The notes under the pieces: model-generated
Told to the model about the DNA's origin: nothing
Seen by the model: the letters and a program-made list of their open reading frames with translations, nothing else
The model's database searches: none
Made by a program: the position numbers and the translations under genes
Shown here: piece after piece, positions 1-42,702 of the stretch
Numbering within the stretch: position 1 is the first letter of the stretch
How the letters are laid out: every line of letters begins with the position of its first letter
Source: Candidatus Moranbacteria bacterium GW2011_GWC2_37_8
Lineage (GTDB): Bacteria > Patescibacteriota > Minisyncoccia > Moranbacterales > GWC2-37-73
DNA: 42,702 nucleotides
Direction: 5' to 3'
Assembly (NCBI GenBank): GCA_000992165.1
Contig: LBTS01000001.1
Span: forward strand, 705-43,406

Positions 1-606
1 ATTAAGCCTGGTGAGGAATTTTCTTTCGTAAAACATCTCGGAGAAGTAGATGGCGAACACGGCTATTTACCCGAACTGGTTATTAAAAAAAATAAAACTG
101 AAGCTGAATTTGGCGGCGGTATTTGCCAAGTGTCGTCAACTGCTTTTAGAGCTGCAATTTATTCTGGTCTCAAGATTACAGCTCGCCGCAATCACGCTTA
201 TCCTGTTTCCTATTACAATCCACAAGGGATGGATGCCACTGTCTATGTGCCCAACCCAGACATGAAGTTTTTAAATAACACCCCAGGCTACATATTAATT
301 CAAACAAAGATTGAAGGAACCCAATTAACCTTTTCCTTTTACGGAACAAATGACGGACGCACCATTAACATTGATGGACCAAGAATCATTGAAAAACAAC
401 CAGATGGTTCACTTAAAGCAACTTTTACTCAAAATGTTATTACTAAGGATGGCACGGAGATTATAAATGACATTTTCAACAGCTCATACGACTCTCCTTA
501 TAGATATCCTCATCCAGGCGGACCAATACTAACTGTAAAGCCTGCCAACTGGTCTGCAGACGAATGGAAGGCATACAAGAAGGCTGCCAAAATAGCTCAA
601 CAATAG
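1..606 (+). CDS. VanW domain-containing protein (5' end outside window)
   Basis: Frame 1 is open from nt 1 (IKPGEEFSFVKHLGEVDG...). VanW-type motif EFGGGICQVSSTAFRAA plus HAYPVSYY. Stop at 604-606. Confidence 0.8.
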   Translation: MKPGEEFSFVKHLGEVDGEHGYLPELVIKKNKTEAEFGGGICQVSSTAFRAAIYSGLKITARRNHAYPVSYYNPQGMDATVYVPNPDMKFLNNTPGYILIQTKIEGTQLTFSFYGTNDGRTINIDGPRIIEKQPDGSLKATFTQNVITKDGTEIINDIFNSSYDSPYRYPHPGGPILTVKPANWSADEWKAYKKAAKIAQQ

Positions 607-661
607 ACGTTTAAACTAAGGAGTCTTAACAAACAGATAGCTTTATCAGTATCCGGTAGGG

Positions 662-690
662 TTGACGCTTGATAATTAAACTGATATAAT
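662..690 (+). promoter_or_regulatory. sigma70-type promoter of the tRNA cluster
   Basis: TTGACG (662-667), 17-nt spacer, TATAAT (685-690), about 22 nt upstream of tRNA-Lys. Confidence 0.6.
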
Positions 691-712
691 TGGTTCGATG
701 TTCCAATTTCTT

Positions 713-785
713 GGGTTATTAGCTCAGTTGGTAGAGCAGCGGCCTCTTAAGCCGACGGTCGCAGGTTCGAATCCTGCATAACCCA
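713..785 (+). tRNA. tRNA-Lys (anticodon CUU)
   Basis: 73-nt hand-folded cloverleaf: acceptor GGGTTAT/ATAACCC, anticodon loop CTCTTAA, T-loop TTCGAAT. No encoded CCA. Confidence 0.9.
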
Positions 786-814
786 CAAAGTATTTCCACA
801 GGGAGGAAAGAATT

Positions 815-886
815 GCCCCCATAGCTCAACGGATAGAGCAACAGCCTTCTAAGCTGAAGATCTAGGTTCGATTCCTGGTGGGGGTA
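815..886 (+). tRNA. tRNA-Arg (anticodon UCU)
   Basis: 72-nt cloverleaf: acceptor GCCCCCA/TGGGGGT, anticodon loop CTTCTAA, T-arm CTAGG-TTCGATT-CCTGG. No encoded CCA. Confidence 0.9.
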
Positions 887-1021
887 CAAAATGGATATTT
901 TGACACCCAGCAGGAATCGAACAGGAAAGGGTTCGGGAAAACCTAGGTTTTCCCGGAGCGGAAGCTTGAAACCGCTGGGTTTCAAAGAGCGAAGCGAGTG
1001 AGATTTTCCTGGTGGGGGTAC
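872..1021 (+). repeat. 16-nt direct duplication of the tRNA-Arg(UCU) 3' end flanking a hairpin-rich insert
   Basis: TTCCTGGTGGGGGTAC at 872-887 and 1006-1021. Between them are a perfect 20-nt palindrome (GGGAAAACCTAGGTTTTCCC, 935-954) and an 8-bp hairpin (966-985). Confidence 0.8.
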
Positions 1022-1139
1022 GTGATTGAATAAATTTTTAATTTTAAATTTCCAATTTTTAAACAATCCAATTTATTGGATATTCATTGAAAATTGTGAA
1101 TTGGAAATTGAAAATTCCATGCTTTTGCATGGCATATAT

Positions 1140-1212
1140 GGCGGGTATCGTCTAGCGGCTAAGACATCGGTTTGTGGTACCGAGAATCTGGGTTCGATTC
1201 CCAGTACTCGCC
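1140..1212 (+). tRNA. tRNA-His (anticodon GUG) with encoded G-1
   Basis: Extra G at 1140 opposite discriminator C1212. Acceptor GCGGGTA/TACTCGC, anticodon loop TTGTGGT. Confidence 0.9.
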
Positions 1213-1296
1213 CCTGTATAGATTTCTCATGTTTATTTCTTCGAAGGGCTAAACATGCATCAGATTTGCTTCATTCATTGCCTATGCAATGATTTT

Positions 1297-1369
1297 GCGC
1301 CCGTAGCTCAACGGATAGAGTACTTGGCTTCGAACCAAGGGGTTGTAGGTTCGAGTCCTGCCGGGCGCA
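1297..1369 (+). tRNA. tRNA-Arg (anticodon UCG)
   Basis: 73-nt cloverleaf: acceptor GCGCCCG/CGGGCGC, anticodon loop CTTCGAA. No encoded CCA. Confidence 0.9.
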
Positions 1370-1379
1370 CAGAATTTTA

Positions 1380-1404
1380 AAAATCCCAGTTTGCCTGGGA
1401 TTTT
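1380..1404 (+). terminator. rho-independent terminator after the tRNA cluster
   Basis: AAAATCCCAG / CTGGGATTTT stem with a 5-nt loop. Confidence 0.6.
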
Positions 1405-1419
1405 AAAATGCGTACAAAG

Positions 1420-1451
1420 AAAAAATCTCCAATTCATTTGGAGATTTTTTT
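1420..1451. terminator. bidirectional terminator hairpin
   Basis: A-run, TCTCCAA / TTGGAGA stem, T-run. Lies between the tRNA cluster (+) and the end of the pilus operon (-). Confidence 0.6.
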
Positions 1452-1474
1452 ATTCTTGCAAACTATCAAACAAC

Positions 1475-1810
1475 TCAATAATGCTTGAAAACATCTTTTA
1501 TCGGTTGATATTCATTTGTGTTTTCTAAATTTCGCCTCTGTATCTCTTTACTTATCTCATTAAATTCATTCTCCTTAAACTCAACACTTTTATTTTGTGA
1601 ATCAAGATATTCCTGTTTTCTTTGTTGACTCCAACCAGCCCCAAGCAAACTTTGCTGCCAAATTTTCCAACCAATAAGAATAGAGACTATCAAAAGAATG
1701 AAAAAAACAGCCATGCGAGTTTTCGCCCAAACGCTTGCAATCATTTGACACAAGGAAGTCGCACTCAGCTTTGCACCACCCTTTGAAGATATTTTGAAAT
1801 TTAAGTTCAT
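1475..1810 (-). CDS. small membrane protein, last gene of the pilus operon (unknown function)
   Basis: 111-aa ORF with one central TM segment (MAVFFILLIVSILIGW). Follows pilO on the same strand. No recognisable domain. Confidence 0.5.
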   Translation of the reverse strand: MNLNFKISSKGGAKLSATSLCQMIASVWAKTRMAVFFILLIVSILIGWKIWQQSLLGAGWSQQRKQEYLDSQNKSVEFKENEFNEISKEIQRRNLENTNEYQPIKDVFKHY

Positions 1811-1843
1811 ATGTCTAACTTTTTTTATTCTTATTTAGTGCGG

Positions 1844-2512
1844 TTATTCAGTGTAAAAAACAACATCCAAAGTAGCTTCCAGTTTGCCGTTTTTATTTTG
1901 TGAATCTCTAGAATCACCAGATTCATTAAAGGGATTACCCTGCGATGATTTAGAAGAAGTAACTTCAGTACTGTTCCTAATCTGCAGCCCAACTATGTCA
2001 CAATAATATTCAAAATTCTCAAGTGATTTCACAAATCTCCCTATAGTATTAAAGTCTCCATTTAACACTATTTCAAATTGAAGATAATTTTCGTTTGGCA
2101 GGTCATTCGTCAAGACATCTTCTTGCACTTTTTTAGATTTACTTGCACTTTTTGCCACTGCTTGCTGATCTTGAACCGTAATCGTGATGATGTTCCCACT
2201 TTGAGCAGCCAAACTTTCCAATTTTTCAATCAATGTAACGGCATATTCCTTGTCTAATAAAATATCCGTAATGGTAGCATTTTCAAGAATTTTGTATTGT
2301 TCCTGAATCTTAGGAAGCTCGTCGATATTTTTTTTGCTGCTCTCCTGCTTTATCTGTTCCTCCTGAATCTTATCTTTAACATTACTAATCTTATTCATCA
2401 AAGGAAAAACAACGCCGTAAACAAGCACTGCAAGAAGCACTATATAGAAGAATATAGCTAAAATTTCACGTTGATTTTTTAAAAAATTTTTCATCTCTAT
2501 TTTTTTAGGCAA
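1844..2512 (-). CDS. pilO: PilO-like type IV pilus assembly protein
   Basis: N-terminal TM then coiled coil. Overlaps the stop of the PilN-like gene and sits in pilM-N-O order. Confidence 0.6.
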   Translation of the reverse strand: MPKKIEMKNFLKNQREILAIFFYIVLLAVLVYGVVFPLMNKISNVKDKIQEEQIKQESSKKNIDELPKIQEQYKILENATITDILLDKEYAVTLIEKLESLAAQSGNIITITVQDQQAVAKSASKSKKVQEDVLTNDLPNENYLQFEIVLNGDFNTIGRFVKSLENFEYYCDIVGLQIRNSTEVTSSKSSQGNPFNESGDSRDSQNKNGKLEATLDVVFYTE

Positions 2513-3048
2513 TCTTTAATAACAACAAAATCCATTTGAAAATCAACATTATCTTTCACAACCAGGTTAGACAAAGGAACGTTCACGTCCTTAAAGCAGT
2601 CTGAATTATCCAGATTATTTTTTAAAGCCAAAAGATTATCCCTTGACCTAGCCTTTCCCAATAAAAATATTTGATAATTTTTTGTGGAAAAATCACTAAT
2701 ATAAACACCCTCCGGCACAACACTGCCGAGTTCATCCAGAACATTCAACCAATGCAGATGGCTGCTTTGTATTTTCGACAAAATATCAATTGAAGCATTA
2801 ACTTTTTTAAATTTCTCTTCGTAATTATTCAATTCTTGATATTTATCTTGAGACTTATTCACCGAACTTAGCGTGACAGAAGAATTGTATTGAAAGTTAA
2901 GAAGATAATAAATATTCAACAATAGCGCGATAAAAATAACAAGCGGCACCAAAAACAACATTTCTTCATGCAAAATCCTGCGAAATATTTTTGATCTTCG
3001 CAGTTCATTTTTTTTCTCTTGTGGCAACAAATCAAGATAGATCTTCAT
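2497..3048 (-). CDS. pilN: PilN-like fimbrial assembly protein
   Basis: Starts IYLDLLPQEKK (PilN 'INLLP' type motif), then a single TM. Overlaps pilM by 17 nt. Confidence 0.7.
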   Translation of the reverse strand: MKIYLDLLPQEKKNELRRSKIFRRILHEEMLFLVPLVIFIALLLNIYYLLNFQYNSSVTLSSVNKSQDKYQELNNYEEKFKKVNASIDILSKIQSSHLHWLNVLDELGSVVPEGVYISDFSTKNYQIFLLGKARSRDNLLALKNNLDNSDCFKDVNVPLSNLVVKDNVDFQMDFVVIKDCLKK

Positions 3049-4138
3049 AATGTAATCCTTTTAACGCTAGACCAATAGCTGTTGAGTATTGAACTGATTG
3101 GCTTTTCTCAATGGCTGGCAATTCTTTTCCAATTTTCATATTTATCCAGGGATTTCCAAATTCAATCGTTCTGCCTAATTTTTTTGATAAATAAGGCACG
3201 ATACCTTTAGTGTTTGCTCCGCCGCCACAAATAATAATCTTATCGATACTCTTAGAATATTTCAGTCCTGTCAGATAAAAATCTATCGATTGGTCAATTT
3301 CCTGAGCAAAATTTTCCAAAATTGGCTTGGATAATTTAAAGATAGCATCATTTTTAAAATCATTCCCAATTCCATATGAAATCTTAATCTTCTCCGCCTC
3401 TTCAAACGAAACGTTCATTCCTTTTGAAATTGCATCCGTAAGGGACTGCCCGCAAAGAGGAATGCTCGAAGTGAAACATGGAACACCACCTTTCGTCACG
3501 GAAAAACTCGTTCTCCTATCTCCGATATCTACGACTAAAACAGTTTCTTCATTATTACTTTCCAGTAGCAAGCTCCTAGCTTGTGCAATTGATTCAATTT
3601 CAAGACCAACAGGATCAAGTCCAGCCAATTCCAACGTTTCAATCGCCAAGTCAACGACATTTTTTGAAATTGCCACAACCAAAAGGCTTATTTTGTTTTT
3701 TTCAGGAAAAAGATTTTCTGGAATAATCTGCCAATCGTAATAGACTTGTTCTAATGGAAGCGGGATATTAGCTTCCATCTCCCATTTGACTGCTTCTTTT
3801 ATTTCAGACTCATCCATCTTTGGCACAGAAATGATACGCAAAAAAGCTTTTGTTTCAGGCAGTGAGCAAATAACCTTTTTAGTTTTTATTTTATTAGGTG
3901 ACGCTATTTCAATGGCTTTTTTAATAGCAGCAATGACTTGATCCTTATTTTGAATCTCTCCATCACTAATACAATTAGCTGGAATAGGCACTGAGCAATA
4001 ACTTGAAATACTATCTATCGAACCATTATTTTCAATTTGCACAGCCTTAATAGAAAGATCACTAAGATCTAAACCAAAGACATTGGAATCATCATTAAAA
4101 ATTTTTTTATTTAAAAAAGACATCGTTGCGTGAATCAT
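3032..4138 (-). CDS. pilM: type IV pilus assembly ATPase-fold protein PilM
   Basis: Actin-like fold signatures FGLDLSDLSIKAV, VVDIGDRRTS, IIICGGGAN. The start may be the internal Met at 4123. Confidence 0.85.
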   Translation of the reverse strand: MIHATMSFLNKKIFNDDSNVFGLDLSDLSIKAVQIENNGSIDSISSYCSVPIPANCISDGEIQNKDQVIAAIKKAIEIASPNKIKTKKVICSLPETKAFLRIISVPKMDESEIKEAVKWEMEANIPLPLEQVYYDWQIIPENLFPEKNKISLLVVAISKNVVDLAIETLELAGLDPVGLEIESIAQARSLLLESNNEETVLVVDIGDRRTSFSVTKGGVPCFTSSIPLCGQSLTDAISKGMNVSFEEAEKIKISYGIGNDFKNDAIFKLSKPILENFAQEIDQSIDFYLTGLKYSKSIDKIIICGGGANTKGIVPYLSKKLGRTIEFGNPWINMKIGKELPAIEKSQSVQYSTAIGLALKGLHYEDLS

Positions 4139-4271
4139 TAATCAAGAATTATGAATCATTAAAAATTCAATAATCCTTGTTTATCTTTTTATTTTTACTT
4201 CTTACTTTTTATTATAACTTATTTTATCTTTTTATTCCATGAATCATAATTCGTGATTCGTGATTCATGAG
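4130..4271. repeat. intergenic word repeats, GAATCAT/ATGATTC family
   Basis: GTGAATCATTA / ATGAATCATTA at 4130-4161. CATGAATCATAATTCGTGATTCGTGATTCATGA at 4239-4270. Upstream of pilM. Confidence 0.7.
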
Positions 4272-4273
4272 TT

Positions 4274-5779
4274 CTAAAGCTCATTCCAAAGATCTATCGT
4301 ATAGTATACATCACTAGGAAAAAATGGTGGTGGATTCATGTATAAAAAATTATCATATTCTATATTCTTAACTTGAAAACCGACTTTGTCTGTGCCATTA
4401 CAATCTTTTGAAGCAGTAAACTCTATGAATTTATTTGAAACGACTGAGCCATACAAATCTAGTCTGTTTTTTTGAACTTCACATCCACCTCCACAACAAT
4501 GGGGATTAAAATCCTGCTTACCAATCATTCCATCCTTAGCAACCATGGCGGCATCAATTTCCAAATCATCGCAATCAGCCCCACAATTTTTCTTTTCACT
4601 AGTTAGAAGTATATTTCGCTTAGCAATAAGCCCTACAGCATCAGTGCCATCCCTGTTGGTATATCTCAAATTTCCACTTCCGATATAGATATCGCCAACG
4701 CCTTCTCCTGCAGCTATTGTCACCCTGTCCCCATCAACCGTTCCGTCAACCCAAACATTTCCACCCACAAAAATTATTCCGTCATCGGGAATAGTCTTTG
4801 TTTGTTTTGTAGCGGCATCTTCATTCTTAATGTCATTGGAATTATTCTTTACATCCTTAACTGTCACGATATCAAATTGTCCATCAGTGCGAAGTGTGAG
4901 ATGTTTTCCAGCTTTACCAGCTGGAACATTAAAATAACAATGATCATCCAAACAATTATTAACTATCGTATCATTGGGAGCTTGCGCATATTTTTTCATC
5001 ACATTAAGATCGACAGCTATACCTGCGAAATCCTTCTGCGGAACAGGGAATTTTTTTCCACCAAGAAATACGCAGCTACTTTTATCTGCGTTATATTCGC
5101 AATTTGGAAGTGGAAATACGCCAAGAGGTTGCGAACTCCAAACACCAACATGGTCCTGACCAGTAATCGGATCGAAATATGTCGAAGATCCAGCATAAAC
5201 TCTGCCATGAGATATGCCATCAAAACGGACTCCGGTGTTGCTCATAATGCGTCCTTTAATATCCCAGTTTGAATCGAAATTTGCATACTCGTTACTAAGA
5301 ACTACATAGTCACTCCATGAAGTCCTCCTGAACCTGACTTTTATTTTTTTCTTAATATTAGGATTATCCAAAGAGGAAGCTTCGAATTCAACAACTATTG
5401 GTGTGTTTGTCGAGACAGTAGCGTTTGTTATAAGTGCACTACAATAGCCTATCGTCGTACCAGCGCTTGTCTTCACATCCCATGTGTAGGGCTCATCCAA
5501 TCCGCGCGGTTTTGGATCAGTCTCGCTCCAAAATTCAGCCACTTCTTCAATTGTATGGCCATCCGTGTTATGAGCAAGATACCAGCGATATTCATTAGAA
5601 CAAGCTTCAGCCATTTGAAAGGCTTTCTCTCTGGCAACCGCGTCATAGCCTGACCTTGCCTGAGAAGCAATCAACTGAACCAAACCAACCAAAAGAATTG
5701 AAACGAATGTCACAATTCCAAGTGCATAAACAAGCACCGATCCTTTGTATGTTTTATTTCGCATAAATTTAAGACTCAT
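4274..5779 (-). CDS. large PilX-N-like pilus-associated protein
   Basis: N-terminal hydrophobic segment GSVLVYALGIVTFVSILLVGLVQLIAS without a G/F cleavage motif, as in PilX_N. Cys-rich C-terminal region. Overlaps the upstream pseudopilin gene. Confidence 0.6.
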   Translation of the reverse strand: MSLKFMRNKTYKGSVLVYALGIVTFVSILLVGLVQLIASQARSGYDAVAREKAFQMAEACSNEYRWYLAHNTDGHTIEEVAEFWSETDPKPRGLDEPYTWDVKTSAGTTIGYCSALITNATVSTNTPIVVEFEASSLDNPNIKKKIKVRFRRTSWSDYVVLSNEYANFDSNWDIKGRIMSNTGVRFDGISHGRVYAGSSTYFDPITGQDHVGVWSSQPLGVFPLPNCEYNADKSSCVFLGGKKFPVPQKDFAGIAVDLNVMKKYAQAPNDTIVNNCLDDHCYFNVPAGKAGKHLTLRTDGQFDIVTVKDVKNNSNDIKNEDAATKQTKTIPDDGIIFVGGNVWVDGTVDGDRVTIAAGEGVGDIYIGSGNLRYTNRDGTDAVGLIAKRNILLTSEKKNCGADCDDLEIDAAMVAKDGMIGKQDFNPHCCGGGCEVQKNRLDLYGSVVSNKFIEFTASKDCNGTDKVGFQVKNIEYDNFLYMNPPPFFPSDVYYTIDLWNEL

Positions 5780-6380
5780 TTAAATTTCGAAGTTCAACGA
5801 CAGATTCAAGATTGACATTTTCAGGAGCGACAATTGGTCTGATATTTATCCAGAGATGCAAGCGCACCAAGCGTGTATCATACGCAGTAGGAGAAGACAT
5901 GGCATCTTCAGTAAGGATTGGAAATCTGTTGTCATAATATGAAAAGAAAGGTTTTGATGTTGTTAGGTTAGTAACATAATTCAAAAGCACTTCAACAGTT
6001 GCATCATCTGCCGCATATGAACCATCAACAAATTTTGTGACTCCTTTTTTAAGTTTTTCTTCATTATCGACAAAGTAATGGACTCTCTCAGCACTGCCAT
6101 CACCATCCTCATCCCTGTAAACTATCATGGAATACTCCTCAGTTTCTTTGATTGGGTAAGATCCATCATCACCTTGCCTTATAGCTCGCAGCTCATGCAC
6201 AAGTTGAGTGATGACTCTTGAAGCTGAAGCAGTCGCAGTCGCTTGTTCAAGAACATATCCTTTATAATTCCAAGCTCTTGCTGATAGAAGCGTGAATGCG
6301 ACCATGCCCAAGCTTAAGATAGTTATTGCGACAAGCAATTCAACCAATGACATCCCCTTTTTTATACTGTGTTTTTTCAT
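5769..6380 (-). CDS. prepilin-type N-terminal cleavage/methylation domain protein (pseudopilin)
   Basis: Class III signal KKG|MSLVELLVAITILSLGM. ATGA overlap with the upstream gene. Confidence 0.8.
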   Translation of the reverse strand: MKKHSIKKGMSLVELLVAITILSLGMVAFTLLSARAWNYKGYVLEQATATASASRVITQLVHELRAIRQGDDGSYPIKETEEYSMIVYRDEDGDGSAERVHYFVDNEEKLKKGVTKFVDGSYAADDATVEVLLNYVTNLTTSKPFFSYYDNRFPILTEDAMSSPTAYDTRLVRLHLWINIRPIVAPENVNLESVVELRNLNES

Positions 6381-7747
6381 AATGGATTAATTGTAATATC
6401 TTTTTCCGTAAGATTAGACACTATTATATCATCCTCCTTAGTCTCATATCCCGCCGCCTGCACAGTTATATGATATTGCACATTTTGAAGAGGAGCAACG
6501 ATATCTCTTGGAAAATATACCTGCCCGAATTGATCCGTAATTAAAGTCTGTTCATAGGAAAGACTTTCATTTTCAACCGTCACGGTTGCATCTGAAATAG
6601 GTGTTGGCGGCATTGTTGCCGGTATATCAGTATAGTCAACAACTCTTAAAAACAATGCTGGCGTATCTTTAGGCACTAAAATAGCATTGACATCCGTAAC
6701 GACTCCGGGATTAGCAGTAAAGATTGTAGATTTAAGACCGAATGATGGCTCAACTTTCCAAAATTTATAACCATCATTATTAGTTGATGTCAGATATTCA
6801 AAAGTGTATTCACCGAAGCTTTCATCACTAAAAATAAATGAGCCAGCTGCGTCACTGCTGTGATTAGTTTTAACATAAGAATAAACAGGACCAGTATTAC
6901 CAAGAATTCGGCCACCCTCCAGCGAAAAATCAATATTTCCAATACTATTCCCCAAGGGATCAACAGTCCTGAGCTGCAAAGAGGCTGCCAGGTCAAAATA
7001 TATTGTCTTTGAGGAAATTCCAGCCAAGGTGACACTACCATGCAAATCTATCGGCTCATAAGAATTGACGGGATATGGAGGCATAGTGTCAACTGGATAA
7101 TATCCATTCTTTCTCACGATAATCTTGTATTTGTTGTTTCCTATCGCATATCCCGGAAGATAAACCTTTCCATTATCTAAAGTGTCTGTCGTATGCAGCA
7201 AAGCATCAGTGTCGGCATCTCTGATTTCAACCCTAGCACCTTCAACTGGTATTCCTGCGCTACTTATTATATTGATGCTTAAAATTCCTCCATTATATAA
7301 TTCCTCTGTTCCAGGCGGAGCGATATGTGAATACATGGTAATCTTCTTGGTTTCTCCTCCACTCAACCAACTGACTATCACCTCCACATGCTTATAATCG
7401 CCATCTTTCAAGTCAGACGAAGGATCGTTTTGGTCAGGATTATCATAATCGTCATTGGAATACGTGATATTAGTAACTACATTAAAACTAACACTACTCC
7501 TATCGATAGTCTTATTATTTTTAATTGGACCATCTTCAGTGGATTCGAGATTTTCATAGGCAACATTACGCAGTATTTCAAACTGTTCATTGGCAACTTG
7601 CGAAGCGGAAATTCTAGCCTTAGCATCTCTTAAAACGTTAGCACCACTGGCGAAAGTCCTATAAAAAGTAACGACCACTATCACCACAATCAAAGAAAAA
7701 ATCAAGGCTTCCACTAAAGTGAAACCTTTTTTATTTTTTATTTCCAT
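6377..7747 (-). CDS. large prepilin-type protein with carboxypeptidase-regulatory-like beta-sandwich repeats
   Basis: MEIKNKKG|FTLVEALIF prepilin signal, start taken at the Met at 7747. Segments such as GIPVEGARVEIRD...TDTLDNGKVYLP...YKIIVRKNGYY resemble CarboxypepD_reg domains. Confidence 0.75.
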   Translation of the reverse strand: MEIKNKKGFTLVEALIFSLIVVIVVVTFYRTFASGANVLRDAKARISASQVANEQFEILRNVAYENLESTEDGPIKNNKTIDRSSVSFNVVTNITYSNDDYDNPDQNDPSSDLKDGDYKHVEVIVSWLSGGETKKITMYSHIAPPGTEELYNGGILSINIISSAGIPVEGARVEIRDADTDALLHTTDTLDNGKVYLPGYAIGNNKYKIIVRKNGYYPVDTMPPYPVNSYEPIDLHGSVTLAGISSKTIYFDLAASLQLRTVDPLGNSIGNIDFSLEGGRILGNTGPVYSYVKTNHSSDAAGSFIFSDESFGEYTFEYLTSTNNDGYKFWKVEPSFGLKSTIFTANPGVVTDVNAILVPKDTPALFLRVVDYTDIPATMPPTPISDATVTVENESLSYEQTLITDQFGQVYFPRDIVAPLQNVQYHITVQAAGYETKEDDIIVSNLTEKDITINPL

Positions 7748-7842
7748 CTCCCTGATAACCATAAGTATAGTATTAACTAGAATGACAAAATGTAGACACG
7801 AGGCAAGCTTCGGCGAATTAACCTCAGAGGGATTAAAAAATT

Positions 7843-9069
7843 CTATTTAATATTATCCAGCATGCTATACATCGGCATAAGCATAGCTACCGCAAAAAAC
7901 CCAACAGCCGCTCCAATGACAACCATAAGCAAAGGTTCTATGACAGCTGAAAGATTTTTTGTTATCTGGTCAACTTCATCTTCATAAAATTCAGCCAACT
8001 GCAGCAGCACTACTTCCGTCTTACCAGTCTCTTCTCCAACTTGAACAATTTGCGAAACCAAAACTGGAAAAATGTCACCATGATCAGAAAGAATCTTGCT
8101 TAGACTCACACCTTTTTGAATATCCTCCACACTGCCGATTAAAACTTGTTGGTAGTAATGATTAGTTAGAGTCCTGGAAATAATTTTTAGGGCATCCACG
8201 GCGCCAACGCCACTCTTAAGAAGTGAGCTATAAATCCTAGCGAAACGTGCGCAATTCATCTGCTTTATTAATGGACTAAAAATTGGAAATTTGATTGCAA
8301 CCCAACTTACCGTTTTCTTACCACTCGGCTGTCTTAGGAAATATTGCAAAAATATCGCAACTGCAAAAAAGACAACTGCCACCATTAACCCATTGTTTTT
8401 CAATAAATTACTCATATCAACAATGAATTGTGTCATTGCTGGAAGTTTCGCATTCATATCTTTAAAGACACCCATCAATTTTGGAAGCACATATGTCAAC
8501 ATGATAATTCCAATAATAAACATCACCGTCAAAATAACCGCTGGATAAATCATGGCCCCTTTAACCTTACTTTTCAAGTCATGCTCCTTCTCTAGTTGTA
8601 CTGCCACGATTTTCAAAACTTCATCAAGATTTCCAGCTGTTTCTCCGACTCTAACCATATTAACAAAAAGTTCACCAAAAATATTTACATATTTTTCAAG
8701 ACCCTCACTCAAAGATTTCCCACTCTGTATTTCCTCATCAATATCTAAAAGAATTTTTTTAAATGATTTATTTTCTGTCTGAAGTGCCAAATTATTAACA
8801 GCGCGAGAAACCGTAAGTCCTGAAGCAACCATGATGCTTAAATTTCTTGCAAAAACCATTTTCTCTTTAAGTGGAATGGAAATGAATTTATCAAAAAAAT
8901 TAGTCTTTCCAGCTATTTTTGCTTCTTCTTCCTTAACTAATGAAATTGAAGTCACCAAATAACCTTCAGCTCGAAGTTGTTGAGCAACATTTTTTTCATC
9001 CTGAGCAACTATCTCTCCACCCTTAGTTTGCCCACTATAACTTTTGGCAGTATAAATAAATTTTGGCAC
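7843..9069 (-). CDS. pilC: type IV pilus platform protein PilC (T2SS F family)
   Basis: 408 aa with duplicated GspF-type domains and three TM regions. Sits directly downstream of pilB. Confidence 0.9.
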   Translation of the reverse strand: MPKFIYTAKSYSGQTKGGEIVAQDEKNVAQQLRAEGYLVTSISLVKEEEAKIAGKTNFFDKFISIPLKEKMVFARNLSIMVASGLTVSRAVNNLALQTENKSFKKILLDIDEEIQSGKSLSEGLEKYVNIFGELFVNMVRVGETAGNLDEVLKIVAVQLEKEHDLKSKVKGAMIYPAVILTVMFIIGIIMLTYVLPKLMGVFKDMNAKLPAMTQFIVDMSNLLKNNGLMVAVVFFAVAIFLQYFLRQPSGKKTVSWVAIKFPIFSPLIKQMNCARFARIYSSLLKSGVGAVDALKIISRTLTNHYYQQVLIGSVEDIQKGVSLSKILSDHGDIFPVLVSQIVQVGEETGKTEVVLLQLAEFYEDEVDQITKNLSAVIEPLLMVVIGAAVGFFAVAMLMPMYSMLDNIK

Positions 9070-9116
9070 GGACTTACTTACAACTTATAACTAATAACTT
9101 GCAACTCCTGGGTTGC

Positions 9117-9151
9117 GTTATTGGTTATTGGTTATTGGTTATTGGTTATTG
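9117..9151. repeat. five perfect tandem copies of heptamer GTTATTG
   Basis: Read directly. Lies between the pilB stop (9154-9156) and the pilC start (9069). Confidence 0.95.
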
Positions 9152-9153
9152 GT

Positions 9154-10902
9154 TTATTCTTTTGTTACTCTCATAACTTCTTCCAGAGAAGTTATGCCTG
9201 ATGCAGCTTTAATAAATCCATCCTCGCCCATGGTTTGCATCCCTTTTTCTCTTGCCCGCTTCTCTATATCATCGGATGATGCGTTAGATGTAATCAACTT
9301 ACCTATTTCCTCGTCCATTTCCAATACTTCATAAATACCTTGTCGTCCTTTATATCCCTCATTTGAACATTGTTCGCAACCTTTCGGTCTGTAAAAATCA
9401 ATATTTTTCCAATTGCTTTTAGCGTTTATTTCAGAAGCAAGTTGCGGAGTATCCTTAAGCATTTTCAAGATTTCATCCATATTAAAATTCGAACTTAAGG
9501 CAGCCACATCTTTTTCGTCCAGCTTATAACTAACTTTGCATTCATTGCAAAGTTTTCGTACAAGCCTTTGACCGATAACCACATTAACTGTTGATGCCAC
9601 CAAAAATGCTTCCGCACCCATATCCAAAAGACGAGGTAGTGTTCCTGCGGCGCTATTCGTATGCAAAGTTGAAAGTACTAAATGTCCAGTCATAGCGGCT
9701 TCTACTGCGATTTGCATGGTTTCGCTATCGCGAATTTCTCCAACCATAATAATATCAGGATCTTGACGCAAAAGACTTCTAAGTGCAGCTGCAAAAGTCA
9801 TTCCGATTTTTGCATTCACTTGAGTTTGATTGACTCTCATCATGCGATATTCGACCGGATCTTCTACTGTGCTAATATTCACCTCTGTCGTGTTCAAAAT
9901 ATCCATAACAGTATACAAAGTCGTTGTTTTTCCGCTGCCAGTAGGACCAGTAACTAAAACCATTCCATTAGGACGCTTGATGTGTCTATGCACGACTTCC
10001 AAGGCATTACCAGTAAGTCCCATTTTCTCCAAAGTCAAACCTTTTGATGTTTCATCAAGCAAACGCATAACTATTTTTTCACCTTCGAAAACAGGCAGAA
10101 TACTAACACGAAATGAAATCCTGTAGCCTTCCTTTTCTATTTTAAAACGTCCATCTTGAGGCAAGCGGTGTTCATCCAATTTCAAACTAGAAAGCACTTT
10201 GATACGAGCAACCAATCCTTCCATGACTTGCCGCGGAAGGGTCATAGCGTCGTGCAAGACGCCATCAATACGATACCTTACGCGTACTTCTTTTTCATCA
10301 GGCTCAATATGTATATCACTGGCTGATTGTAAGATTGCATGCTTAAGCAAAGTATCAACAATTCGTACAATCGGAAGATCTTGCGCTATTTTTTCCAAAT
10401 CATCAGCCTCTTCGCCAACCGCAACATTGTCAGAATCTTTACTGATGATATCTCCGAATTCCGCCTTAAGACTTTTCTCATATTGCCTTAAAATTGCCTT
10501 GATACTTTCATCACTAGTTAAACATGGCACAATTTTAAGACCAGTTTTTTTTCTGATAAAATCTATTGTTTGAATATCTTCAGGATTTTTCATGGCGACC
10601 TTCAGATCATTGCCATCCTTTTCAAAAGCTACGATTCCATATTTTTTAGCAATCGGCTCTGGAATTATCTGCAAGATATCAGCCGTAATTGTTTCTTTTT
10701 CAAGATTTACATACGGAATGCCAAGTATATAAGAATAAAGTTTACGAAGTTCAGTTTCGCTAACCAATTTTTTTTCCAACAATAAATCACCCAGCTTTTG
10801 GTTGGTTTCATTAGCAAGTTTAAAATTTTCATCGACAACTGCAACTTCCAGCAAATTTGAGTCGAGTAAAAATTCCTTGAGTTGTTTATTTTCAATCCTC
10901 AT
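9154..10902 (-). CDS. pilB: type IV pilus assembly ATPase PilB (GspE family)
   Basis: Walker A GPTGSGKTTTLY, GspE-type N-terminal domain, C-terminal CxxC pair (CNEC...CEQC). Confidence 0.95.
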   Translation of the reverse strand: MRIENKQLKEFLLDSNLLEVAVVDENFKLANETNQKLGDLLLEKKLVSETELRKLYSYILGIPYVNLEKETITADILQIIPEPIAKKYGIVAFEKDGNDLKVAMKNPEDIQTIDFIRKKTGLKIVPCLTSDESIKAILRQYEKSLKAEFGDIISKDSDNVAVGEEADDLEKIAQDLPIVRIVDTLLKHAILQSASDIHIEPDEKEVRVRYRIDGVLHDAMTLPRQVMEGLVARIKVLSSLKLDEHRLPQDGRFKIEKEGYRISFRVSILPVFEGEKIVMRLLDETSKGLTLEKMGLTGNALEVVHRHIKRPNGMVLVTGPTGSGKTTTLYTVMDILNTTEVNISTVEDPVEYRMMRVNQTQVNAKIGMTFAAALRSLLRQDPDIIMVGEIRDSETMQIAVEAAMTGHLVLSTLHTNSAAGTLPRLLDMGAEAFLVASTVNVVIGQRLVRKLCNECKVSYKLDEKDVAALSSNFNMDEILKMLKDTPQLASEINAKSNWKNIDFYRPKGCEQCSNEGYKGRQGIYEVLEMDEEIGKLITSNASSDDIEKRAREKGMQTMGEDGFIKAASGITSLEEVMRVTKE

Positions 10903-11059
10903 CTGTATTTATCTTATTTTTTGTATTTGTTTTCAATATTAACCAAACGAAAATACGAATTTATACAAATTTACGAATGTACAAAATTTGTATATTTGTC
11001 CCTAGGATAAGCCTGGGGCAAATAAATTTGTAATATATTTGTAATTTGTTTGAGTTAAT

Positions 11060-11434
11060 TTATTTTATATTGAGAATCTCTTTAATCTTAGCCGTAACCT
11101 CCTCAAGCTTATAATCTGCTTTAACTAGATATGTAGTAGCGCCCATCTCCAAAGCCTTCTCAACATCTGCAATACTTCCTAAATTTGTCAAAAGCACAAT
11201 TGGAATATGTTTAGATTCTTCATTTGCCTTCACTTCCTGAAGCACCTGATAACCGTCTTTTTTAGGCAAAACAATGTCCAACAATATTAAATCTGGTTTT
11301 TCAGAAATCGCCATCTTCACTCCCTCTTCACCATCAAGTGCGCACATGACTTCAAAACTTTCCGCAGTCAGATAAGAACTCAATGCTTTTTGCAAGACTG
11401 TATCATCTTCAATAATCAATAGCCTCTTGTTCAT
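11060..11434 (-). CDS. stand-alone response-regulator receiver protein
   Basis: 124 aa, CheY-like: LIIEDD, phospho-acceptor context LILLDIVLP, LTNLG, conserved K in YLVKA. Confidence 0.9.
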   Translation of the reverse strand: MNKRLLIIEDDTVLQKALSSYLTAESFEVMCALDGEEGVKMAISEKPDLILLDIVLPKKDGYQVLQEVKANEESKHIPIVLLTNLGSIADVEKALEMGATTYLVKADYKLEEVTAKIKEILNIK

Positions 11435-11462
11435 ATTAGTGCAGTTATTGAATTAAAATAAT

Positions 11463-12434
11463 TTATGCTTTCTTGGTTTGCACGGTTGGTAAAGTGAAAT
11501 AAAATTCACTACCTACGCCTTCTTCAGACTTAAACCAAAAACTTCCACCTGATTGCTCCACAATATTCTTAGCAATATAAAGACCAAGACCTGTACCATC
11601 AGTCTTATTTTTAATTGAATTATTGCTTCTAAAAAATTTCTGAGCAATCTTAGCTTGTTCAGATCTTGGAATACCCACGCCACTATCCCTAACACAAACC
11701 TGAACCATTCCATCTTTTTCTTCTAAAAATATTTCCACCACTCCGTGTCCGTCAATGTATTTTATAGCATTAGAAACTAAGTTATCAAATGCCACCAAAA
11801 TTCTACGTCTATCGATAATTATTTCAACTGGCCTAATCGGATAAGATTCTCTCAGCTCAACATTGAATGCTTTAGCTATTACTTGCTGTGCCTCAACAGC
11901 TTCCTTAACTAAAGCACAGATATCTATCTTTTCTTTATTAAGAGCTAATTGCCCCTGGTCAATGCGTGCTACATCCAAGAGGTCGTTCACGAGCCTACCC
12001 ATTTTCTCACTGGAACGAATTATTTCATTAATAATTTCAGATTGCTTAGCATCAAGTCCTTCAGAAAATTTTGATTGCAACAGCTCTATTTCCCAGTTTA
12101 TTTCTGCAATAGGAGTTTTTAATTGATGTGATGCTACTGAAACAAATTCGGTCTTCATCTTGTTAGCCTTCGCGATTTCTTCTACAGTCTTAATTATAAG
12201 ACTTCCGATAGTAAAAAGCAGACCTGTCACCGCTAATTCGCTAAGCGCCAATATTTCCGGAGAATTATAATTTGCTGAAACGATATAAACCCCACCCATC
12301 GCAGCTATAATAACCACACCCATCGCTATAAACAAAAAACTTGGAGTTTGCCAAACCTTAATACCTAATTCGTCAGCTTGCTTGACCAGATTAAATTCAT
12401 CAAAAATTCGTTGTTTGATTTTTTGAAATTTCAT
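11463..12434 (-). CDS. sensor histidine kinase (HisKA + HATPase_c, no extracytoplasmic domain)
   Basis: H-box SVASHQLKTPI, N-box LVSNAIKY, G-boxes DSGVGIP and GTGLGL, two closely spaced TMs. Start set at MKFQ (12434) because the longer ORF runs through the ychF terminator hairpin. Confidence 0.85.
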   Translation of the reverse strand: MKFQKIKQRIFDEFNLVKQADELGIKVWQTPSFLFIAMGVVIIAAMGGVYIVSANYNSPEILALSELAVTGLLFTIGSLIIKTVEEIAKANKMKTEFVSVASHQLKTPIAEINWEIELLQSKFSEGLDAKQSEIINEIIRSSEKMGRLVNDLLDVARIDQGQLALNKEKIDICALVKEAVEAQQVIAKAFNVELRESYPIRPVEIIIDRRRILVAFDNLVSNAIKYIDGHGVVEIFLEEKDGMVQVCVRDSGVGIPRSEQAKIAQKFFRSNNSIKNKTDGTGLGLYIAKNIVEQSGGSFWFKSEEGVGSEFYFTLPTVQTKKA

Positions 12435-12498
12435 TTTGTGAATGTTTTTGTTATTATCTTTCAAGATAATTATAGCACAAAAAAGCAAAACATATAAA

Positions 12499-12533
12499 CA
12501 GCAAAACCGCTGCATGAGCTAGCGGTTTTGCTG
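12499..12533 (-). terminator. terminator hairpin downstream of ychF
   Basis: 12-bp stem CAGCAAAACCGC / GCGGTTTTGCTG. Confidence 0.6.
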
Positions 12534-12544
12534 TTTTGTATTTT

Positions 12545-12581
12545 CTAATGAAGCTAAAAGCTAACGAAGCTAATGAAGCTA
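12545..12581. repeat. intergenic word repeats, GAAGCTA family
   Basis: CTAATGAAGCTAAAAGCTAACGAAGCTAATGAAGCTA between the ychF stop and its terminator. A near-identical array occurs at 35133-35173. Confidence 0.85.
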
Positions 12582-12585
12582 TTTT

Positions 12586-13638
12586 TTACACTTTAAACTC
12601 CACAACCTCACCATCACTCATAATATAGTCTTTTCCTACGGTCTTTACAGCACCAATTTCTTTCGCCTTTCCCCAAGAACCAATTTCCAAAAGCTTATCC
12701 CACATAATAACATCAGCTCGAATGAATTTTTCTTTGAAATCAGTGTGGATTGCAGCGCCAGCCTCAGGCGCAGTAGAACCCTTTTTTATTGTCCAAGCTC
12801 GGGTTTCAATTTTTCCAGTCGTGAGAAAAGTTTCCAGCCCTAAAAGATCATACGCTTCAACAATTAATTGATTAATATTGGAAGTTAACCCCATTTCTTC
12901 GATTTCTTCTTGGCTCATTTCAATTAGTTCTTCCTCAATCTTAATATCCAATTTCACATGTCTCCTATTTTCCAGAATATCCGGCAATTTTTCATTCACA
13001 TCACTGACATTATAAACATACAGAAATGGTTTCATTGTCAGCAATTGAAATTCTTTAACAGCAATTTTAGTATTCAAATCATCCCAATCCAAATCGGCAG
13101 TATTTGCCAAAAGTCCTTTCTCTAAAACATGTTTGATTTTTTCCGCCACACTTAATTTGAACTGCGCTTCCTTATCATTCCCACGAGCATCCTTAGCCAG
13201 TTTTTCCATTCTCTTGATTACGCTTTCCAAATCAGCCAAAATAAGCTCAGTATTGATAATTTCAATATCTTCCAAAGGATCAACCTTGTTGTGAACATGG
13301 GTAATATTGGAGTTTTCAAAAACCCTGACTACCTGCGCAATAGCATCAACTTCGCGAATATTAGCCAAAAATTTGTTACCCAAGCCTTCGCCAACGCTTG
13401 CGCCCTTCACAATTCCTGCAATATCCACAAATTCAACCACTGCCGGCACGATTTTTTCAGTTTCAGACATTTCAGAAAGCTTATTCAGGCGATCATCCGG
13501 CACCTTCACCACACCAACATTCGGCTCTATGGTGCAGAATGGATAGTTGCTAATTTCAACCGGATTTTTAGTTAGAGCCTTAAAAAGCGTGGATTTCCCC
13601 ACGTTTGGCAGTCCTACTATACCTATTTGTAAAGCCAT
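12586..13638 (-). CDS. ychF: redox-regulated ATPase YchF (Obg-family GTPase)
   Basis: GIVGLPNVGKSTLFKALT P-loop, YchF coiled-coil insert and C-terminal TGS-like domain. Confidence 0.95.
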   Translation of the reverse strand: MALQIGIVGLPNVGKSTLFKALTKNPVEISNYPFCTIEPNVGVVKVPDDRLNKLSEMSETEKIVPAVVEFVDIAGIVKGASVGEGLGNKFLANIREVDAIAQVVRVFENSNITHVHNKVDPLEDIEIINTELILADLESVIKRMEKLAKDARGNDKEAQFKLSVAEKIKHVLEKGLLANTADLDWDDLNTKIAVKEFQLLTMKPFLYVYNVSDVNEKLPDILENRRHVKLDIKIEEELIEMSQEEIEEMGLTSNINQLIVEAYDLLGLETFLTTGKIETRAWTIKKGSTAPEAGAAIHTDFKEKFIRADVIMWDKLLEIGSWGKAKEIGAVKTVGKDYIMSDGEVVEFKV

Positions 13639-13929
13639 AAATAAAAGTTTATAAAGTTAGAAAGTCCATCAAGTTCATAAAGTACAATACAGCAAATCCA
13701 GGAAATAAGCAATAAAAAAAAGGACATTTATTCAACATCCCTTATGCAAGCAAAAAAATAGACGCTTAACCATATCCATATATTATACACCTAAATCAAT
13801 ATAAAGTCAACTATAACTTAGCTATTCTATTCATATCTTTACTCCCTTTCCAATTTATCGCATACATGTTATAAATACTTGATGCATTTTGCACCCATAC
13901 ATAATACACACTACCAAATACATAATACT

Positions 13930-15111
13930 ATGCTGCAAGACCACATACTCTGCCATTATGGAGAAATTGCCCTTAAAGGCAAAAACCGCAATTATTTTGA
14001 GTGGCACTTGATTGAAAATATCAAAGACAGACTTGATGCTTTTTCACCAAGCAGTTTTGAATATGTCAAAAAAATGTCGGGTGGAATTTTGATAAAATTA
14101 AATGAAAAAGGCATTGCCAACAGCTCTCTCATTGAAGATGCCCTCCAGCACACCTTTGGGATTGTAAATTTTTCATTCGCAGCCAGCGTCGAGCAAGATA
14201 TTGAAATTCTCAAAAATACCTGTTGGGAGCTTATTCAAAATGAAAATTTTGAAACTTTCCGCGTTAAAACACAACGTTCCAATAAGCTATTTCCAATGAC
14301 CAGTGAAGAAATAAATAGAAAAGTCGGCGGATTTATTTTTGATAAGTTCGAAGGAAAAAAATCAGTAAGCCTTAAAAATGCAGATTGTGAATGTTTCATA
14401 ATTATCATCAATAAGTTAGCATTGATAACCTTGCGCAAAATTCAAGGTCCAGGAGGATTGCCAATTGGAACCGGAGGAAAAGCTATGGTACTTATGTCAG
14501 GTGGGTTTGATTCCCCGGTTGCTGCCTGGTATTTACTCAAGCGCGGCGTTTCAACACGATTTGCTCACTTTCATTCAATTCCATATACTTCTCGAGAATC
14601 ATTAGAAAAAGTCACTGATTTAATAAAGGTTCTAAAAAAATTCAAATCTTCTTCTGTGATGTATTCGATTCCCTTCGCAGATGTTCAAAAAGAAATAATG
14701 ATGAAATGTCCAGCCTCACTTCGAGTTATTTTGTATCGCCGCATGATGATGAGAATTGCCGATGTTCTAGCAAAAAAAGAAAAGGCTTTGGCATTGATTA
14801 CGGGTGACAGCGTTGGACAAGTAGCATCGCAAACATTGGAAAATATTTTAGCTGTCAGCCAAGCTGCAACGTTGCCAATTTTCCGCCCTCTTATCGGAAT
14901 GGACAAAGAAGAAATTATGGAAAAAGCTCGCCAAATTGGCACTTATGATATTTCCAAGCTTCCCCATGATGATTGCTGCACGCGTCTTATGCCGAAAAAT
15001 CCTGAAACGAGAGCAAAACTTCCAGAAGTTCTTGAAGCTGAAAAAGCTTTGGATATTGAAAAAATAATTTTCGAAACAATTCAAAAAACCGAAAAAATAA
15101 TGGTAAACTAA
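13930..15111 (+). CDS. thiI: tRNA 4-thiouridine synthase ThiI (THUMP + PP-loop, no rhodanese domain)
   Basis: YGEIALKGKNR N-terminus, PP-loop SGGFDSPVAAW. Start taken at MLQDHIL (13930). Confidence 0.9.
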   Translation: MLQDHILCHYGEIALKGKNRNYFEWHLIENIKDRLDAFSPSSFEYVKKMSGGILIKLNEKGIANSSLIEDALQHTFGIVNFSFAASVEQDIEILKNTCWELIQNENFETFRVKTQRSNKLFPMTSEEINRKVGGFIFDKFEGKKSVSLKNADCECFIIIINKLALITLRKIQGPGGLPIGTGGKAMVLMSGGFDSPVAAWYLLKRGVSTRFAHFHSIPYTSRESLEKVTDLIKVLKKFKSSSVMYSIPFADVQKEIMMKCPASLRVILYRRMMMRIADVLAKKEKALALITGDSVGQVASQTLENILAVSQAATLPIFRPLIGMDKEEIMEKARQIGTYDISKLPHDDCCTRLMPKNPETRAKLPEVLEAEKALDIEKIIFETIQKTEKIMVN

Positions 15112-15127
15112 CATAAAATTCCCAACT

Positions 15128-15305
15128 AATAAAAGGTATTATACCCCAGGGCAGGCCCTGGACCCTTTGGGCCCGCGTTGCAGAGCTGCAAGATATTAGA
15201 CCTTTTGGTATCTGCGCTCCCGCCCACTTCGATACGCGAAGCGTTTCGGGCAGGCGTTCGGAAGTGAAAAATACTAATTTTTCACTTCGCTTGATACTAA
15301 AAAAT
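15128..15305 (+). repeat. GC-rich structured intergenic repeat, copy 1 (candidate ncRNA)
   Basis: Aligns end to end with 33191-33343. Carries hairpins CCAGGG/CCCTGG and a 12-bp GAAGTGAAAAAT/ATTTTTCACTTC stem (15261-15288), plus a copy-specific 36-nt hairpin insert (15219-15254). Confidence 0.8.
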
Positions 15306-15326
15306 GAGCCTTAATGGCTCATTTTT
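15300..15326. terminator. bidirectional terminator
   Basis: AAAAATGAGCC..GGCTCATTTTT between convergent thiI and the 257-aa membrane protein gene. Confidence 0.7.
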
Positions 15327-15346
15327 ACTTACAGAAAAAGGAATAT

Positions 15347-16120
15347 TTATTCTTTGCAATTTCCCTCAGATTTAACACCGCAAACACTGACTGGTTTTTC
15401 TTCTATAAACTCATCATCTTGGCAATTATTACATCTTCTAATCTCTCTGGCTCGAAATTCATATTCTCCATTCTTTTCACCTATCACCTTAATTATTTTG
15501 CCATTTTCTTCTAATTTTTTATTTTCCCATTTCACGTTTAAATCATCGACAATCCATTTTTTACCATCCTCATCCCTAACAATCAATTTTTCAGTTTCTT
15601 CATCAATATCAATAATCTTTCCTGTAAGCAGACCTTTTTCTGGTTGCAGCCAAAGTTCATTGCGCGCTCTATGCTTATATTGGTCATAAAATGGTGACAT
15701 TCTAGACATAATATTATCAGTTTGCTTCCCAAGACCTACAACATAAAAGATACTGCCAAAGACAACACTTAATGCAATACTTCCCAATACAATCCATCTT
15801 CTTCTATAGTGGTATCCAATCTTAGTGCATCTCCAATTAAAATATGCTGAAATTGCAAAAAGTATTAAAGTTAGCAGCCAAAAAAATGGTACCAGCATTA
15901 AGGCTGAATTAAGCAGACCTCCTTGCAAATGATCTACTATATCCAAATCTCCAGATTCAACGAAATGCATAATGACACTAAAAGAAAGGCTACCTAGAAC
16001 CATAGAGGCAAAAAATAAAGTCCAAAAAGCGTAACTCTTAAACAAAAAATGCCACCTTGGAACAGGCGTTATGCGGTCGCATTTAATTTTTCCAATAATA
16101 CTTTCGCTTAATTTCGTCAT
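15347..16120 (-). CDS. four-TM membrane protein downstream of the ECF sigma factor (possible anti-sigma factor)
   Basis: 257 aa with four hydrophobic segments and a soluble C-terminal domain. The anti-sigma role rests only on position after the sigma gene. Confidence 0.5.
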   Translation of the reverse strand: MTKLSESIIGKIKCDRITPVPRWHFLFKSYAFWTLFFASMVLGSLSFSVIMHFVESGDLDIVDHLQGGLLNSALMLVPFFWLLTLILFAISAYFNWRCTKIGYHYRRRWIVLGSIALSVVFGSIFYVVGLGKQTDNIMSRMSPFYDQYKHRARNELWLQPEKGLLTGKIIDIDEETEKLIVRDEDGKKWIVDDLNVKWENKKLEENGKIIKVIGEKNGEYEFRAREIRRCNNCQDDEFIEEKPVSVCGVKSEGNCKE

Positions 16121-16195
16121 CCCCGTAATAATAATTCGAATGAGCGTTGCTCAATGCAGAATCTAAATAAAATTTAACTAACAAACCAATACGAG

Positions 16196-16792
16196 CTATT
16201 CCTTGTGATTTTTAAGTGAATTCTCCTTAAATTGTTTTTTTGCTCTATTAATCAAGGTGGCCACTGTTCCCATCGGCTTTTGTAAAATATCAGAAATTTC
16301 CTTATAATCCTTTTCTTCCAAAAATTTCAAAACTAGAACTTCTCTATATCTTGAGTCTAATTGACTAATGGTTTGTCTGACTTGCTCAGCAGTATATTTT
16401 TTTTCAAGATTTCGAGCAATATCCTCTTCACTGGCTAGTATATTCAAGAGCTGCGAATCTCCCTCATAAGTCATTGTCTTAGGACGAGCTGTCACTTTTC
16501 TAAAGTGGCTGATAACTTTATTGTGCGCTATTCGATATATCCAAGATGAGAATTTCAAATTCTGATCAAAATCATTAAGATTTTTATAGGCACTCAGAAA
16601 AACATCTTGCAAAGTGTCTTCAGCATCCTCTCGAGAGCCTGCTGAAATACGCATAATATATCTTAAGAGTTTTTCTTCATATCTTTCAACAATGAAGACG
16701 TACGCATCAGGATTATCGAGTGTCCGCTGAACCAATTGCTCATCAGTCATTTCCTGAACATTATTAAGTTTTATTTCCTGACTTTTTTTCAT
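16196..16792 (-). CDS. ECF-type RNA polymerase sigma-70 family factor
   Basis: Region 2 (DAEDTLQDVFLSAYKNLNDF..WIYRIAHNKV) and region 4 (YREVLVLKFLEEKDYKEISDIL..GTVATLINRAKKQF). Start taken at MKKSQEI (16792). Confidence 0.85.
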   Translation of the reverse strand: MKKSQEIKLNNVQEMTDEQLVQRTLDNPDAYVFIVERYEEKLLRYIMRISAGSREDAEDTLQDVFLSAYKNLNDFDQNLKFSSWIYRIAHNKVISHFRKVTARPKTMTYEGDSQLLNILASEEDIARNLEKKYTAEQVRQTISQLDSRYREVLVLKFLEEKDYKEISDILQKPMGTVATLINRAKKQFKENSLKNHKE

Positions 16793-16938
16793 TATATAAA
16801 CCAGGCGCGTACAAGTATTCTTACGCAATTGCAATCAGTGTCCTTTCATACTTGCTGGTGCGCGCCCAAATTAATAGGTGACCCAATGCATTAATATCCT
16901 TTTATATCTAACATACTATACCACTCATTACTAAAAAA

Positions 16939-16961
16939 GAAAAGGCATTCCTAGCCTTTTC
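16939..16961 (-). terminator. terminator downstream of pepF
   Basis: GAAAAGGC / GCCTTTTC stem followed by a T-run on the minus strand. Confidence 0.65.
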
Positions 16962-16982
16962 TTTAATCTTTATTATTTATTT

Positions 16983-18776
16983 TTATGACTTCAAGTAAAG
17001 TTCCTTGGCCTTGCTTATATATTGCTGAATAGTTTTCATGCCGCTTTCCCAGAAATCATTGCTTTCTAAGTTTATCTCAAAAAGTGAAGCTAGCTGCTGC
17101 GGAGTTCGTGAGCCCGTATATTCAAGAAATTCGCGGTAATTTTCGATTAACTTCTGAGGATTTTCCTTCATTTTTTCAATCAGACCAAAGGCCAACAATT
17201 CGCCAAAGGCATATGCATAAACATAAAATGGCGTTGCTGTGAAATGAGCAATATACTTCCACCAATTATCATATCCTTCAGTCAACACAATGGAATCACC
17301 AAACATCTGCTGCTGCCGGCTTCTCCAAATCTGATTTATCCTCTCTTTTGATAATTCTCCCTTTTCCCTATACTCGTTATGAAAATCCTGTTCGAAACGG
17401 TACATAGAAATTTGCCGCTGAACACTGGCAAAGATGCTTTCAATCTTTTGCATGTAAAGTCCAAGCTGAACATTCTTATCATCAGAGATTGAAACCAATT
17501 TTGAAAAGGTCAGCGTTTCAGCAAAAATGCTGGCGGTCTCAGCTAAAGTGAGAGGACAATCGAAATTTACTACAGATTGTTTTCTGGAAAGATGAAAGTG
17601 GATAGCATGTCCAAGTTCATGCGCAAGCGTCATGACATCATTGGTGCTTCCCGTGAAATTCACAAAGACATATGGATGCATTTCCGGAGTTGCACATTCG
17701 CAATAAGCACCGCCCCTCTTCCCATGGGATACAGACGCATCAATCCAATTTTTATCAAAAAAATCCTGTGCAATTTCAGCAAAACGAGGATCAAATTCCT
17801 CAAAAGCACTCAGCACGATTTCCCTTGCCTCTTCAAATGAATACTTCTTGCCAGAAGTCTTCAAAGGCGCGTAACGGTCATAGTCAAATATCTTTTCTAA
17901 TCCTAAAACTTCTTTTTTAAAAACATAATACTGCTGAACTAAACCATAAAACTTCTCAACAATCCTACACATTGCTTCAATGGATTCAGGACTGGCTTGA
18001 TTTTTCAGGTGTCGGTCTTGCTCTGGAAAAGTAAATCCTCGAAGACTATCTTCAATTTTTTTATCCTCTGCCAACGTGTTCATTACGAAAGTTAAAACAT
18101 CTTCCTTTTGAATAAGTCCCTTCGTAAAAGACTTTGCTGCTTGGGCCCTGTTTTCTTGATTCTTATTAGAATAAAGGATGTTTAAAATCTCAGACTGCGT
18201 CATTTGCACAATTTTACCGTCAATTGTAAGTTGAAATTTCTGCCTGGAAAGCTCTTGATCAAACAACCTCACAAATGCCTGCCTGCCAGTCAATCCCTTC
18301 ATTTCCATTACTCGCTCTTCAGCTTCGCTCAGTCTAAATGGTTTCCACACCAACAATCTCTCAAAATAATGTTTGTAATCCACGAGCATTTCACTATCTA
18401 TCAGTCTGCTAAATACATCTTCGGAAAATTTTGTGATTTCAAGTTCAAAAAAAATTAATTCTGAAATAATTTCTGCAACTTTTGTTCTAATGTTTTGCAA
18501 AAATGCTCCATTAGCCGGCGATAATGAATCAACAGTAAATGTAAGTTCCGCATATGCTTGCGGCTTGATTGCATCCGATAAAATTGATTCGTATTCCTTA
18601 ATGATAGGGAGCAGCTGCGACGGCTCAGAAAAAGCTGCTAATTTATCTCGATATTTTTCCTTGAAATTTTTTGCACGCTTGGAAGTTTCATTAATAATCA
18701 CCTCTATCTTTGGATCACTTACCGAGGAAAATAAATCGGACAAATCCCACGATGGTATATTTTCAATATTTTTCAT
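16983..18776 (-). CDS. pepF: oligoendopeptidase F (M3B metallopeptidase)
   Basis: HELGHAIH zinc motif and M3B-like length. Start at MKNIENIPSWDLSDLF avoids overlap with alr. Confidence 0.9.
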   Translation of the reverse strand: MKNIENIPSWDLSDLFSSVSDPKIEVIINETSKRAKNFKEKYRDKLAAFSEPSQLLPIIKEYESILSDAIKPQAYAELTFTVDSLSPANGAFLQNIRTKVAEIISELIFFELEITKFSEDVFSRLIDSEMLVDYKHYFERLLVWKPFRLSEAEERVMEMKGLTGRQAFVRLFDQELSRQKFQLTIDGKIVQMTQSEILNILYSNKNQENRAQAAKSFTKGLIQKEDVLTFVMNTLAEDKKIEDSLRGFTFPEQDRHLKNQASPESIEAMCRIVEKFYGLVQQYYVFKKEVLGLEKIFDYDRYAPLKTSGKKYSFEEAREIVLSAFEEFDPRFAEIAQDFFDKNWIDASVSHGKRGGAYCECATPEMHPYVFVNFTGSTNDVMTLAHELGHAIHFHLSRKQSVVNFDCPLTLAETASIFAETLTFSKLVSISDDKNVQLGLYMQKIESIFASVQRQISMYRFEQDFHNEYREKGELSKERINQIWRSRQQQMFGDSIVLTEGYDNWWKYIAHFTATPFYVYAYAFGELLAFGLIEKMKENPQKLIENYREFLEYTGSRTPQQLASLFEINLESNDFWESGMKTIQQYISKAKELYLKS

Positions 18777-18792
18777 ATAATCTATTGTCTTA

Positions 18793-19917
18793 TTATTTAA
18801 TGACCCGCGGTAGCATCGCAAACACGCGCGTGGTTATTTCATAATTAATGCTGCCAATATGGGCAGCAATCTCTTCGGCTGTAATTTCTTCATCTTCTTG
18901 TTTTCCTAAAAGTACTACTTCATCTTCAAGAGCAATCTTATCAAGATGAGACACATCAACCACGAACATGTTCATTGCAATCCTTCCTAAAACTTTGCAA
19001 CGACTTCCATTAATCAGGACTTCGCCAATATTAGAAAGTCCTCTATCGTAACCGTCACTATAACCTTGAGGAATAACTGCTATTTTAGTCTGTTTGGATG
19101 TTATATATGTCAGACCATATCCGATCGAATAATTTTCCGGCAAAGTTTTAATCTGAGCAACATGCGTGACCCAGCGCATTACTGGTTTTAATTTGAAAGA
19201 CTCGCTTTCAAATCTTTCTTTCAATTCTTCTGAAGGCCACATGCCATATATTCCTAAACCAGCTCTCACAATCGAGGATTTTCCTTGTGCATTTTCATAC
19301 ACCATTATTCCTGAGCTTGCAGAAATGTGTGTTTGCAAATCGCTGTATCCATTTTTTTCAAATATTTTCACTGCCTGAGTAAAAGAATCTATTTGTTTTT
19401 GTGCATGAGAAAAATCCGATGTGTCTTCAATATTTGCAAAGTGTGAATAGATTCCATCAACAACGATATTCGAGCAATCAGCAAGCACATCAATAATTTT
19501 TTGCACGTTTTCAATCAAAACCCCTTGTCTTCCCAGGCATGCATCTATTTTCAAATGCACGGATACCTTTTTATTGAGTCCTGCCGAAATTTCATTAAGT
19601 GAAAATATCTGTCCTTCATCATAAACACTAAAAATTCCCTCATTCCCAATAACACTAGGCATTTCTTCTTTGGAAACAAATCCTAGCACCAAGGTAGGCT
19701 TTTGTGAAACTTGCCTAAGCAGTTCCAATTCACGTGCGTCATCCACTTGAAAATAATCAGCGTCATCTTCCAATATTTGAACCACTTCATTTTGCCCATG
19801 GCCATAAGCATTAGCCTTAATAACGGCAGCGATTTTTACCCCTGGTTTTACCAAGGATTTCATTGCCTCAAAATTATTTAGAAGATTTTCTTTGGATATT
19901 TCAATATATGAAAGCAT
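18793..19917 (-). CDS. alr: alanine racemase
   Basis: PLP-lysine motif AVIKANAYGHG, C-terminal beta domain, 374 aa. Confidence 0.9.
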   Translation of the reverse strand: MLSYIEISKENLLNNFEAMKSLVKPGVKIAAVIKANAYGHGQNEVVQILEDDADYFQVDDARELELLRQVSQKPTLVLGFVSKEEMPSVIGNEGIFSVYDEGQIFSLNEISAGLNKKVSVHLKIDACLGRQGVLIENVQKIIDVLADCSNIVVDGIYSHFANIEDTSDFSHAQKQIDSFTQAVKIFEKNGYSDLQTHISASSGIMVYENAQGKSSIVRAGLGIYGMWPSEELKERFESESFKLKPVMRWVTHVAQIKTLPENYSIGYGLTYITSKQTKIAVIPQGYSDGYDRGLSNIGEVLINGSRCKVLGRIAMNMFVVDVSHLDKIALEDEVVLLGKQEDEEITAEEIAAHIGSINYEITTRVFAMLPRVIK

Positions 19918-19923
19918 GCCATC

Positions 19924-19957
19924 GGTCGTCAGTCATCAGTCACTCGTCATCAGTAAC
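19924..19957. repeat. intergenic word repeats, GTCATCAG family
   Basis: GGTCGTCAGTCATCAGTCACTCGTCATCAGTAAC directly upstream of the alr start. Shares the 14-mer AGTCATCAGTCACT (19931-19944) with 35766-35779. Confidence 0.85.
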
Positions 19958-19985
19958 AGAAGCTGAAATTATTTTTAATTACTAG

Positions 19986-20639
19986 TTACTGATTACTAAG
20001 AATTTTAGTCAGCGGACAATTTTCGTGGTCGTGTTTCTTGGCTGCGCAATATCTGCGCCCATAATCAATCAATAAAAAAGTTATTTGATTCCACTGCTTA
20101 CGAGGAAAAATTTGCATCAGATCCTGTTCAATTTTATTCGGGTCCTTATATTCACTAAGCTTCAATAGATTAGCCAGGCGTCTGACATGCGTGTCCACTG
20201 CTATTCCCACTACAACTCCGCAAGCATTACCTAAAATTATGTTGGCTGTTTTGCGAGCAACACCGGGAAGCTCAACGAGCTGCTCCATAGTGCAGGGGAT
20301 TTCCCCTTTATATTTTTCTTTGATTATCTTAGCAGTCGCAAGAATATTTTTAGCTTTATTATGATAAAAGCCAGTAGAATGAATACCCTGCTCAAACTCA
20401 ATCAAATCAGCTTTCACATAATCATCAAGTGACTTATATTTTTTAAATAATTTTTCTGTCACAACATTGACCATCTTATCAGTGCATTGCGCGCTCAAAA
20501 CAACAGCTACTAAAAGCTCCCAAGAATTAGAAAAATTCAAAGCGATTTTCGCATCAGGAAAAAGTTTCTTCAATTCTTTGAAAATTATCTTTGCCCGTTT
20601 GCGACGTTCAGATATTTCTTCTTCAGAGAGCTTTAACAT
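19986..20639 (-). CDS. nth: endonuclease III family DNA glycosylase/lyase
   Basis: HhH-GPD motif LPGVARKTANIILG (catalytic Lys) and VDTHVRR (Asp). Only two of the usual four C-terminal cluster cysteines are present. Confidence 0.85.
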   Translation of the reverse strand: MLKLSEEEISERRKRAKIIFKELKKLFPDAKIALNFSNSWELLVAVVLSAQCTDKMVNVVTEKLFKKYKSLDDYVKADLIEFEQGIHSTGFYHNKAKNILATAKIIKEKYKGEIPCTMEQLVELPGVARKTANIILGNACGVVVGIAVDTHVRRLANLLKLSEYKDPNKIEQDLMQIFPRKQWNQITFLLIDYGRRYCAAKKHDHENCPLTKILSNQ

Positions 20640-20900
20640 CTACTTTCTATTTAAAATATAAAGATTATTTTCATATGAAAGTGAATATTTCCTGCCAGAC
20701 TGATCTTCAAAAAGAGCTACGCGATAATTTTTAGCATAAACAAAAAATACCTTTGCATATTCACTTTCCAACCTATCATTCAAATAAAACATGCCATCTT
20801 CATGTTCTTTTTCATACATCAGGTGATAACCATGCACAAATTTTTCCAAAGCCATAATATAGTATTTTTTATATTTATAGCTTAATTTAAGCACATTCAT
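20640..20900 (-). CDS. hypothetical small protein
   Basis: 86-aa ORF abutting the nth start. The real start may be MALEKF at 20855. No recognisable domain. Confidence 0.45.
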   Translation of the reverse strand: MNVLKLSYKYKKYYIMALEKFVHGYHLMYEKEHEDGMFYLNDRLESEYAKVFFVYAKNYRVALFEDQSGRKYSLSYENNLYILNRK

Positions 20901-20918
20901 GCATTTTTCTCAATATAG

Positions 20919-20948
20919 AAAAGGTGGGTATTTAAATACCCACCTTTT
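20919..20948 (-). terminator. terminator downstream of the VOC-family gene
   Basis: 13-bp stem AAAAGGTGGGTAT / ATACCCACCTTTT with loop TTAA. Confidence 0.7.
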
Positions 20949-20956
20949 TAAAAGAT

Positions 20957-21352
20957 TTACTCTGGTTTCCAATCAGTCGGTTGCATGAGTCCAAAGCGGT
21001 TTCCTTCAGTGTCTTTCGCCATCGCGAACCATCCTACACCTGGAATTTCTGATTTTTCTTTAGTTATCGCGCCTCCATTTGTTTTGACTGCCTCCATGGA
21101 TTTTTCCAAATCATCCACTGCAATCGTGCAATCATAAAGATAAAACTTTTCATCCTCCTTTCCTGATCTCTTATACAATCCGCCATTAATCCCTGGTTCT
21201 CCTGGTTTTTTCGTCTCTATTCCCCAATAATCCATGCCGCCTTCCTCTTTTTTCATCATCTGTGATATTTTCCAGCCCAAAGCTTTTTCATAAAACTTCT
21301 TAGCCCTTTCAATATCATCAGCTTGAATCTCAAAATGTATCACTGTGTTCAT
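20957..21352 (-). CDS. VOC (glyoxalase/bleomycin-resistance) family protein
   Basis: 131 aa. N-terminus VIHFEIQADDIERAKKFYEKALGWKI is typical of glyoxalase-like domains. Confidence 0.8.
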   Translation of the reverse strand: MNTVIHFEIQADDIERAKKFYEKALGWKISQMMKKEEGGMDYWGIETKKPGEPGINGGLYKRSGKEDEKFYLYDCTIAVDDLEKSMEAVKTNGGAITKEKSEIPGVGWFAMAKDTEGNRFGLMQPTDWKPE

Positions 21353-21516
21353 ATGTTTATGTTTGAAAAAATAATTAACTATCTTGTGACGTATAATACA
21401 ATGTGGTTTAATTTCTCTTTCCTTGGGCTGGCGGAGCCATCATTTATGAATTGCATTATCATTTAGTATCCTGCTATAATCAAGATGTTAGAGTATTCTT
21501 ATTATATTTCTCACCT

Positions 21517-21984
21517 ATGAATAATAAACCTCTTATCACTCTATTCGAGGAAAATGAGATGAATATTGCTGCTCTCTATTCACTCTACGCGCAGCAGCTT
21601 CCAGAGCAAACTGTTTTTTGGAATCGAATGTCCAATGAAGAAATCGGCCACGCCGCGCAAATTGGAAACGAAAAAGATGACAGCGAAGAAGCCATTCCTG
21701 AAAACAAGTTTTCACGCGGCATCATCAAATATTTGATGGATTTTGTATTGGATGAAATAAACAAAGCCCAACATCATCCCCTCTCACACCGCGACGCGCT
21801 GCTTACCGCTCTACGCATCGAGCAATCCATGCTTGAAAGAAAATGCTTTGACCTTTTTCTTCCTACCAAGAAAACGTTGCAAGAGGTTTTTTTCAAGCTC
21901 AACCGCGAAACTGAAAGACACGTGGAATATTTACAAAAAGAAATGAAAAAAAATAAGTTCAGTTTCAAAGAACCTTCCAAGTGA
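21517..21984 (+). CDS. ferritin-like four-helix protein (tentative)
   Basis: Paired E..H motifs (NEEIGHAAQ, ETERHVEYL) suggest the ferritin/rubrerythrin-like superfamily. Start taken at MNNKPL. Confidence 0.45.
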   Translation: MNNKPLITLFEENEMNIAALYSLYAQQLPEQTVFWNRMSNEEIGHAAQIGNEKDDSEEAIPENKFSRGIIKYLMDFVLDEINKAQHHPLSHRDALLTALRIEQSMLERKCFDLFLPTKKTLQEVFFKLNRETERHVEYLQKEMKKNKFSFKEPSK

Positions 21985-22010
21985 TACAGCGAATGAAAAC
22001 TTAGCCCTCA

Positions 22011-22042
22011 AAAAAATTACGTAACTAATTACGTAATTTTTT
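22011..22042 (+). terminator. AT-rich terminator hairpin
   Basis: AAAAAATTACGT / ACGTAATTTTTT 12-bp stem followed by a T-run, 27 nt after the stop at 21984. Confidence 0.5.
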
Positions 22043-22050
22043 GTTTATGC

Positions 22051-22101
22051 CGAGGTTGCGGGAGTCAATCCGAACTTATTTGATTGAATATGGGTATTAA
22101 A
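22051..22101 (+). repeat. left copy of a ~50-bp direct repeat bracketing the abiE cassette
   Basis: CGAGGTTGCGGGAGTCAATCCGAACTTATTTGATTGAATATGGGTATTAAA matches 23549-23600 with about 5 substitutions and 1 indel. Confidence 0.85.
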
Positions 22102-22109
22102 TTCAGCTA

Positions 22110-22138
22110 TTGCCTTATTTGTTATAATTTGCTATAAT
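22110..22138 (+). promoter_or_regulatory. promoter of the abiEi-abiEii operon
   Basis: TTGCCT, 17-nt spacer, TATAAT (22133-22138), 40 nt upstream of the abiEi ATG. Confidence 0.6.
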
Positions 22139-22178
22139 GTAACTAGGAAGGGTTTTTAATACCCCCTTAAGTAAACAT

Positions 22179-22775
22179 ATGGATAATAAACCAGCAAAAA
22201 GAGCCTATTTAGAGGCAATATTAAGATCAGCTCGAACAGTCTTTTCTTCAAAAGACGCTGCTTTGATGTGGAATGAGAATAATGTGGCCACTATCAATGA
22301 CAGATTAAAGAAATATGTTAAAACCGGAAAATTGATCAGAGTGCATCAAGGTTTTTATGCTAAAGATGAAAATTATGACCGCATGGAGTTAGCATCTAAA
22401 ATATATACCCCCTCTTATATCAGTTTTGAAACCGTTTTGACTCGCGAAGGAATCAATTTCCAATATTACGGAAATATTTTTATTGCATCCTATTTGAATC
22501 GCGAAATTGAAGCCAATGGTCAGAAAATATCCTATGTACGCATGAAAAATTATGTATTGAGCAATGCAGTAGGAATTGAACATCGAAATGATGTCGCTTG
22601 GGCAACCAAGGAGCGCGCCTTTTTAGATCGATTATATGTCACCAAGGAATATCACTTTGATAATTTGAACCCATTGGATTGGGACAAGGTTTTTGAAATT
22701 GTGCCAATCTATAACAACAAGCGATTAGAAAAGAAGGTTAAAGAATACTATACTAATTTTGTAAACAAAAAGTAA
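22179..22775 (+). CDS. abiEi: AbiEi-family (type IV TA) antitoxin-like transcriptional regulator
   Basis: 198 aa with an N-terminal wHTH-like region (FSSKDAALMW...LKKYVKTGKLIRVHQGFY). Sits 1 nt upstream of an AbiEii-family gene. Confidence 0.65.
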   Translation: MDNKPAKRAYLEAILRSARTVFSSKDAALMWNENNVATINDRLKKYVKTGKLIRVHQGFYAKDENYDRMELASKIYTPSYISFETVLTREGINFQYYGNIFIASYLNREIEANGQKISYVRMKNYVLSNAVGIEHRNDVAWATKERAFLDRLYVTKEYHFDNLNPLDWDKVFEIVPIYNNKRLEKKVKEYYTNFVNKK

Positions 22776-22776
22776 T

Positions 22777-23469
22777 ATGTTTAATTACGCAAAACACAAA
22801 AGCATTCTATTGCAGATTCTAAAGGATGTGTACACCGACACCACCATTTCACCTTATCTCGGTTTCAAGGGTGGGACAGCTGCCTTGTTATTTTATGGAT
22901 TGAATAGAAACTCTGTCGATTTGGATTTTGATCTTTTAGACGACACTAAGGAAAAAGAAGTTTTTGAAAAGTTGCAAAAAATAGTTACCAAGTACGGCAC
23001 GGTTGAAGATTCACATATAAAACGTTTCAATCTGCTTAATGTCATTTCATACGCAACTGGGGCACAGAAAATTAAGGTTGAGGTTAACCGGAGGCAGTTC
23101 GGTTCTCACTATGAAATAAAAACATTTCTGGGAATTTCCATGTTGGTTATGACTCCGCCTGACATGTTTGCTCATAAGCTCATGGCTATGTATGAACGAA
23201 TTGGCAAAACAAGTCGGGATATTTTTGATGTGTATTATTTCTACAAACAAGGCTGGGAAATAAACAAAGAGATTGTCGAGCAAAGAGCGGAAATGTCATT
23301 CAAAGAATTGCTACTCAAATGCGTTGGAATGCTGGAAAAAACAGACAACAAACATATTCTTGATGGCTTAGGAGAATTCCTGAGCGAACAACAAAAAGAT
23401 TGGTCTCGCGCCAAACTTAAAAGTGAAACGATATTCTTTTTGAAAATGGCAGTTGAAAATGAGAAATAG
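22777..23469 (+). CDS. abiEii: AbiEii/AbiGii-family nucleotidyltransferase toxin
   Basis: LGFKGGTAALLFYGLNRNSVDLDFD motif typical of DUF1814/AbiEii nucleotidyltransferases. 230 aa. Confidence 0.8.
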   Translation: MFNYAKHKSILLQILKDVYTDTTISPYLGFKGGTAALLFYGLNRNSVDLDFDLLDDTKEKEVFEKLQKIVTKYGTVEDSHIKRFNLLNVISYATGAQKIKVEVNRRQFGSHYEIKTFLGISMLVMTPPDMFAHKLMAMYERIGKTSRDIFDVYYFYKQGWEINKEIVEQRAEMSFKELLLKCVGMLEKTDNKHILDGLGEFLSEQQKDWSRAKLKSETIFFLKMAVENEK

Positions 23470-23548
23470 ATTGCAATCTTCGAACCCATAATTCTTGCTT
23501 TAAATAAAACGAAAACAGACTCCTTTGCAGAAGTCTGTCCTCACTTGT

Positions 23549-23600
23549 CGAGGTTGTGGGAATCGATACGAACTTATTTGATTGAACATGGGTATTGAAA
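23549..23600 (+). repeat. right copy of the ~50-bp direct repeat bracketing the abiE cassette
   Basis: CGAGGTTGTGGGAATCGATACGAACTTATTTGATTGAACATGGGTATTGAAA. Confidence 0.85.
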
Positions 23601-23605
23601 AACAG

Positions 23606-23645
23606 AAAACCCACCGAAGCAGATTTTCCGCTGGTGGGTTTTTTT
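23606..23645. terminator. bidirectional terminator
   Basis: AAAACCCACC ... GGTGGGTTTT stem with a T-run on both strands. Lies between the abiE operon (+) and the 74-aa gene (-). Confidence 0.7.
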
Positions 23646-23868
23646 AGTTGAAGCCTTCAATGAATTTTTTAACTTCCTCGCGCGAACGCAAGTTGCCTGT
23701 CATCTTTAGCATCATGCCAAGCTGAATTGCAGGGTGGCCAGCTGTTTCGGTATGTTTTCCCAAATCAGAAAACATAGATGTCATTGCATTTTCCAGGTCG
23801 CCACGCTCAATATATTCCAGAGCGCGCTTTTTGCACCAATCCATGTGTTCTTGCCGTGTCTTTTCCAT
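23644..23868 (-). CDS. hypothetical 74-aa protein
   Basis: Start at 23868 is preceded by a consensus AGGAGG 6 nt upstream. No recognisable domain. Confidence 0.6.
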   Translation of the reverse strand: MEKTRQEHMDWCKKRALEYIERGDLENAMTSMFSDLGKHTETAGHPAIQLGMMLKMTGNLRSREEVKKFIEGFN

Positions 23869-24137
23869 GTGATTCCTCCTTGTTGGTGGTATGTGAATGA
23901 AAACTGCGCCAATTTGCCAATATGCTAAATCCATTTTTCAGATTTAGATTTTTCAAGTTACTAACAAACAAGCATAGCATATCAAAGCTAATTTGTCAAG
24001 CACCCCAGCGATTCTCTCTTATTTAAGCCTAAATATTAACTCCCGCAGTTGTTAGGCGTGCAAAAAATTCCATTTTTTGCTTACAGGCCGTATTTCAAAT
24101 CGTTCCGACGGCAGTCAAGGGAGTAAAGCCGAGCGAT

Positions 24138-24151
24138 GGGGCGCAGGGATT
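24138..24151. repeat. left copy of the 14-bp direct repeat (putative att core)
   Basis: GGGGCGCAGGGATT is identical to 28490-28503 inside tRNA-Pro. Confidence 0.8.
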
Positions 24152-24300
24152 TACGCGTCACTCTTTCGTCGACACTCAAGAGTTCCTTGTCCTGGGCAGC
24201 GCTGAATGCTCCTATGGTCGCATCCATCGACGCACACTGCGTTATTGTTCTGCTGAACAATAACTTGTTTAGCTTCTGCCCGTTCGAATCCTTGCGCAAG

Positions 24301-24353
24301 ATACATAAGAAAAACAGGATGACTCAAAAAGTCATCCTGTTTTTCTTATGTAT
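24301..24353. repeat. perfect 24-bp inverted repeat (hairpin, 5-nt loop)
   Basis: ATACATAAGAAAAACAGGATGACT-CAAAA-AGTCATCCTGTTTTTCTTATGTAT. Confidence 0.95.
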
Positions 24354-24474
24354 GTCGAGTGTCGTAGGTCGTGTTAGAACGGCAATTCAAGAGTCAAATG
24401 CTTACATCCATATACCCGACTTGAAGGAGTTTGCTTGAAAAATTCACTGTATCATATCTTATAGTTTGCGTATG

Positions 24475-24498
24475 CTGATGTTGACCATCAGTTTTTTT
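24475..24498 (+). terminator. intrinsic terminator on the plus strand
   Basis: CTGATG-TTGAC-CATCAG followed by TTTTTTT. No convincing protein gene lies upstream on this strand. Confidence 0.6.
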
Positions 24499-24626
24499 GT
24501 TTTTCAATATGTGGGGTGCTTATGTTTCAATGAAGTCAAGCTTTGGAGTTAAAATCACTTGCTCCCATCTCAGCTAAATTTCTAATATGTAATAAGACTT
24601 ACTATAAATAGTTAGCAATAAAAAAA

Positions 24627-24650
24627 AGCCAGAGTTTTTACGCTCTGGCT
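24627..24650 (-). terminator. terminator of the 286-aa orphan gene
   Basis: AGCCAGAG / CTCTGGCT stem and an 8-nt T-run on the minus strand, about 40 nt after the stop at 24691. Confidence 0.7.
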
Positions 24651-24690
24651 ATTATGCGAATTTCTTGCTTAGTCTTTTCAGGACATCTTT

Positions 24691-25551
24691 CTAATTATTC
24701 TGAAAAAACAATTCGTTTACTTTCTCTATAACTTTTTTTGAGTCATCTTCTGAAAGCAAAGCTCTTTTTTCAAGAAGGTCTTCCCATCTTGAATTGATAT
24801 CCCATCTCTGTTGTTCAGCAGTCTCAACATAGGAAGCTCCAACCGCCGTATGACCTCCCGTAACCTTGCCCTTTTCGTCTCTTGTTTTTTCCCAGCCTGT
24901 AATGGTTTTATCCTCAAGTCCATCGAGTAATTGTGGGAATAAACCGTTTGTTGACCTCAAGGAATAAAATATATTTCCAATCAAAACACTGCTAGGTTTA
25001 GTTTTTTCTAGTGACGAAATAAAATCAACAAACACTCGGTAGTTAGGATGACCTTCGATATATTTAAGCACTACTCTCATGTTATCACTGCGTTCTAAAA
25101 CTGGTTCAGGGTTTTCATTTACAAGTTTATCCCAAAAGGCTTTTGCAACTTCTTGATTTTTTGCACGGTCAAGGGATGCAACAATGAAAGAAAAATTTTC
25201 CAGTTCATGGTCAAATGTACCCGTGTTGTATTTATCCAGCAAAGGTTTCAATGATGTTTTGTTTATCATTTCTACTAACTGCTTAGGGTCTGTTTCAAGC
25301 CCCTCACGATTACCATTCATCACATCATTCATAAGCTGATTAAACTTACGAAACGCATTGATACGTTCATTTACATTTTTTTCAATGCCTGCTTCATTTG
25401 CAATAGTTTCTACAACCTCTTTAAGCTCTTCCTGTTTCTTTATAAGTTGTTCTCTCTCATTGCTCATCTTGCTTTCCTCTGGAGACATCATTGACTTTGC
25501 CTTGAACTCTTCTTTGATGGTTGGATTGTATCCCATTTTTTCATTTTCCAT
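24691..25551 (-). CDS. hypothetical 286-aa protein (element cargo)
   Basis: AAGGGGG Shine-Dalgarno 9 nt upstream of the ATG, plus its own terminator. Charged coiled-coil-like N-terminus. No domain recognised. Confidence 0.7.
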   Translation of the reverse strand: MENEKMGYNPTIKEEFKAKSMMSPEESKMSNEREQLIKKQEELKEVVETIANEAGIEKNVNERINAFRKFNQLMNDVMNGNREGLETDPKQLVEMINKTSLKPLLDKYNTGTFDHELENFSFIVASLDRAKNQEVAKAFWDKLVNENPEPVLERSDNMRVVLKYIEGHPNYRVFVDFISSLEKTKPSSVLIGNIFYSLRSTNGLFPQLLDGLEDKTITGWEKTRDEKGKVTGGHTAVGASYVETAEQQRWDINSRWEDLLEKRALLSEDDSKKVIEKVNELFFQNN

Positions 25552-25707
25552 AGTTTTGTTCCCCCTTGTTAAATTACTTATTTATTTTTTGATTATTATG
25601 GCTTCATTGAGCTCATTTACATCCATTATAGCATGCTTTACGGCTTTTGTCTATCCTTTCATCATATTTACTGATATAGTTTGTGTATATCAATAAAATA
25701 CATTAGC

Positions 25708-26328
25708 ATGAAAAAATTAAAATTAGATTCAGATTTTATTTGGATACTTAAAACAATCAAGCATATCAGCAATGCAAACAATGGCAATGCGTTTGAATAT
25801 CTCTTTGATGACGTGCTAACCCTTGAAGGTGCGCCGGCTGTAAGAAGCATCCATGAAGGCACGATTAGCCAGTTTGAGGCAATGGGTGTGATTAGCGCAC
25901 AGGAAATAGGCAATGCCTTACATGATGGAGTATTCAAATTGGAGGGATTCAAGATTCAAATTTTGAAATCCAAGTTTGATGAAATTCAAAAAGAACTATC
26001 CATTCAAAAATCAGCAGTAAAAACTTATACTTCTCATTTTTTCGACAGCAAGGCGCTAATTAAAATCAACACGCAAGACATTCCATTGCCTGCATATGCC
26101 AATGAACACCTTCTTTGCAGAGTTATGTTTGAATACATGATAGGAGAACCAGTGGATTGGTCTATTATTTTTGAAAAAATGACAGGTGATGAGCCCAAGG
26201 ATAAAAATAAGAATTCAAGAATGGTCAGAGATACCATGCATGCAGTCAATGAACGAATCCATGAGCTTGCAAAAACAGAAAGAGACCTTTTTGAATGGAA
26301 AAACAAATGCATCAAAAGACTTTTTTGA
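25708..26328 (+). CDS. hypothetical protein, possible C-terminal winged-helix DNA-binding region
   Basis: Divergent from the 286-aa gene. The first ATG is at 25708. The tail SRMVRDTMHAVNERIHELAK..LFEWKNKCIKRLF resembles OmpR-type wHTH ends only weakly. Confidence 0.55.
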   Translation: MKKLKLDSDFIWILKTIKHISNANNGNAFEYLFDDVLTLEGAPAVRSIHEGTISQFEAMGVISAQEIGNALHDGVFKLEGFKIQILKSKFDEIQKELSIQKSAVKTYTSHFFDSKALIKINTQDIPLPAYANEHLLCRVMFEYMIGEPVDWSIIFEKMTGDEPKDKNKNSRMVRDTMHAVNERIHELAKTERDLFEWKNKCIKRLF

Positions 26329-26332
26329 AAAT

Positions 26333-26359
26333 GTGAGTCAGTGAGTCACAGGTGAGTCA
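26333..26359. repeat. three copies of the word GTGAGTCA
   Basis: GTGAGTCA at 26333-26340, 26341-26348 and 26352-26359, just after the stop at 26328. Confidence 0.9.
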
Positions 26360-26440
26360 CATCCACAAATTATACCATTGAGCCAAGATTTATATTTTGG
26401 CTTTTTTGTTTTGCAAAACATTACCGCCGAACCCATACTC

Positions 26441-26644
26441 ATGCAATTCAGTGATGAATCAATAGAAAAATTTCGAATGCTCTACTCTCAGCGTTTCGGC
26501 AAAGACCTTGACCGCAAGACTGCTTTTGAATATGCACAGAAACTTTTTCGAGCCATTGAACTCACTTATGTTCAGATGTCAGTTGCAGACTTCAAAAATT
26601 TGCAAAAGCGTCGCAAAGAAACTAAGCCAGATTCTCACCATTAG
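26441..26644 (+). CDS. hypothetical small protein (67 aa from the first ATG)
   Basis: The ORF track starts at a TTG at 26378. First ATG gives MQFSDESIEKF. No Shine-Dalgarno and no recognised domain. Confidence 0.4.
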   Translation: MQFSDESIEKFRMLYSQRFGKDLDRKTAFEYAQKLFRAIELTYVQMSVADFKNLQKRRKETKPDSHH

Positions 26645-26865
26645 CAAAATTTCGCTACCTAAGCCATTTTCTCAGCTTTAGCACTCATCCATGCATCACG
26701 CAGTCTATAGCCATTCACCGCAGTCATAATCCAAATACTCTCAATAAGTCCTATTGCTAACCATTCATCAAATACATTTATGCGAGCCAGAGCTTCTCCA
26801 AAATCATATCAGATACGACGTTAGAAATAATTCTTAACCTTGGGCAGTATTGTGTATAAAATGGC

Positions 26866-26894
26866 TTGTATAAGCCTAAATATCGTCCTATAAT
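26866..26894 (+). promoter_or_regulatory. promoter of the serine recombinase gene (would give a leaderless mRNA)
   Basis: TTGTAT (26866-26871), 17-nt spacer, TATAAT (26889-26894). The ATG lies 6 nt after the -10 box. Confidence 0.55.
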
Positions 26895-26900
26895 ACAAGC

Positions 26901-28517
26901 ATGAGCAAAAACGAACAAAAAATCCACTATATCCTGTATGCACGCAAGTCATCCGAAGATGAAAGGCGCCAAGTGCAGTCTATTGAAAACCAGATTCAAA
27001 TAATGTTGGACAAAGCCAAGGCATTAAAATTGCATATCGTTGATGTTTTGCAGGAATCAAAATCAGCCAGAAAGCCAGGCAGACCAGTCTTCAATGAGAT
27101 GATGGAAAGAATCAAACGGGGTGAAGCGGATGGAATTTTAACATGGCATGCAAATCGTCTTTCAAGAAATCCATTGGATGCGGGCAATGTTCAATGGGCA
27201 CTGCAAAATGGAACTATCCGCTCAATCATGACAAATGACAGGGAATATTTACCAGAAGACAATTCTCTCATGCTTGGAATGGAATGTTCCATGTCTGAAC
27301 AATACAGCAAAGACTTAAGCAAAACCGTAAATAGGGGGCTTCTCAGAAAAGCGAAGGAGGGCTGGCTTCCAAATCTTCCACCAACTGGATATATCAATGA
27401 CAAAGTGAACAAGATAATCATCAATGACCCCGAGCGTTTTCATTTGGTTCGCAAAATTTGGGACTTGATGCTTACTGGAAACTATACTCCTCCGCAGATT
27501 CTCAAGATTGCCAATGATGAATGGGGATTCCGCACACGAAAATATGAAAAGTCTGGTGGTGGCAAACTTTCAAGAAGTGGAATCTATAAAATGCTTACCA
27601 ATGGATTTTATCTTGGCTTTTTTTACAAGAAAGGTGAACTTTTTGAAGGTAGCCATGAAAGGATGATAACTGTTGATGAATGGGACAGAGTACAGACACT
27701 CTTGGGACGCAAAGGCAAACCAAGACCAAAGAAACACTCCTTCGCTTTCACCGGTGCGATTCGTTGCGCCGAATGTCAATGTCTTATTACAGCAGAAACA
27801 AAGAAAAAAATCATCAGGAAGACTGGTGAAATTCGCAGTCACACCTACTACCATTGCACCCACAAACGAACGGACATGAAATGTTCACAGCGTAAAAACA
27901 CCTTAGAGTCAGGACTAGAACTAATGATAGAGCAAGAGTTAGACAAATATACGATACTACCAGAGTTTAAAGAATGGGCAATGGAAGAATTAAACAAGGC
28001 TAATGACAACGAGATTGAAACAAGGACTAAGATGTATGAAATGCTACATAAAGCCTATACAGAGGCACAGAAGCAACTAGACACGCTCACAAAGATGAGA
28101 TACAGAGACCTAATCAATGACGAGCAGTTTCTTAGGGAGAGCAGAATACTTGAAGCTGAAATAGCTAAGCTAAAAGAGAAATTAGGCACCACAGAGGCAC
28201 GAGCGAAGCAATGGTTGGAGCTTACCGAAAAAACCTTTGAATTCGCTACTTATGCCAGAAATGCATTCCTCAAGGGTAATGACACGCTCAGAAAAGAATT
28301 GCTTTTGACTTTAGGTCAGAACCAAATACTTGGAAACCAAATACTCACTCTACAAGCGTATGAATGGTTTGTTCCTATCAGTGAAGACTATCCAAAACTT
28401 AAAGCTGAATATGTGAAGGTTAGAACCAATAAAAAACTATCTACAAAAGCAAAAACAGATGCTCTCACATCTGTTCGTGCACACTGGTCGGGGCGCAGGG
28501 ATTCGAACCCTGTCTAA
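26901..28517 (+). CDS. large serine recombinase / integrase
   Basis: Resolvase catalytic domain (YILYARKSSEDERRQVQSIENQ, HANRLSRN), recombinase domain, zinc ribbon (CAECQC...YYHCTHK..C) and a long coiled coil. The last ~11 codons are tRNA-Pro sequence. Confidence 0.9.
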   Translation: MSKNEQKIHYILYARKSSEDERRQVQSIENQIQIMLDKAKALKLHIVDVLQESKSARKPGRPVFNEMMERIKRGEADGILTWHANRLSRNPLDAGNVQWALQNGTIRSIMTNDREYLPEDNSLMLGMECSMSEQYSKDLSKTVNRGLLRKAKEGWLPNLPPTGYINDKVNKIIINDPERFHLVRKIWDLMLTGNYTPPQILKIANDEWGFRTRKYEKSGGGKLSRSGIYKMLTNGFYLGFFYKKGELFEGSHERMITVDEWDRVQTLLGRKGKPRPKKHSFAFTGAIRCAECQCLITAETKKKIIRKTGEIRSHTYYHCTHKRTDMKCSQRKNTLESGLELMIEQELDKYTILPEFKEWAMEELNKANDNEIETRTKMYEMLHKAYTEAQKQLDTLTKMRYRDLINDEQFLRESRILEAEIAKLKEKLGTTEARAKQWLELTEKTFEFATYARNAFLKGNDTLRKELLLTLGQNQILGNQILTLQAYEWFVPISEDYPKLKAEYVKVRTNKKLSTKAKTDALTSVRAHWSGRRDSNPV

Positions 28518-28559
28518 ATGATCCCAAATCACTCGTGCTACCGTTGACACCACGCCCCG
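28485..28559 (-). tRNA. tRNA-Pro (anticodon UGG) with encoded CCA
   Basis: 75-nt cloverleaf: acceptor CGGGGCG/CGCCCCG (C1-G72), anticodon loop TTTGGGA, T-arm CAGGG-TTCGAAT-CCCTG, A73 then CCA. Confidence 0.9.
28490..28503. repeat. right copy of the 14-bp direct repeat (putative att core) inside tRNA-Pro
   Basis: GGGGCGCAGGGATT is the complement of tRNA-Pro T-loop end, T-stem 3' strand and acceptor positions 66-71. Confidence 0.8.
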
Positions 28560-28642
28560 TTACAAATTTTAAATTCTAACAACCTATTAAAATTCTACCT
28601 TTGTCTCTAAATACAGCAATCAGTAACAAAACTATCTTGTAA

Positions 28643-28671
28643 AATTTGTAACGGGGCACGCCCCACAAATT
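28643..28671 (-). terminator. hairpin 1 with GGGGCACGCCCC core, probable terminator of the GIY-YIG gene
   Basis: AATTTGT-AAC-GGGG-CACG-CCCC-ACAAATT. On the minus strand it is followed by TTTT. Confidence 0.5.
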
Positions 28672-28696
28672 AACAAGAGCTTCCGTAATCTGTCTT

Positions 28697-28735
28697 CTGA
28701 AATTTCTAACGGGGCACGCCCCAGAAGAATTTCAG
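28697..28735. repeat. hairpin 2 with the same TAACGGGGCACGCCCCA core
   Basis: CTGAAATTTCT-AAC-GGGGCACGCCCC-AGAAGAATTTCAG. The outer stem differs from hairpin 1 but still pairs. It overlaps the GIY-YIG stop codon. Confidence 0.8.
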
Positions 28736-28966
28736 TCTGTTTTTTATATACCGTTTTCCCATACCAGACTTCAAATACTTTTCCCTTGCTAAGGCATCTT
28801 TTTCGTTGTGGCAGGCTTCATAGTAAATCAGCTCAAATGGTCTACGTGGTCTGGTTGAAATATTTAAACCACCATCATGCTCAGCAACTCTCCTTTTCAG
28901 ATCATCAGTATAACCAGTATAAAACTGGCCATCCTTTAAGCTCTGCAGAACATAGACGTAGAACAT
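28706..28966 (-). CDS. small GIY-YIG nuclease family protein
   Basis: MFYVYVLQSLKDGQFYTGYTDDLKRRVAEH matches the GIY...YIG motif. 86 aa. Confidence 0.9.
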   Translation of the reverse strand: MFYVYVLQSLKDGQFYTGYTDDLKRRVAEHDGGLNISTRPRRPFELIYYEACHNEKDALAREKYLKSGMGKRYIKNRLKFFWGVPR

Positions 28967-29052
28967 GTTTTTTGATTTCTAAAACCTTCCCTTCAAACTA
29001 ATATCAATAATACACTTGTTTAAAAGCTTAGTCAACCTAGCCTGGCGCCTAT

Positions 29053-30573
29053 TTACTTTTTCTCAAGTTTGGCTACTTTGAGCTCCAATTCTCGAATCAA
29101 GGCATTCAAACGTTCAATTTCTGAAATATATTCGCTCTTTTTCGAGTCAGCTTCTTCAAACAAAGTCACGTCGATTGCTGTGCCAATATACCCCCTAAAC
29201 ATGCCCTGGGATGTCATTCTTGTTACAGCCTCGACAAGTATCCACTTATATTCTCCTCGAGCGTTTATGATGCGATATTTTACCGAAAGAGGCTCTTGTT
29301 TTTCCATTGCTAAGCGATATTCCGCAAGGACATGCTCTTTATCATCAGGATGAATCACACTTGTCCAAGCATCGCCAAACAATTCTTCCTCAGATTTACC
29401 AAGAAATTTAGTCAGAGCATTATTCACATAAATAATCTTATTGACTGAATCGGATACCCAAATCATAACCGGCGCAGTATCCGCAATATTCATAAAGCGA
29501 GACTCACTCTCCTTCTTTTCTGCAAGAGTGGCGCTAATAGCGTCGAGCATGGCATTTATTTCCTTGTTTAGTTTGGTAAATTCATCTTTTCCATCAACTA
29601 CCAATCTCTCAGTCTTGTGATTTTTACTGCTAACCAATTTTACACCTTGAACAAGCTTATAAATCTTTCTTAGAACAAAAAATTCAAAAAGCATCAAAAT
29701 AATGAAAACTTCGAAGATTCCTATACCTATGAGGAACATATCGAGCCTTTTAGTATTTTCAAGTCCAACCTTGTGAATATCTCTTGGAACATCAGCTCTA
29801 AATATCACGGCAGGTTCGCCAAAAATATCATCAACCAACACAAAACCAGAAATTACATCCTCGTTAGGATCTTCATTTATATAGGTATAACTACTCAAAT
29901 TCAGCTTCTTTTTAGCTTCTACAAATAATGGCTGCTTCGAAGCATTTTCAACCGTTGAATGTTCCAATTTCAAAACAGTAGCCTTAGACAAGGAAGCCGT
30001 AAAATTTTCATCGGCGACAAATCCAAAGGAAATATAGCCTTTAGGTATTGCACTGCCATCGCTAGAAGTTATTGATTGAACTGCCAAAATAAAAGGACCG
30101 TTCTCTGTATTCACTATTCCAGCAATTTTATCAAAAGTATTGCCTTTTCCAATCGCTTCAATCCTTGGATTTAAAAATATCCGCTCAAGATCCTCAGGAA
30201 GCGGAGTCTCTTGATTATTTAAAATATACTTTTCAAAGATTGTTTCCCCTGCGGAATTTTTTATCAAAATAAAATTCAAACGAAGTTGTGGCAGAGTTTC
30301 ACTTTGCAGATTTGATTCAATGTATTCAGCATTTCTATCCTCTGCAAATTCATACGTATCATCCCACATTGACCAGTCAGAAAGCTTCACCGATAAGTCA
30401 TCAAACCGTCCTTCAAGCGCCAAATCAACGCGACTCATATTATCTTTGACAGATTGTCTTTCTAATTTTTCAAAATTAGCAGTTTCAATATTTGTGAAGA
30501 TTGTAGAAATACCAAAAAAAAGCATTCCAAAAACAACCACTACAATCAAAAATACTTTTGTTCGAATTTTCAT
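29053..30573 (-). CDS. membrane sensor protein: CHASE4-like ectodomain, TM, HAMP-like linker, PAS, coiled coil; no output domain
   Basis: DWSMWDDTYEF motif typical of CHASE4. Second TM MFLIGIGIFEVFIILMLFEFFVL. PAS region RFMNIADTAPVMIWVSD...YRIINARGEYKWI. The protein ends in a heptad-rich tail. Confidence 0.7.
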   Translation of the reverse strand: MKIRTKVFLIVVVVFGMLFFGISTIFTNIETANFEKLERQSVKDNMSRVDLALEGRFDDLSVKLSDWSMWDDTYEFAEDRNAEYIESNLQSETLPQLRLNFILIKNSAGETIFEKYILNNQETPLPEDLERIFLNPRIEAIGKGNTFDKIAGIVNTENGPFILAVQSITSSDGSAIPKGYISFGFVADENFTASLSKATVLKLEHSTVENASKQPLFVEAKKKLNLSSYTYINEDPNEDVISGFVLVDDIFGEPAVIFRADVPRDIHKVGLENTKRLDMFLIGIGIFEVFIILMLFEFFVLRKIYKLVQGVKLVSSKNHKTERLVVDGKDEFTKLNKEINAMLDAISATLAEKKESESRFMNIADTAPVMIWVSDSVNKIIYVNNALTKFLGKSEEELFGDAWTSVIHPDDKEHVLAEYRLAMEKQEPLSVKYRIINARGEYKWILVEAVTRMTSQGMFRGYIGTAIDVTLFEEADSKKSEYISEIERLNALIRELELKVAKLEKK

Positions 30574-30677
30574 AACAATGATTTACAGTTAGATGTTTGA
30601 CTTCTATGTGAATAGTAACACAACAACTGTAAATCTAAAAAGCAATGAGTATTATATCTTTTCCTGTTCATCATAAC

Positions 30678-30701
30678 AAAATCCCGCCTAAGCGGGATTT
30701 T
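30678..30701 (-). terminator. terminator downstream of hup
   Basis: AAAATCCCGC-CTAA-GCGGGATTTT. Confidence 0.7.
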
Positions 30702-30837
30702 GTTTCCATCTTTTGGATAATATATATCAAAAGAAATATATTTCAATATGGTAGTCCTTATTTTCAAGCGAAGCGAGAGAGATGGAAATAAATTTTCATC
30801 TCCGAGCAAGCGCAGAAACCAAGCAGTTAAAAACTGC

Positions 30838-31119
30838 TTACTTAACAGCCTCTTTCAAAGCTTTACCAGCTGTGAATTTTGGAACTGTCATTGCAGGGAT
30901 TTGGATTTTTGCTTTAGTTTGAGGATTGATTCCTTCGCGAGCAGCTCGCTGAGAAACTTTGAAAGTTCCGAATCCAGTCAATGTTACTTTGTTTCCTTGT
31001 CTGATTTCGTCGGTGATCTTTTCTTGAAGAGCTTCAAGCACTCCTTCAACTGCTTTTTTTGAAAGGTCAGTCTTAGTTGCGATTGCATCAACGAGGGCAT
31101 CTTTGTTTACATTAGCCAT
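30838..31119 (-). CDS. hup: HU family DNA-binding protein
   Basis: 93 aa. GFGTFKVSQRAAREGINPQT arm motif. GAAAGGAAGG Shine-Dalgarno upstream. Confidence 0.95.
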   Translation of the reverse strand: MANVNKDALVDAIATKTDLSKKAVEGVLEALQEKITDEIRQGNKVTLTGFGTFKVSQRAAREGINPQTKAKIQIPAMTVPKFTAGKALKEAVK

Positions 31120-31175
31120 ATAATGTCACCTTCCTTTCTAGTTAATAGTTTTTATATTTATCTCTCACTTTTTCG

Positions 31176-31205
31176 ATTATACTATTTATCCCACAAATAA
31201 AGCAA
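31176..31205 (-). promoter_or_regulatory. candidate hup promoter
   Basis: Minus strand reads TTGCTT, 18-nt spacer, TATAAT. Confidence 0.45.
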
Positions 31206-31348
31206 ATATAGTTATACACACACCGCCAACATATCGGCAAATTTTTAATTTTGAATTTTTAATTTTGAATGAATTTTTTAATGTTTTAATGTTTAAAACA
31301 TTTGTTCATTCGAAATTGAATCGAAATTCGAAATTCAGAATTCAAAAT

Positions 31349-32875
31349 TTATCTAGCGTATTCAACGCTTCTTGTTTCTCGAAGCACATTAACCTTGATT
31401 TCTCCTGGGTATTTCAGATCTTGTTCAATTTTGTCAGCAATTTCCCTAGCCAATTTCAACGCTCCAAGATCATCGATTTCTTCAGGTTTAACAAACACAC
31501 GAATTTCTCTTCCAGCTTGAATGGCATACGTTTTTTCAACGCCTGGGAATGAATTTGCAGTAGTTTCCAATTCTTCCAATCGCTTCAAATATTTTTCCAA
31601 CGTATCCTTACGTGCACCCGGACGACTGGCTGAGATTGCATCAGCAGCAGCAATAATAAATGCTTCCGGAGTTTCAAAAGGATAATCTTCATGGTGCGAT
31701 TTCATCGCATCAATGACTTCTTTAGGCATAGAAAACTTCTCAAGAATTTTCATTCCGATTTCGATATGCGTTCCCTGAATTTCATGATCAACCGCTTTTC
31801 CAATGTCATGCAAAAGGCCAGCTTTTTTTGCAACAGCTACATCTGCCCCCAATTCAGCAGCCAAAGCTCCTGAAAGATGAGCCACTTCCAAGGAATGAAG
31901 CAAAACGTTTTGCCCGAAACTCGTGCGATATCGAAGTCGTCCGATCAAGTGAACCAATTTAGGATCAAGACCCGCAATTCCCAAATCATAAGTTGCAGCC
32001 TCTCCAGCTTCTTTGATTTTGTTTTCAATTTCTTTTTTAGCAAATTCAACCGCTTCTTCAATCCTGGTCGGATGAATTCTTCCGTCACCAATAAGTTTTT
32101 CCAAAGTTATTCTCGCAATTTCACGTCTCACAGGATCAAAACCAGAAATGACCACTGCCTCTGGAGTATCATCAACAATAATTTCCACGCCTGTAAGTTT
32201 TTCCAAGGCCTTAATATTCCTTCCTTCTCGTCCGATGATTCTTCCTTTGACTTCATCAGATGGAATCGAAACTGTTGTTGTTACAACTTCGGCAGCATGA
32301 GAACCGGCGTATTTTTGAATGACGCTTGTCATAATGTTCTTGGCGCGCTTTTCAATGTCTTCACGACCTTCGCGCTCAATCTTAGCAATACGCTCCGCTA
32401 GAGCGCCCCTATTCTCTTCTTCAGTAAGTTGAAGCAGAATTTGCTTGGCTTGTTCTTTTGAAAGACCAGCAATTTTTTCCAATCTTTCAAGTTCACGTTT
32501 GCGAGCTTCCTCAGCTTCCATGCGAATTTTGCGCACTTCTTCCACTTTCTGCTCTAATACCTGGCGACTTTTTTCAATTTCTTCAGTCTTTTGATCAATT
32601 GTGATTTCCTTTTTCTCAAGACGCTGTTCGCTTCTCGAAATCTGATCTTCACGTTCTTTTTCTTTTTTCTTCGCCTCCTCAAGAATCTCAACTGCCTTGT
32701 TCTTAGCATTTAAAATCATCTCTTGAGATTTTTTCTCAGCATCCTGAGATAATTTTTCAGCCTTTCCTTCGGCGCTATCAAGTTGCTTTTTCGCAATTGA
32801 TTGCCGAACGACATATCCAGTTCCACTGCCCACTAAAAGGCTCAACAGAACTATTAATAATTCACCGACTCCCAT
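31349..32875 (-). CDS. rny: ribonuclease Y
   Basis: N-terminal TM, long coiled coil, KH domain (IIGREGRNI), HD domain (LLHDIGKAVDHE). Confidence 0.95.
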   Translation of the reverse strand: MGVGELLIVLLSLLVGSGTGYVVRQSIAKKQLDSAEGKAEKLSQDAEKKSQEMILNAKNKAVEILEEAKKKEKEREDQISRSEQRLEKKEITIDQKTEEIEKSRQVLEQKVEEVRKIRMEAEEARKRELERLEKIAGLSKEQAKQILLQLTEEENRGALAERIAKIEREGREDIEKRAKNIMTSVIQKYAGSHAAEVVTTTVSIPSDEVKGRIIGREGRNIKALEKLTGVEIIVDDTPEAVVISGFDPVRREIARITLEKLIGDGRIHPTRIEEAVEFAKKEIENKIKEAGEAATYDLGIAGLDPKLVHLIGRLRYRTSFGQNVLLHSLEVAHLSGALAAELGADVAVAKKAGLLHDIGKAVDHEIQGTHIEIGMKILEKFSMPKEVIDAMKSHHEDYPFETPEAFIIAAADAISASRPGARKDTLEKYLKRLEELETTANSFPGVEKTYAIQAGREIRVFVKPEEIDDLGALKLAREIADKIEQDLKYPGEIKVNVLRETRSVEYAR

Positions 32876-33190
32876 ACATTTTCATTCGTTTCGTCTGGAT
32901 GGGTAATACACACTAAAGTAAGCACCTTTCGGAGCTTTATATTTTCTCTTCCAAAATCTTAGTATTGCTGTGAGAAAAATAAATCATAAGTATTCTAAAT
33001 CGCTTGTTTCCTGAGCCAAAAATCATAAACATTTTCCTTGGATTTTTTTCCAATATAAGAAAAAAGTATTTTTCAGCATTTTTAAGGTCGAAGCGTAAAA
33101 TTTGTATTACTAACCAAATCGAACCGATCAATATTAACTTAGTTACCTGCTAAGCCCCATGATAAAGCAAAAAGCCTTTTTTGTCAAAAC

Positions 33191-33343
33191 AATAAAAGGT
33201 ATTATACCCCAGGGCAGAGCCCTGGACCCTTTGGGCTTACGCAGCAGAGCTGCGAGGTATTAAGCCTTTTGATATCTGCGCTCGTTCGGAAATGAAAAAT
33301 ATTAATTTTTCATTTCGCTCACTTTGCTTGATAATAAAAAAAT
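33191..33343 (+). repeat. GC-rich structured intergenic repeat, copy 2 (candidate ncRNA)
   Basis: Same element as 15128-15305 but without the 36-nt insert. The terminal 12-bp hairpin (33289-33316) carries a compensatory G-C to A-T change relative to copy 1. Confidence 0.8.
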
Positions 33344-33466
33344 GCTAAACTAGTATCATAAAGCATAAAAACATGCGTCATTAATACAAGTGATGATATA
33401 TTTTATACCTTATATCTCTGACTTTCCAGTTAGGATTTAATAATTCCATCTTCTAAGATTAATTTT

Positions 33467-35032
33467 ATGTACAAACCAGTAGTTCTAGTGGTTCTTGATG
33501 GATGGGGCATCAGTAATAACAGCAAGGGAAACGTGCTTAAGGAAACTGAGCTTCCAACAATCGAAAAACTTGATCACTATTATCCAATGACAACTCTTCA
33601 AGCCTCAGGCATTTCCGTAGGACTTTTTTGGGGCGAATCAGGTAACAGCGAAGTTGGTCATATGGCTCTCGGTGCTGGTAAAATCGTTTATCAAAACCTG
33701 CCAAGAATCACACTTTCAATTCAAGACCGAACATTTTTTTCGAATCCAGCCTTATCCAAAGTCATGGATAGCATAAAAGAAAAAGATTCTTCACTTCATT
33801 TGATGGGGCTTATTGGACAAGGAAGTGTTCATTCATACATGGAACACCTGTATGCTATTTTGGAAATGGCGAAAGAAAAAGAGATATCCAAAGTATATGT
33901 ACATGTTTTCACTGACGGACGCGATTCACCTCAAACATCAGGAACTAAATCAATCCAGGATCTTCAAAATCACATGAAATCCATTGGGGTTGGAAAAATC
34001 GCTTCTCTTAGTGGCCGAAATTGGGGCATGGATAGGAATAACAACTGGGATCGCGTAGAAAAAGCATACCGATTAATGACTGAAGGCAAAGGGATTCAAG
34101 CTACTGATCCGATATCATGTCTGCAAGACTCTTACGCAACTGAAATTACCGACGAATACATAGAACCCTCAGTTATCATGGAAGATGGAAAACCTGTTGC
34201 AACCGTTCAAGATGGCGACGGGGTAATATTTTTCAATTTCCGTGAAGACAGGGCTCGTGAACTTACCAAAGCTTTTATTCTTCCAGGATTTGATGGGTTC
34301 CAGCGAGAATTATTGAAAATAGATTTTCTGACATTAGTTGAATATGAAAAAGACTTGCCGGTGGAAATAGCCTTTCCTCCGATCATACTTGCTGGTGGTC
34401 TTGGAGAAGTTCTAAGTGAGCATAAACTAACACAGCTTAGAATCGCAGAAACTGAAAAATATGCTCATGTTACCTATTTCTTCAATGGCGGAAAAGAAGA
34501 ACCTTGGCCAGGCGAAGACAGGGTTCTCATTCCATCACCTGCTGTTTCAAAGTTTGATGAAGCGCCAGAAATGAGCGCGTCACTCATTACTGAAAAAATA
34601 TTAGCTGCAGTTGAAGAAGAAAAATATGATTTCATTTTAGTGAATTATGCCAATGCTGATATGGTAGGTCACACAGGAAACGAAAAGGCCTGCGTTACTG
34701 CAGTTCAAACGGTAGACAAAAACCTCTCTCAACTAATTCCAGCAATTCTGAAAAAGGGAGGTTGCTTACTCATAACCGCAGACCATGGAAACGTTGAGGA
34801 TATCAAAAATTATCACACAGGACAAATAAATACTGAGCATTCCTCAAATCCTGTGCCGCTTTGGTTTATCACTGCTGACAATCATAGGGAAAAGAAATCG
34901 GAAGAAATTGTCAGACAACAAAGTGAAGTTGGAGGACTATTAAGCGACCTTGCACCAACCGTACTTGAAATTTTAGGTATACCAAAAAATGAAGGTATGA
35001 ATGGTGAAAGCTTAATACCAATGCTGAAATAG
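33467..35032 (+). CDS. gpmI: 2,3-bisphosphoglycerate-independent phosphoglycerate mutase
   Basis: VVLDGWG N-terminus, NSEVGH, ITADHGN metal-site motifs. 521 aa. Confidence 0.95.
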   Translation: MYKPVVLVVLDGWGISNNSKGNVLKETELPTIEKLDHYYPMTTLQASGISVGLFWGESGNSEVGHMALGAGKIVYQNLPRITLSIQDRTFFSNPALSKVMDSIKEKDSSLHLMGLIGQGSVHSYMEHLYAILEMAKEKEISKVYVHVFTDGRDSPQTSGTKSIQDLQNHMKSIGVGKIASLSGRNWGMDRNNNWDRVEKAYRLMTEGKGIQATDPISCLQDSYATEITDEYIEPSVIMEDGKPVATVQDGDGVIFFNFREDRARELTKAFILPGFDGFQRELLKIDFLTLVEYEKDLPVEIAFPPIILAGGLGEVLSEHKLTQLRIAETEKYAHVTYFFNGGKEEPWPGEDRVLIPSPAVSKFDEAPEMSASLITEKILAAVEEEKYDFILVNYANADMVGHTGNEKACVTAVQTVDKNLSQLIPAILKKGGCLLITADHGNVEDIKNYHTGQINTEHSSNPVPLWFITADNHREKKSEEIVRQQSEVGGLLSDLAPTVLEILGIPKNEGMNGESLIPMLK

Positions 35033-35037
35033 CCGAA

Positions 35038-35174
35038 ATAGCTTCGTTAGCTTTCAGGAAATACAAAAAAGAGCCAAGGGGCTCTTTTTTGTATGAAAAC
35101 AATGATGCATCTCGCGTTTAGAATTTTCCTAAAGTAGCTAATGAAGCTAATGAAGCTGAAAGCTAACGCAGCTA
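35038..35174. repeat. 20-bp inverted repeat (19/20) of the GAAGCTA word family bracketing the gpmI/clpP terminator
   Basis: ATAGCTTCGTTAGCTTTCAG (35038-35057) versus the reverse complement of CTGAAAGCTAACGCAGCTAT (35155-35174). A tandem word array lies at 35133-35173. Confidence 0.85.
35065..35090. terminator. bidirectional terminator between gpmI and clpP
   Basis: AAAAAAGAGCC-AAGG-GGCTCTTTTTT. Confidence 0.8.
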
Positions 35175-35175
35175 T

Positions 35176-35760
35176 TTATGCTATTTTCTTATCCACGATC
35201 CCATAAGCCACTGCCTCATCGGCGCTCATGAAATAATCCCTGTCAGTATCTTTTTCAACCTTAGCAATTTTTTGTCCAGTATGTTTTGCTAAAATATTAT
35301 TAAGATTATCTTTTGTCTTAAGAATGTGCTGCGCATGAATATTAACGTCAGAAGCTTGACCACTCGCGCCACCCATAACTTGATGAATCATCACTTCCGA
35401 GTTAGGCAAAACAAATCGTTTGCCCTTCTTTCCAGCGCTAAGCAAAAGAGCAGCAGCAGAGGCCGCCAAACCTATGCAAATAGTCTGAACGTCAGGCCTT
35501 ATATATTGCATAGTGTCATAAATAGCCAGCGCACTACTCACGTTTCCGCCTGGAGAATTGATATATATCTTAATATCTTCCTTGGGATTTTGTTGCTCCA
35601 AAAATAAAAGTTGAGCAATAATAGCATTTGCTACTCCATCATCTATCGGAGTCCCCAAAAAAATTATCCTGTCCTTAAGTAGGCGTGAATAGATATCATA
35701 AGCTCTTTCCCCTTCGTTGGTTTTTTCAATTACAGAAGGAATAAGATAATTGTTATGCAT
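35176..35760 (-). CDS. clpP: ATP-dependent Clp protease proteolytic subunit
   Basis: Catalytic Ser (GLAASAAA), His (MIHQVMGG) and Asp ([10 protein letters not shown]) contexts. 194 aa. Confidence 0.95.
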
Positions 35761-35765
35761 ACATT

Positions 35766-35833
35766 AGTCATCAGTCACTAGTCATCGGTCATCAAACGCG
35801 CAAGGATGACTTGATGACTGATTACTGATGACT
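35766..35833. repeat. GTCATC / GATGAC word repeats forming a long imperfect hairpin
   Basis: AGTCATCAGTCACTAGTCATCGGTCATC ... GATGACTTGATGACTGATTACTGATGACT between the tig stop and the clpP start. Confidence 0.85.
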
Positions 35834-35872
35834 CTTTAATATTTCAACTTAATTTTAAAATATAACTGTTTT

Positions 35873-37168
35873 CTATTTAATATTCTCCAAATATTCCAAA
35901 ACTTTCTCATTCTGCATCATGCCTTTCACATAATTATACAATTTCCCAAGATCGATATTCTTTTCAACATCCTGAACTTTCTTATATTGAGCTAATGTTT
36001 TATTCATTTCAGCTTCAACTTCTTCGCTTGGAATTTCTATTTCCTGGTCTTTAGCGACTTCCTCCAGTGCCAAAGCTGCTTTAATACGCTTGATAGCTTG
36101 CGGCTCCCACTCTTTCTCAAGCTCATCGATATTTTTTCCGATCTGTTGCAAATATTGATCGAAGGTCATATTCATTCCTTGAAGCTGCATTTCAAATTCA
36201 CCAATCATTTTGTGAAGTTCTTCGTGAATAAGAATATGTGGAAGCTCAACTTCAGTAACCGCAATTAGCGCTTCAATAATTTCCGCTCTTCGTTTTTCTT
36301 TAAGATCGCTTTTCTTTTCCTCTTGCATTCCTTCGCTAACATTCTTTCGCATATCAGCCAAATCCTTGAATTTTCCAAGAGAACGTGCGAATTCATCGCT
36401 AACTTCAGGAGATTTTCGCTCCTCAACAGTATTCACGGTCACAGTGAACTGAGCCGGCTTTCCAGCCAAACCTTTAGCATGATAATCCTTTGGAAAAGTA
36501 AGCTCGAAGTCTTTGATGTCTCCTGCCTTCATTCCAATAACTTGCTCTTCGAATCCTGGAATAAAAACTCCGCGACCAAGAATCATTGGGTGATTTTTGC
36601 TTGTTCCATTTTCGATTGGCACCCCTGATTGCTTAACCTCGAAATCAAGAATAACATTGTCTCCATCTTGTGCTTCTCGATCAACTTTAACATGCTGAAC
36701 ACGGCTCTTCGCAATTTCTTCGATTTCCTTGGTAACTTCTTCTTCTGTAACTTCTGAACCTTTTTTCAAATACTCCTTATTGATTTTCTGAACTGCGCTT
36801 TTGTATGGCTTAAGAGTGGCAGCTGGAATTATGTCAGTTAGAATTTTGTAAACCAACTCATTTCCTTCAGCTAATTTCAAAACCTCTGCTTTTGGAGATC
36901 CAATAGCTTCAATTTTCTTTTCAACAACAACTTTTGGATATGTTCCTTGGACTGCTTTTTGAGCGGCTGCGTCCAAAAGAGCAGCAGTTCCAACTTTCTT
37001 TTCAACCATATCGCGCGGTGCTTTTCCAGCTCTAAATCCTTGGATTTTAATTTCCTTTGAAAAATCTACAGCTGCTTGCTCGATGAATTTTTCCCATTCT
37101 TTCCAAGCAACAGTTACAGTAATCTCTGCTTGTGAATTCGGAAGTTTTTTAATTTCGGAATTAATCAT
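35873..37168 (-). CDS. tig: trigger factor
   Basis: N-terminal ribosome-binding motif GFRAGKAP, central FKBP-type PPIase region. 431 aa. Confidence 0.95.
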   Translation of the reverse strand: MINSEIKKLPNSQAEITVTVAWKEWEKFIEQAAVDFSKEIKIQGFRAGKAPRDMVEKKVGTAALLDAAAQKAVQGTYPKVVVEKKIEAIGSPKAEVLKLAEGNELVYKILTDIIPAATLKPYKSAVQKINKEYLKKGSEVTEEEVTKEIEEIAKSRVQHVKVDREAQDGDNVILDFEVKQSGVPIENGTSKNHPMILGRGVFIPGFEEQVIGMKAGDIKDFELTFPKDYHAKGLAGKPAQFTVTVNTVEERKSPEVSDEFARSLGKFKDLADMRKNVSEGMQEEKKSDLKEKRRAEIIEALIAVTEVELPHILIHEELHKMIGEFEMQLQGMNMTFDQYLQQIGKNIDELEKEWEPQAIKRIKAALALEEVAKDQEIEIPSEEVEAEMNKTLAQYKKVQDVEKNIDLGKLYNYVKGMMQNEKVLEYLENIK

Positions 37169-37176
37169 TTTGTTTA

Positions 37177-37262
37177 GAATTATGAATTATGAATTATGAA
37201 TTATGAATCATGCATTTTTGAATCAAGGATTTTTCATAATTCTTGATTCTTGATTCATGATT
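37177..37262. repeat. GAATTAT x4 tandem heptamers plus an inverted GAATCA/TGATTC word array
   Basis: GAATTAT at 37177-37204, then GAATCAT. The distal arm is CATAATTCTTGATTCTTGATTCATGATTC. Lies between the ppaC stop and the tig start. Confidence 0.9.
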
Positions 37263-38192
37263 CTATTTGCTAAGTTCTTCAGTCAGCTGCGGCACGATTT
37301 GTTTTTTGCGCGAAACCACTCCAGGAAGAGTCATCAATTTGTTTTCAGCTTCTTTGCCAAAAACTTTTTCTGCCAATTCCTTTTCAGCGTCTCCAATTAT
37401 ATACAATTGGCAATTGCCCTGCAAAATATCCACCACCATGAAAAACATGTAGTCCAAATTTTCGAGAGCTTTTTTCTTTTCAAGCGCAGCAAAAATTTCA
37501 TCTTTTTTTATGTTGACACTCTCTGGCAAAGTCGTTTCCCAAGTTCCTATTCCAACATTCTTAGAACCCATTTCAAAAGTTTTGTAATCCAAAGTAATCA
37601 CGTCTTCAATCGAAATTCCTTCCAAGCTTGATTTAGCCTTGAACATTTCAGTTACAAATTCCTGCATATCCAATTTTGCAATTTCATTTAGCTTATCAGC
37701 CAACTTCCTGTCTTCATCAGTCGTAGTAGGACTTGTGAAATTAAGCATGTCAGAAAGAATACCAGACAAAAGCAACTTTGAAGTTACTTCACTAGGAGTA
37801 ATTCCTTTTTCAAAAAACATTTTTGCTATCAAAGATGAAGTTGAACCAATTGGCTCAACTCGCACAAAGATAGGCTTCTCAGTCACGATATTGAGGTTAT
37901 GATGATCAAAAATATATTCTATTTTTCCATAATCGAGACCATCAACAATCTGTGAAGGCTGATTATGGTCAACAATAGCCGCACATTCATCATCTTCAAT
38001 TTTCTCAAAAAGTTTGGGAATTTCAACTTCCAATTTTTCCAGAATAAATTTTGTTTCATTGTTAAGCATACCTGCGCAGTAGGCTTTACTTTCTTTGCCT
38101 AAAACTTTTTCAAAATATTCTTGCGCTGCAATTGATGATACTACTGAATCAGTATCTGGATTTTTATGACCAACTATTATAATCTTTGACAT
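37263..38192 (-). CDS. ppaC: manganese-dependent inorganic pyrophosphatase (family II, DHH)
   Basis: IIVGHKNPDTDSV, VDHNQ and DHHNL motifs. 309 aa. Confidence 0.9.
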   Translation of the reverse strand: MSKIIIVGHKNPDTDSVVSSIAAQEYFEKVLGKESKAYCAGMLNNETKFILEKLEVEIPKLFEKIEDDECAAIVDHNQPSQIVDGLDYGKIEYIFDHHNLNIVTEKPIFVRVEPIGSTSSLIAKMFFEKGITPSEVTSKLLLSGILSDMLNFTSPTTTDEDRKLADKLNEIAKLDMQEFVTEMFKAKSSLEGISIEDVITLDYKTFEMGSKNVGIGTWETTLPESVNIKKDEIFAALEKKKALENLDYMFFMVVDILQGNCQLYIIGDAEKELAEKVFGKEAENKLMTLPGVVSRKKQIVPQLTEELSK

Positions 38193-38200
38193 ATATTTGA

Positions 38201-38316
38201 TTGAATCATGAATTAAGAATCAGGAATCATGTAAAACTCAGAATTCATGAAATAAGAACGAGCAATTAAAGAAAAACTTCAAAGCATGCTTCTTAATTCA
38301 TGATTCATAATTCTTG
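38201..38316. repeat. intergenic word repeats, GAATCATG / TTCATGATTC family
   Basis: TTGAATCATGAATTAAGAATCAGGAATCATG ... GAATTCATGA ... TTAATTCATGATTCATAATTCTTG between the nusA stop and the ppaC start. Confidence 0.8.
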
Positions 38317-38321
38317 TGTCT

Positions 38322-39545
38322 CTATTCAGCAGCTTCAACTTCTTCACTTTCTGTGTCATTCTTTTCTATTTCTGTGTTTTTCTGTGTTGCAACTCCAATA
38401 ACATCGATTTTCCAACCGGTTAATTTTGCAGCAAGCCTCACATTCTGTCCTTGTTTTCCAATAGCCAATGAAAGTTGATCCTCAGGAACGCTAACTTTAG
38501 CTTCCTTCCTATCTTCATTCAAGGCCACAGAAACAACTTTAGCTGGACTTATCGCAGCTGCAATATATTTCTCAGATTTTTCATTCCATTCAATGATATC
38601 AATTTTTTCACCTGCAAGTTCTTCAATGATAGCTTGCACGCGCGTTCCTTTCTGTCCGACGCAAGAACCAATCGGATCAATTCCTTCTTCATTTGAATAA
38701 ACAGCGATTTTTGTGCGGGAGCCTGCTTCACGAGCAATTGATTTGATTTCTACTGTCCCGGTAAAAATTTCAGGAACCTCCAATTCAAACAATTTACGCA
38801 CCATATCAGGATGAGTTCTACTAAGTGTGATTCCAGGCCCCTTAGGATCAGATTCTACTTTGTATAGATATACTTTCACTCGTTGTCCCATGCGAAGATT
38901 TTCACCTTGCACTTGTTCAGATGGAAAAAGAACACCAATTGATTTTCCTAAATCAATGTAGACATTTCTTCCTTCAATTCTTTGAACAGCTCCACTCACA
39001 ACTTCTCCTTCTTTACCTTTATATTCGGCAAACATCGAATCACGTTCAGCTTCACGAATTCTTTGAATGATAACTTGCTTAGCAGTTTGAGCTGCCACGC
39101 GACCGTATTCACTTTGTGGTTCAAGTTCAATTTCAATAACATCGCCAATTTTTGCATCTTTTTTCAACTTCTTGGCTTCATCAAGCAAGATATCGCGCTC
39201 AGGATTGTAGCGAGGTAATTTTTCTTCACCTTCAATCAATTCTTCATCAATTTCTTCATCTTCGCCTTCTTCTCCCTCAACAAACTCTCTAAGAGTCTCA
39301 TCAACCACATCTTTGATTAGGAAAAATTTAGCATCTCCTGCAACTTCACTAAATTTTGCATGAATTCGCTGACCACGCTTACCGTAGTCTTTTTTATATG
39401 CCGCAGATAAGGCTGCTTCGATAGTTTCAATAACAACTGCTTTTGGAATGCCTTTTTCTTCTGCAATCTGCATAATTGCACTTCCAAATTCTCCTAGTCT
39501 TGTTCCTTGTTCCTCTTTCTCCTCAGCAACTTTTTTTCGAGCCAT
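38322..39545 (-). CDS. nusA: transcription termination/antitermination factor NusA
   Basis: NTD, S1 domain (GEVVSGAVQRIEGRNVYIDLG) and two KH domains (GSCVGQKGTRVQ, AIGKQGQNVRLA). Start taken at MARKKV (39545). Confidence 0.9.
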   Translation of the reverse strand: MARKKVAEEKEEQGTRLGEFGSAIMQIAEEKGIPKAVVIETIEAALSAAYKKDYGKRGQRIHAKFSEVAGDAKFFLIKDVVDETLREFVEGEEGEDEEIDEELIEGEEKLPRYNPERDILLDEAKKLKKDAKIGDVIEIELEPQSEYGRVAAQTAKQVIIQRIREAERDSMFAEYKGKEGEVVSGAVQRIEGRNVYIDLGKSIGVLFPSEQVQGENLRMGQRVKVYLYKVESDPKGPGITLSRTHPDMVRKLFELEVPEIFTGTVEIKSIAREAGSRTKIAVYSNEEGIDPIGSCVGQKGTRVQAIIEELAGEKIDIIEWNEKSEKYIAAAISPAKVVSVALNEDRKEAKVSVPEDQLSLAIGKQGQNVRLAAKLTGWKIDVIGVATQKNTEIEKNDTESEEVEAAE

Positions 39546-39553
39546 ATGAATTA

Positions 39554-39586
39554 AATTGTTTAATTGTTTAATTGCTAAATTGTTTA
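39554..39586. repeat. AATTGTTT word repeats upstream of nusA
   Basis: AATTGTTT at 39554, 39562 and 39578, with variant AATTGCT at 39570. Confidence 0.8.
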
Positions 39587-39698
39587 TACCATACTGATTT
39601 AAAATAAAAGATTCGCATCCCTGCGAATCCATAAACGTCTCTTTCTAACTACAACTATGATAGCATTTATACTACCAATTGTCAACACAACGTCGTGT

Positions 39699-40010
39699 TT
39701 AAATCTTTAGATTATTGTTTGTATATTTTATTAACGAATTTATTTCCCTAGGCATCTCCTTTAATATCTTAAATATATATTCGTATTCTATTGCTGATAT
39801 GATGTGTCTTTTCTTGCTTTTTTCCAACCAATCCAAGGATTCATATGAAGATGCGCGTGCAATTCGATAAAAAGAAATTTTATCTTTTTTATTATACCTT
39901 CCAAACCCTTCCGCAATATTTGCCGATATAGAATCAATAGCCCTTACGAATTGAGAACCAACAGTGTGTTTGATAATAATTTGAAACGTTAAATGAGATT
40001 TTATATGCAT
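39699..40010 (-). CDS. four-helix-bundle protein (23S rRNA intervening-sequence protein family), apparently 5'-truncated
   Basis: SQFVRAIDSISANIAEGFGR..FYRIARASSYESLDWL matches the family core. The usual first helix (about 30 aa) is missing, and only 58 nt separate the ATG from the upstream gene. Confidence 0.6.
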   Translation of the reverse strand: MHIKSHLTFQIIIKHTVGSQFVRAIDSISANIAEGFGRYNKKDKISFYRIARASSYESLDWLEKSKKRHIISAIEYEYIFKILKEMPREINSLIKYTNNNLKI

Positions 40011-40068
40011 TGATACTATTCAATGTGAGATAGTTTTCAACCATTTATCAATTAAACAATATAACAAT

Positions 40069-41361
40069 TTAAAAGAAGTATCCTTGCCCTGCTAATGCAG
40101 CTGCAATAGCCTTTATGATAATGAAGCCTGAAAGACCCACAATAATTCCCATAATTGCGTACATGGCGTTATTCTTGCCATCTTCCATGCGCTTAGAATC
40201 TCCAGCGGCTGTGAGATATTGAATACCAGAAATCACGAAAGCAATCACTGCCAATGTCGTGAAAAGACCCATTAGCCATGAAAATATATTTGATAAAATC
40301 ACGTATATAGGAGCATTTGAAAGACCGGTATTGGTTGGGAAGCAGACTCCTCCGATATCTGCAAAATTAGTTCCGCATTTCGGTGCAGTCACCCTATTAA
40401 CTCCAGCTACGTTCCCGAGTCCTCCACCGGTTGGCGGCGCTATGATATTTAAGTTTGCGCCAGGCAGTTGATTACCATTTGCATCTCTACATTCAGCAGC
40501 CAAAATTCCTCCAGCACACATTACCAAATTTCCTCCACTAGATATACCATCTGCCTGAAAAGATCCGGGAGGATACGTTTGTCCAGTTGCATCCTTTCCG
40601 CTTCCGTCAGAATTAACAACTGTATTTGCAGGAGCTACTGTGCCGTTTTTAAGACTGATAGGCTGAGTTGTTGTTGCAATAGGTCGAGGAGCACTCGGAG
40701 TTATTGTCCCTCCTCCGCTTCCTCCCGTCGAAACTCTTTCACAAGTGGAAACAAAAACTCCCCTACATTCAAATCCTGCACCATAATATCTGTCGCAATC
40801 TGCATTAGTTTTGCATTCTGTCCCATCAAAGAACCCGTCAACCATGCAAGTACCAGTAGAATCACATTTGTATCCATTACCAAATTTTTCTGTGCAATCA
40901 TTATCAATTGAGCATGCGCCAGCATCTGGCTGATCTGTTAAATTCGTATTCGGGTAGCATTGTCCATCTCTACCCTTGTATTCTCCATCAGGGCAAGTTG
41001 TTATAGCTAGATTTTCTTTTGGATAACAATTCCCGTCTCTTCCCATATATTCATCTTCTACACAAACCGTACCTAAATTTTCATTAGGATAGCACTTCCC
41101 ATCCCTGCCCTCGTATTCACCCTCTGGACAATCAAAATCTTGATCACTGCCCTCATAAGGATTAAGATCGGACCATGAATCTTGATCACTATTTGCATAT
41201 GGATCAAAATCTGGATCAGGGATAGACGGATAATATCCGTTTTCTGCACTTGGACCATATGGAACATCTTCCTCGGCTCTCACATTCACAATCCCAGCAA
41301 AAAATACGCTCGAAAAAATAAATATCGAGAACAATAATAAAAATTTATATTTGTTTTTCAT
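40069..41361 (-). CDS. secreted Cys-rich repeat protein with a C-terminal TrbC/VirB2-like (T4SS-pilin-type) two-TM domain
   Basis: Signal peptide, three tandem C-x-[ED]-x-E-Y-x-G-R-D-G-x-C-Y-P-x-x-N-L units, further Cys-rich modules, and a Gly/Thr linker. The C-terminus aligns with those of the next two genes (W..L...FVISGI.YLTAAGD...GK....I.GIIVGLSGF.I). Confidence 0.75.
   Translation of the reverse strand: MKNKYKFLLLFSIFIFSSVFFAGIVNVRAEEDVPYGPSAENGYYPSIPDPDFDPYANSDQDSWSDLNPYEGSDQDFDCPEGEYEGRDGKCYPNENLGTVCVEDEYMGRDGNCYPKENLAITTCPDGEYKGRDGQCYPNTNLTDQPDAGACSIDNDCTEKFGNGYKCDSTGTCMVDGFFDGTECKTNADCDRYYGAGFECRGVFVSTCERVSTGGSGGGTITPSAPRPIATTTQPISLKNGTVAPANTVVNSDGSGKDATGQTYPPGSFQADGISSGGNLVMCAGGILAAECRDANGNQLPGANLNIIAPPTGGGLGNVAGVNRVTAPKCGTNFADIGGVCFPTNTGLSNAPIYVILSNIFSWLMGLFTTLAVIAFVISGIQYLTAAGDSKRMEDGKNNAMYAIMGIIVGLSGFIIIKAIAAALAGQGYFF
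40939..41130 (-). repeat. three in-frame tandem coding repeats (~22-25 aa, two Cys each)
   Basis: CPEGEYEGRDGKCYPNENL / CVEDEYMGRDGNCYPKENL / CPDGEYKGRDGQCYPNTNL, residues 78-141 of the 430-aa protein. Confidence 0.9.
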
Positions 41362-41386
41362 TTTTATGTTAAAAATTTTTAATTAC

Positions 41387-41428
41387 CAGTTGCTAGTTAT
41401 AGGTTATTAGTTGCAAGTTGCAAGTTAA
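41387..41428. repeat. AGTTGC word repeats
   Basis: CCAGTTGCTAGTTATAGGTTATTAGTTGCAAGTTGCAAGTTAAC between two pilin-like genes. Confidence 0.8.
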
Positions 41429-41911
41429 CTAGAAAGTTTTCGATCCTCCGCCGAGAAGAGCTGCCACAGCCTGCATAATCACAAATCCTGAAAGTCCCAC
41501 GATGATTCCGATAATTGACCAAGTCATGCCATTCTTTCCTTTTTTTGCATTATCTTCGTCAGCCCCGGCCAATAGGTAATAAATTCCTGAAAGCACAAAG
41601 CCTACAATTCCTGCGATTGCAAAAACAGCCAAAAGCCAAAACAAAAGGTTGGAAGCAATTCCCAACAAGCTTCCACTAGGAAGACCGTACGGATTTGTGA
41701 GTGCCCAACCACCGCCATAACCACTGTTTCCGCCACCCCATACATTTCCCGCACCGGATCCACTAGAACCAACTCCGATACTTACTCCGCCAGTCGCACT
41801 ATTATATCCTGCACCCCATTCTGCCAACACTGACCCAGCTGAAAAATAAAAACTGACGATTGCAACTGACAAGATACTGATTCCTTTTTTCAAATACTTT
41901 TTTATGTTCAT
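41429..41911 (-). CDS. Gly-rich secreted protein with a TrbC/VirB2-like (T4SS-pilin-type) C-terminal domain
   Basis: Signal peptide ...SAGSVLA|EW, a Gly/Ser-rich stretch of about 60 aa, then the conserved two-TM domain. Confidence 0.75.
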   Translation of the reverse strand: MNIKKYLKKGISILSVAIVSFYFSAGSVLAEWGAGYNSATGGVSIGVGSSGSGAGNVWGGGNSGYGGGWALTNPYGLPSGSLLGIASNLLFWLLAVFAIAGIVGFVLSGIYYLLAGADEDNAKKGKNGMTWSIIGIIVGLSGFVIMQAVAALLGGGSKTF

Positions 41912-42127
41912 ATTTCTTTATTGTCATCCTGTCCGCCAGCTGGCGGATTATTCAGGATTCTATTGATTATTTTAGATATTGAAACCCGTCTACCGCCAAG
42001 GCAAACAAGTTCAACATGACATAATTTTAAAAGATATTATTATAACTAAATTATAGCATATTTTTTCACACTGGTATACAATTTTTAGCCATATGCAATC
42101 TTATGATTCTTCTAGATAATTTCCATA

Positions 42128-42151
42128 CAAAAAAACAGCCATTGCTGGCTG
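42128..42151 (-). terminator. terminator of the 117-aa pilin-like gene
   Basis: Minus strand reads CAGCCA-GCAA-TGGCTG followed by TTTTTTTG. Confidence 0.65.
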
Positions 42152-42223
42152 CATTCTGCAAAAGACATTCGCATGATTTCTATTTGCATGCTTAAATGTT
42201 TTTATGTTTGTATGATTTTGAAA

Positions 42224-42577
42224 CTAGAAGCTCTTTGAATTACCACCAAGCAAACTTTTTACAGCTTGAATTATAATGACTCCCAAAAGGGCAACGATAA
42301 TACCGATGATAGAGTTGATCATAGTTCTCTTACCGCGATCGATTTGTCCTTCATCTCCAGCAGCAGTAAGATAGATGATACCTGCAATCACGAAACCGAT
42401 AACCCCGAGAATTCCAACAATAATCAATAGCCAATTCATTCCGCTAGTGATGATTCCCAAAAGACTTCCTGCTGGCAAACCTGTTCCTGTCGGTTCCTGA
42501 AATTGAGCAGAAACTGCAGCTGGTGCCAAGGCAACAGCAGAAGTCACTACATAGAAAAACTTTTTTATCTTGTTCAT
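42224..42577 (-). CDS. TrbC/VirB2-like (T4SS-pilin-type) small membrane protein
   Basis: Start at MNKIKKFF is preceded by AGGAGG 7 nt upstream. Signal peptide ...AAVSA|QF, a short ectodomain, then the conserved two-TM domain. Confidence 0.8.
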   Translation of the reverse strand: MNKIKKFFYVVTSAVALAPAAVSAQFQEPTGTGLPAGSLLGIITSGMNWLLIIVGILGVIGFVIAGIIYLTAAGDEGQIDRGKRTMINSIIGIIVALLGVIIIQAVKSLLGGNSKSF

Positions 42578-42702
42578 ATTCGCACCTCCTTTCGCCAAAT
42601 TTCTCAAAATCTAAGATTTTGCAAGAAATTTGAGCGTCCGCCAATTTTTCTAACAACAATTCGCAAGCAAATAGCAAACGAGACGAAGTCGGAACCCGTG
42701 AA

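Follow-up and report, generated by a model that had tools for sequence, protein, structure and literature searches.

Introduction

REP sequences were classically proposed to stabilize upstream mRNA against 3' exonucleases, as with the malE-malF REP, and the GC clusters of yeast mitochondria and the palindromic elements of Rickettsia are short, GC-rich, self-folding modules that spread and nest in an AT-rich genome without destroying host sequences. The CPR/Patescibacteria have tiny genomes, from which, to our knowledge, almost no non-coding elements or repeats have been described. The BOX, SPRITE and RUP repeats of Streptococcus pneumoniae are small, non-coding, structured and modular, and belong to a narrow clade (Croucher et al. 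2011, PMC3049150), while the CREE of Neisseria give rise to folded transcripts that an RNase either cuts or is kept from cutting (Snyder et al. 2009, PMC2649163).

Here, we characterize a structured element in a window of 42,702 nucleotides from Candidatus Moranbacteria bacterium GW2011_GWC2_37_8 (GCA_000992165.1, LBTS01000001.1:705-43406), which is the whole stretch of DNA analyzed and from whose first letter all window positions are counted. We show that it represents a new family of dispersed repeats, which is confined to one clade, varies in insertion between relatives, folds into a covarying structure on the sense strand and carries nested GC-rich modules. Our literature searches on MITEs and on non-coding RNA motifs of the CPR/Patescibacteria yielded no description of it.

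Results

Three copies of one element in the window

Copy 1 (15128-15305, plus strand) and copy 2 (33191-33342, plus strand) align end to end with 78% column identity, interrupted by a 36-nt block private to the copy 1 side, a 9-nt block private to the copy 2 side, and scattered substitutions. The window contains exactly two occurrences of the 16-mer CCCTGGACCCTTTGGG, with 0.05 expected by chance, and folding compared with dinucleotide shuffles gave z = -4.3 for copy 1 and z = -4.8 for copy 2. Together, these values bear out the proposal of the initial annotation that the two GC-rich plus-strand stretches are copies of a single element. The 5' part of each forms a GC island in a genome whose surrounding sequence has 32-43% G+C; in copy 1, the GC-rich stretch that had been counted by hand is located at 15143-15183. 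In searches with a covariance model (R1) built from the copies first found by pattern scanning, the window copies reached E-values of 1e-29 to 1e-42, with scores of 140 bits for copy 1 and 194 bits for copy 2. A model search with filters off confirmed a window total of exactly three copies, with no weaker one. The third, which the initial annotation lacked, is a minimal copy on the minus strand (30753-30842), consisting of a simple 5' hairpin (AAGCAGUU/AACUGCUU) followed by the core described below.

Copy 2 is the canonical full-length element. Its 5' domain (33194-33270) is closed by helix P1 (AAAAGGUAUUAUACC/GGUAUUAAGCCUUUU) around the hairpins H1 (33209-33225), H2 (33227-33235) and H3 (33240-33254), and its core (33269-33342) comprises P3a (UAUC/GAUA), P3b (GCG/UGC), a 2-bp helix, the apical hairpin HP2 (33289-33316), conserved loops and an A-rich tail. 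Copy 1 is full-length and atypical, bearing a 36-nt nested hairpin and having lost 9 nt that include the conserved 3' loop. In its 5' GC-rich domain (15128-15209, plus strand), the lead AAUAAAAGG pairs with CCUUUUGG and closes a three-hairpin junction (CCAGGG/CCCUGG, CCC/GGG and UUGCA/UGCAA). The nested GC-rich hairpin (15219-15254, plus strand) reads CCGCCCACUUCG..CGAAGCG..CGGGCAGG and lies in the 5' internal loop of the core, and HP2 (15261-15288, plus strand) reads GAAGUGAAAAAU-ACUA-AUUUUUCACUUC.

Of the features listed previously for the pair, the lead AATAAAAGGTATTATACC, the hairpin CCAGGG/CCCTGG, the segment CCCTTTGGG, the second hairpin and the 12-bp terminal hairpin were recovered. The helix previously drawn as AGATA/TATCT was replaced, since across the family UAUC pairs and covaries with GAUA of the 3' tail, and GGUAU pairs with the 5' lead. 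The 36-nt stem-loop of copy 1 was confirmed at 15219-15254 but is not private to this copy, as the same insert is present in two metagenomic copies (loci L006 and L010). Likewise, the single compensated difference reported for the terminal hairpin does preserve pairing but coincides with the 9-nt deletion in copy 1 between the tandem units TCATTTCGC/TCACTTCGC. With one of the two tandem 9-mers gone, copy 1 has no conserved 3' loop. In a model of the core, copies 1, 2 and 3 scored 35, 94.5 and 76.6 bits, respectively; the low score of copy 1 relative to copy 2 identifies it as a degenerate, partly deleted family member.

An invariant core with nested GC-rich modules

Comparison of full-length and short copies reduces the invariant unit to a core of ~75 nt that forms an irregular hairpin on the sense strand. 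Its helices are a closing and extendable P3a (UAUC/GAUA), P3b (GCG/CGC), a 2-bp helix that divides the loop, and a 12-bp apical hairpin, which in most copies is GGAAAUGAAAAAU..AUUUUUCAUUUC; its single strands are short conserved C/U-rich loops and, at the 3' end, the A-rich tail GAUAAUAAA. Read from 5' to 3', an element begins with a 5' hairpin that is free in sequence and starts with AAUAAA, and continues through UAUC, one unpaired base, GCG, a C/U-rich loop and the 12-bp hairpin, followed by GCUCRCUU, CGC, UU, GAUA and AUAAA. Readings of the CGCU-rich loops as boxA/nut-like or rut-like were set aside as no more than a loose resemblance.

The 5' hairpin ahead of the core varies in sequence, and in full-length copies it is AAAAGGUAUUAUACC...GGUAUUAAGCCUUUU enclosing three GC-rich hairpins. 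This three-hairpin module occupies the hairpin loop with GGUAUUA direct repeats on both flanks, and a minimal copy in locus L044 reads AAAAGGCAUUAAGCCUUUU, precisely the remainder once the module between the GGUAUUA repeats is taken out. The module would thus have been either inserted into the loop or lost via recombination between these repeats. Further GC-rich hairpins are nested in loops, including the 36-nt hairpin of copy 1, L006 and L010, a 20-nt hairpin in L006 and larger ones in L030. The sequence of the 20-nt insert of L006 recurs unchanged in the same metagenome as a free-standing terminator stem (L012 13822-13841), which suggests that small GC-rich hairpins may be copied from place to place. 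At its own locus, on the minus strand, the L012 stem is CCTGCCTACCGGCAGGCAGG followed by TTTTT, an ordinary terminator. A coding function for the element was discarded, as the short ORFs across copies lie in differing frames and indels interrupt every reading frame.

Covariation on the sense strand

The core alignment for covariation comprised 16 sequences, with 500 shuffles and slid 3' partners as controls. Pairing was possible in 91% of the cells and double-sided changes occurred at 9 of the 18 pairs, a number matched by 0 of the 500 shuffles, while sliding the 3' partners left 35-49% of the cells paired. For the full-length copies (n = 12), the corresponding figures were 97% of cells and 10 of 41 pairs, in an alignment that was fitted to the model and therefore leans toward pairing. 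The question raised by the initial annotation of whether substitutions remain structure-preserving once more copies are collected is thereby answered in its favor. P3a changes from UAUC/GAUA to UUUC/GAAA, AAUC/GAUU, AGUC/GAUU and UGUC/GACA, and the apical hairpin from GGAAAUG/CAUUUC to GGAGAUG/CAUCUC, GGAUGUG/CACAUC and GUGAGU/ACUCA, its top being exchanged wholesale for GC-rich sequence in the copy at L007 7444, in L021 and in L027. Among full-length copies, CGCAGC/GCUGCG is replaced by CGAGGC/GCCUCG or CGCGGC/GCCGCG, and CCAGGG/CCCUGG by CGGGG/CCCCG. Sequence conservation among these full-length copies could simply reflect recent spread. Alignment-free minimum free energy folds of four minimal copies gave the same helices.

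On the sense strand, G.U pairs are found in 20 cells at 6 pairs and A.C pairs in 3 cells at 2 pairs. This excess of G.U assigns the structure to the sense strand; since G.T pairs are also tolerated in single-stranded DNA, such strand-specific pairing is no proof of an RNA. With compensated helices and conserved unpaired nucleotides, the core has the generic properties of a conserved structured RNA motif.

Distribution among related Moranbacteria

The family includes ~20 further copies in related Moranbacteria contigs. The first were obtained with one pattern scan each of genome and metagenome collections, which returned a GTDB MAG (L001) and three JGI contigs (L006, L007/L010/L012 and L008). 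The R1 search added the diverged copies at L012 9250, at L007 7444 and at 30842-30753 (minus strand) in the window. Syntenic loci of relatives, reached via homologues of iPGM and ThiI, contributed copies in L020, L021, L023, L025, L027, L030 and L044, of which that in L030 is a truncated, degenerate member lacking the 5' strand of P3. Copies outside the window are thus found in L001, L006, L007 (two), L010, L012 (two), L020 (two), L021, L023, L025 (two), L027 (two), L030 and L044. No copy was present in L028 or L029, although their iPGM sequences are 81% and 77% identical. The repeat is restricted to a sub-clade of Candidatus Moranbacteria (Patescibacteria/CPR), and in one Moranbacteria clade its density, extrapolated from loci fetched through neighboring genes, is ~1 copy per 10-15 kb. 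Protein names and exact protein matches assign the window to Candidatus Moranbacteria of aquifer metagenomes. The short contigs L017-L019 terminate inside or right beside copy 2, which is the expected behavior of an assembly-breaking repeat.

Pattern hits in L002-L005, L009, L011, L013 and L014 were set aside as chance matches within unrelated DNA. Three viral IMG/VR contigs, of ~51-55% G+C, carry core-like segments (L031 6450-6519, which equals L032 1112-1181, and L043 9041-9081), in which CUCACGCUCGG, a hairpin and CGCUCGCUUA are accompanied by a closing helix. These were not counted as copies: the L043 segment lies inside an antisense ORF of 178 aa, so that its likeness and that of L031 to the core may be coincidence or coding similarity, and a possible coding motif, SEREQ, is common to both.

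Two further observations concern the loci themselves. The MAG of L001 and L030 (GCA_964609855.1, CAZSTB01) is titled 'uncultured Bdellovibrionales', a label that looks wrong given its 86% iPGM identity, conserved gene order and repeat in common with Moranbacteria. Just 5' of a repeat copy in L007, a GC-rich and apparently structured stretch (7140-7340) has no Rfam match at gathering thresholds.

Insertion between the promoter boxes of iPGM

Copy 2 lies between the -35 and -10 boxes of the ancestral iPGM promoter. In four relatives (L020, L021, L023 and L025), the region upstream of iPGM reads TTGTCA-N17-TAnnnT with no element, representing empty sites. In the window, copy 2 sits 4 nt past TTGTCA, and if it is taken out along with one AATAAAA, the spacer ahead of TAAACT is again exactly 17 nt; in this comparison, any target duplication of 0-7 nt fits equally well. 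The insertion brings a promoter-like site, TTGATA-17-TAGTAT (33328-33356, plus strand), to which copy 2 contributes the -35 hexamer with its 3' end, and which, ahead of the iPGM start codon at 33467, is likely a replacement promoter for this gene.

A conserved block at 33159-33187 (minus strand) in the window and in relatives, TTTTTGTCAAAG, reads as back-to-back -35 boxes of divergent promoters. Of this pair, TTGACA-17-TATCAT on the minus strand, probably serving RNase Y, is untouched by copy 2, and TTGTCA-17-TAnnnT points toward iPGM. Divergent promoter regions, in which sense-strand transcription is not evident, harbor copy 2, the copy at L021 2351 and several more.

Copies downstream of genes

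Copy 1 begins 17 nt past the stop codon of thiI (15111). Directly behind the copy lies a bidirectional intrinsic terminator (15305-15326; UGAGCC-UUAAU-GGCUCA followed by U5) that serves thiI and the convergent gene and is host sequence outside the repeat. The earlier placement of copy 1 in the thiI 3' region, ahead of a common terminator, is therefore correct. The corresponding site is empty in L023, where the terminator directly follows the stop codon, and in L047, where 18 nt separate the stop codon from the convergent gene, indicating that copy 1 is an insertion as well. In L044, the spacer downstream of thiI (7183-7500) holds another GC-rich, strongly folding insert of ~300 nt that ends with TTGATAATAAAAA; it has no match to the repeat models and was rejected as a family member.

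Copy 3 begins at the HU stop codon (gene at 30838-31119, minus strand), and a terminator follows at ~30675-30705. Orthologous copies that directly follow and overlap the HU stop codon are present in the window, in L020 (269-356) and in L025 (6837-6921). In these three species, the loops are kept and the stems differ, with GGAGAUG/CAUCUC, GGAUGUG/CACAUC and GUGAGU/ACUCA in the apical hairpin and UUUC/GAAA, AAUC/GAUU and AGUC/GAUU in P3a. Constant loops on differing stems indicate selection in place, at the resident HU locus.

Other short copies likewise sit at orthologous sites immediately behind stop codons, those of pilin-like genes and AbiEi. L023 and L025 have one between two pilin-like genes, and the minimal copy of L044 (2838-2930, minus strand) exactly fills the gap from the stop codon of a 198-aa ORF to the ATG of an AbiEii toxin, with that stop codon falling within the 5' strand of the first hairpin. 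Copies between same-strand ORFs are found in L012 (two), in L023/L025 and at L027 589. Relative to flanking genes of the same direction, 7 copies are in sense and 2 in antisense orientation, a suggestive difference that does not reach significance. A replication-strand bias was considered and set aside, as the strand count against GC skew (7 to 4) is uninformative and confounded by gene orientation.

Element class and mode of insertion

The element is small, non-coding, multi-copy and polymorphic for presence or absence, traits that it shares with MITEs. No terminal inverted repeats link the two ends in the three copies; long inverted repeats are internal only, formed by the 5' lead with the middle of the element and by the apical hairpin. 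All copies start and end with AATAAA(A), and nothing is duplicated outside these motifs. Of the MITE traits that the initial annotation had named as a possible refutation of its reading, the terminal inverted repeats are absent. The motif at the left junction and right end is compatible with the oriented insertion of IS200/IS605-derived palindrome-associated elements 3' of a short fixed motif, in a manner that involves neither terminal inverted repeats nor target site duplication. Full-length copies are recent insertions at AAUAAA(A) sites between genes, their status as insertions being shown by the empty sites of relatives. In L020, the full copy at 9004 occupies the center of a 21-nt AT-rich palindrome, where the window carries other sequence.

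No transposase was seen beside any copy, and the Pfam lists of ~0.4 Mb of related loci contain no Y1_Tnp or RAYT. The 75-200-nt multi-helix unit carries no REP tag (GTAG or CGTC), and its 5' hairpin or junction has no sequence in common with HP2, as the similar left and right hairpins of IS200/IS605-type elements would. The element behaves as a small structured bacterial repeat and lacks defining traits of MITE, REP and IS200-type elements. A BLAST search of copy 2 against phage and plasmid collections gave no match.

Rfam 15 returned no match to the element at gathering thresholds in the whole window and four related loci, or at E<=10 for the three copies, and only tRNAs and terminator-driven noise were reported; the best overlapping match was mir-2242 at 25.8 bits, with a gathering score of 70. 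The absence of a known Rfam family agrees with the initial annotation. An intrinsic-terminator test found 0 terminator-like sites in the elements, where the AU-rich apical hairpin is followed by GCUCRCUUCGCUUGAUAAUAAA with no U-run. A promoter of the element's own, via TATTAT in the lead, was discarded, as the spacing to any flanking -35 box is wrong.

We also considered that copies 1 and 2 might be attL and attR of an 18-kb island between them, and rejected this because copies occur singly in relatives, the third copy intervenes and synteny is conserved. Avd-like genes nearby raised the possibility of template and variable repeats of a DGR, which was dismissed, as the copies do not code for protein and their differences show no specificity for adenine.

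Other repeats in the window

The window holds several unrelated repeats. Direct repeats of 54 nt at 22048-22101 and 23546-23599, which are 87% identical, bracket the adjacent ORFs 22179-22775 and 22777-23469, the latter with an AbiEii domain in the Pfam list; the whole may be a mobile toxin-antitoxin cassette. Repeats of 40 nt with the GC hairpin ACGGGGCACGCCCCA at 28629-28668 and 28687-28726 adjoin a tRNA (28488-28559, minus strand), a GIY-YIG ORF (28706-28966, minus strand) and a large serine recombinase gene (26901-28517), and this region may be an integration site. AT-rich heptamer arrays (GAATTAT/GAATCAT) at 4131-4182, 37176-37266 and 38191-38328 recur in either orientation across a number of intergenic regions, flanking the DHH-family gene.

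Discussion

We infer that the element is a repeat of the non-autonomous type, the sense transcript of which would serve as a 3' or intercistronic RNA structure, a reading of both function and way of moving that we hold with a probability of roughly 0.6. A copy downstream of a same-strand gene would be transcribed as the 3' end of the mRNA or as its intercistronic part, where the stable structure and AU-rich tail could form a processing and 3'-end-protecting element. Protection of the upstream cistron, be it HU, the major pilin-like protein, the AbiEi antitoxin or ThiI, would raise its level relative to the genes that follow. In addition, the 3' end of the element could donate a -35 box, as it seems to do at iPGM. 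Such a 3'-protecting role would resemble proposals made for REP, ERIC, BOX and Correia elements (PMC3049150, PMC2649163, PMC2817692).

The principal alternative, which we regard as unlikely, is that the repeat is purely selfish DNA with no RNA role, left over from a strand-specific single-stranded DNA transposon (IS200/IS605-PATE or REP-like) that an HUH/Y1 enzyme mobilized. The enzyme would then recognize the hairpins and conserved flanks, with AATAAA at the left flank and right end as its target and cleavage motifs. The ends fit this account insofar as they lack terminal inverted repeats and any target duplication past the common AATAAA(A), but the hairpins at the two sides share no sequence, in contrast to IS200/IS605 ends, and the Pfam lists of the ~0.4 Mb of related loci contain neither Y1_Tnp nor RAYT. 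Strand-specific pairing also speaks for it; the HU orthologues, which do not move, nevertheless change in a compensatory manner with loops kept, pointing to selection at the resident locus and not only in transposition. Similarly, insertion polymorphism, insertions beside or within palindromes and terminators, and the antisense or untranscribed-looking positions of the copies at L001, L020 9004 and L007 7444 and of copy 2 are all natural for selfish DNA, whereas the exact fit of minimal copies from stop to start codon is not.

A bolder version of the RNA reading, which we consider doubtful, would make the core a functional RNA device of the CPR, protein-binding or self-processing, that is placed between stop and start codons and sets relative cistron output. 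It would have spread without terminal inverted repeats, possibly in an RNA-templated manner, with the nested GC hairpins being independent mini mobile elements comparable to mitochondrial GC clusters.

The initial annotation had proposed an undescribed structured repeat or ncRNA. Its first half stands, as the element is multi-copy, insertion-polymorphic and clade-restricted. The same properties, in copies with no promoter or terminator of their own, disfavor a stand-alone ncRNA gene, and we judge it improbable that the copies are independently transcribed small RNA genes encoding trans-acting sRNAs or other stand-alone ncRNAs. A stable conserved structure with covariation and conserved unpaired C/U-rich segments, which might be seeds or protein-binding sites, would be expected of such genes, and a terminator does follow within 50 nt after copies 1 and 3 of the window (w1 and w3) and the copy at L007 7444; many other copies have no terminator and adjoin start codons. 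At the opposite end, the stop codon of the preceding gene marks the start of copies or lies within them, their upstream flanks are unrelated, and no promoter-like site precedes copy 1. Degenerate or truncated members (copy 1 and L030) and differences in presence or absence among close relatives also argue against this explanation.

Slightly more improbable still is that the core works as an RNA device that switches pairings, either catalytic or responsive to a ligand or protein; a self-cleaving ribozyme and a switch for translational coupling would be examples. Both the AAUAAAAGG at the 5' side and the AAUAAAA tail at the 3' side are able to pair with CCUUUUGAU, so that alternative pairings S1:S2 and S2:S3 can be read in the sequence, and in several copies a stop codon falls within hairpin 1, on its 5' strand, and a start codon comes right past the tail. 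The loop nucleotides are conserved in orthologues while stems covary, but copy 1 has lost the 3' loop and L030 the 5' strand of P3; moreover, no ribozyme or riboswitch model shows similarity even at E<=10, and the neighboring genes have no common function. Finally, a similarity due to chance or low complexity, for which the AT-rich context and nothing more could be cited, is already refuted by E-values of 1e-29 to 1e-42, an expectation of 0.05 for the 16-mer and the many copies in other genomes.

What distinguishes the family is the combination of covarying helices with conserved loops, placement at the stop codons of highly expressed genes, promoter-rewiring insertions and nested GC-rich modules. 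We consider the element a concrete candidate for post-transcriptional control, and for repeat spread that does not depend on terminal inverted repeats, in uncultured organisms. It is also useful as a marker of assembly breaks in Moranbacteria metagenome bins.

Among described systems, the BOX, SPRITE and RUP repeats are alike in being multi-copy, extensively structured, variable in the number of internal modules and confined to a narrow clade. They are also frequently co-transcribed with their neighbors, are thought to affect expression and are mostly fixed in place with rare new insertions (PMC3049150). There is no sequence relationship, and a BOX element is an A-B(n)-C array, whereas the Moranbacteria repeat is a fixed core plus a 5' hairpin with nested GC inserts; the latter is further set apart by in-place compensatory evolution, by conserved loops at orthologous sites and by its CPR host. 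CREE share a size of ~100-150 nt, many intergenic copies, insertion polymorphism between strains and promoters created at their ends (PMC2649163), but they are bounded by terminal inverted repeats of 26 bp and duplicate a TA target, in contrast to the Moranbacteria repeat, which has no terminal inverted repeats and donates a -35 box from one end only. REP and BIME sequences with their RAYT (TnpA-REP) are similarly extragenic and GC-richer than their surroundings, with hairpins after genes and strand-specific single-strand recognition (PMC2817692, PMC8266576). REP differ in being single palindromes of 20-40 nt with a GTAG or CGTC tag in alternating clusters, the Moranbacteria unit being 75-200 nt long with several helices, untagged and unclustered, and a RAYT, which is part of the REP system, was not seen with it in the Pfam lists of related loci. 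The GC clusters and Rickettsia elements have other hosts and sequences, and the Moranbacteria GC modules differ from both by nesting inside a conserved, AT-rich structured element.

Follow-up and report, generated by a model that had tools for sequence, protein, structure and literature searches.

A probable decayed tandem array of integrative elements at a Moranbacteria tRNA-Pro gene, with an abiE cassette between apparent serine integrase gene ends

Introduction

Tandem accretion of integrative elements at tRNA genes and other hotspots, including decayed units that have no recombinase, is documented for elements of the CIME/ICE/IME kind (PMC5704250; Pavlovic 2004 and Bellanger 2011 are reviewed there). 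These systems use tyrosine integrases, and the common core of their attL, attI, and attR sites is still recombinogenic (PMC5704250). The composite SCC islands found at orfX/rlmH in staphylococci are built by serine recombinases, and they include pseudo-SCC units that lack a recombinase (PMC7029136). Within these islands, imperfect direct repeats of the integration site mark off modules such as ars, CRISPR, and ACME (PMC7029136).

Here we describe a locus in Candidatus Moranbacteria bacterium GW2011_GWC2_37_8 at which an abiE cassette stands between two long direct repeats, close to a tRNA-Pro gene and an intact integrative element. The window, meaning the whole stretch of DNA that was analyzed, is 42,702 nucleotides long. 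We consider it probable (roughly 0.7) that the region is what decay has left of integrative elements arrayed in tandem at a tRNA-Pro hotspot, and that the abiE unit has lost its own integrase.

Results

A repeat search of the window returned a single family with two members, a 54-nt direct repeat at 22048-22101 (copy 1) and 23546-23599 (copy 2). The copies are identical at 47 of 54 positions (87%), have a spacing of 1498, and bracket abiEi and abiEii. The window contains exactly two occurrences of a 28-nt core of the repeat, where 100 shuffles gave none, and in the assembly as a whole (826 kb in 48 contigs; 80% complete) the full 54-nt repeat has only these 2 copies. The ~50-bp imperfect direct repeat around abiE that a preliminary description had reported is therefore real, and its argument that the repeat is no transposase target-site duplication holds as well: the repeat is 54 nt long and 87% identical, with no transposase and no terminal inverted repeats. 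The same description had named a dispersed genome-wide repeat as the finding that would speak against it; with 2 genomic copies, this was not seen. It had also proposed a search for further copies, which gave none in the genome itself and some in related genomes, and a search for relatives with one copy and without abiE, which are present at the syntenic locus (G031 and G018).

Three genomes from a different genus of the same family (G031, G030, and G018) have the 54-mer too, at 88-92% identity, and it was its conservation in other genera that revealed the identity of the repeat. Pattern scans of public genome and metagenome contig collections found it only in these three genomes and in their source metagenome contigs. 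A tail of the G031 type is known from four genomes only. A viral contig collection contained neither the 54-mer nor a relative of abiEii. Sixteen public contigs encode an identical AbiEii; they agree in architecture and, where they overlap, are 100% identical, with no structural variants of the abiE locus among them.

Comparison of the copies indicates that the repeat is the coding 3' end of a large serine integrase gene, comprising 17 codons and a stop codon. Read in one frame, every copy of the 54-mer is the end of an open reading frame. Copy 1 reads ATG CCG AGG ... TAA, or M-PRLRESIRTYLIEYGY and a stop; copy 2 reads TTG TCG AGG ... TGA, or L-SRLWESIRTYLIEHGY and a stop; and the tail in G031 translates as MSRLWESIRTYLIEHGY and a stop. 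The stop codon is at the same position in both window copies (TAA and TGA), and conservation of the 54-mer ends at the stop codon in three of five copies. Of the 7 differences between copies 1 and 2, 3 are synonymous and 1 exchanges one stop codon for another. The private changes of copy 2 are all silent, while 2 of the 3 private changes of copy 1 are non-synonymous and its codon adjoining the crossover is mutated (TCG>CCG). Given these two replacements and the mutated base next to the crossover, copy 1 looks dead. The two copies have no derived state in common relative to G031, G030, and G018, and each is as close to those three as to the other window copy. The tails fit the motif ...RL[WY][ED]x[VI]RTY[LF]xE at the C-terminus of intact family members. 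When a 16-column profile of 25 intact tails was scored against 2260 six-frame peptides, the three tails of the window ranked 1st (E 0.003), 3rd, and 4th.

Several other identities were considered for the repeat and rejected. ARAGORN and Rfam (gathering and E-value thresholds) were blank at the 54-mer and its relatives for a tRNA or tmRNA fragment. A structured RNA or attC site was set aside because the 54-mer gave no fold signal (z +0.68 and +0.32), and an integron cassette with attC because only serine recombinases are nearby, there is no IntI, and the 54-mer is unfolded. For a dispersed intergenic repeat or small RNA family, there were only 2 genomic copies, no Rfam match, and no structure. 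Coding on the minus strand was rejected because, judged by eye, the substitutions in that frame fall off third codon positions.

How an integrase end could come to stand alone is illustrated by G031, which has an intact 4.5-kb element at the syntenic locus, with the 54-mer tail (5735-5788) at the far end from the integrase body. From left to right, the locus in G031 consists of endonuclease III and a glyoxalase gene, which are the common neighborhood, then X and a hairpin, and the tail and terminator, followed by two small minus-strand genes, Y, ORF243, a rolling-circle Rep (PF23343, E 4e-22), the large serine integrase (8784-10268; 494 aa with Resolvase, Recombinase, and Zn_ribbon_recom domains), and tRNA-Pro (10238-10310). 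The integrase ends in ...DIATM and, across the crossover, SGRRDSNPV and a stop; these last nine codons are the reverse complement of the tRNA-Pro 3' end. Its tail is 4.5 kb away, behind ...TTTTTTGTTGATG and, across the crossover, TCGAGG. Because the integrase gene runs into tRNA-Pro, the attachment site would lie inside the gene itself. Integration would then split off the last 17 codons, leaving the body at the tRNA end (attR) and a short tail at the far end (attL). At the empty sites of G018 and of G001, a genome of the same genus as the one studied here, the same hairpin and spacer (the B arm) are joined directly to TCGGGGCGCAGGG of tRNA-Pro. This pairing of an occupied site (G031) with empty ones (G001 and G018) confirms that the tail is at the far end and that the body abuts the target tRNA. 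As far as can be read from the sequences, then, the integrases of this family carry attP within their own gene and target the last bases of tRNA-Pro.

The family is large. The integrase of the intact element in the window, searched against 1.8 billion representative proteins, had 6,523 relatives at E<=1e-10. Those outside an integrated state have the C-terminal motif ...FEP..K.K...[WL]xxLxx[DE][VI]RT[YFA].., of which the intact relative P0061 is an example (LLRLYDKIRTYFERSEK and ...MFEPQKDGENKRTLGDLYSQSPMLLRLYDKIRTYFERSEK), and integrated relatives end in tRNA-derived ...DSNP-like residues. When the G031 integrase, Rep, and ORF243 were compared with the assembly of the genome under study by tblastn, only distant integrases (<=33% identity) were found; since this genome is 80% complete, the cognate integrase could be unassembled.

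Copy 1 is an attL junction, in which the chromosomal B arm (a terminator and ...TTTTTTGTTTATG) is joined to a tail. The chromosomal gene to the left of the array, ORF177 (21451-21984, plus strand), has no Pfam hit and has a homologue at the same locus in G001. The B arm (22011-22049) consists of a bidirectional terminator hairpin at 22011-22042, with a perfect 14-bp stem (-11.9 kcal/mol), and the spacer TTTTTTGTTTATG; G018 and G001 have this spacer, too, before tRNA-Pro in their empty attB. The orphan integrase tail, or P' arm, follows at 22047-22100 on the plus strand.

Copy 2 is different. It is not an attL but the end of an unsplit integrase gene, in which P arm, crossover, and P' tail are continuous; the terminator that belongs to this gene comes next. 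The evidence comes from a 5'-truncated integrase 3' end at 23470-23598 (plus strand; 42 codons, IAIFEPIILALNKTKTDSFAEVCPHL-SRLWESIRTYLIEHGY and a stop), which contains a hairpin (23515-23538) and repeat copy 2 (about 23545-23599); the reading frame is open from the abiEii stop codon through copy 2. A 55-column profile built from intact relatives only matched the peptide 23470-23595 with 35 bits (E 1.5e-9 in the window, 2.8e-8 in the whole genome). The match is contiguous across the crossover and is the sole match in the genome at E<=0.01. The hairpin (plus strand, -10.2 kcal/mol; minus strand, -20.4 kcal/mol) aligns as DNA with an inverted repeat, ACAGATG...CATCTGT, near the end of the integrase body of the intact element. 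On the strength of the contiguous match and this alignment, 23470-23598 is best read as an attP-like P-O-P' junction. The 76 nt before copy 2 have no DNA homologues in the family, and their identity is seen at the protein level. Their P arm is of the major "FEP...KTKTD...H[WL]" type (FEP...KTKTD...HL), while the G031 integrase, which has a near-identical tail, has a different body end (...TPKNADIATM). A remnant of the same unsplit kind is present in G030 (E 8e-6).

What lies to the right of copy 2 resembles G031. The integrase gene's own bidirectional terminator is at 23606-23645 (AAAACCCACC...GGTGGGTTTT), and this terminator also stands 3' of other integrase tails across the family. Taken together, copy 2 and the terminator are 95.8% identical to G031. 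The next feature, a small orphan cargo gene (23644-23934, minus strand), belongs to the remnant of this second, G031-like element. It is followed by Y (24036-24120, plus strand), a conserved internal segment of G031-type elements that is 91.8% identical to that of G031. In the window, Y breaks off partway through a long hairpin, which is complete in G031.

These features change how several parts of the preliminary description can be read. It had offered a duplicated 3'-UTR or terminator module as one origin of the repeat, which is contradicted by the identity of the repeat with the final 17 codons of a gene for a serine integrase. Its other suggestion, gain of the cassette by recombination at a reusable site, survives insofar as the repeat is the P' arm of a site for site-specific recombination; that site is not a generic cassette site. 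Nor are the copies equivalent: the first is an attL junction, and the second lies within a 3' fragment of an integrase gene that is unsplit. Both of the hairpins noted before the copies do fold, although the one at 23515-23538 is an integrase coding remnant. Likewise, the promoter, abiEi, and abiEii all lie between the copies, but the copies do not flank exactly these features, for the 76 nt after abiEii are a remnant of the integrase.

The abiE cassette itself spans 22105-23469 on the plus strand. A sigma-70-like promoter was read from the sequence, with a -35 box TTGCCT at 22110-22115 and, 17 nt further on, a -10 box TATAAT at 22133-22138. It is followed by abiEi (22179-22775; PADLOC AbiEi, E 1.1e-57) and abiEii (22777-23469; Pfam PF08843, E 4e-19; PADLOC AbiEii, E 3.5e-77). 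With the genes 1 nt apart and under one promoter, they are predicted to form an AbiE type IV toxin–antitoxin pair. Homology to abiE cassettes elsewhere sets in at 22105-22107 and reaches no further than the stop codon at 23469, and the flanks are different in every genome. The distribution of abiE is patchy: it is present in 51 of the 201 genomes of the order, and this integrase family in 89 of them. In no case among the 201 genomes does abiE lie within 10 kb of an integrase of the family, and we rejected on this ground the idea that abiE is a regular cargo of these elements. We also found no intact element with abiE beside an integrase tail. In one genome of the same genus (G002), abiE is at the same locus, inverted and without tails; in another (G001), a different gene is at this locus, together with the empty attB.

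X, a structured cassette that lies next to tRNA genes, occupies 24138-24353 on the plus strand (X proper at 24138-24300 and a hairpin at 24301-24353). X and its hairpin make up the B arm of the attB into which the resident intact element went. In both the window and G018, they are located between the older remnant and tRNA-Pro, and in G018 this is the empty attB. A candidate attR scar at 24130-24151 (ATG followed by GGGCGCAGGGATT) was rejected because the X cassettes of G018 start with the same direct copy of tRNA-Pro, without the ATG.

The resident element (24349-28559, plus strand) starts 750 nt to the right of the recombinase-less unit formed by copy 1, abiE, and copy 2. It consists of tail 3 (24349-24438; SSVVGRVRTAIQESNAYIHIPDLKEFA and a stop), cargo, an integrase (26901-28517) that ends in ...RAHW and, across the crossover, SGRRDSNPV and a stop, and tRNA-Pro (28485-28559, minus strand). 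Its integrase is self-splitting like that of G031, with attP inside the gene and the tail split off on integration. The resident element and the orphan tails share the integrase family and the conserved [VI]RT tail motif. However, the resident element is intact and has a 27-codon tail whose DNA is ~50% identical to the 54-mer (in a hand alignment, its P' arm matched the first 26 nt of the 54-mer at about 13 of 26 positions), whereas the orphan copies belong to another lineage, that with the G031-type tail.

Discussion

Read from left to right, the region consists of ORF177, the B arm, tail 1 (attL), the abiE cassette, the last 25 codons of an integrase body, and the crossover, and then tail 2 with its terminator, the small gene, the truncated Y, X and its hairpin, the resident element, and tRNA-Pro. 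This architecture is the pattern attL - E1 - (P1-O-P'2) - E2, where E1 and E2 would be two related elements that came to lie head to tail at the tRNA-Pro hotspot. E1 would have carried abiE directly 3' of the stop codon of its integrase gene, and E2 would have been a G031-like element (tail and terminator, small gene, Y, and so on). They may have been joined when the attP of one element recombined with the attL or attR of the element already in place, and either route would give the same outcome, attL(B-O-P'1) - E1 - (P1-O-P'2) - E2. Textbook large serine integrases recombine attP with attB only, so that a step of this type would be non-canonical for the family. A subsequent deletion would have removed the integrase of E1 except for its last 25 codons, and everything beyond Y would have been lost from E2. 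Later, the pristine attB (X cassette, hairpin, and tRNA-Pro) would have taken up the present intact element. Both tails would now be fossils, and abiE a stranded addiction or defense module in a recombinase-less unit between att-derived repeats. With no cognate integrase in the assembly, only slow homologous recombination of the RecA type (54 nt at 87% identity) could now delete abiE.

How abiE entered this array is a separate question. Because it was never seen within 10 kb of an integrase of the family, it may have entered the remnant of E1 independently. We favor abiE as cargo of E1, since this needs just one deletion. That abiE arrived here through integrase-mediated events is the most likely course.

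One rival to the existence of two distinct elements is a dimer, as the pattern attL - unit - internal attP - unit - attR, with an unsplit internal junction, is also what a head-to-tail dimer of one element would produce on integration. In that case, most of the first unit would have been replaced by an incoming abiE and the identical tails would have drifted apart. The rolling-circle Rep (PF23343) of the G031-type elements makes multimers plausible, and the sharp homology limits of abiE and its differing flanks suggest a cassette that moves on its own. However, the tails differ at 7 of 54 positions with no derived state in common, and the changes in copy 2 are silent while those in copy 1 are mostly replacements, a pattern that fits separate histories. 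Moreover, the P arm that precedes copy 2, FEP...KTKTD...HL, does not resemble the end of the integrase body in G031, which points to a hybrid junction of two different elements. On account of this P-arm mismatch and of tails without a common derived character, we favor two distinct elements and regard a dimer as unlikely. Another event, the insertion of abiE at a single pre-existing site with the 54 nt duplicated, either as a long target-site duplication or by Campbell-type crossover with a circle, would account for the ancestral left flank of copy 1 and the ancestral right flank of copy 2 (the terminator), as in G031, and for relatives that have one copy and no abiE. We think this improbable, because the left flank of copy 2 is neither insert-specific nor target DNA but 25 more codons of the integrase body, the copies are 13% diverged with no derived sites in common, and there is no nearby transposase. 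We also know of no transposition mechanism that makes 54-bp duplications, which counts against such an insertion.

The flanks of copy 2 bear equally on the view that both copies are ordinary attL scars, left by two successive canonical integrations at tRNA-Pro with attB regenerated between them. Copy 1 is a canonical attL, and the X cassette and hairpin between the older remnant and tRNA-Pro in the window and in G018 (as an empty attB) would suit this course of events, since X may have regenerated attB for the third element. Yet the left flank of copy 2 does not have the T-run-GTT.ATG spacer of a B arm and is instead integrase coding sequence in frame with the tail, and we give two such scars very little credence. 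It is hard to credit at all that the repeat is a functional module, be it a small RNA, a 17-codon micro-ORF, an operator, or an integron-like attC, even though conservation is ~90% across genera and copy 1, G031, and G018 start with ATG. There is no Rfam match, fold signal, or integron integrase. No Shine-Dalgarno sequence is visible, and the start codon would be within the T-run of a terminator. Conservation halts at the stop codon in three of five copies, the substitutions are distributed as in a protein C-terminus, and the homologues are full-length integrases.

Beyond the decayed tandem array, a broader proposal is that the tails are working secondary attachment sites, and that the family routinely recombines attP with resident attL or attR, swaps tails, and in this way takes up and passes on modules of a single operon, such as abiE. 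Hints at live tail exchange are the hybrid junction, in which a P arm from one clade meets a G031-type tail, the unsplit remnant in G030, and a pair of tails with terminators around one gene in G004. We regard this as a doubtful extension. If true, tail swapping would be an integron-like exchange of cassettes run by serine integrases in CPR bacteria.

In this analysis, a flanking repeat of puzzling length is accounted for as part of a gene. Where long direct repeats enclose cargo beside tRNA genes, they may likewise be the split-off ends of recombinases. Such ends are easily missed where annotation keeps only open reading frames over a size cut-off. The locus also suggests a second lineage of self-splitting integrase beside the resident one, with possible swapping of tails between elements, and it provides natural site sequences for an uncharacterized clade of large serine integrases: attB (G001 and G018), attL and attR (G031), and the attP-like 23470-23598. 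Large serine integrases are of practical interest for DNA integration. In the history proposed here, a defense or addiction module would have outlived its vehicle, and tiny CPR genomes would build and erode tandem arrays of integrative elements as do the bacteria that carry CIME/ICE and SCC elements.

Among known systems, an attachment site inside coding sequence is reportedly the basis of integration-dependent immunity in mycobacteriophages, a work of Broussard et al. in 2013, where attP lies inside the repressor gene and the integrase is a tyrosine integrase. There, as here, integration changes the C-terminus of a product, but the split gene is that of the repressor, whereas here it is that of the integrase. 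To our knowledge, tandem fossils have not been described for the mycobacteriophage system.

The closer parallels are with accretion arrays. The locus has a recombinase-less module between att-derived direct repeats, near the target gene and an intact element. Like CIME accretion, it shows several att-derived direct repeats in the same orientation by the target gene, an integrase-less unit beside an intact element, and cargo stranded between att copies. Unlike CIMEs, it involves a large serine integrase whose own C-terminus is encoded by the repeat arm, and it has an unsplit attP-like site as its internal junction. With SCC it shares the stacking of large-serine-recombinase elements at one site and the presence of units without a recombinase. 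The SCC repeats are about 18 bp long and come from the 3' end of the target gene, whereas the repeat described here is 54 nt long and comes from the integrase gene itself; and the target here is a tRNA gene, in a CPR bacterium with a sub-megabase genome.

Spread of the integrase family and a second tail pair

In the order-level sample, the family of self-splitting serine integrases whose members leave the last codons of their gene behind as a "tail" upon integration was found in 89 of 201 genomes, and several copies per genome of approximately 1 Mb were common among the carriers. The arrangement around abiEi/abiEii, with a tail on either side, is not the only one of its kind. In genome G004 (locus L017, contig C2, 700-1560, reverse strand), two decayed integrase tails of a different type, ending ...EEFNLS[WL]I*, are separated by 739 nt that enclose a single minus-strand gene, and the conserved terminator AAACAGAAAACCCACC is present with each of them. 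This is a second case of integrase tails bracketing a one-gene unit.

Sequences at the attachment sites

At tail copy 1, the B arm (the chromosomal side of the attachment site) includes a palindromic terminator (22011-22042, AAAAAATTACGTAA-N4-TTACGTAATTTTTT), which recurs with 87-97% identity at many sites in the same-genus genomes G001 and G002 and also serves as the B arm of a different integrase tail in G021 (L018). Element X (24138-24300), which is GC-rich, together with its hairpin forms the B arm of an integrase attB. It is a dispersed cassette lying immediately behind tRNA genes on the strand opposite to the tRNA, with copies in genome G000 at C11:12727-12867, C22:5999-6267, C16:31060-31166, and C48:5456-5595. 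The neighboring tRNAs are Pro, Leu, Glu (in tandem), and Asp, and each copy is bounded by repeats of the 3' portion of the tRNA it adjoins, direct at its start and inverted at its end.

In G002 (L056, contig C58, 5243-7674), abiE occupies the same glyoxalase-to-tRNA-Pro locus as in the window but is inverted, and it lies between a partial and a complete X cassette. Adjoining genes there encode ArsR, a cation-diffusion (CDF) transporter, a thioredoxin-like protein, and a permease. In independent public assemblies from the same population, the abiE promoter/5' UTR (22119-22169) is the exact place of a break or N-gap: L063 has Ns there, while L065 and L066 have their first base at 22170. One public contig stops at 23537, shortly 5' of tail copy 2. 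Differences between strains, or too few reads over these stretches, could account for the interruptions.

The integrative element

Element Y (24036-24120; L008 6660-6744; L009 6222-6336) is approximately 92% conserved across genera within elements of the G031 type, named for the 4.5-kb integrative element at tRNA-Pro in that genome. In G031, the sequence after it completes a long hairpin (CCGACGGCAGTCAAGG...CCTTGACGGCCTAGTCGG) closely 3' of a perfect promoter (TTGACT-17-TATAAT); the window copy is severed mid-hairpin. Element Y might function as a leader or as an origin. Upstream of its integrase, the element in G031 carries a gene for a rolling-circle replication protein (L008 7912-8787; PF23343, RepSA-like similarity). 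Given this gene, the 4-5-kb elements of this kind are probably integrative elements of a replicative plasmid-like or ssDNA type.

Follow-up and report, generated by a model that had tools for sequence, protein, structure and literature searches.

Our analysis of a 42,702-nt stretch of DNA (the window; all coordinates are positions in it, on the forward strand of the contig) identified a recombinase gene whose last codons appear to depend on whether its element is free or inserted. Judged from the sequence, the element at 24358-28490 was very probably inserted at the 3′ tip of a tRNA-Pro gene by its own large serine recombinase, with its attP lying in the gene for that enzyme and with crossover in the tetranucleotide GTCG. 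By this assignment, attP sits within the last part of the recombinase gene, and the crossover falls inside the open reading frame. The clade appears to write attP into its own last codons, so that a conserved helix would distinguish the enzyme of the free form from that of the inserted one. The features are collected in Table 1.

Table 1. Positions of the features discussed in the text, with the evidence or remarks for each.
Feature	Positions	Strand	Evidence or remark
Integrated large-serine-recombinase element	24358..28490	+	4133 bp, 4-bp core counted once; empty sites of four relatives
attL core GTCG	24354..24357		its TCG codon in phase with TCG 28488-90
attR core GTCG	28487..28490		P arm left, tRNA right
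Large serine recombinase ORF, integrated reading, 538 aa	26901..28517	+	Pfam
Detached recombinase tail, 26 codons and stop	24358..24438	+	tblastx, tail matches, codon-position variation
Cargo genes: 286 aa (-), ~206 aa (+), ~77 aa (+)	24691..26644		no known-family match
tRNA-Pro(UGG), target gene	28485..28559	-	ARAGORN and Rfam
tRNA-linked structured repeat, chromosomal	24138..24300	-	14-bp copy (24138-51) is its 3′ terminal arm; no Rfam match
24-bp perfect hairpin	24301..24353		chromosomal; in the empty site, the terminator that immediately follows tRNA-Pro
Accidental open frame, 74 codons	24136..24357	+	crosses structured repeat and hairpin

The boundaries of the element were fixed by genomes that lack it. 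The window stretch 24358-28490 is missing from four related genomes (G018:C2, G008:C34, G016:C14 and G001:C6), in which 24357 is joined to 28491. At these empty sites the segment 24138-24357, comprising a structured repeat and the terminator hairpin, passes directly into tRNA-Pro, and the match to this segment shares 4 nt with the adjoining match, which starts at 28487. All four genomes align as ...hairpin-(T/C)TGTCG at the junction with GGGCGCAGGGATTCGAAC... or, written out differently, as ...(T/C)TGTCG joined to GGGCGCAGGGATTCGAACCCTG. This alignment identifies 24358-28490 as the inserted DNA and leaves attL and attR with only GTCG in common, a short site that is the antisense of tRNA positions 71-74; the target is not duplicated. 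The tRNA-Pro gene ends in ...CGCCCCGACA, without CCA, in the empty sites, whereas it ends in ...CGCCCCGACCA when the element is integrated. The comparison indicates that the encoded CCA comes from the element's Trp codon: the last two bases of CCA are donated by the TG of the Trp529 codon TGG (28485-87). The element's integration produced no displaced tRNA-Pro 3′ fragment of the kind that marks tRNA islands in Islander, since the tRNA-like 14-bp copy at 24138 is already present in the empty sites as part of the structured repeat. A spare internal copy of attP was not found within the window, where the best, unrelated match covered 28 of 54 bases.

The integrated form recurs in three other assemblies at 99.97-100% identity. 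Ten contigs carry the exact recombinase protein, and all of the displayed ones, L053-L055 included, have the integrated form. Neither a circular nor an empty-site form of the window element itself was found, and an exact scan of metagenome contigs for the predicted attP joint gave no match. A 4323-bp Logan contig was considered as a possible circle and rejected, its ends falling inside the structured repeat and the tRNA; terminal overlap was likewise absent from all six contigs of homologues with the tail type of C-terminus (L009-L011 and L048-L050). Contigs of related genomes (G001:C20, G001:C11, G019:C11 and G012:C4; loci L043, L047 and L044) stop about 30 nt or less from the Trp codon of the recombinase or from its tRNA overlap, and 35 of 120 homologues stop 2-3 residues past W. 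Assemblies thus seem prone to break at this att site, perhaps owing to the presence of more than one junction form.

The two copies of the core lie in matching codon phase, TCG 24355-57 in the phase of the downstream frame and TCG 28488-90 in that of the recombinase. The same in-phase layout was found in two independent integrated relatives at tRNA-Gln genes (L051 and L052). Only one crossover position is consistent across the three elements, namely the second and third positions of the codon that follows Trp, which are CG in the window element and TG in both tRNA-Gln elements. Palindromic central dinucleotides are unusual for a serine integrase, and the palindromic CG counts against the proposed explanation of the element. 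In L052 (on a contig of NCBI GCA_040960625.1), crossover at the inferred TG after Trp would turn the encoded discriminator of tRNA-Gln from G to A, whereas crossover within TGG would leave it unchanged.

The enzyme has the domains of a large serine recombinase. Pfam matches were obtained for Resolvase (PF00239, 9.3e-20, residues 11-154), Recombinase (PF07508, 1.2e-07) and Zn_ribbon_recom (PF13408, 2.3e-06), and the catalytic motif YARKSS...RQ..S fits invariant columns of the alignment, as in an N-terminal resolvase domain. An AlphaFold2 model of the homologue P0005 contains a coiled coil of long helices (368-415 and 421-472). The fold matches were to the SPbeta, phiC31 and Bxb1 integrases; SPbeta integrase, the best match in both sequence and fold, is the nearest solved relative. 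In the integrated reading the gene ends in TGG TCG GGG CGC AGG GAT TCG AAC CCT GTC TAA, or ...WSGRRDSNPV*. Antisense tRNA-Pro(UGG) sequence makes up the final 11 codons, with TGG (Trp529) as antisense CCA and GAT TCG AAC (DSN) as antisense T-loop, and residues 531-538 (GRRDSNPV) and the stop codon come from the antisense tRNA. The cargo genes gave no match in Pfam or PHROGs, and no directionality factor was recognised in the element; a small gene 5′ of the recombinase is conserved in L009.

What the gene would encode in the free element can be read by joining the element's ends. The P arm codes for ...LTSVRAHW-S and the P′ arm for the following 26 residues, SVVGRVRTAIQESNAYIHIPDLKEFA, so the joined ends would read ...SVRAHW-S-SVVGRVRTAIQESNAYIHIPDLKEFA*, giving 556 aa as against 538 aa when integrated. 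The excised circle would carry the joint ...CACTGGTCGAGTGTCGTAGG... within a predicted attP sequence ...GTGCACACTGGTCGAGTGTCGTAGGTCG..., and the restored attB would read ...TTCTTATGTATGTCGGGGCGCAGGGATTCG... This arrangement is seen in L009, an ENA contig with an unintegrated relative that encodes P0005 (63% identical) and is colinear, without a gap, with the end and then the start of the element: in tblastx, L009 bases 2361 and 2365 correspond, contiguously, to bases 4130 and 1 of the element. The attP joint of L010 and L011 reads as in L009, and the tail matches have E values of 5.7e-07 to 4e-06. An earlier sequence-only reading had proposed that an att site lies inside the recombinase ORF and that the integration state swaps the C-terminal tail. 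The empty sites and the colinearity of L009 bear this out, and the excised form would gain an extension; its length would be 26 residues (SVVGRVRTAIQESNAYIHIPDLKEFA), not the ~95 then proposed.

The tail codons proper (24358-24435) behave as protein-coding sequence. We compared five tails: the attL copy of the window, the attP copies of L009 and L010, and orphan copies in L040 and L041. Among 22 codons, the variable columns number 13, 9 and 21 at codon positions 1, 2 and 3, and in each pair of tails 4-10 codons show synonymous differences only. This third-position periodicity reaches well past the 25-bp half-site, which argues that the tail is under protein-level constraint. At the attL of three integrated elements, and likewise in the orphan copies, the tail frame has remained intact. 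P0002 and P0003, the two closest homologues (64% identical), are integrated at tRNA-Gln genes and have their tails, LTTVNLVRTAIQEATEYIHIPNL and LTIVDRVRTIIQQTTEYVHIADV, 4.4 kb upstream, in phase with a short shared core. The orphan tails lie in L040 (G006:C34, 1625-1693) and L041 (G011:C1, 2298-2345 and 4280-4345), examples being LSVVDEVRTAIQETTEHIHIPNL and VVEEVITIFENKNEYIYIPDLR. Each immediately follows a terminator, with recombinase genes that have a different, intact tail several kb downstream. These orphans may be left over from earlier insertions or may belong to composite arrays.

Both kinds of C-terminus are found in the wider family. Among the best 120 of 4562 database matches, 75 end in W-x4-D/E-S-N, encoded by the antisense of many different tRNAs, with W corresponding to CCA and DSN to the T-loop. 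Another 35 of these 120 end 2-3 residues past W; some were probably cut at contig ends, as is suspected because P0020 is identical to P0011 up to its end. A different tail is found in nine of the 120, and eight of the nine share the motif h-x-x-x-h-R-T with the window tail. In more distant relatives from the same bacterial family, the C-terminus is read from antisense tRNA-Trp or tRNA-Gly, or is a tail. A tblastn search did not find attL tails for the tRNA-Trp and tRNA-Gly subfamilies, probably because they are too divergent. The clade, with thousands of members in the database, is aimed at the 3′ tip of tRNA genes, and the tRNA-derived C-termini of its database entries would be no part of the free-form enzyme.

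These observations suggest a cycle in which the circular (attP) form would produce the tailed, 556-aa enzyme and this enzyme would carry out integration. In the model of the P0005 homologue, the last helix of the long form would continue through the tail. After integration the frame would enter the antisense tRNA, yielding a 538-aa protein with its last helix cut short and capped by GRRDSNPV. The tail codons lie 4.1 kb away at attL and would be reunited with codon 530 solely in the attP form. One hypothesis, which we advance tentatively, is that the tail matters for integration by the circular form and that, once it is lost, the integrated enzyme differs in activity or directionality. Residue F532 of SPbeta integrase, near the C-terminus, matters for directionality according to PMC11722253, citing Abe et al. 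2021 (pmid 33244797), and by analogy an effect of the tail swap on directionality is plausible. An effect on activity, if true, would be a very simple state-dependent switch and a serine parallel to Mx8 IntP/IntX and the archaeal 'suicidal' integrases.

Serine integrases are widely used as tools in genome engineering, and their one-way behaviour normally needs a separate directionality protein. A more specific proposal is that the detachable C-terminal helix is itself a directionality toggle: the tailed enzyme would recombine attP with attB, and the tailless enzyme would either recombine attL with attR without a factor or be inactive until a factor is supplied. We consider this proposal doubtful. 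Were it true, tRNA-targeting serine integrases throughout a CPR clade would sense their integration state via their reading frame.

Alternatively, the overlap might have no function. attP would lie by chance on the 3′ end of a gene in a compact element, the tail would be dispensable, the two proteins would act alike and the conservation would be that of the P′ half-site. This could well be the case. The tails vary in length (17-31 aa) and, past h-x-x-x-h-R-T, in sequence, diverging fast after the first ~8 residues, and the conserved stretch coincides with the P′ half-site. In addition, the invariant GTTAGAAC (V-R-T) mirrors GTTCGTGCAC of the P arm, as half-sites should, and integrated copies bear arbitrary tRNA-coded ends of 2 to ~60 aa. 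The AlphaFold2 model of P0005 has a single helix, 529-568, spanning the joint; confidence there is a modest 59-74, and it is low in the tail (59-65, and 40 at the end). Against a functionless overlap, the codon-position variation and the synonymous-only differences reach 15-20 codons past the ~25-bp half-site, and the tail frame is kept open at attL and in the orphans.

By analogy with the integrases described in PMC8371274, which are split by their own integration, one could also envision a one-way, 'suicidal' event, in which the 538-aa enzyme is inactive and the element is locked in place, to be released only by an intact copy acting in trans. In favour of such a lock, every form recovered, from several samples, was integrated, and the element has no recognisable directionality factor. 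We nevertheless think it rather unlikely. The loss amounts to 26 of 556 residues, with the catalytic and DNA-binding domains all intact, and the Mx8 integrase is active after an equivalent swap (PMC6070905). Moreover, assemblies drop rare forms, and the detached tail is intact at attL, which suggests that cycles of excision still expose it to selection.

The least tenable alternative, which we regard as very improbable, is that of the sequence-only reading, in which the att core is the 14-bp repeat GGGGCGCAGGGATT, the element spans 24152-28503 and excision fuses a tail of ~95 aa (24152-24438) to the recombinase: although the 826-kb assembly has just two copies of the repeat (24138-51 and 28490-503), which match exactly and have equal codon phase, with the frame open, this model is refuted by the four relatives whose empty sites keep 24138-24357 beside tRNA-Pro; copies of the tRNA end flank every member of the structured-repeat family, recombinase present or not; the homologue tails match only 24358-24438; the frame is stopped in 16 of 29 repeat copies; and if the pre-insertion tRNA were reconstructed with the left copy, its end would be CGCCCCA-TCG, without G72 and the A73 discriminator. 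The two frames and the repeat exist as that reading described, and the crossover was placed 220 bases too far left.

The right copy of the 14-bp repeat is the antisense of the 3′ end of tRNA-Pro(UGG), and the left copy is the terminal arm of a structured repeat of ~160 nt. Because the left copy is present in the empty sites of the four relatives, it is not a product of the element's integration. From the sequence comparisons, then, the 14-bp repeat and the GC-rich, hairpin-rich stretch around its left copy are an unrelated chromosomal repeat that would have stood behind the tRNA before the element came. DNA matches to the structured repeat (24138-24296) were found in 21 of the 40 relatives searched, often several per genome (L012-L037), and further copies lie on contigs C11, C16, C22 and C48 of the same genome. 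The copies are located 20-180 nt behind tRNA genes, on the tRNA strand, and the upstream tRNAs include Leu, Glu, Asp, Tyr, Lys, Gln, Gly and Pro. At its start, each copy is complementary to the T-stem and the 3′ strand of the acceptor in its neighbouring tRNA; at its end, it repeats that strand directly, and the two ends pair in a closing helix of ~12 bp. The median exact match of the ends is 12-13 nt to the neighbouring tRNA, compared with 5-6 nt to other tRNAs. Since the ends copy the neighbouring tRNA, the 14-mer at 24138 is explained as the terminal arm matching tRNA-Pro. In such genomes, elements bounded by tRNA-fragment repeats can be assigned wrong boundaries, as happened at tRNA-Pro here.

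The core of the structured repeat is ~125 nt long, with covarying hairpins and the motifs GGCAGAAGC, UUCAGCAGAA, GGACAAGGA and GACGCG, and copies also occur in tandem. The closing helix mimics the acceptor and T-stem 'minihelix' of the upstream tRNA, sometimes with CCA, and the whole looks like a tRNA top-half in which the core replaces the T-loop. A search of Rfam over 23950-24460 gave only chance, sub-threshold matches to the hairpin, and the GC-rich block was considered and discarded as a candidate tmRNA, SRP RNA or riboswitch.

The frame that begins ATG GGG CGC AGG GAT TTA... at 24136 and closes at 24438 has 100 codons, of which only the last 27, including the stop (24358-24438), are beyond chance. 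An open phase of 74 codons over 24136-24357 was seen in 2.4% of base shuffles; the repeat family itself was preferred as the null over such shuffles, and of its 29 copies 13 have the equivalent phase open and 13 have stops in all three phases. The sequence-only reading had allowed that the frame might be accidental, which holds for these 74 codons and fails for 24358-24438, where the codon-position variation speaks for coding. Likewise, the extensions it expected in homologues do exist, over the 24358-24438 part alone, and 24152-24357 has stops in related copies while the structure is conserved. G-U pairs (38 vs 18) and the folding energy of the alignment (-42 vs -25) favour the strand of the repeat that is opposite to the 74-codon frame. 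The ATG at 24136 was also rejected as the start of a stand-alone gene, given this orientation and the lack of a convincing ribosome-binding site (GGGAG, 12 nt upstream).

Several known systems resemble the window element in part. In Mx8, attP lies within int, and integration supplies the gene with a different 3′ end, so that the enzyme is changed in its properties but still active (PMC6070905; Tojo et al. 1996, as cited there; PMC4383910). The window element has this in common with Mx8 IntP/IntX, attP being inside the integrase coding sequence and integration yielding a recombinant gene. Mx8 Int, however, is a tyrosine recombinase with a long core identity and arm sites, whereas the window enzyme is a large serine recombinase with 4 bp in common between its sites, and here the new tail is antisense tRNA. 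Archaeal integrases of the SSV type (SSV1, pTN3 and pT26-2) have the site in their own gene, as a compact integrase-att module that is partitioned on integration (PMC8371274). They too use tyrosine chemistry, their gene is split into two substantial parts and the design has been called exclusive to archaea (PMC8371274); in the window, by contrast, a bacterial (CPR) host carries a serine recombinase from which no more than the final 26 codons are detached. The attP-spanning integrases of both types thus differ from the window enzyme in chemistry, and the window system shares their layout and is not a member of them.

In the Islander study of 2014, some integrases, for example those of Mx8 and SSV, were noted to extend across attP, and tRNA genes were stated to lie outside the known targets of serine integrases (PMC4383910). 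Phage-type large serine integrases (SPbeta SprA, A118/LI, phiC31 and Bxb1) have, like the window enzyme, a resolvase domain, a recombinase domain and a zinc ribbon with a long coiled coil, and, like the window element, short att sites with a minimal shared core. The window clade differs in an extra C-terminal region of ~90 residues that ends in the swappable helix. An incomplete search of the literature found no report of a phage-type serine integrase with attP in the integrase ORF and no published description of an attP-spanning layout for serine recombinases, which is not proof of its absence.

The parallel that the sequence-only reading drew with integration-dependent immunity in mycobacteriophages is a loose one. 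In those phages attP lies in an element gene, the C-termini of the viral and prophage proteins differ and some attB sites are 3′ ends of tRNA genes (PMC8092301). There, however, the split gene encodes the repressor, the integrase is a tyrosine recombinase and the tail removed is an ssrA-like -AA degradation tag (PMC8092301). Neither the split repressor nor the tag applies here: the split gene is the recombinase, and the tails end in EFA, NAV, ANL or REW, none in -AA.

Further features were noted near the element. Directly left of the structured repeat is a non-coding piece of ~100 nt (24033-24136), single-copy in its own genome, that recurs in other genera at 78-89% identity (three copies in G018, and G032, G012, G008 and G002). 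A 54-nt direct repeat (22048-22101 and 23546-23599, 87% identical) flanks an AbiEi/AbiEii cassette. It recurs in G018 beside a second structured-repeat copy of the tRNA-Pro type, 3.2 kb from tRNA-Pro, which hints at stacked insertions at this tRNA. Finally, two hairpins at 28629-28726, with the core TAACGGGGCACGCCCCA resembling the tRNA-Pro acceptor, lie between a GIY-YIG gene and tRNA-Pro and are conserved in G018.

What the first reader, a model, noticed from the sequence alone, without database searches (positions are those of the whole stretch)
24138..28559. ~4.35-kb integrative element at tRNA-Pro(UGG), bounded by a 14-bp direct repeat and carrying a large serine recombinase
GGGGCGCAGGGATT occurs at 24138-24151 and again at 28490-28503. 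At the second site it is the complement of tRNA-Pro from the end of the T-loop through the T-stem to acceptor positions 66-71. A 538-aa large serine recombinase ends 14 nt beyond the repeat, so its last codons are tRNA sequence. Everything between the repeats is orphan genes.

A 14-mer repeated by chance in 42.7 kb is unlikely (roughly 1e-4 to 1e-3). Three caveats apply:
- Serine integrases need only a 2-bp crossover, so a 14-bp core is longer than required.
- The left copy is followed by A,T rather than G72,A73. Precise excision would leave a C1.A72 tRNA-Pro, so the element may be fixed or decayed.
- The real left end could lie elsewhere, for example at the 50-bp repeats at 22051 and 23549.
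Basis: partly seen in the sequence, partly recalled or inferred. Interest (0 to 1): 0.7.

Follow-up and report, generated by a model that had tools for sequence, protein, structure and literature searches.

The report
Self-splitting serine integrase at tRNA-Pro
A 4.1-kb mobile element in a Candidate Phyla Radiation (CPR) bacterium inserted at the last bases of a tRNA-Pro gene using a serine integrase whose attachment site lies inside its own gene, so insertion splits off the gene's last 27 codons; hundreds of relatives do the same at many different tRNAs.

Summary
The raw observation holds: the 14-mer occurs twice, tRNA-Pro(UGG) lies at 28485-28559 (-), and a 538-aa large serine recombinase (LSR) reads into the tRNA.

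The 14-mer is not the element boundary. The true left end is at 24354-24357 (GTCG, also at 28487-28490), giving an element of about 4.13 kb.

- **Split gene.** Codons 24355-24438 encode SSVVGRVRTAIQESNAYIHIPDLKEFA*, the LSR's native C-terminus. Joining 28490 to 24358 restores a 556-aa protein that aligns without gaps to unsplit homologues.
- **Family pattern.** In 47 related loci, covering 15 isoacceptors, the invariant Trp codon TGG is exactly the complement of the tRNA's CCA end. Displaced tails lie 4.1-10.9 kb upstream.
- **T-loop mimic.** The tail's V-R-T codons form TTAGAAC, resembling the tRNA T-loop box but 5 bp further out, as expected for LSR attP versus attB.
- **Replacement terminator.** The last LSR codons encode, on the tRNA strand, a covarying intrinsic terminator. 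It replaces the host hairpin stranded at 24301-24353.

No empty site or excised circle of this particular element was found. My literature searches found no description of such a system.

The parts
24138..24151 (+). Left copy of the 14-mer GGGGCGCAGGGATT. It lies outside the element and is a relic or a chance match, not the att core.
   Evidence: two exact copies. (no extension of similarity). It lies 203 bp left of the P' arm, with the host terminator in between.
24301..24353 (-). Host tRNA-Pro intrinsic terminator: a perfect 24-bp-arm hairpin with a T-tract on the minus strand. Integration stranded it at attL, where it also forms the B arm of the former attB.
   Evidence: I4, 100% complementary arms. 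(terminator-like on the minus strand, 24348-24306). (in the reconstructed empty site it follows ...CCCCGAC directly). L158 has the same arrangement.
24354..24357 (+). attL crossover core GTCG, identical to 28487-28490. The crossover dinucleotide is most likely GT.
   Evidence: In 7 of 9 attL/attR pairs the third base of TGG and the next base are identical at both junctions.
24355..24438 (+). Displaced 3' end of the LSR gene: 27 codons plus stop, SSVVGRVRTAIQESNAYIHIPDLKEFA*. This is the P' arm of attP plus the native C-terminal tail.
   Evidence: gap-free alignment with native-tail homologues. (tail HMM, E=2e-9). (a PWM built from 22 other family P' arms gives 17.9 bits here, against 7.8 for the next best site).
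24374..24380 (+). TTAGAAC box in the P' arm (V-R-T codons), at nt 22-28 from the Trp-equivalent codon. It mimics the T-loop box and sits 5 bp further from the crossover.
   Evidence: Known geometry from PMC3783163.
24474..24502 (+). Terminator-like hairpin and T-run just after the tail's stop codon. It would be the terminator of the intact LSR gene in the excised form.
24691..25551 (-). 286-aa cargo ORF of unknown function. No homologue was found in the family loci searched.
   Evidence: Terminator-like site 24627-24650 and promoter-like site 25653-25625.
25708..26328 (+). 206-aa ORF, conserved in the closest relatives (L158 45% identity, L012 33%, L159 26%).
26411..26644 (+). 77-aa ORF, conserved in 34 family loci, upstream of the LSR wherever the LSR position was mapped. 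It is a candidate directionality factor or regulator; this role is inferred.
26901..28517 (+). Large serine recombinase as it stands in the integrated state (538 aa). Codons 1-529 up to Trp529 (28485-28487) are native; the last 9 codons (SGRRDSNPV) are antisense tRNA-Pro.
28443..28476 (-). Intrinsic terminator for tRNA-Pro supplied by the element. It is encoded antisense within LSR codons ~516-526 (KAKTDALTSVR): a 9-bp stem, GAGA loop, then TTTGCTTTTGT.
   Evidence: site 28476-28453. (family covariation: 86% paired against 75% in shuffles, 0/500). (G.U wobble pairs favour the minus strand, 70 against 17).
28487..28490 (+). attR crossover core GTCG, the complement of tRNA positions C71-G72-A73-C74.
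28485..28559 (-). tRNA-Pro(UGG), the integration target (B' arm). C75 and A76 (28485-28486) come from the element's Trp codon.
   Evidence: None of the four other tRNA genes in the window is followed by an encoded CCA.
28502..28508 (+). TTCGAAC, the complement of the T-loop, at nt 17-23 from the Trp codon. It is the proposed zinc-ribbon-domain (ZD) motif of the B' half-site.

Best explanation
Window 24354-28490 is a 4.13-kb integrative element of Candidatus Moranbacteria. It is inserted at the extreme 3' end of tRNA-Pro(UGG), with the crossover within GTCG (tRNA positions 71-74, most likely A73-C74).

The element is mobilised by a large serine recombinase (LSR) whose attP lies inside the 3' end of its own gene, centred on the invariant Trp529 codon TGG, which is the complement of CCA.

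**Steps shown by the evidence**
1. The free form carries an intact 556-aa gene: ...SVRAHW-SSVVGRVRTAIQESNAYIHIPDLKEFA.
2. attP x attB recombination splits that gene.
   - Codons 1-529 stay next to the tRNA and read on into 9 antisense-tRNA codons.
   - The last 27 codons are carried 4.13 kb away, to attL.
3. The element donates C75 and A76 to the tRNA.

**Steps inferred**
- The element supplies a replacement intrinsic terminator, encoded antisense in the LSR's last codons. The host terminator is stranded at attL.
- The P' arm box TTAGAAC (V-R-T codons) is the zinc-ribbon-domain (ZD) motif. It copies the T-loop box TTCGAAC of the B' arm, 5 bp further from the crossover. This would be how the enzyme tells attP from attB.
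- The conserved 77-aa protein is the directionality factor or a regulator.
- Losing the tail changes LSR activity after integration.
For: **In the window**
- Joining 28490 to 24358 keeps the reading frame and gives a 556-aa protein. It aligns without gaps to nine homologues that have non-tRNA tails.
- The tail HMM hits 24358-24432 at E=2e-9.
- A PWM built only from other family members picks 24361 as the top site in the window, 17.9 bits against 7.8 for the next.
- A terminator-like site follows the tail's stop codon. The host hairpin abuts attL.
- The four other tRNA genes in the window lack an encoded CCA, as does the reconstructed empty site.

**In the family**
- Of the 120 closest homologues, 75 end in antisense-tRNA peptides, 8 have native tails, and 35 stop within 3 aa of the Trp.
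- In 47 loci the tRNA's 3' end coincides exactly with TGG. These cover 15 isoacceptors.
- Displaced tails sit upstream on the same strand: at 4.36 and 4.40 kb in the two closest relatives, and at 8.4-10.9 kb in others.
- attL and attR share cores of 3-7 nt.
- Relatives at 31-39% identity show the same pattern.

**Half-site geometry**
- GAAC lies at nt 25-28 in the P' arm and nt 20-23 in the B' arm.
- The Arg codon is AGA or CGA in 22 of 22 tails, against 51% of Arg codons in these genes overall.
- The 5-bp rule for ZD motifs comes from PMC3783163.

**Terminator**
- 86% of cells pair, against 75% in shuffles. There are 53 two-sided changes against 18.5 expected (both 0/500). Slid controls give 31-56%.
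Against: - No empty tRNA-Pro site and no circular junction was found for this element. The metagenome junction scan returned nothing, not even the occupied junctions, so the organism is simply absent from that collection.
- The 556-aa form is not in the protein collection.
- Every assembly that spans the region is occupied.
- The crossover dinucleotide cannot be fixed family-wide. L078 and L159 do not fit the third-base-of-TGG-plus-one position unless a later substitution occurred.
- The B arms show no obvious conserved motif (not analysed formally).
- None of the native-tail contigs is demonstrably circular.
- The window lacks a 75-aa gene that the closest relatives carry between the 77-aa gene and the LSR, so this copy may be defective.
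- The exact 14-mer remains unexplained.
Confidence: 0.85

Rival explanations
1. One reading: a 4.35-kb element (24138-28503) bounded by the 14-bp direct repeat as the att core.
For: The exact 14-mer has two copies, and no shuffle of 100 gave two. An ORF is open from 24136 to 24438, in the same frame as the GRRD codons at attR.
Against: - Native homologues join Trp directly to the [IV]V.xVRT tail, with no 70-aa insert.
- On this model a perfect 24-bp palindrome with a T-tract would sit inside the coding sequence.
- No similarity extends beyond the 14 nt.
- Family cores are 3-7 nt and sit at or right next to the TGG codon.
- Excision at the 14-mer would leave a C1.A72 tRNA. Excision at GTCG leaves it intact.
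Confidence: 0.04
2. Same boundaries as the best explanation, but this copy is an immobilised remnant that can no longer excise.
For: - Only occupied sites were seen in more than ten assemblies.
- No circular form is in the protein collection.
- The element is among the smallest in the family.
- It lacks the 75-aa gene conserved in L158, L159, L032 and L033.
Against: - The 529-codon LSR body is uninterrupted, and every residue that is invariant across the 26-sequence alignment, including Trp529, is by construction present in the window protein.
- The 27-codon tail is still in frame, without stops, and keeps the TTAGAAC box.
- The two cores are identical.
- The assemblies come from only a few related groundwater samples.
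Confidence: 0.3
3. The 14-mer is real but older. It would mark the far end of a decayed island that once integrated into the T-arm of tRNA-Pro, in the style of tyrosine integrases. The LSR element later inserted into the regenerated tRNA end.
For: - Chance expectation for the 14-mer is low.
- Other loci carry extra relic tails beside an active-looking element: L159 at 2083, L111 at 4817, L034 at 6088.
- Partial tRNAs from earlier integrations are described for tycheposon islands (10.1101/2020.12.28.424599).
Against: - There is no integrase remnant and no further tRNA similarity around 24138.
- The copy lacks positions 72-76, which a displaced tRNA end should keep.
- Only about 200 bp would remain of the island.
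Confidence: 0.25
4. There was no integration. The recombinase gene merely abuts a convergent tRNA gene and the ORF runs on by chance.
For: Convergent overlaps of ORFs with tRNA genes do occur as annotation artefacts.
Against: - The TGG/CCA register is exact in 47 of 47 loci, across 15 isoacceptors.
- Displaced tails occur upstream.
- Native-tail forms exist.
Confidence: 0.01

Closest known systems
Large serine integrases of phages and integrative elements (A118/LI, Bxb1, phiC31, SPbeta)
   Same: - The domain set is Resolvase + Recombinase + zinc ribbon. Sequence matches the A118 integrase C-terminal domain, PDB 4kis and 6dnw.
- attL and attR share very little sequence.
- A shared outer motif sits 5 bp closer to the centre in attB than in attP.
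   Different: - The target is the 3' terminus of tRNA genes, not the interior of protein-coding genes. The IME review states that serine recombinases integrate within genes and lists only tyrosine recombinases at tRNA 3' ends. Durrant et al. 2022 never mention tRNA.
- attP lies inside the enzyme's own ORF.
- There is an extra conserved region after the coiled coil (residues ~440-529).
SSV-type ('suicidal') tyrosine integrases of archaeal viruses and plasmids (SSV1, pTN3, pT26-2)
   Same: The att site lies within the integrase gene, the target is a tRNA gene, and integration partitions the gene (PMC8371274).
   Different: - They use tyrosine, not serine, chemistry, and are archaeal. [quoted passage not shown]
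- They split the gene into two large parts. Here only the last 27 of 556 codons are removed, and all recognised domains stay together.
Integration-dependent immunity of mycobacteriophages (BPs, Brujita)
   Same: attP lies inside the 3' end of a phage gene, so integration exchanges the protein's C-terminus and changes its behaviour (PMC4557955).
   Different: There the split gene is the repressor and the integrase is a tyrosine recombinase. Any regulatory effect of the tail swap here is untested.
tRNA-targeting genomic islands and tycheposons
   Same: They are small cargo-carrying elements at tRNA genes. Some family members here carry restriction-modification or other defence-type genes. Relic fragments lie next to intact elements. 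A minority of tycheposons encode an LSR.
   Different: Those elements duplicate a tRNA 3' segment of tens of nt as a direct repeat. Here only 3-7 nt are shared, and the element restores just the CA of CCA plus a terminator.

Membership tests
Large serine recombinase (serine integrase) | N-terminal resolvase catalytic domain with the nucleophilic serine | tested here: met
   PF00239, E=9e-20, residues 11-154. Y13, R15, S17 and S18 are invariant in 26 homologues.
Large serine recombinase (serine integrase) | Recombinase domain followed by a zinc-ribbon domain | tested here: met
   PF07508 (residues 178-268) and PF13408 (283-346) are both above their curated cut-offs. phmmer matches the A118 integrase C-terminal domain, 4kis and 6dnw.
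Large serine recombinase (serine integrase) | Coiled-coil insertion in the zinc-ribbon domain | not tested
   No structure was predicted. The match to A118 residues 69-251 runs into that region.
Large serine recombinase (serine integrase) | Short att sites with a 2-bp crossover, and attL and attR sharing little else | tested here: met
   Shared cores are 3-7 nt in nine attL/attR pairs. The exact dinucleotide is not resolved.
Large serine recombinase (serine integrase) | ZD motif 5 bp closer to the centre in attB than in attP | tested here: met
   GAAC lies at nt 20-23 in the B' arm and nt 25-28 in the P' arm, in 47 attR sites and 21-22 tails. That the ZD binds this motif is an inference.
Large serine recombinase (serine integrase) | Catalyses attP x attB recombination | not testable with these tools
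   Needs a recombination assay.
Classical tRNA-gene genomic island (Islander-type) | Tyrosine integrase | tested here: not met
   The only recombinase is a serine recombinase.
Classical tRNA-gene genomic island (Islander-type) | [quoted passage not shown] | tested here: not met
   The 14-mer lies 203 bp outside the P' arm, lacks positions 72-76 and does not extend. The true junctions share 4 nt.
SSV-type self-disrupting integrase | att site inside the integrase ORF, so the gene is partitioned on integration | tested here: met
SSV-type self-disrupting integrase | Tyrosine recombinase fold and chemistry | tested here: not met
   Serine recombinase domains only.

The most novel reading that the evidence does not exclude
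The window holds a member of a large, apparently undescribed clade of serine integrases, mostly from Patescibacteria (CPR), that are built around the tRNA 3' end.

- attP is written into the enzyme's own last codons.
- The Trp codon TGG is the complement of CCA.
- The V-R-T codons mimic the T-loop at the attP spacing.
- The K-T-E-A-L-A-S-V codons encode an antisense terminator for the target tRNA.

Each lineage is retargeted to a different isoacceptor by changing the one or two codons after the Trp. Integration swaps the enzyme's C-terminal tail, which may act as a built-in switch of directionality or expression.
Probability: 0.55. Interest if true: 0.85.

Novelty: new variant of a known kind. 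Interest (0 to 1): 0.72.

Why it matters
- **A new class of target.** Serine integrases are the main tools for inserting large DNA, and their natural targets are thought to be protein-coding genes. This family targets the near-universal tRNA 3' end. Its half-site logic can be read directly from hundreds of natural attP/attB pairs, which gives a natural data set for learning how such enzymes are retargeted.
- **Self-disrupting integrases in bacteria.** Integrases that disrupt their own gene were considered exclusive to archaea, and were known only for tyrosine recombinases.
- **Dense overlapping code.** About 80 nt of this DNA serves at once as protein-coding sequence, an attP arm, a mimic of tRNA sequence and a terminator on the opposite strand.
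- **Gene flow in CPR bacteria.** The elements are a route by which genes move between CPR bacteria; some family members carry restriction-modification and other defence-type genes.

Tried and rejected
- **Junction scan.** One degenerate 48-nt pattern covering attB, attP, attL and attR was run against JGI metagenome contigs.
- **Circular form.** An exact look-up of the reconstituted 556-aa protein found nothing.
- **Empty site through synteny.** Homologues of the neighbouring 506-aa sensor (52-63% identity) sit in different neighbourhoods.
- **Contigs holding the 96-aa and GIY-YIG neighbours.** All are occupied or cut short.
- **Logan contig L002 (24194-28516).** With k=31, its right end fits a branch exactly at 28487, the first base of GTCG. 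Its left end (24194) matches neither proposed boundary. I judged this ambiguous and did not rely on it.
- **Extending the 14-mer into a pseudo-tRNA.** Not significant.
- **Rfam on 20000-31000.** Only the tRNA was found; nothing at 23935-24300.
- **Circularity of native-tail contigs.** No terminal overlaps.
- **IMG/VR.** Only relatives at 38% identity or less.
- **Tail-like GACGTTAGAA 80 nt upstream of the LSR start.** It ranks third in the PWM scan (5.4 bits), behind an unrelated site, and is not conserved in relatives. Rejected as not significant.
- **Mirror-image ZD motif in the P and B arms.** None was evident by eye.
- **The 77-aa ORF as a DUF5659 protein.** No similarity.
- **Literature.** None found a description of serine integrases with attP in their own 3' end targeting tRNA CCA ends.

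Full report
**1. The observation**

GGGGCGCAGGGATT occurs exactly twice, at 24138-24151 and 28490-28503. No shuffle of 100 gave two or more matches. ARAGORN and Rfam place tRNA-Pro(tgg) at 28485-28559 on the minus strand. The ORF 26901-28517 (+) is a 538-aa large serine recombinase (LSR) with Resolvase, Recombinase and Zn_ribbon_recom domains. Its last nine codons (SGRRDSNPV) are antisense tRNA. The window comes from the chromosome of Candidatus Moranbacteria GW2011_GWC2_37_8, a Candidate Phyla Radiation (CPR) bacterium (name of P0001). The flanks carry ordinary housekeeping genes.

**2. What the relatives show**

The LSR has thousands of homologues; 4562 scored E<=0.001 among the 8000 candidates that were scored. 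The closest unrelated ones are 56-64% identical. I read the C-termini of the 120 best.
- After an invariant ...S-V-R-x-x-W, 75 continue with peptides such as LGRRDSNPR, LRGQDSNLQPS or LPGWDSNPRPIGYT. These are the antisense translations of tRNA acceptor and T-arms.
- 35 stop within three residues of the Trp.
- 8 carry a different, mutually similar tail, for example WLSIVDRVRTAIQEANCYIHI (P0005) and WLRIVDNVRTIIERQNEYIYIPDL (P0079).

In 82 loci fetched from genome and metagenome collections, 47 have a tRNA gene on the opposite strand whose 3' end coincides exactly with the first base of the Trp codon. In those loci TGG is the complement of CCA. The tRNAs represent 15 isoacceptors. Relatives at only 31-39% identity also end inside tRNA genes.

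**3. The displaced tail in the window**

The ORF 24136-24438 (+) ends in SSVVGRVRTAIQESNAYIHIPDLKEFA*. This is the 'other' tail.
- Joining 28490 to 24358 keeps the reading frame and gives a 556-aa protein. It aligns without gaps to the nine native-tail homologues.
- An HMM built from native tails hits 24358-24432 at E=2e-9, and nothing else in the window scores below E=0.05.
- A position weight matrix made only from 22 other family members' tails puts its best window-wide score at 24361. That score is 17.9 bits, against 7.8 for the next site.
- A terminator-like hairpin follows the tail's stop codon at 24474-24492.

attL and attR share only GTCG (24354-24357 and 28487-28490). The element therefore spans about 4.13 kb, not 4.35 kb.

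**4. The same anatomy elsewhere**
- The two closest relatives found in long contigs (64% identity) sit at tRNA-Gln genes: L158 at tRNA-Gln(ctg) and L159 at tRNA-Gln(ttg). Both have the same gene order, and their displaced tails lie 4404 and 4364 bp upstream. Their cores are GTTG and TGG.
- Other members have tails 8.4-10.9 kb upstream, with cores of 4-7 nt.
- Native-tail genes lie on contigs with no tRNA nearby.
- Cargo in the larger members includes a ResIII helicase with an N6_N4 methylase, a Dam-type methylase, a ThiF/E1-like protein and a Toprim protein.
- A 77-aa ORF (window 26411-26644) recurs in 34 loci, upstream of the LSR wherever the LSR position was mapped.
- The C-terminal 130 residues before the Trp define about 700 clusters at 50% identity.
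- IMG/VR holds only distant relatives.

**5. What lies between the 14-mer and the true end**

Positions 24301-24353 form a perfect 24-bp-arm hairpin (I4). On the tRNA strand it reads as an intrinsic terminator. In the reconstructed empty site it follows ...CCCCGAC directly. It is therefore the tRNA's own terminator, now stranded at attL. L158 has a similar hairpin abutting its attL.

The empty-site tRNA would lack an encoded CCA, as do the four other tRNA genes in the window. The element's Trp codon supplies C75 and A76.

The 14-mer itself does not extend into further tRNA similarity: 410 to 678 of 2000 controls score at least as high. It has no Rfam match around it. It is either a relic of an older event at this tRNA or a chance match. 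I cannot decide which.

**6. Half-site logic (inference from sequence)**

Counting from the T of TGG, the tRNA arm carries TCGAAC (the complement of the T-loop) at nt 18-23 in the consensus of 47 attR sites. The tail arm carries T[TC][AC]GAAC at nt 22-28. GAAC is therefore 5 bp further out in attP. The Arg codon of V-R-T is AGA or CGA in 22 of 22 tails. Those two codons make up 51% of Arg codons in these genes overall, which points to a constraint at the DNA level. Rutherford et al. showed that the zinc-ribbon-domain (ZD) motif of LI integrase lies 5 bp closer to the crossover in attB than in attP (PMC3783163). The pattern here fits that rule. That the ZD actually binds this box has not been tested.

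**7. A terminator hidden in the coding sequence**

On the tRNA strand, the 50 nt after CCA read as follows: a 9-nt spacer, a 9-bp stem, a 4-nt loop (GAGA, GAAA or similar), the returning stem, then TTTTGCTTT. In the window this occupies 28443-28476, and the simple scan also flags it. Across 65 distinct family sequences:
- 86% of cells pair, against 75% in shuffles (0/500 reach the observed value).
- There are 53 two-sided changes against 18.5 expected (0/500).
- Slid controls give 31-56%.
- Non-Watson-Crick cells are G.U on the tRNA strand 70 times but only 17 times on the LSR strand.
- The window itself carries a compensated pair, U-A where the consensus has G-C.

I infer that the element replaces the tRNA's terminator. 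That would keep the tRNA a proper transcription unit and limit antisense transcription into the LSR gene.

**8. What is not shown**
- I found no empty site and no circle junction for this element. Every assembly that spans the region is occupied.
- The window lacks a 75-aa gene present in its closest relatives, so this copy could be inactive.
- Two contigs hint that family members are variable within populations, but this is weak evidence. L066 spans exactly one element, from attL core to attR core. L068 ends in attP-type sequence while carrying an attL 8.4 kb upstream.
- The crossover dinucleotide is most likely the third base of TGG plus the next base, GT in the window. This fits 7 of 9 pairs; L078 and L159 do not fit.

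**9. Comparison with known systems**

By domains and att-site logic this enzyme is a large serine integrase. It differs from described ones in two ways.
- Its target is the 3' terminus of tRNA genes. Reviews assign tRNA 3' ends to tyrosine recombinases and the interior of genes to serine recombinases (PMC5704250). The large LSR survey by Durrant et al. never mentions tRNA.
- Its attP lies inside its own ORF. That feature is described only for archaeal SSV-type tyrosine integrases, and is said to be exclusive to archaea (PMC8371274).

The exchange of a C-terminus on integration recalls the integration-dependent immunity of mycobacteriophage BPs (PMC4557955). Nine successful full-text searches found no description of this arrangement. 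The library is incomplete, however, so prior description cannot be excluded.

**10. Verdict**

What is there is a compact member of a widespread family of self-splitting, tRNA-end-targeting serine integrases, mostly from CPR bacteria. The DNA around the Trp codon serves at once as coding sequence, attP, tRNA mimic and terminator. I rate it a new variant of a known kind, with interest 0.72.

Noticed in passing
window 22048-22101 and 23546-23599: A 54-nt direct repeat (87% identical) flanks an AbiEi-like/AbiEii toxin-antitoxin pair (22179-23469). Several independent assemblies break at about 22170. This may be a small inserted cassette.
   Followed up: partly
window 28554-28571 vs 28640-28657; 28650-28665 and 28708-28723: An 18-nt perfect inverted repeat joins the tRNA-Pro leader plus its first 6 nt to a site 68 nt upstream. 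AACGGGGCACGCCCCA occurs twice exactly, the second copy forming the last codons of the 86-aa GIY-YIG ORF. The sequence CGGGGC-A-CGCCCC resembles the two strands of the tRNA-Pro acceptor stem.
   Followed up: partly
window 28706-28966 (-) and L159 4078-4362 (-): A small GIY-YIG nuclease gene sits next to the targeted tRNA locus both in the window and in the relative L159, there just outside attL.
   Followed up: no
L018 9791-9832, L021 9814-9855, L024 9669-9713 (minus strand): In distant relatives (31-39% identity) an inverted copy of the last ~35 LSR codons, native tail included, lies 200-300 bp upstream of the LSR start. This is in addition to the displaced tail several kb upstream. It could be a second att-like site that allows inversion.
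   Followed up: no
L159 2083, L111 4817-4888, L034 6088-6144 (-): Extra displaced-tail fragments lie beside intact or integrated elements. They suggest relics of earlier or tandem insertions.
   Followed up: no
window 24194-24213: Two independent Logan assemblies break here: L002 starts at 24194 and L005 ends at 24213. The site is 140-160 bp left of attL, in a locally G+C-rich stretch with no called gene and no Rfam hit. The cause is unknown.
   Followed up: partly
window 26645-26900: The closest relatives (L158, L159, L032, L033) carry a conserved 75-77-aa gene (MKSxERRF...KLVDKxDY) between the 77-aa gene's homologue and the LSR. The window has no trace of it.
   Followed up: partly
window 713-1370: A cluster of four tRNA genes (Lys, Arg, His, Arg), none followed by an encoded CCA. 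tRNA-Pro is the only tRNA in the window with a genomic CCA, and that CCA comes from the element.
   Followed up: yes
L066 (whole contig, 8758 bp) and L068 (10652 bp): L066 runs exactly from an attL core to an attR core. L068 ends 16 nt after the Trp codon in attP-type sequence while carrying the matching attL 8.4 kb upstream. Both patterns are expected if occupied and free or empty forms coexist in those samples.
   Followed up: partly

Follow-up and report, generated by a model that had tools for sequence, protein, structure and literature searches.

Two of three adjacent orphan genes in the genome of Candidatus Moranbacteria bacterium GW2011_GWC2_37_8 are control genes of a small integrative element, and the third is its cargo. 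The element covers 4.35 kb, from 24138 to 28503 of the window (the whole 42,702-nucleotide stretch of DNA analyzed), is bounded by 14-bp direct repeats, and has the 3′ end of tRNA-Pro(UGG) as its probable insertion site. It is probably built of two functionally separate parts, a rightward control and recombination operon and a leftward slot for a single cargo gene. The initial annotation had read the three genes, encoding proteins of 286, 206, and 67 amino acids (aa), as one orphan cargo module; this grouping did not hold, since the 206-aa and 67-aa genes follow the recombinase, and a homologue of the 286-aa protein at another locus (L010) occurs without either of them.

Element boundaries and probable integration site

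The features that delimit the element, together with its recombinase, are the following.

24138..24151, unstranded: left 14-bp direct repeat GGGGCGCAGGGATT (attL core), the left boundary of the element
24152..24626, unstranded: non-coding left arm of the element, holding a perfect 24-bp palindrome at 24301-24353 (an inverted repeat, 100% complementary)
26901..28517, plus strand: large serine recombinase, 538 aa, with Resolvase, Recombinase, and Zn_ribbon_recom domains; phrog_95 integrase
28485..28559, minus strand: tRNA-Pro(UGG), the probable integration target (RF00005, 54.8 bits)
28490..28503, unstranded: right 14-bp direct repeat (attR core), within the tRNA-Pro acceptor/T arm and the recombinase ORF

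The 14-bp repeat is the sole exact repeat of at least 11 nt of the tRNA-Pro 3′ region elsewhere in the window, and in the whole genome the 14-mer matches these two sites only. Between the left repeat and the first terminator, the left arm has no ORF with homologues and no Rfam family above threshold. At the other end, the last 11 codons of the recombinase gene are the complement of the tRNA-Pro 3′ end. Indeed, a recombinase ORF whose 3′ end overlaps a minus-strand tRNA is found in five elements: that of the window and those at loci L001, L006, L007, and L009.

The recombinase is recognizable by its three Pfam domains (PF00239, E = 9.3e-20; PF07508, E = 1.2e-7; and the zinc ribbon PF13408, E = 2.3e-6) and by its match to the PHROGs integrase family phrog_95 (E = 9.8e-66). 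Its best NCBIfam similarities, to XisF (94 bits; cutoff, 375) and Ccr (67 bits; cutoff, 900), are both below cutoff; judged by these profile scores, it is not an equivalog of either.

For an empty-site comparison, the contig of the nearest relative stops at nth, and the sensor gene is present only in a distant relative. The ends of a 4,323-bp contig (L026) were considered as a mark of excision and rejected, since they fall at 24194 and 28516 and differ from the positions of the 14-bp repeats.

The AbiE pair (22179-23469), which the initial annotation had placed beside these genes, is indeed adjacent, but it lies beyond the element bounded by the 14-bp repeats and is a neighbor, not a part of it. 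The pair is flanked by 54-bp repeats. We considered whether these are decayed tRNA ends that bound a larger composite island; however, their likeness to tRNA 3′ ends is weak, and the genome has only two copies.

Sister elements and the conserved core

All three ORFs are real genes, including the 286-aa gene that the initial annotation had considered very likely real, and homologues were found for each.

24691..25551, minus strand: 286-aa cargo gene; all-alpha protein with a conserved domain at residues ~57-286
25708..26328, plus strand: 206-aa element-core regulator gene (alternative TTG start at 25681, giving 215 aa)
26441..26644, plus strand: p67, a 67-aa small helical protein (alternative TTG start at 26378, giving 88 aa)

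Homologues of the 206-aa protein (34-48% identity, with conserved synteny) are encoded upstream of a large serine recombinase gene in each of the seven sister loci whose sequence extends far enough downstream, namely L001, L003, L006, L007, L008, L009, and L020; L021 ends before a recombinase could appear. The sister recombinases range from 64% down to 21% identity to that of the window (L020 left out), and sister elements are located at tRNA-Gln, tRNA-His, and tRNA-Ala. Throughout the seven loci the 206-aa gene travels with the recombinase past different cargo, which is listed here by locus.

L001: membrane protein and lipoprotein, not defense-like in appearance
L003, L008, and L021: type I restriction-modification (RM)
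L006: type III RM and a SocA/HigB toxin-antitoxin pair
L007: methylase at the contig edge
L009: Tsp45I and methylase
L020: AlwI and two methylases

RM genes are thus present in seven of the eight sister elements, mostly in the arm that matches the divergent arm of the window's element. "Cargo" here denotes adjacency, as the left boundaries of the sister elements are undefined: serine recombinases leave no long repeats, and the att repeats at sister loci are weak matches only (e.g., 10 of 11 bases at 1209-1219 of L006). The 206-aa and 67-aa genes accompany the recombinase in elements of entirely different cargo and are therefore conserved element-core genes. Targeted searches of the literature turned up no account of such elements in CPR bacteria, and we regard these loci as a small, previously undescribed family of recombinase-driven elements in that group.

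The 286-aa gene is cargo

The leftward gene has a complete set of apparent expression signals.

24627..24650, minus strand: intrinsic-terminator-like hairpin with an 8-bp stem (5 GC pairs), followed by a T8 run
25561..25567, minus strand: Shine-Dalgarno AAGGGGG (reverse complement of CCCCCTT)
25625..25653, minus strand: sigma-70-like promoter, TAGACA-17-TATAAT with an extended -10 TG (11 of 12 positions, a consensus match only)

The strong Shine-Dalgarno sequence and the dedicated terminator claimed in the initial annotation were both located. The gene, with its own promoter and these signals, falls between the 14-bp repeats, and no sister element has it. It is 100% conserved in at least 10 assemblies, which indicates that it is not decaying. 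The 286-aa gene is genuine cargo of a small mobile element, and to this extent the earlier picture of such an element with cargo was correct; that picture does not extend to the 206-aa and 67-aa genes.

Residues 1-56 of the protein are lineage-specific. Across the family (n = 8), R63, H115 (in an FDHELENF motif), N119, K142, E149, and N202 are invariant. The AlphaFold2 (AF2) model (pLDDT 70.8, pTM 0.65) has helices throughout and is consistent with the charged helical N terminus and structured remainder first read from the sequence. The family is very small. An exhaustive phmmer search of 1.84 billion cluster representatives gave seven true relatives (E = 5.6e-27 to 4.6e-9); a further hit, P0009, was discarded as a low-complexity artifact, being a 2,051-aa E/K-rich repeat protein. 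A word-indexed search of 5.8 billion proteins gave one homologue, and metagenome contigs gave one locus, L010. Pattern scans of GTDB genomes and IMG/VR found no member, nor did an HMM search of 400 genomes of the phylum.

No known family or fold accounts for the protein. Searches of all three proteins against Pfam, NCBIfam, PHROGs, and PADLOC returned sub-threshold noise only, with no PADLOC family at E ≤ 0.1 and no PHROG for the 286-aa protein, and a PDB profile search with it found nothing. Fold searches of PDB and BFVD likewise gave no match (best E = 0.16 and 0.49, TM ≤ 0.3); the top rows (designed helical repeats, Get4, TPR-like proteins, and tape-measure proteins) were dismissed as uninformative.

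Given the RM genes in seven of eight sister elements, our best guess for the 286-aa protein, a tentative one drawn from its position, is a stand-alone anti-phage or anti-foreign-DNA protein. The initial annotation had considered this a context in which to look for new defense functions; that is reasonable, sister arms being mostly filled with RM and toxin-antitoxin genes, but no result shows the 286-aa protein to be a defense protein. There is a real possibility that the gene is a passenger with no role in defense, whether host-adaptive, selfish on behalf of the element, or left over from a chromosomal gene like that at L010. Indeed, the L010 homologue has no recombinase, 206-aa, or 67-aa neighbor and has orphan genes, TrmB-like regulators, and dnaG around it; mobile-element genes and known defense genes are both absent from its neighborhood. 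The non-defense-looking genes in the L001 slot, the lack of any PADLOC, PHROG, or fold match, and the absence of the family from IMG/VR agree with a passenger role, whereas the RM content of the sister arms, the strong expression signals, and the perfect conservation among assemblies argue against it.

The 206-aa protein is a probable regulator with an OmpR-type modeled fold

The signals around the 206-aa gene are as follows.

25671..25699, plus strand: weaker match to a promoter (9 of 12 consensus positions), facing away from the adjacent promoter of the 286-aa gene
26333..26360, plus strand: palindromic boxes GTGAGTCA(G/C), three in all, with starts at 26333, 26341, and 26352, the second and third at 11-bp spacing
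26380..26410, plus strand: intrinsic terminator after the boxes (hairpin and T-run)

The -10 of the promoter-like site ends 8 nt upstream of the ATG, which has no Shine-Dalgarno sequence, so the mRNA may be leaderless.

The protein has a variable N-terminal half and a conserved C-terminal domain (residues ~105-206). For residues 105-206 the AF2 model has pLDDT above 90 and the topology b-b-b-a1-a2-a3-hairpin, with strands at 109-112, 117-120, and 123-126, helices at 132-140, 151-159, and 166-188, and strands at 195-198 and 201-204. In a Foldseek search of PDB, the top list was nearly all OmpR/PhoB-type DNA-binding domains (RpaA, SaeR, KdpE, VicR, GlnR, CadC, ToxR, and PhoB), with probabilities of 0.99-1.00, target-normalized TM scores of 0.61-0.74 (against isolated domains), and rmsd of 2.5-4.6 Å; the E-values of these matches were only 4e-3 to 0.4, and the model was built from nine sequences. 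At the level of sequence, none of the nine family members matches PF00486 (Trans_reg_C) in hmmscan against Pfam at E ≤ 10, and a PDB profile search with the 206-aa protein found no response regulator. By its modeled fold, then, and not by sequence profile, the C-terminal domain is an OmpR/PhoB-type winged helix. This agrees with the winged-helix-like tail noted in the initial annotation; the accompanying statement that none of the three proteins has a recognizable domain stands for their sequences and fails for the fold of this one. On fold and synteny together, the 206-aa gene is an element control gene. No member of its family was found in IMG/VR, and so nothing links it to phages.

Two or three 9-bp boxes, GTGASTCAC, stand between the stop codon of the 206-aa gene and the terminator. 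Box pairs with 11-bp spacing, just 3′ of the homologous stop codon and before the terminator, are found in the window and at L001, L003, and L009; such pairs occur only five times in 126 kb, and four of the five are these sites. Weaker or variant forms are present at L006, L007, and L008, and in the distant L020 and L021 this position is taken by other short repeats, again with a terminator. The hairpin and T-run follow the repeats at the same position in all sister loci inspected. From this placement, the boxes are probably the operator of the 206-aa protein, although a role for the recombinase, in replication, or in an RNA element is an alternative. There are no boxes in the divergent promoter region between the 286-aa and 206-aa genes; thus, nothing ties the regulator to the 286-aa gene.

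Another reading of the 206-aa protein is a replication initiator that binds iterons, with the GTGAGTCAC boxes as its origin; the element would then be an integrative mini-plasmid able to replicate once excised. In favor of this, short repeats stand in tandem at helical-turn spacing beside the gene, the N-terminal half is modeled, with low confidence, as a second helix/strand unit, and TrfA is ranked ninth in the fold search, with probability 0.47. The TM score to TrfA is only 0.2-0.26, however, and the confidently modeled domain resembles OmpR/PhoB effectors rather than Rep WH1/WH2; nor does the protein match any Rep family. Relatives of the element clearly have replication genes, but these are separate Rep candidates beside the 206-aa homologue (Phage_CRI at L007, a look-alike by similarity at L020, and HTH_36/RepL at L008), which argues that the 206-aa protein is not the initiator there. 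Moreover, there are only two to three boxes of 9 bp, placed between stop codon and terminator. We regard an initiator as improbable, and an OmpR-fold regulator is the preferred reading.

p67 is a candidate directionality factor

Homologues of p67 occur only at L001 (56% identity), L006 (47%), and L007, which have the three closest recombinases (64%, 56%, and 37% identity, respectively). The L006 copy begins at the equivalent Met and so supports the start at 26441. Searches against Pfam and PDB profiles gave chance matches only. From its restriction to the closest recombinases, p67 is a candidate recombination directionality factor; it could also be a small co-regulator. The former role is weakened by an HTH_17 excisionase-like gene that is also present at L006, L008, and L020. 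The initial annotation held that clear homology to replication, partition, or regulatory proteins would make this ordinary element maintenance; two of the three genes are indeed ordinary element control, the 206-aa gene by fold and synteny and p67 by synteny only.

Proposed organization of the element

In the proposed rightward operon, the order is the 206-aa regulator, the two to three 9-bp boxes, the terminator, p67, and the large serine recombinase. The regulator would bind the boxes and, when bound, would set the amounts of p67 and recombinase and thereby the decision between integration and excision. p67 would be a partner specific to its recombinase, most likely the directionality factor. 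The leftward slot would be promoted and terminated independently; here it holds a very rare all-alpha protein, predicted to be cytoplasmic.

In a more specific version, which we think unlikely, the 286-aa protein, with its unmatched all-alpha fold and a conserved polar cluster of FDHELENF, K142, E149, and N202, founds a new and extremely rare family of effectors that act against phages or plasmids as single genes; its gene would be the only cargo of a minimal CPR element in which a new pair of OmpR-fold regulator and operator controls excision. That all three genes form one new cargo system for defense, exclusion, or addiction is very hard to credit and already largely refuted by synteny. In its favor, the three lie compactly side by side, the 286-aa and 206-aa promoters are back to back, none of the three has a sequence-level family, and an AbiE pair is next door. 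However, the 206-aa and 67-aa genes reappear with the recombinase beside completely different cargo, and the 286-aa family is never beside them outside the window's element; its L010 homologue stands apart from both.

The solid result is that two of the three orphans can be reclassified as genes for element control; any practical use of the remaining orphan is a matter of speculation. To our knowledge, few mobile elements have been described in CPR/Patescibacteria, whose genomes are tiny. The loci described here represent a recurring, very compact type, in which an OmpR-fold regulator and a candidate operator with terminator are joined by small proteins and a large serine recombinase whose ORF extends into a tRNA gene; it probably ferries RM systems among Moranbacteria, Parcubacteria, Yanofskybacteria, and Saccharibacteria. 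For experiment it provides a regulator with its putative operator, as well as compact recombinases that have tRNA genes as natural targets, and the 286-aa orphan, from a divergent arm mostly filled with RM genes in the sisters, is a candidate for defense screening.

Comparison with known systems

The domain of the 206-aa protein resembles OmpR/PhoB effectors, including the stand-alone CadC and ToxR, in its N-terminal beta-sheet, three helices, and C-terminal hairpin wing. Unlike them, the protein has no receiver domain, membrane anchor, or detectable PF00486 similarity; its N-terminal half is variable, and its gene is on a mobile element and adjoins its putative site. In the pho box, two short repeats stand at 11-bp spacing, and the candidate boxes have equal geometry.

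In its Resolvase/Recombinase/Zn-ribbon architecture, the recombinase is like those of SCCmec (ccrAB), the Anabaena fdxN element (XisF, with XisH/XisI), and phage integrases. Directionality factors co-vary with the lineage of their recombinase, and p67, encoded by a small upstream gene, does likewise. In contrast to those systems, p67 has no similarity to described directionality factors or Pfam families, and the recombinase ORF of the window itself runs into the target tRNA.

Like the CPR elements, pipolins (PMC11551731) and Tn7-like elements with their cargo (PMC8649781) are described as having a conserved mobility core and a swappable arm rich in RM and toxin-antitoxin genes, and orphan genes in such slots serve as leads for new defense systems. 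The CPR elements, at 4-10 kb, are far smaller than these, rely on a different mobility core, and reside in CPR hosts.

Tycheposons of Prochlorococcus and other marine bacteria mostly use tyrosine recombinases, with a large serine recombinase in 27 of 937 elements; they have their own hallmark genes, and their cargo is mainly for nutrient acquisition or PICI-like (Hackl et al., bioRxiv 10.1101/2020.12.28.424599). Compared by description, tycheposons and the CPR family are both small cargo-carrying elements of streamlined genomes. The CPR family differs in its hallmarks, which are the OmpR-fold regulator, the box repeats with terminator and, in part of the family, p67; in its annotated cargo, which is mostly restriction-modification; and in its hosts, which are CPR bacteria.

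A probable 4.35-kb integrative element at tRNA-Pro holds the three genes

The 286-aa, 206-aa and 67-aa ORFs of the initial annotation were all found where it had placed them, in the following arrangement:

24691-25551, minus strand: 286-aa ORF
25708-26328, plus strand: 206-aa ORF
26380-26410: intrinsic terminator, 3' of the palindromic boxes described below
26441-26644, plus strand: 67-aa ORF (p67)
26901-28517, plus strand: large serine recombinase
28485-28559, minus strand: tRNA-Pro(UGG)

The last 11 codons of the recombinase gene are the complement of the tRNA-Pro 3' end. A direct repeat of 14 bp, GGGGCGCAGGGATT, has one copy at 28490, within tRNA-Pro, and the other at 24138, and no other such repeat occurs in the window; these attL and attR copies are the sole matches to the 14-mer in the genome, and they mark the probable ends of a 4.35-kb element holding all three genes. 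Since the att core lies inside the recombinase gene, excision would alter the recombinase tail. The same sequence, 99.7 to 100% identical, is present in at least 10 groundwater assemblies, including GCA_000992985.1. A 4,323-bp Logan contig from two samples (L026) spans the element nearly exactly (window 24194-28516), beginning 43 nt inside the left repeat and ending 13 nt beyond the right one; branching of the assembly graph close to the two att sites could stem from site polymorphism, though neither contig end matches the repeat. The non-coding left arm contains an inverted repeat (24301-24353) whose 24-bp arms match perfectly around a 5-nt loop; it has no Rfam match above threshold and carries in its loop region TGACTCA, a half-match to the candidate operator box.

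The AbiE pair previously described as adjacent is nearby (22179-23469) but outside the repeat-bounded element. The AbiEi/AbiEii cassette is flanked by imperfect direct repeats of 54 bp (87% identical; 22048-22101 and 23546-23599), a sequence with no further copy in the 826-kb genome. Its loose similarity to a tRNA 3' end read from the complementary strand raises the possibility that it is what is left of an older att site. Over 7.8 kb, GCA_000992985.1 (L023) equals the window save for an indel and substitution cluster in the abiEi promoter/leader (L023 2425-2470, window 22119-22175), suggestive of a promoter that varies between populations.

All three ORFs are genuine genes, each with homologues. 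The 286-aa gene has the ribosome-binding site AAGGGGG and the terminator attributed to it (a terminator-like hairpin at 24650-24627), as well as a near-consensus promoter at 25653-25625. Relatives of the 206-aa protein share 34-48% identity; homologues of the 67-aa protein share 56% and 47%, and since one begins at the equivalent methionine, we place the p67 start at 26441. Both the 206-aa and 67-aa genes lack a Shine-Dalgarno sequence (25671-25708 and 26411-26441) and have -10-like hexamers a few bases 5' of the ATG, as in the related locus L001, which suggests that these core genes have leaderless mRNAs. None of the three proteins has a significant match in Pfam, NCBIfam, PHROGs or PADLOC. 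The initial impression that no domain is recognizable thus stands for these databases but not for the 206-aa C terminus, which Foldseek places with OmpR/PhoB-type domains.

The 286-aa gene is variable cargo

An exhaustive phmmer search of 1.84 billion cluster representatives returned seven true relatives of the 286-aa protein, bearing out the view that the gene is real; an eighth match, P0009, is a low-complexity artefact. The family has eight members at 50% clustering, with none in 185,579 GTDB species genomes (pattern scan), 400 sampled genomes of the phylum (HMM) or IMG/VR. No relative occurs in any of the sister elements, those with 206-aa homologues, and the gene has its own signals and is transcribed away from the core. 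The 286-aa protein is variable cargo. The sister elements carry other genes:

L001: membrane protein and lipoprotein
L003: type I restriction-modification (RM)
L006: type III RM, SocA/HigB-like pair and HTH_17 gene
L007: DNA methylase at the contig edge
L008: type I RM
L009: Tsp45I endonuclease and methylase
L020: AlwI endonuclease and two methylases
L021: HsdM/HsdS and ATPases

This cargo occupies the corresponding divergent arm in all except L020, where it lies between regulator and recombinase. Seven of the eight have RM genes, "cargo" here meaning adjacency, with left boundaries undefined.

The predicted 286-aa structure is entirely helical (pLDDT 70.8, pTM 0.65), with no meaningful fold match in PDB or BFVD, and profile searches of PDB and Pfam were empty. 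The family's invariant polar residues (R63, H115 in FDHELENF, N119, K142, E149 and N202) hint at a functional site, and no known motif was recognized among them. The one homologue with context, L010, has as neighbors orphan genes, TrmB-like regulators, a putative phosphoesterase (assigned by eye) and an apparent dnaG, with no recombinase or PADLOC match at the locus. It lies in a five-gene run (95, 232, 198, 329 and 410 aa; 4175-9465) with no Pfam or PADLOC match; two TrmB-like regulators adjoin the run, a tRNA-Ser lies some 2 kb away, and the run may be an uncharacterised island. Purely from its position, the 286-aa protein could tentatively be read as a defence-type effector, and a non-defence passenger is an equally likely reading. 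It should be taken as a lead rather than a finding.

The 206-aa protein is a core regulator

In family alignments, 206-aa homologues (163-463 aa) vary N-terminally and are strongly conserved over the C-terminal ~100 residues, with the pattern NEHxLCRVMF...VDWSxIYExMTG...RxVxDAMxAxNxR...LFxWxxK. For residues 105-206, an AlphaFold2 model built from nine sequences has pLDDT above 90, with three strands followed by three helices and then a hairpin at the C terminus. Nearly all top Foldseek matches in PDB are OmpR/PhoB-type DNA-binding domains (RpaA, SaeR, KdpE, VicR, GlnR, CadC, ToxR, AdeR and PhoB; probabilities 0.99-1.00), with target-normalised TM-scores of 0.61-0.74 and rmsd of 2.5-4.6 Å against isolated domains, in keeping with the winged-helix-like tail initially noted. 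Because no sequence-level match to Trans_reg_C or any PDB chain was found, the modeled C terminus is OmpR/PhoB-type by fold assignment, not family membership.

All sister loci whose downstream DNA is long enough (L001, L003, L006, L007, L008, L009 and L020), drawn from metagenome contigs and Parcubacteria, Saccharibacteria and Yanofskybacteria genomes, have a large serine recombinase 3' of the 206-aa homologue. Identities to the window's recombinase are 64, 56, 37, 26, 25 and 21% (six loci, L020 left out). The recombinase ORF overlaps a minus-strand tRNA as follows:

Window 28485-28517: tRNA-Pro
L001 4491-4586: tRNA-Gln
L006 11299-11361: tRNA-His
L007 5901-5961: tRNA-Gln
L009 11514-11585: tRNA-Ala

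The complement of a tRNA T-arm therefore supplies the codons for the C-terminal residues; tails read RDSNP in the window and L001, and WDSNP in L020 (...GWDSNPRP...), where aragorn found no tRNA. Given this recurrent pairing and overlap, regulator and recombinase are the old, conserved core of a tRNA-targeting element family, and the 206-aa protein is core regulator rather than cargo.

Palindromic boxes form a candidate operator

Three copies of GTGAGTCA (starts 26333, 26341 and 26352) directly follow the 206-aa stop codon; GTGASTCAC, the 9-mer, is a palindrome. In L001, L003 and L009 a box pair exactly 11 bp apart lies in the same interval, from stop codon to terminator, and L009 has one more box, a weaker one, 11 bp further upstream. 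In L006 one box is strong and the other weak, L007 has two copies of its own variant GACTCGG 11 bp apart, and the boxes of L008 are 20 bp apart; at the same position L020 and L021, the most distant pair of homologues, have other short repeats and a terminator. A co-evolving regulator and operator would be expected to show such a pattern. Only five 11-bp-spaced pairs occur in 126 kb (window plus loci), four of them at the window, L001, L003 and L009 sites. The classic geometry for OmpR/PhoB-type domains is two short repeats one helical turn apart, and because the boxes fit it, we favor, by a modest margin of confidence, their being bound by the 206-aa regulator. The divergent promoter region contains no boxes, which leaves no link between the regulator and the 286-aa gene.

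A 1.9-kb metagenome contig (L028) is identical to the window through the 206-aa gene, boxes and terminator and diverges at about 26425 (L028 1027-1913) into DNA that encodes a 180-aa ORF and is absent from the window's genome. It is either a mosaic sister element recombined just 3' of the terminator or an assembly chimera.

Small genes beside the recombinase

p67 has homologues in L001 and L006 and a weak one (E 1e-4) in L007, and nowhere else; these three elements have the recombinases closest to the window's. At the same place, other sister elements have different small genes, including DUF5659 and SpoVG-like proteins, HTH_17 excisionase-like proteins, and replication candidates, which L007 also has:

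L007 3053-4261: Phage_CRI/inovirus-type G2P candidate (Pfam match)
L020 (reverse complement) 10196-11314: inovirus-type G2P/Phage_CRI-like candidate, by similarity only
L008 8954-9508: HTH_36/RepL-like replication candidate

Some family members are thus likely to be integrative plasmids or rolling-circle replicons. Neither kind of replication gene is present in the window's element. It is unlikely that the 206-aa protein is itself an iteron-binding Rep, given its OmpR-type fold and the separate Rep genes of its relatives. Because p67 co-varies with recombinase lineage, it might be a directionality factor or other recombinase partner, a suggestion we regard as doubtful: homology lends the directionality-factor reading no support, and HTH_17 proteins in L006, L008 and L020 are rival candidates.

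A control core and a separate cargo gene

The initial annotation grouped the 286-aa, 206-aa and small ORFs as one orphan cargo module; synteny instead makes the 206-aa protein the core regulator and the 286-aa gene a separate, variable cargo. We hold this two-part split with considerable confidence, and a single three-gene system is largely excluded by the synteny of the sister loci. In a minimal integrative element of this kind, a regulator-operator pair would set recombinase and p67 levels, with the candidate boxes gating expression of both genes downstream, and the 286-aa gene would be free-standing cargo beside this core.

A targeted literature search found no description of this element type. 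Tycheposons (bioRxiv 10.1101/2020.12.28.424599), which are small, target tRNA genes and shuttle cargo in streamlined genomes, with a serine recombinase in some of them, are alike in concept. So are pipolins (PMC11551731) and Tn7-like elements (PMC8649781), described as defence-cargo platforms. The window's element differs from all three in hallmark genes, size and host.
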